Source: Capsulimonadales bacterium
GTDB lineage: Bacteria; Armatimonadota; Armatimonadia; Armatimonadales; Armatimonadaceae
Assembly: GCA_033762295.1 (NCBI GenBank)
Contig: JANRLW010000054.1
Location: 1-13,216, forward strand
Reading direction: 5' to 3'
DNA: 13,216 nt
The position numbers were made by a program, and so were the translations under genes. The stretch's first letter is position 1. Every line of letters starts with the position of its first letter. Below, piece by piece: positions 1 to 13,216 of the stretch. The notes below the pieces were generated by a model. It was not told the DNA's origin and did not search any database. It worked only from the letters and a program-made list of their open reading frames with translations.

Positions 1-687
1 GCGGCCGCACTTGCCACCGATGCTGTCGACGAAATCAAGAGCGGCCTGGCTACCGAAACCGCCGTCTCCGGCGTACAAACAACGGCCAATACGATCAATT
101 CGAAACTGGGTGCCATCACCGGATCGGGCTTGAACACCGTCTTGGGCTTTTTCAGGGCCCTGGCCAGTAAGGCGGGGGCGATTCTTCCTACGGATATCGG
201 TGGGACGTTTGACAATACGACCGACTCGCTGGAAGCGATTCGGGAGCGTGGCGATGCTGCCTGGGGAGGCGGTGGAGGCGGCTCCGGGACCGTAGTGGTT
301 CCGATGACGGCTTTGGTTGTCGACTTGGGCGGACAAGTCGACAGAACGCAAACGGATCTGATCCTGGTGACCGGAGACCATTGGAACTTGCTGGCCTATC
401 TGAAACGGGCGGATGGCGCACCCTTCGATGCCTCCGGTGCCAGTGCGGTGCAGTACGCCCTGATCAAAGCGGGGGCGACTACCGCATCCATCGGAGGCAA
501 GTCCGCCGCCTCCGGTGCGGCAGGGGCCATCTGGAGCGCGGGCCAAATTGCCGCGCCGTATACCGACACCGAAACCGCGACTTTGACGCCGGGACGGTAT
601 TACCTGCAGGTCAAGGCGACCGTCGGCGATGTGGAAACGACCGGAGAGTCGCCCGTTTTCACCGTACGAAAAGGGTTTATCGGATGA
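1..687 (+). CDS. Virion structural protein, 5'-partial; C-terminal Ig-like domain resembling the BppU N-terminal domain
   Basis: Frame 1 is open from base 1 (AAALATDAVDEIKSG...) to TGA 685-687, so the ORF-track start at 130 is internal. A poly-Gly linker precedes a ~120 aa beta-rich domain (LVTGDHWNL...DGAPFDASG...GQIAAPYTDTETATLTPGRYYLQVK...FTVRKG). Confidence 0.6.
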   Translation, partial: AAALATDAVDEIKSGLATETAVSGVQTTANTINSKLGAITGSGLNTVLGFFRALASKAGAILPTDIGGTFDNTTDSLEAIRERGDAAWGGGGGGSGTVVVPMTALVVDLGGQVDRTQTDLILVTGDHWNLLAYLKRADGAPFDASGASAVQYALIKAGATTASIGGKSAASGAAGAIWSAGQIAAPYTDTETATLTPGRYYLQVKATVGDVETTGESPVFTVRKGFIG

Positions 688-1013
688 TCGGACTGCTTGC
701 GAACCAATTTGCCAGCGAAGTGGCGGAAACTATTCGGGAATTCGGCAATACCATCCGCCTCCCGAACGGACAGGAATCCAAAGCCATCTTCGACCCCCGG
801 GAAACCGAAGCGCTAAAATTCGTTCCGGCCTCTCTCGTGGACGCCGGTGGCAAACTGATCGTCGTGTCTTTCCTGCCGGACGATGGCCTGAAAAGCGGCG
901 ATAAGATCCTCGATCGGCATGGCGTGACCTGGTCCCTGATCGCCCCTGCCCGGGTAGAGGCGACGGATATCACTATCCAAAACGCCTGGGTCTGCCGCTC
1001 CGGAGTACGCTGA
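684..1013 (+). CDS. Putative head closure / head-tail joining protein (gpFII-like), 109 aa
   Basis: ATG 684 overlaps the upstream stop (ATGA), and the TGA overlaps the next ATG (TGATG). Size, position and the beta-rich pattern 'LKSGDKILDRHGVTWSLI' fit head-closure proteins. Confidence 0.6.
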   Translation: MIGLLANQFASEVAETIREFGNTIRLPNGQESKAIFDPRETEALKFVPASLVDAGGKLIVVSFLPDDGLKSGDKILDRHGVTWSLIAPARVEATDITIQNAWVCRSGVR

Positions 1014-1504
1014 TGCACCTTTCCCTCGCCCTGGAAATCAATCCCACCGGCTGGAGACGCACGCTGACGCAGCTCGGCGGATCGCTTACCTCGTTCACAC
1101 CGGAAATGAAGGAGATTCGTCGTCTTCAGGCGCGTTCGGTCGATCTGACGTTTCGCCAGGGCGGACGGCCGCAACCATGGGCGCGATTGGCGGAAACCAC
1201 GATCGCCGCCCGGCGACGCCGAACGCGCCGTACCGGAGAGCAGCCGGTCGCCGGGTTCGAAACCCCGCTACGCGCTTTCGATGACAGCCTTCGAAAGGCG
1301 CTGGTCGATACCACGGGGACGGCTCCCGGCAGTGCGTCGTACGTCAATGAAACCGAAGCGGTCGCCGGGATCTCCTTGCCCTACGCGGCCCGGCAACAGG
1401 CGCGCCGTCCGTTTCTGGTGCTTTTGCCGACCGATCAACGGGCATATCAGGACGTCCTGACCGCGGGCCTGCGGCGTCGGGTCGCGGCTGTGCAAAGGCT
1501 CTAG
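1013..1504 (+). CDS. Phage virion morphogenesis protein (Mu gpG / P2 gpS-like neck-tail completion protein)
   Basis: Basic 163 aa protein with the typical motifs 'FRQGGRPQPWARLAETTIAARRRR', 'LPYAARQQ' and 'ARRPFL'. Translationally coupled to the upstream gene. Confidence 0.75.
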   Translation: MHLSLALEINPTGWRRTLTQLGGSLTSFTPEMKEIRRLQARSVDLTFRQGGRPQPWARLAETTIAARRRRTRRTGEQPVAGFETPLRAFDDSLRKALVDTTGTAPGSASYVNETEAVAGISLPYAARQQARRPFLVLLPTDQRAYQDVLTAGLRRRVAAVQRL

Positions 1505-1527
1505 AAAACGAAGGACAAGGGATTGCC

Positions 1528-2028
1528 ATGCCGATTCGGAACCCGATCGGACATCTTGCCACCATCGATGACGGAGAAACGCTGCTCATCGAGGATCGAT
1601 TGCGTGCGCTGCTCACCGGCGATGCGGATCTTGCGGGAACCTATTTCGGTCCGATTCTCGATTTCCCCCTGCACGCGATCGCGGAGAGCGAAGGGCTTCT
1701 GGTCAGCATTTTCACCAATCGCGAGTACTTACCGGCACAGACTCTTTCGACCCGGCGCCTCGACCCCGAGATCGTTTTGGAGGTGGCCGGCTACCTCGAT
1801 GAAGGGGCGACACGTACCCGGATGTCCGAAACCCGGCGGCGAGTCGTGCGACTGACCACCCTGTTGCGCAAGGTAATCTGGCGGCGCTATCGGGTCGACC
1901 CCAGCGCTGACAGCCTCTGGTACCGAATGTCGTTCGGCACTCCCGTTACGACTCCCTTCTTCGGAGAAAACAACAGTTACTTCCTGACTCGAACCGTTTT
2001 TAGCCTTTCAGCCAACCAAGGAGCCTGA
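1528..2028 (+). CDS. Putative tail terminator / tail completion protein, 166 aa
   Basis: Purine-rich RBS (AAGGACAAGGG) upstream. Size and position between the morphogenesis gene and the tail tube fit. Called mainly from gene order. Confidence 0.55.
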   Translation: MPIRNPIGHLATIDDGETLLIEDRLRALLTGDADLAGTYFGPILDFPLHAIAESEGLLVSIFTNREYLPAQTLSTRRLDPEIVLEVAGYLDEGATRTRMSETRRRVVRLTTLLRKVIWRRYRVDPSADSLWYRMSFGTPVTTPFFGENNSYFLTRTVFSLSANQGA

Positions 2029-2031
2029 TCC

Positions 2032-2346
2032 ATGCCCAAACCCACTATATCCCTGTCCGAATCGGGCGAAACACGTGTCCTTTCGACGCATTTGCGGCTG
2101 ATTCGTGAGGGCTGTCCGCAAATTTTCGAGGGTTGCGCCCGGGGGGGCCTCGATCTGGAACTCTCTTACGGAGTACCCGAGCCGCGCGAAAACTTCGCCC
2201 CCTGGTTTGCCGAACGCGTGGTGGAGGACGGGGTGTGTCTTCCCTGCCACGAGGACGGCAGTCCGTTCGGCAGTCCGTTCGGTAGTCCGTTCGGTAGTCC
2301 GTTCGGTGACGGCAATGCCTCTGCGGAGGACGAAACGGAGGGCTAA
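2032..2346 (+). CDS. Small hypothetical protein with (GSPF)4 repeat and acidic C-terminus
   Basis: AAGGAG upstream of ATG 2032, 3 nt after the previous stop. Fills the gap in the operon. 104 aa. Confidence 0.6.
   Translation: MPKPTISLSESGETRVLSTHLRLIREGCPQIFEGCARGGLDLELSYGVPEPRENFAPWFAERVVEDGVCLPCHEDGSPFGSPFGSPFGSPFGDGNASAEDETEG
2257..2304 (+). repeat. 12-bp tandem repeat GGYAGTCCGTTC x4 (in frame, GSPF x4)
   Basis: Units at 2257, 2269 (GGCAGTCCGTTC) and 2281, 2293 (GGTAGTCCGTTC). Confidence 0.95.
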
Positions 2347-2349
2347 AAC

Positions 2350-4146
2350 GTGGCCCTGACGATCGAAGTACAGCGGGCGATCGGAGGCATCGGTATCGCC
2401 TCCTTTTCGACGATTGCGGTCCTGTCCGATTCCGGAGGGGCCGATGTTTTTGATGATACCGACTTGACCCCCGGCTTGCTTTATGTCTATCGGGTACGCC
2501 GCCGGGACGATTCGCAATCCGGTCCCTGTGAGTACAGCGACTGGTCGAATCTGGTCTTTCTGCGTGCCCCTTGGACGGAGGTAATCACCATGCCCGAGTT
2601 AGCGGATCAACCCACGACAGGCGCTGCCTCAGCCCTTTACCTGGCCATCGAAAACGCACCCAAAATCCCGGCGAAAGCTCAGTGGAAGGTTCCCCTTCTC
2701 TCCGGCGGATTCGGCGATGATATGATGCGCGTGCCCTCGAACGAACTGCGCAACAGCCGCACCCGTCGCCGGGGGCAGGTATATGGCCGCACCGTCTACG
2801 AGGGAACGTTCGATATCGTAATCAAGCCCGAAGGCGCGTATCTGCGGATCCTCCGCAGCCTGTTTCCACGGGCCACGACCGCGAACACCATCACAATTAC
2901 CGGCAATACGACCAATACGAATACCACCGTCGCCGCTGTGTCCTCGACCGTGGGCCTCGCCGTCGGCCAGCCGATCAGCGGCGCCGGGATCGCCGCAGGG
3001 ACAACTATTGCCAGCATAGGTTCGGGCAGCATCACGCTGTCCGCTGCGGCAACGGCTACCGCCAGTGGCGTGACCCTGACGGTGACGCAGAGCTACACCC
3101 ACAGATTCAGCAACCTGCTCGGCTCGCGTAAAACCATGACAATCATTCAGCAGTATGAGGATCTGTACAAGGTTTACACGGGCGTGGATGTCACAAGCCT
3201 TGAGATCAGTGCTTCGGATGAGGATGATAATCCGGTGATCGGTCGGGTGGGTATGCGGGCGCTCGCCATGTTCATCTTCCGCATTGCCGAAGTGGCCAGT
3301 GCCGCGGCACTGCTCGGTTGCGATACTGCGTCGGAAACCACGCTGGATCACTACTCCTGCCAGATGGCACTGGCGACGGTGGGATCGGCGTCCGGTGAGT
3401 TTCGATCGATGACTCACACGTTCACTCACCAGCTCCGGTTCGTCAAGGGATTGTCAGGCAAGCGCGGTTATGCGCGGCAGTTCCAGGGCAAGATTGATAC
3501 GGCAGGCAGCGGGACGATCAACTTCGACGACGACGACATCAGCCGGATTTGGCGCAATATGGGCGTGGCGTCCGTGCCGACCGGCGGATTCGCCCCGGGT
3601 ACAACGATTACCTATCAGCCGGTCAGCACGGTGTTTACCCCGCCGAACAACGCGATCGGTTGGGCGCCTTCCATGGGGATTTACTACGAGAACGCGGACG
3701 TTATCACCACGATGACCATCCAGGACGAAAACGAGATTCCCGAGAACCTGACTTTCATCCCGATCGATGCGCCCGGGAGTACGTCCGGTACCGACGCCTA
3801 TATTGAGGTGAAAAACTTCGAGAGTGGTGCGGCGATCGATGCGCCCGGTTTGACCATCGACAACGTGCCGGCTTCGGCAGATACCGAATGGATATATGGT
3901 CTGGTCAAATCATCTCCGTCACCGACGACCACGGTTTTCCAAACGACGTCGACTCATCTGAGCAACGTCAACGATGCTTACAACGGGAAAAAGCTGCGGT
4001 TCTATGGCAACGTCACCGCGGCGCTCGCGGGAGTAACTTCCTCGGCCATCTCCGATTACGACGGCTCGAACCGGGAGTTTACCCTGACATCCGCGTTGGC
4101 CAACGCTCCGGCGTCGGGCGATTTGTTTGAGATCGTCTCCGCCTGA
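2350..4146 (+). CDS. Major tail (tube) protein with accessory domains; long form from GTG 2350 (598 aa), core form probably from ATG 2590 (518 aa)
   Basis: Tube-like core: 'ASALYLAIE', 'SNELRNSR', 'YEGTFDIVIKP', 'YTHRFS...TMTIIQ...YTGVDVTSLEISAS', 'GSGTINFDD'. Lies upstream of TAC and tape measure. GGAGG precedes both starts (2337-2341 and 2577-2582). Confidence 0.8.
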   Translation: MALTIEVQRAIGGIGIASFSTIAVLSDSGGADVFDDTDLTPGLLYVYRVRRRDDSQSGPCEYSDWSNLVFLRAPWTEVITMPELADQPTTGAASALYLAIENAPKIPAKAQWKVPLLSGGFGDDMMRVPSNELRNSRTRRRGQVYGRTVYEGTFDIVIKPEGAYLRILRSLFPRATTANTITITGNTTNTNTTVAAVSSTVGLAVGQPISGAGIAAGTTIASIGSGSITLSAAATATASGVTLTVTQSYTHRFSNLLGSRKTMTIIQQYEDLYKVYTGVDVTSLEISASDEDDNPVIGRVGMRALAMFIFRIAEVASAAALLGCDTASETTLDHYSCQMALATVGSASGEFRSMTHTFTHQLRFVKGLSGKRGYARQFQGKIDTAGSGTINFDDDDISRIWRNMGVASVPTGGFAPGTTITYQPVSTVFTPPNNAIGWAPSMGIYYENADVITTMTIQDENEIPENLTFIPIDAPGSTSGTDAYIEVKNFESGAAIDAPGLTIDNVPASADTEWIYGLVKSSPSPTTTVFQTTSTHLSNVNDAYNGKKLRFYGNVTAALAGVTSSAISDYDGSNREFTLTSALANAPASGDLFEIVSA

Positions 4147-4162
4147 TTTTCCCTTTCTTTCC

Positions 4163-4942
4163 ATGCCGACCATTCTCTGGTACCCGACCAACGTCGAGGC
4201 CGATATCCGGCCGCCCTTTTCGTCGATGACGGCGACGACCAACCTCGACGACGGAAGCGATTCCACCGTTGTTACTCACCAACGGACCGTCGCGGCAACG
4301 AGCGGCCCAGCCGCCCTGTCCGGCACAACGTTTATCACGGTCGTCTACGATTACGGGTCGGTGGCATTGCTGACCGGTTGGTCGACCCGGTGGCGTCCGC
4401 TTCAGTCGTTCGATCCGGGGCAAATTCCGGGGAAAAGCAACTTGCTTGCTGTTGAATACAGCGCCGACACGACGGATGGGGAAGACGGCGCCTGGTCCGA
4501 CGCGGGCGGTGAGAGCGTTTCCGAGGGAGCATATACCACCAGCGTGAGCGGATCGCTCTCCGTCTCCGCCCGGTACGTTCGGTTCCTTTATCGCCACACC
4601 GGCACTTCCCCGTACGTGTTGCCGCTGACCGTGTCTTTGGATGTTTCCGAAGCCACAGCGACCTTCGCCGAGATCATTCCCTGCTCCGCGCCCACCCGCC
4701 CGACGCTATCCGGGACGGCCATCCGGGACCCGTTGAAAGTCACCCTGACCATCCTTCGGTCCGTCCTGAAAACCATGATGGGCGTGACGGATGTGACGGA
4801 TGTGACGGATGTGATGGATGTGATGGAAACGATGAATCGGATCGGTCGCCCACAGTTCGCTCCTCCCGTGCAACTTCGTTGCACTGGGCCGGCGCAGCTT
4901 CGTTGCGCTGAGGCCGGAGTCGCTCTTCCCCACAGCGCCTGA
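4163..4942 (+). CDS. Accessory tail protein with F5/8 type C (discoidin)-like domain
   Basis: First ATG is at 4163, after the tube stop at 4146. The motifs 'LAVEYSADTTDGEDGAWS' and 'VSARYVRF' resemble the F5/8-C fold. The C-terminal part is low complexity and no clear SD is present. Confidence 0.55.
   Translation: MPTILWYPTNVEADIRPPFSSMTATTNLDDGSDSTVVTHQRTVAATSGPAALSGTTFITVVYDYGSVALLTGWSTRWRPLQSFDPGQIPGKSNLLAVEYSADTTDGEDGAWSDAGGESVSEGAYTTSVSGSLSVSARYVRFLYRHTGTSPYVLPLTVSLDVSEATATFAEIIPCSAPTRPTLSGTAIRDPLKVTLTILRSVLKTMMGVTDVTDVTDVMDVMETMNRIGRPQFAPPVQLRCTGPAQLRCAEAGVALPHSA
4784..4828 (+). repeat. 9-bp tandem repeat GTGAYGGAW x5 (VTD/VMD/VME)
   Basis: GTGACGGAT at 4784, 4793, 4802; GTGATGGAT at 4811; GTGATGGAA at 4820. 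Confidence 0.9.
4868..4910 (+). other. Twin hairpins GTGCAAC-TTC-GTTGCAC and GCGCAGC-TTC-GTTGCGC
   Basis: Inverted repeats at 4868-4884 and 4892-4908 share the same loop and differ by compensatory and wobble changes. Confidence 0.6.
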
Positions 4943-4994
4943 CCAATCCTGACCGTACTCGGGTAGGCCGACCGGCCTGCCCCTTGGAGATTTT

Positions 4995-5696
4995 ATGCCC
5001 ATATCCAAGCGCCAACACAAAACCACGGACGCGCCCGCCTTATCGGAACGGAAGGTGCTGATGATCCCTGAGACCTATCGGGTAGGGGATTTGTCGTTCA
5101 CTCTCCGGACCCCCCGGATGCGCGAGGCTGACTCGATCGAGGAGCACGTCTATGAGATGTTCCCGGACTGCCTCCTCTTTGCCGCGATAGGCGATCGGGC
5201 CGGACGAGGAATCGACCTGCAAAAGGCATGGAATGTTTACACGCTCTCCCGCGCCCGCGCGCATGCTGAGGCGGTGGACGCCTGGAAACAAGCCAGACCT
5301 GAGGACGAGGACCCGGCGGCACTGGCCGTCTGGGAGGAACGCAATCCGGGCGAGATGGCCGACGTCGAGCTGAGCGAGGTGCTCGAACAATTCGATATCG
5401 CTCGAAGGACGATGAGGCACTTTCTCCCCGGTATCTGTGATGTCCTGATGCGCCTCCTCAGCGGCGATCATCCGTATGTGTGGCCGCTGCCCGCCGGTGA
5501 GGAAGGCGATCCGGTAGCGTTGCCGGACGGAAAACGGCCATTGGACGATGCGCTGCTCGATCTGGAGTTCACCGCGTTCGCCGACTTGCTCCGTGCGATT
5601 TTCGATTGTTTAGGAGGGTTCCCGGGCGACGCGGGGCACCGGTTTCTATCGAGCGATCACGGGACGGAACCATCCGGACGATCCCACGAAATATAG
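4995..5696 (+). CDS. Tail assembly chaperone (gpG-like), 233 aa
   Basis: GGAG RBS. Acidic, helical-looking protein between the tube and tape measure genes, overlapped at its 3' end by a start-less ORF in another frame. Confidence 0.7.
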   Translation: MPISKRQHKTTDAPALSERKVLMIPETYRVGDLSFTLRTPRMREADSIEEHVYEMFPDCLLFAAIGDRAGRGIDLQKAWNVYTLSRARAHAEAVDAWKQARPEDEDPAALAVWEERNPGEMADVELSEVLEQFDIARRTMRHFLPGICDVLMRLLSGDHPYVWPLPAGEEGDPVALPDGKRPLDDALLDLEFTAFADLLRAIFDCLGGFPGDAGHRFLSSDHGTEPSGRSHEI

Positions 5697-5910
5697 TCGG
5701 GATCGCCGGCAAAACCTGGCGGACACGGTCGAGTTCTATCGGCGGGTCGGCCAGATCTATGCTTGGATGACACCGACGTACCTTCGTGAGGAACTGACCG
5801 AACCGGCTCTGTATGCGTATACCTACGGCCTCGTAGATTACTCCGCCCGCTCGATCACTATGGGCATGGCGACTCTTCTTGTTGGCGACTCATCAGGCCG
5901 TAAGCCTTGA
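5644..5910 (+). CDS. gpT-like frameshift extension of the tail assembly chaperone (+1 frame)
   Basis: The +1 frame is open from 5614 to TGA 5908-5910 with no ATG before 5767. It has GC3-rich codons and reads FYRAITGRNHPDDPTKYSRDRRQNLADTVEFYRRVGQIYAWMTPTYLREELTEPALYAY...GRKP. 'WMTPTYLREELT' resembles gpT-type motifs. Confidence 0.65.
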   Translation, partial: FYRAITGRNHPDDPTKYSRDRRQNLADTVEFYRRVGQIYAWMTPTYLREELTEPALYAYTYGLVDYSARSITMGMATLLVGDSSGRKP

Positions 5911-5944
5911 TCCCAATGGTCGTGCCGTCCGGCAAGCCCTGTTT

Positions 5945-6272
5945 ACTTCAACCCTCACCAGCGGCGAACCGCCGGTGCAACTTATCGCGCTCTGCCGCAG
6001 AAACTGCGGTCTGTCACGGGTTTCAACCCTCACCAGCGGCGAACCGCCGGTGGAACCGTACCCCAGAGATCGGACGACTGACTGTTGAGGTAGTTTCAAC
6101 CCTCACCAGCGGCGAACCGCCGGTGGAACCGTGCTGGCCACCACTTGGGTTGCCTCCACCCAGGTTTCAACCCTCACCAGCGGCGAACCGCCGGTGGAAC
6201 GCTGCTCTTGCTACTAGCGCGAAAGACGGCGTTGTGTTTCAACCCTCACCAGCGGCGAACCGCCGGTGGAAC
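5945..6272 (-). CRISPR. CRISPR mini-array: 5 repeats (37 bp), 4 spacers (38, 36, 34, 35 bp); type I-C-like; no cas genes in window
   Basis: The + strand repeat GTTTCAACCCTCACCAGCGGCGAACCGCCGGTGGAAC is identical at 6020-6056, 6093-6129, 6164-6200 and 6236-6272. A degenerate copy with 3 mismatches lies at 5945-5981. Unique spacers are at 5982-6019, 6057-6092, 6130-6163 and 6201-6235. The minus-strand repeat GTTCCACCGGCGGTTCGCCGCTGGTGAGGGTTGAAAC has a 9-bp stem, a UUCG loop and ends in TTGAAAC. Confidence 0.97.
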
Positions 6273-6430
6273 GGCGATTTCGATCGTAAACTTGTACGTT
6301 TTCGCCCTTTCGCCGTTCTATTATGCGGGAGTACCGGTCGTTTTCGCAACTTTTGAGAGGGACGGCTTGCGCGAACGTCAGGGAAGATCGGGTCGCACTA
6401 CAGGTTCGCGGTCAACGGGTTCGCCGTCAG
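6273..6430 (-). promoter_or_regulatory. CRISPR leader with inverted repeat CGCGAAC...GTTCGCG
   Basis: Non-coding and less GC-rich than the flanking genes, next to the perfect-repeat end of the array. Perfect 7-bp inverted repeat at 6370-6376 / 6404-6410. Confidence 0.75.
6320..6349 (-). promoter_or_regulatory. Putative sigma70-type promoter for the array (-35 TTGCGA, 18 bp, -10 CATAAT)
   Basis: + strand TCGCAA 6344-6349 and ATTATG 6320-6325 read TTGCGA-N18-CATAAT on the minus strand, pointing into the first repeat ~50 bp away. Confidence 0.6.
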
Positions 6431-6471
6431 ACATCGAATAAGTTCTTGTAAGTTCTGGCAACAGAGGAACT

Positions 6472-9400
6472 ATGGCAAACGAAAAAGAAGCTGCCGTGCT
6501 GCTCCTTCGCGTCAGGGCGGATGCTGCCCAGGCAAAAAAAGAATTAGCCAATGTTTACGCGGTCGCGACGAACCAGGCGAAGGTTTCCGCTCGGGAGGTA
6601 CTTCGGATCAAGGAGTTGGAGGCCCGAAGCATCCTCCGGCAGGACGAGGCCCGTGCCAAATCCGCTGCCCGCGTCGCTCAGGCGGAGGCCAACGCCGCGA
6701 CATCGATTCAGCGAAGCGTTACCCAGACCCTTCGGGCCAAGCAACAGACGATCCGGGTGGAGGAGGAAGCCGCGCGTGCTGCGGAGCGGTCCGCCCAGCG
6801 GCGCGCACGCGCCAACGGTGGCAGTAACTTTGCCCTTCCCCGAACGTTCGCAGGCTTCTCCCCGGCGGGCGCTTTGCAGGGAGCCATGGCCGCCGGCGGG
6901 TTGTACCTCGCGGGCCAGGCGGCACAGCTCCCCGGGCAGATTTTCGAGACCCGCGCGACGTACGAGGGTCTGGAGAATGCGCTCCGTGCGCTGAACGGCT
7001 CGGCGGCAAAAACCGAGGCGCAACTGATCCGCCTTCGAGAGGTGGCGCAATTACCGGGTCTGGGCTTTCAGGAGGCCGTACAGGGCGCGATCCGGCTGCA
7101 AGGCGCAGGATTCCAGGCAGAACAGGCGGAGCGGCACCTGCGCAATTTTGGAAAAGCCGTAGCGCAGACCGGGGGCGGTCGCGAGGAGATCGAAGGGGTC
7201 ACGCTCGCGCTCGCGCAGATGGCGGCGAAAACCAAGGTTAGCGCCGAAGAGATCAATCAGCTTGCGGAGCGCATTCCCTCCATTCGTGTTGCCATGCAGC
7301 AGGCGTTCGGCACGTCCGATACCGAACTCATTCAGGCGGCGGGATTGGACCCGAAGCAGGCAATCGCAGCTCTGTCTCAGATTTACGAGCGGACCAAACA
7401 GGTCGAAGGCGGTCTGAAAAACAGTAAGGAGAACATTGTCGACGGCTTCAAGGAGATGTTCAACGAGATCGGTCGAGCGGCGCAGGAGTCGGGGGTAAAC
7501 AAACTGATGGACAATATGGCGAGCCTGCTGCGGCGCGGTGCGGGCAGCGTCCGGCAAAACACCGCCGTTCAGCGGGAAGGCCGACTTCTTGGCGACATCA
7601 TTTCCGGGCGCGGTTCGGCGAACGGCACGCCCCTGCCACGTCAGCAGCAACTGATCGCTCAGCGCCTGGCGCAGATCTCCCAGGACCTCCCCGCCGGGTT
7701 CGATCCGGATCGGTCAAACAACTCGACCCTAATCCAACTGGCCCGCGAACGCGAATCCCTCCTATCGTATCGGCGCGGCCTCGGCATGCAAAGCCAGTAC
7801 GAGAACCTGGGAGCATCGGGTAAGCCCTTCCGTATGGCGGCCGCGCCTATCATCGATGTCAAGCAGGTATCCGGGCTGCAAGCGGAGCTATCGGCGATCG
7901 TGGGCAAAATCGGCAAGGCCAAAACCGCAGAGCAGGTGTCCGCCCTGGCGGCGCGGGCGGAAGCCATCGCCCGGCGGATCAAGAGCACCCACGGTATCAG
8001 CCCGGACGCGGCAAACAAAAGCCTTCAGGCAGTTCAGGTAGCGGCGCAGGACAAACTCGCCACGCTTGCGGAAGCGGCCGCAAACGATGCGCGGGCGGCG
8101 GCGCAGATCGATGCTCAACGGCGACTGACCACGCTTTCCCGGACGTTTGGTTTCGCGCTCGATGAATTCGAGCAGGCACGAACGCCACAGGAGATCGAGC
8201 GGGCGCGACAGAATGCGTTCGGCCTCATGGGGCGGATCCGCAATGCTCAGGGAGCGGCGGCACAGGCAACTTATAACCGGCAGGTAGGCACGCATCCCCG
8301 CACCGCGGCCTCGAACCTCATGGCGGCGAAAGCGGACATACTGGCCGATAACGCCGATCGGGCCAAGAGCGTGCGTGAAGCGACCGAAAGAGCCGGCAAA
8401 CGCCTGCAGGACGAGGCCACCGAACAGCAGCGAATCATCGACCAGATCTATCAGATGCTCGACGAGGAGGACGAGGAAGCCGAGAAGCGGCGAAAGAAGC
8501 AGGTCCAGGAGGAGATCCGACGAATCGACGAGGCGCGGGAAGCTGACGAAAAGCTTCGGCAAGCCCTTCTGGATGGCCTCCGGGTCGATGAGGACACGCT
8601 CCGTCTTCAGCTCGAGCGGGCGAACAATTTCGAGGAAGCCCAGCGGATCATCGCCCAGATCGTCGATAACCTGCAAAGCCAGGCGATGAACGACTATTTC
8701 GGCACGATGTTTACCGATCCGACAGCGCAGAACCGGCTCGACCGATCGGGCATTCGGATCGCTCAAACCGCGAGGGAACTGACGGATAAAGCGTCGGGGC
8801 AGTTCCAGGAAACGGACCTGACAGCAAACCAGATGCCGACGATCACCAGCATGGACGATGACCATTATCAGGTGGTTCAGCCGGATGGATCGGTCCTTAC
8901 GGTCGACCGGGATACCTACCTGCGCTATCGTCGAGACTATGAGCGCCGAGACCGCCGGTCTCGGCGGGCGCGCGATCTGCGAGAGTCCGGTCGGCGGATG
9001 GAACAGAATGTGGAGAACGCCACCGGAGAATTCCTCGGCGATCTGACGCGTGGAAATGTCGAGGGAGCGGGTCGATCGGCGGTAATGGCGATCGTGGACA
9101 GCCTGCGACGCGAAGGCGGCGACCTGATCGCCCGGGAGATCAGCCGGGCGATCAAGCAACCGATTGGCGAGACGTTCCGGGACATCGCCGACGCGTTGAA
9201 CAAGAACATCAGTGGCTTGAATATCAGCGCGAAGAACCTGCTGATGGCGGGCGCATCACTGGCGGGCTTGGCCAACCTGCTCGGAGCGGGCGGAAAGAAA
9301 AAGCAGAAAAAGAGCGTTCTCGGGGGTATCGCCGGCGCGGTCGTCGGATCTTTTATCCCGGGCGGCAGTCTGCTGACCGACATCGGGATAGGCGCATTCG

Positions 9401-9684
9401 CCGGCGGATTCTTTGCCGAGGGCGGTCGCCCTCCTATCGGTCGTGCCTCCTGGGTCGGTGACGGCAAGGGCTGGATGGGGGCCCCGGAGTTGATTGTCCC
9501 GCAGGAACCGTCGGTCGTCCTCAATGAACGGCAGATCAAGGCCGTTCAAAACAAACTCGGCGGCGGCAAGAGCACGACGATCCATATCGGCACCATCCAC
9601 GATCGGGCCGATGCCGACTATCTGATCCGTCACATCGATGACCGCAACGACCGGCGCTCCTATCTGCCCGTGACGGAGTCATGA
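6472..9684 (+). CDS. Tail tape measure protein, 1070 aa
   Basis: GAGG RBS. Ala/Arg/Glu/Gln-rich helical protein. Has the tape-measure N-terminal motif 'LREVAQLPGLGFQEAVQGAIRLQGAG...LALAQMAAKTKVSAEEINQLAERIP' and the C-terminal motif 'FAEGGRPP...VGDG...PELIVP'. Confidence 0.95.
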   Translation: MANEKEAAVLLLRVRADAAQAKKELANVYAVATNQAKVSAREVLRIKELEARSILRQDEARAKSAARVAQAEANAATSIQRSVTQTLRAKQQTIRVEEEAARAAERSAQRRARANGGSNFALPRTFAGFSPAGALQGAMAAGGLYLAGQAAQLPGQIFETRATYEGLENALRALNGSAAKTEAQLIRLREVAQLPGLGFQEAVQGAIRLQGAGFQAEQAERHLRNFGKAVAQTGGGREEIEGVTLALAQMAAKTKVSAEEINQLAERIPSIRVAMQQAFGTSDTELIQAAGLDPKQAIAALSQIYERTKQVEGGLKNSKENIVDGFKEMFNEIGRAAQESGVNKLMDNMASLLRRGAGSVRQNTAVQREGRLLGDIISGRGSANGTPLPRQQQLIAQRLAQISQDLPAGFDPDRSNNSTLIQLARERESLLSYRRGLGMQSQYENLGASGKPFRMAAAPIIDVKQVSGLQAELSAIVGKIGKAKTAEQVSALAARAEAIARRIKSTHGISPDAANKSLQAVQVAAQDKLATLAEAAANDARAAAQIDAQRRLTTLSRTFGFALDEFEQARTPQEIERARQNAFGLMGRIRNAQGAAAQATYNRQVGTHPRTAASNLMAAKADILADNADRAKSVREATERAGKRLQDEATEQQRIIDQIYQMLDEEDEEAEKRRKKQVQEEIRRIDEAREADEKLRQALLDGLRVDEDTLRLQLERANNFEEAQRIIAQIVDNLQSQAMNDYFGTMFTDPTAQNRLDRSGIRIAQTARELTDKASGQFQETDLTANQMPTITSMDDDHYQVVQPDGSVLTVDRDTYLRYRRDYERRDRRSRRARDLRESGRRMEQNVENATGEFLGDLTRGNVEGAGRSAVMAIVDSLRREGGDLIAREISRAIKQPIGETFRDIADALNKNISGLNISAKNLLMAGASLAGLANLLGAGGKKKQKKSVLGGIAGAVVGSFIPGGSLLTDIGIGAFAGGFFAEGGRPPIGRASWVGDGKGWMGAPELIVPQEPSVVLNERQIKAVQNKLGGGKSTTIHIGTIHDRADADYLIRHIDDRNDRRSYLPVTES

Positions 9685-9713
9685 GCCCCATCATGACCGC
9701 GTGAGGAGAAGTC

Positions 9714-10466
9714 ATGCCTGATTTTGCCAAGAAATGGGTCTATGCCGGGATAACAACAACCTTTGACGCTCCCACGACCGCGATGGTGGAGCAGTGGGAC
9801 GAAGACGAATTCCGGCAAAATATCCCGACCGAGAGCAATGCCGAGGGGCGCGAGTGGCAGGGGGAGGCGGTTCCGGACGTTCGGATCGTGACCATTCCGA
9901 TCTATCTCGAAGGCGGCACGCGCCAGCAACTGCGCGACCGCTGGGAAGCCGTTGCATGCGCTCTGGCACAGCCGGCGGAGGGAACCTGGTACATGCACTC
10001 GGATCGATATGTCACCGGGCGGGTGAACATGATCCGCAAGGACCTCGACGAGGGAATGAACTTCCTGCGGGCCACCATCGGTCTGCGTTGCGCGGACCCC
10101 TACTGGTACAAGAACAGCCTGACCACGGCGACCTTGACCGGCGGCGGCAACAGTGTCACCATCGAGGGTGGCAACCGCCCTGTGCCGGTGTTCACGTTCG
10201 ACACCACCGGAGCCGGTGATTTGACCGTCACCCATGATGGCCGGAGCTTTGTTCTGGCCATCACCGACAATGCGCAGTATGTGATCGATTGCGGCACAGG
10301 CACGGTCACGCAGGGCGGCGTCGATGCGCTCGCCCTGATGACCGGGGAGTTTATCGAGGAGGGCCTCAGGGTCGGAGCCACCACGATCGGCGTCACGCTG
10401 GGCGGTACGCTCGCTCTGTCCTCCGGCAGCGTCTCCTACCGTCCTCGCTGGGCACATACCGCCTGA
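9714..10466 (+). CDS. Distal tail protein (Dit, siphovirus tail component), 250 aa
   Basis: GAGGAG RBS, directly after the tape measure gene. Dit-like motifs 'RIVTIPIYL', 'ATIGLRCADPYWY', 'GNRPVPVFTF', 'YVIDCGTGTV' and terminal 'VSYRPRW'. Confidence 0.85.
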   Translation: MPDFAKKWVYAGITTTFDAPTTAMVEQWDEDEFRQNIPTESNAEGREWQGEAVPDVRIVTIPIYLEGGTRQQLRDRWEAVACALAQPAEGTWYMHSDRYVTGRVNMIRKDLDEGMNFLRATIGLRCADPYWYKNSLTTATLTGGGNSVTIEGGNRPVPVFTFDTTGAGDLTVTHDGRSFVLAITDNAQYVIDCGTGTVTQGGVDALALMTGEFIEEGLRVGATTIGVTLGGTLALSSGSVSYRPRWAHTA

Positions 10467-10474
10467 CCTTCATC

Positions 10475-10502
10475 CCCCGCTTCTTTTTGAAGCGGGGATT
10501 CT
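10475..10502 (+). terminator. Intergenic stem-loop (possible terminator/attenuator or mRNA-stabilising hairpin)
   Basis: CCCCGCTTC-TTTTT-GAAGCGGGG is a perfect 9-bp stem (10475-10497) just after the Dit stop. The U-tract is weak (ATTCTT). Confidence 0.45.
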
Positions 10503-10519
10503 TCCCCGTAACTGCTTCT

Positions 10520-13216
10520 ATGAAACGACCCTTTGAGGTGCGCCTCTATCGCGCAGGCTCGAACACGGCCTATCGCGTGCTACCGCTGAAGCTGGTCGGT
10601 CCCTCCGTCTACCGGGTGGGGCGGGAAGGGTATTACCTTGACGCCACGCTCACCCTGAAGGGACGACTGTCCGATTCGCCGCTCTCCGGTATCGTTAGCG
10701 ATGCCCGCGTCGGCTTTTTCGGTCAGGGGGTCGATGGCAACCCGGTGGAGTGCTACATCGGGTATGTGCGCGATATCCAGGAGGTCAAGATCGGCGTTCG
10801 AAAGGTCGTGCTGACCCTCTACGGGCTGTACGAACGGATCAGCCGCATCCCGGTCCGGCAACGGTTCGCCTTCCCCTCCGCGGATGAAGAGGGGGTCGAT
10901 CTCTCGGTCGCGGCCAGTCGTATCTGGAACGCCTGGGCGAAGCGATACTACCCGGATCTGCTCGTCTCGACGTCCACGGTCGGTCAGACGGTCGATTATG
11001 TCGATGGCTTCCGTCGCACGATCGGCGACATCAACGGCGACCTGATGCGCCTCGCGGGCGGTCTGATGGCGTTCGGTTGCGACACCGATTCGGCGACCGG
11101 CCAGGATCGGCTTTTCATACGGGCCTACGGCGACCCCAACGCCCCGGATCACGTCTGGTCGTTGCCATCCCCACCCGATGCACCATTTCAGGTGATAGCC
11201 AAGCGCAGCGGCAAGGACAGCCGTCGGATCGTCAATGTGCTGGATGTCGTCGGGGGGCAGCCGCAATATCCGAACCTGATGACGCGCGGCGCGGGGTTCG
11301 AGTATCCGACCCTGACCGGTACGGTCACTAACCTGATTACCGATCCGGGCTTCGAGGCAGCGGGAGCCGGTCCGTGGACGCTTGGCGGCGGAGCGAGTGA
11401 AAAGCTGGCCAGCGAGGGAGTGGAAGGGCAGACCGATGGCGGCAACACCATGGTCGAGCTGGACAACGATGGCGAGTACGTACAGCAGGTGGTGGACAGT
11501 CCGGCAGTCGCTTTGGTCCCCGGCGCGATGTACACGGCGGAGGTCCGCGCCCGTCTGGAGAGCGGAACCCATCTTTCGTACGTCGATGCCACCCTGACCT
11601 GGCGCAACGCCGGCGGGAGCGTTGGCACGTTGACCCAACGGATCGCCCCGACCTCTGCGGATTTCGCCACCTTTCGGATCAGCGGCCCGTGCCCCACCGG
11701 CGCGGACCGGTTCACCTTCCGCACCGAAATGCCCACGGGCGGCGATGCAGGCGACGGAGTGATGGTCGATAACGTCGCCGTCTACAATAGCGAGGCGGTG
11801 TCTGCCGAGGGCATGGAAGTCCGCGTCAACGGCGGCAATCTAACGGGATCGGCCCAGGTTAACTCCATCGACTGGGCTTACCCGGACGGGCACTCAGGGG
11901 CTTACTGCCTGGCCTTTGATGTGGTCTCGACCGATGCGGACAACAACGACGTCTCGATTCGCGAGTTCCAGGGCCGACCGATCCCGGTCACGCCGCGCGG
12001 CAATTACCGGCTCACCGCCTGGGTCAAGAACTTTCCGGGCGAGATTAGCTACCCGGCGATTCAGTTGCAGATCCTGAAGCTAAACAACGGTGAGTATAAG
12101 AACATCGGGGTGGTCAACTTTGCGAGCGGGAACTACCCGGACTGGACGCCGCTGATCCTCGAAGGCGTGCCGGGCGATATCGCGTTCGATCAGAACCAGG
12201 CGATTCCTGCGTTCGTAATTCGTGGGACCGGCAAGGGCCTGATGGACAGCCTGCTGTTCACCGCGTCCGCTGCGCCGAAGGTCGGGGGCGTGCCGGTCTA
12301 TTATGAGGGGCCGTTCGAGGCGACGTATCGGGCCGATGAGCGGTTCGGCTCCGGTCCCATTCATGATAGCAACGCCGATTACGGCGACCTTCCCGAGCTG
12401 GTGACGAACGACTCGATTCAGACCCATGAGGACGGAGGCAGGCTGGCGGATGCGACATTTACTGCCAGGGCAAGAGAGGTACGGAACCCCGATGTGGAGA
12501 TCGTGGGCGCGGCACTGCCGATCCGACCGGGTCAGTATGTGCGCGGGATTGGCAGTGAGTCGGGAGCGATCCTGCCCGAGCCGTTGCCGATTGTGGAGAT
12601 CGAGGGCCGGTACGACGGGGGCAAGCTGACTCAGGCGGTGTATTTTGCGACCGAACGTCCGGACGATGTGCGAACTCAGATACGGCTTGCGCGAGAGGCG
12701 GCGAAACGATCGCAGTACTCCGGGTCGATCGCGGCGGGAGCGCTCTCCGGCGGCGGGAACGGCGGGTTCGTCGATGCCAGGGCCACCGAGGTGCAGGCCG
12801 CGCGCACCCGAGACGCAAACGCGCCCTGGCTGGCGGCAACCTTTGCGACATTGAAAGCGCATTTCGCCGCGATCTGGAAACTGCTGCGGACCTCGGCAAC
12901 GAATGCGTCGGGTGCGTATGCCTCGACGGCACGGATCGGCAAATATGTTCGCGTCATCAACGGCGCGGACAGCTACGGGGGGACCTACACGGGCACCTAC
13001 GCACCGACCGACGGGATTCGATTTGCGGCGACCAATAGTATTGAGCCGACGATCAATGTGACGACGGACGGAGTACTGGAAGTCAGCTTGACGAACGTCT
13101 GGTATCAATCGCATCCGCCCGAAACCGCCAACAAAACCCTGGCCGCCGATGAATGGGCCCAGTTCGACACGTCGATCGGGCCATTGTATGCCACGCTGCC
13201 GAGCGCGGGGTTTGTC
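10520..13216 (+). CDS. Tal / baseplate hub-tail tip protein with two CBM_4_9-like carbohydrate-binding inserts, 3'-partial (>=899 aa)
   Basis: Absent from the ORF track because it has no stop in the window. I translated it from ATG 10520 (MKRPFEVRLYRAGS...) and found it open to the end. Hub-like motifs: 'YIGYVRDIQ...VVLTLYGLYERI', 'DSRRIVNVLDVVGG', 'YGDLPELVTNDSI', 'IRPGQYV'. CBM-like motifs: 'NLITDPGFE...LVPGAMYTAEVRAR...VMVDNVAV' and 'HSGAYCL...PVTPRGNYRLTAWVK'. Confidence 0.85.
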   Translation, partial: MKRPFEVRLYRAGSNTAYRVLPLKLVGPSVYRVGREGYYLDATLTLKGRLSDSPLSGIVSDARVGFFGQGVDGNPVECYIGYVRDIQEVKIGVRKVVLTLYGLYERISRIPVRQRFAFPSADEEGVDLSVAASRIWNAWAKRYYPDLLVSTSTVGQTVDYVDGFRRTIGDINGDLMRLAGGLMAFGCDTDSATGQDRLFIRAYGDPNAPDHVWSLPSPPDAPFQVIAKRSGKDSRRIVNVLDVVGGQPQYPNLMTRGAGFEYPTLTGTVTNLITDPGFEAAGAGPWTLGGGASEKLASEGVEGQTDGGNTMVELDNDGEYVQQVVDSPAVALVPGAMYTAEVRARLESGTHLSYVDATLTWRNAGGSVGTLTQRIAPTSADFATFRISGPCPTGADRFTFRTEMPTGGDAGDGVMVDNVAVYNSEAVSAEGMEVRVNGGNLTGSAQVNSIDWAYPDGHSGAYCLAFDVVSTDADNNDVSIREFQGRPIPVTPRGNYRLTAWVKNFPGEISYPAIQLQILKLNNGEYKNIGVVNFASGNYPDWTPLILEGVPGDIAFDQNQAIPAFVIRGTGKGLMDSLLFTASAAPKVGGVPVYYEGPFEATYRADERFGSGPIHDSNADYGDLPELVTNDSIQTHEDGGRLADATFTARAREVRNPDVEIVGAALPIRPGQYVRGIGSESGAILPEPLPIVEIEGRYDGGKLTQAVYFATERPDDVRTQIRLAREAAKRSQYSGSIAAGALSGGGNGGFVDARATEVQAARTRDANAPWLAATFATLKAHFAAIWKLLRTSATNASGAYASTARIGKYVRVINGADSYGGTYTGTYAPTDGIRFAATNSIEPTINVTTDGVLEVSLTNVWYQSHPPETANKTLAADEWAQFDTSIGPLYATLPSAGFV

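Follow-up and report, generated by a model that had tools for sequence, protein, structure and literature searches.

Longer CRISPR arrays that lack cas genes and match the CRISPR type of the host are carried by prophages of Clostridioides difficile (type I-B) and by cyanophage N-1. A review (PMC11656645) covers mini-arrays and solitary repeats of viruses. According to it, the published mini-arrays, i.e. those of the Saccharolobus portogloboviruses SPV1 and SPV2 and those of a mobile-element survey, contain one or two spacers, repeats identical to those of the host, and spacers matching related viruses. Solitary repeats termed Racrs, including the type I-C RacrIC1, were found to inhibit CRISPR experimentally (PMC10651486). 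Cracr arrays of phages and plasmids, among them nine type I-C arrays with two spacers, were reported in a preprint in which the psi-spacers of a type I-E example are short, with 21 and 24 nt (bioRxiv 10.1101/2024.10.29.618823).

The DNA analyzed here, called the window, is the whole of contig C54 (13,216 bp) of a Capsulimonadales metagenome-assembled genome (G000). Within a phage tail module it contains a Cas-less CRISPR array which probably uses the type I-C proteins of the host. Cas-less phage arrays are a known kind of element; the setting in a tail module is new. Compared to the C. difficile prophage and cyanophage N-1 arrays, both the subtype and the host phylum differ. With the mini-arrays of the SPV1/SPV2 type, the array shares the location on a virus, the absence of cas genes (here over a 13-kb fragment), the CRISPR type of the host lineage, and a presumed use of host effectors against rivals; it differs by its four spacers, a full bacterial-type leader, a repeat identical to bacterial ones at 24 to 30 of 37 positions, and the absence of any target among the sequences searched.

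Like the Racrs, and RacrIC1 in particular, the locus presents a phage-encoded mimic of the type I-C repeat hairpin behind a promoter (a putative one in C54). Racrs are single repeats without spacers, whereas C54 has a regular array of five evenly spaced repeats with unique spacers of canonical length. A further mark of Racrs is a location beside anti-CRISPR protein genes; the neighbours of the array in C54 are tail genes. The Cracr arrays resemble it as multi-unit phage arrays without cas genes that act via host Cas proteins, as presumably also in C54; in contrast to them, no such seed of a C54 spacer was matched in the host cas locus (C53 1-12000), and the spacers are of full length. Bacterial type I-C loci such as that of genome G005 share the 37-nt repeat design, the hairpin and the 11-nt tail, and their leaders have the palindrome and a -10-like box at corresponding distances. 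From these loci C54 is distinguished by the absence of cas genes in cis, by the phage tail module, and by two substitutions, of which the first affects the handle and the second position 4 of the repeat.

Genomic setting

The co-binned genome comprises 132 contigs (5.16 Mb, 94.5% complete). Contig C54 appears to be a fragment of a tailed phage or prophage covering 13 kb of the element. Its link to the host is based on metagenomic binning, similar GC content, and distant relatives of the tape measure protein in the same phylum. The ends of the contig overlapped with no other contig of the genome. Scans of the 11 large ORFs against Pfam and PHROG revealed a siphovirus-type tail module flanking the array (Table 1) and no match to any Cas family within this 13-kb fragment of the element. 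The tape measure protein matched six PHROG families, five of which are annotated as tape measure. No Pfam or PHROG match was obtained for the protein encoded at 4995..5696. Tail-assembly-chaperone families are among the atlas clusters nearest to it, none of which reaches the bars of the tool, and its identity as a chaperone is a lead drawn from gene position and these weak atlas matches. The overlapping alternative frame is a possible frameshift extension, as the usual arrangement of chaperone genes would suggest; no slippery site was identified for it.

The stop of the open frame at 5910 and the tape-measure start at 6472 are separated by 561 nt, most of which is occupied by the array and its leader. 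The same distance was determined in distant relatives, for which eight loci were fetched, one of them cut by a contig end, and ORFs were called mechanically. These relatives, all found in genomes, share only the conserved tape-measure domain (at most 49% identity). In seven of the seven evaluable loci, the nearest upstream same-strand ORF ended 3-92 nt before the tape-measure start, as compared to 561 nt in C54. Among the viral contigs, no relative of the tape-measure or the chaperone-like protein was confirmed by tblastn.

Table 1. Features of contig C54 in and around the array. Positions are those of the window.
Feature	Position	Strand	Remarks
Tail-completion-like protein	tail module of C54		PHROG 26
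Putative tail assembly chaperone, 233 aa	4995..5696	+	position directly before the tape-measure gene
Alternative frame ('T-like'), open to stop 5908-5910	5611..5910	+	three-frame translation; overlaps end of 4995..5696
Distal (oldest) degenerate repeat, 3 mismatches	5945..5981	-	keeps 9-bp hairpin; position 4 is the bacterial consensus base
Spacer, 38 nt, oldest	5982..6019	-	no target found
Repeat, 37 nt, exact	6020..6056	-	
Spacer, 36 nt	6057..6092	-	no target found
Repeat, 37 nt, exact	6093..6129	-	
Spacer, 34 nt	6130..6163	-	no target found
Repeat, 37 nt, exact	6164..6200	-	
Spacer, 35 nt, leader-proximal, newest	6201..6235	-	no target found
Leader-proximal repeat, 37 nt, exact	6236..6272	-	Rfam CRISPR-DR9, 21.1 bits vs gathering score 45
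Array leader, 199 nt, reaching the tape-measure start codon	6273..6471	-	aligns with bacterial leaders of the repeat family
Sigma-70-like promoter site (predicted), reading towards the array	6320..6349	-	9/12 hexamer matches, 18-nt spacer
Palindromic element, two 7-nt inverted arms 27 nt apart	6370..6410	.	97 nt from first repeat
Tape measure protein, 1070 aa	6472..9684	+	Pfam TMP_3, E 9.7e-21
Dit	tail module of C54		PHROG 33, E 1e-17
Large protein with carbohydrate-binding domain	downstream in tail module		family scans

Array anatomy and orientation

A single family of direct repeats was found, with five copies spanning 5945-6272 and start-to-start distances of 75, 73, 71 and 72 nt. The 37-nt unit is repeated exactly in four of them, the one at 5945-5981 deviates by three mismatches, and the control with the reversed pattern yielded 0 copies. 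The four spacers (34-38 nt) are all different and mutually unrelated. At least three near-identical, regularly spaced repeats with unique spacers of similar length, as are present here, characterize a CRISPR array. No cas operon adjoins it; type I-C cas genes are present solely in trans, on contigs C53 and C22. An interpretation as a coding tandem repeat was rejected, since the spacing of the units does not keep to multiples of three and the peptide read from the repeat shifts frame in the mechanical ORFs that cross the array. No further copies of the repeat were present in the rest of the co-binned genome, and none were found at up to three mismatches in 70 other genomes of the order. A sequence scan revealed no terminator for the array.

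Five lines of evidence assign the array to the minus strand, so that it runs antisense to the tail genes. The minus-strand hairpin contains a G-U pair which becomes an A-C mismatch on the plus strand (-17.3 versus -14.0 kcal/mol). The TTGAAAC-type motif forms the 3' end of the minus-strand repeat, the degenerate repeat at 5945 lies at the far end of the minus-strand array, and the promoter-like site and the leader lie at its near end. The Rfam CRISPR-DR matches were all on the minus strand, namely four to CRISPR-DR9 (21.1 bits) and one overlapping match to CRISPR-DR29 (19 bits), all of them below their gathering scores.

Leader

In the leader region, the GC content falls to 0.55. The 150 nt upstream of the first repeat were aligned with bacterial leaders of the repeat family. 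Identity to leaders of same-family genomes was 41-49% (the flank of a solitary repeat in genome G026 was excluded), and the bacterial leaders were 41-53% identical among themselves. Phage and bacterial leaders have in common the last bases before the repeat, the -10-like box and the palindrome. The predicted promoter at 6349-6320 was the only sigma-70-like site in the region 5600-6700 (shuffle mean 0.2), and its -10 box shares alignment columns with the -10-like boxes of the bacterial leaders. The same palindrome was found 89-90 nt from the first repeat in six of the nine bacterial leaders with the strict pattern, and a seventh leader has a one-base variant. In the 5.16-Mb genome, the palindrome pattern occurs at three loci, the phage locus included.

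In genome G005 of the same order, Cas5c, Cas7, Cas3, Cas4, Cas1c and Cas2 are followed by the leader and the array; Cas1c of this type I-C locus scored 477 bits at a cut-off of 385. By alignment, 6273-6471 is a true leader, homologous to the cas2-adjacent leaders of bacteria. Because of this homology and the rarity of the palindrome, a bacterial origin of the array is indicated.

The first-pass annotation had described five repeats and four unique spacers that fill, together with a leader, most of the gap, and this was borne out by the repeat search and the leader alignment. It had also proposed a Cas-less array inside a phage tail operon, in agreement with the siphovirus-type tail module and with the scan of the whole contig, in which none of the 11 large ORFs matched a Cas family. 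Its assignment of the upstream gene to the tail chaperones fits the gene position; the atlas leads are weak and neither Pfam nor PHROG gave a match. That the array is maintained stands as a fair inference from the four identical repeats rather than as proof. The strand had been left unassigned and is corrected here to minus, with the leader at 6273-6471.

Repeat structure and repeat family

The phage repeat RNA folds into a 9-bp stem (positions 5-13/18-26), which is closed by a UUCG loop and followed by an 11-nt tail. The fold of the host repeat is identical, and the degenerate repeat at 5945 also forms the 9-bp hairpin. With its stem-loop and an 11-nt 3' tail ending in a TTGAAAC-type motif, in which a single base is unlike that of all listed bacterial repeats, the phage repeat is of type I-C design. 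Processing of stem-loop repeats with an 11-nt 3' tail by Cas5c was reportedly described by Nam (2012) and Garside (2012), both cited in PMC10651486.

The repeat family was defined by a pattern with fixed flanks and loop and a free stem. Among 401 sampled genomes of the phylum, 35 (G000 counted) have arrays that fit this pattern, as do 6 of 23 genomes of the family to which G000 belongs (G000 excluded). An alignment of 16 repeats was compiled (two phage, eight bacterial, six from viral contigs). All 144 of its 144 stem cells pair, and compensatory two-sided changes occur in five of the nine pairs. The covariation score of the alignment was reached by none of 500 shuffles, and sliding of the partners reduced pairing to 33-52%. 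The compensatory changes across the 16 repeats support the predicted hairpin.

Phage repeat and co-binned host repeat are identical at 24 of 37 positions (13 of 37 differ), and in five of the nine stem pairs both bases are exchanged with pairing kept. The best bacterial match was identical at 30 of 37 positions. Viral mini-arrays have host-identical or near-identical repeats; the repeat of C54 is neither, and shares the structural design. The eighth base from the 3' end is G in all five phage repeats and A in every listed bacterial repeat. This substitution falls inside the future crRNA handle and could impair or change crRNA loading. Position 4 is C in the four identical units, and G in the terminal unit and in 14 of 14 other aligned repeats. 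Such a pattern is as expected if new units were copied from a mutated first repeat; propagation of the mutation would therefore mean that the array grew by adaptation afterwards, whether it was then in the phage or still in the donor locus.

A cognate array was sought by means of the repeat core. The exact 24-nt core was found in no stretch (0) of the viral contigs. The exact 22-nt core occurred in 11 stretches of genome contigs and 6 of metagenome contigs. These were single or widely spaced (one contig had two copies approximately 750 nt apart) and only 22-26 of 37 positions were identical to the full repeat; none belonged to an array. No cas-linked array with the phage repeat core was present in the collections of viral, genome and metagenome contigs scanned.

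Type I-C genes and arrays of the co-binned genome

A whole-genome array scan yielded two further arrays, one at the start of contig C53 and the other at the start of contig C76. The repeat pieces at their edges (20 nt and 17 nt) add up to one 37-nt repeat, and both arrays are probably parts of one array with at least 27 repeat units, including partial units at the contig ends. The host array has the same 37-nt repeat design as the phage array, and the phage spacers (34-38 nt) lie within the size range of the host spacers (34-40 nt). On C53, the array directly follows type I-C genes for Cas7/Csd2, Cas8c, Cas5c, Cas3 and a WYL-domain protein. NCBIfam scores were 337 bits for Cas7/Csd2 (cut-off 182), 272 bits for Cas8c (cut-off 219) and 126 bits for Cas5c (cut-off 85); for Cas3, the models of both domains (Cas3 HD and helicase core) scored above cut-off. 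By gene content, C53 encodes a type I-C interference module. The gene for the WYL-domain protein is located next to cas3.

The stop of the host cas7 gene and the first repeat are approximately 85 nt apart, and the host array has no leader of the type seen in the phage and its bacterial relatives. Cas1 (PF01867) had no match in the co-binned genome, in contrast to control genomes. Cas1, Cas2 and Cas4 of a same-family genome, used as tblastn queries, found nothing in the 94%-complete bin, an absence that is not proof. Because the host lacks this leader together with detectable cas4, cas1 and cas2, the arrangement suggests that cas7 and the array were brought together by a deletion.

A second type I-C Cascade gene set is encoded on C22, without Cas3 and without an array on its contig. 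The gene sets of C53 and C22 include two Cas5c paralogues. None of the 24 host spacers matched the phage contig (0/24).

Spacer targets

The four spacers were searched against several sequence sets. Within the own genome, blastn-short gave self matches and words of up to 17 nt only, and in the window and the genome the best ungapped spacer matches equaled those of shuffled controls. Three of the four spacers share a 16-nt exact word with the host genome, which was matched or exceeded by 12-23 of 300 shuffles each. The PAM of type I-C systems is TTC. These words were rejected as targets, being internal matches without extension (19-20 identities over 35-38 nt) and without a TTC-type flank. In the host cas locus (C53 1-12000), no PAM-proximal seed of at least 9 nt was found for any spacer. 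Two seeds in cas loci of relatives, for spacer 4 in L067 (15/35) and spacer 1 in L068 (12/38), were rejected as well, being non-extending and having non-TTC flanks.

Blastn against phage records yielded four chance-level matches (E 0.6-7), and against plasmid records 16 chance-level matches, mostly over the repeat stem. Each of the four 22-nt spacer seeds had 0 exact matches in the viral contigs, and the two leader-proximal spacers had no match with up to three mismatches in any of 70 genomes of the order. Host and phage spacers did not match the viral loci L045-L052 or eight prophage loci, nor did the spacers of two viral mini-arrays match the host genome. The searches were far from exhaustive, as the large viral and metagenomic collections were covered by exact seeds at most.

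Related viral elements

In viral contigs, the repeat-family pattern was found in eight stretches on seven contigs. Solitary repeats are located just upstream of ORFs on five viral contigs with at least four distinct sequence contexts; on one of these contigs two copies are separated by 4 kb, and one context is common to two contigs. The viral contig L045 contains a mini-array of two repeats and a partial third. By our own count its repeat is identical to the co-binned host repeat at 34 of 37 positions, and one of its units has the same handle substitution as the phage repeats of C54. The short viral contig L051 ends in at least two family repeats. Pieces of the type I-C repeat family are thus carried repeatedly by phages of this lineage.

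Interpretation

The best explanation is that the array was captured together with its leader, is transcribed from a promoter of its own and, after processing by host Cas5c, guides host Cascade against competing elements; the probability of this reading is put at roughly 0.55. A tailed phage or prophage would have captured the array and its leader from a type I-C locus of the host lineage, and the cassette would now be self-contained and antisense between the putative tail-chaperone and tape-measure genes. The leader promoter would drive minus-strand transcription independently of the late tail operon. Host Cas5c would cut at the base of the 9-bp hairpin and release crRNAs with an 11-nt 5' handle, a guide of 34-38 nt and a 3' hairpin. 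These crRNAs would be loaded into the host Cas5c-Cas8c-Cas7 Cascade, and Cas3 would be recruited to DNA that matches the guide. The likeliest targets would be competing phages or other mobile elements, so that carrier and host would be protected from rivals. Since the host has interference genes, and neither detectable adaptation genes nor a canonical leader, the phage array would add specificities that the host cannot acquire.

The supply of crRNAs to a host Cascade had been suggested in the first-pass annotation. The host type I-C Cas3, Cas5c, Cas8c and Cas7, the array of the same design and the leader favor this suggestion, and the expected target did not emerge from the searches of phage, plasmid, host and contig sequences. 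The host cas operon to which the repeat was expected to lead is represented by the co-binned type I-C module, at a repeat identity of 24/37 (best bacterial match 30/37). A cas-linked array with the exact phage repeat was not found in the collections scanned, an outcome which the first-pass annotation itself had listed as refuting its reading. It had described chaperone and tape-measure genes as normally adjacent; in seven of seven evaluable distant relatives, 3-92 nt separate the nearest upstream same-strand ORF from the tape-measure start, and the searches revealed no close relative.

Several points stand against the reading as a captured array aimed at competitors. No protospacer was found for any spacer, and targeting is a proposal. 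The repeat is not identical to that of the host (24/37) or to any bacterial repeat seen (30/37 at best), unlike the published mini-arrays (PMC11656645). The handle carries the G substitution, and no cas-linked array with the same repeat core was present in the three collections. The link to the host through binning, GC content and distant relatives, the fragmentary state of the contig and the failure to find a terminator also weigh against it.

Highly expressed foreign arrays compete for Cas proteins, and the locus might, though this is unlikely, be an RNA decoy, i.e. a multi-unit relative of the Racrs whose repeats bind host Cas5c and Cas7 and lower type I-C immunity while the spacers are incidental. 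Solitary family repeats just upstream of ORFs in at least four viral-contig contexts (five contigs) fit this explanation, and the handle substitution, common to one L045 repeat and absent from the listed bacterial repeats, might suit a non-productive mimic. Solitary Racrs, one of them of type I-C, inhibit CRISPR in experiments (PMC10651486). Four unique spacers of canonical length, the degenerate terminal repeat, the propagated mutation and the bacterial-type leader are, however, marks of adaptation, and with 0 of 24 host spacers matching C54 there is no visible pressure from the host array. The lack of any target or cognate array, together with the handle substitution, would also be compatible with an inert passenger, a piece of bacterial CRISPR that entered a permissive intergenic site by illegitimate recombination and stays silent and without use. 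Insertions between tail genes are tolerated. In a decaying relic, mutations would be expected all over the array, whereas four repeats are identical over 37 nt, and neither the hairpin nor the promoter-like site nor the leader palindrome is disrupted; the recurrence of the repeat family in several unrelated viral contigs argues for selection. The chance that the array is a mere passenger is therefore regarded as small.

A regulatory array of the Cracr type, in which guides pair partly with promoters of host cas or defence genes and Cascade represses them, is considered quite improbable. Phage and plasmid Cracr arrays including type I-C ones are on record (bioRxiv 10.1101/2024.10.29.618823). 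The second, Cas3-less Cascade set on C22 could bind without cutting, and three of the four spacers have 16-nt words in the host genome, at a level matched or exceeded by 12-23 of 300 shuffles. These words, however, are internal and non-extending and lack a flank of the TTC type, the PAM of such systems. No PAM-proximal seed of at least 9 nt exists in the host cas locus C53 1-12000, and the two seeds in relatives (L067, L068) do not extend and have non-TTC flanks. The spacers of C54 are moreover of full length, as opposed to the psi-spacers of 21 and 24 nt in the type I-E example (bioRxiv 10.1101/2024.10.29.618823). An assembly or binning artefact, with a chromosomal array mis-joined to phage DNA, has to be considered with the host array itself being split across two contig ends. 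CRISPR repeats are known to break assemblies. Against an artefact, both flanks of the array are consecutive tail-module genes in canonical order and the gap between these genes is taken up exactly by the insert; phage and host repeats disagree at 13 of 37 positions, the phage repeat has no copy elsewhere in the genome, and the ends of C54 overlap no other contig. This explanation is extremely improbable.

A further, improbable variant is a split CRISPR system in which the phage holds the only leader-equipped array, with a handle variant of its own, and serves as a dedicated source of guides for one host Cascade. The host lineage would have lost cas1, cas2, cas4 and the leader, and it keeps the second, Cas3-less and array-less Cascade set. 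With a Cascade of this kind the phage array could silence rather than cut, and it could still grow in relatives that possess Cas1, Cas2 and Cas4.

Implications

Most described Cas-less arrays of phages have one or two spacers and host-identical repeats. If the array of C54 is, as preferred here, a captured array directed against competitors, a bacterial array would have been taken up wholesale with its leader, including the promoter-like site, the palindrome and the leader-repeat junction, and with signs of growth by adaptation. The lineage concerned is uncultured and little studied, and its own type I-C locus has apparently lost adaptation. The two Cas5c paralogues of the host and the two repeat variants, which are told apart by compensatory changes in the stem and by a single base of the handle, form a small testable set. 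Should the split system prove true, the phage would ferry immune memory from host to host. Together with the solitary repeats in other viral contigs, the array of C54 suggests that phages of this lineage exploit the type I-C system of their hosts in at least two ways.

Type I-C loci of the host genome

At the type I-C locus of the co-binned host genome (G000), genes on contig C53 were arranged in the order WYL-domain protein, Cas3, a 141-aa ORF without matches, Cas5c, Cas8c and Cas7, followed after a gap of about 85 nt by the array. This array was divided between the ends of contigs C53 and C76, which jointly make up one repeat. Neither cas4, cas1 and cas2 at this locus nor a canonical leader at its array was found, and the adaptation module and leader appear to have been deleted. 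The second type I-C Cascade gene set, on the 19-kb contig C22, lay with the housekeeping genes purA and miaA on one side and a pilin-like gene on the other, and its proteins shared 60% (Cas5c) and 67% (Cas7) identity with those encoded on C53. Cas3, an array and adaptation genes were all absent from C22; the set is an orphan Cascade. The array scan also returned a degenerate tandem repeat on contig C117 (29580-30130, period about 60-100 nt), which on visual inspection resembles a coding repeat rather than a CRISPR.

Positions of CRISPR-related and phage features in the window, the host genome and viral contigs
Feature	Sequence (locus)	Position	Strand
Conserved leader palindrome, 7-nt arms, 27-nt spacing	Window	6370-6410	
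Large 3'-open ORF 3' of Dit, 976 aa so far	Window	10289-13216	
Host type I-C locus and array	C53 (L006)	1-8745	
Host type I-C locus, other part of the array	C76 (L007)	1-1184	
Second type I-C Cascade set, order Cas8c, Cas5c, Cas7	C22 (L069)	10814-14096	
Mini-array, two repeats and a partial third	Viral (L045)	5927-6085	
Solitary 37-nt repeat, same type I-C family	Viral (L046)	6001-6037	
Solitary 37-nt repeat, same family	Viral (L047)	6001-6037	minus
Two solitary 37-nt repeats, same family	Viral (L049)	533-569, 4537-4573	
Solitary 37-nt repeats, same family	Viral (L050/L052)	6001-6037, 1854-1890	minus

Leader palindrome and probable tail gene of the window

The leader palindrome of the phage array recurred in six bacterial array loci (L053, L055, L056, L058, L060, L061), about 89-130 nt ahead of the first repeat, and within the type I-C repeat family it spans two families of the order. 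Its placement upstream of a -10-like box in these leaders suggests a putative binding site of the regulator or integration-host-factor type. Farther downstream, the start of the large ORF overlapped the Dit ORF in another frame. Its product, with a weak carbohydrate-binding-module match below the cut-off (CBM_4_9, E 2e-4), is probably a tail tip or receptor-binding protein.

Repeats in viral contigs

The mini-array repeat of L045 was identical to the host repeat at 34 of 37 positions, and L045 may therefore derive from a phage infecting a close relative of the G000 host; its two spacers had no match in G000. The solitary repeats were intergenic and lay directly 5' of phage ORFs and their ribosome-binding sites; in one case a promoter-like sequence preceded the repeat and a small ORF of helix-turn-helix-like type followed it. 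As candidate elements, these repeats may act as RNA anti-CRISPRs or serve as sites of mRNA processing dependent on Cas5c.
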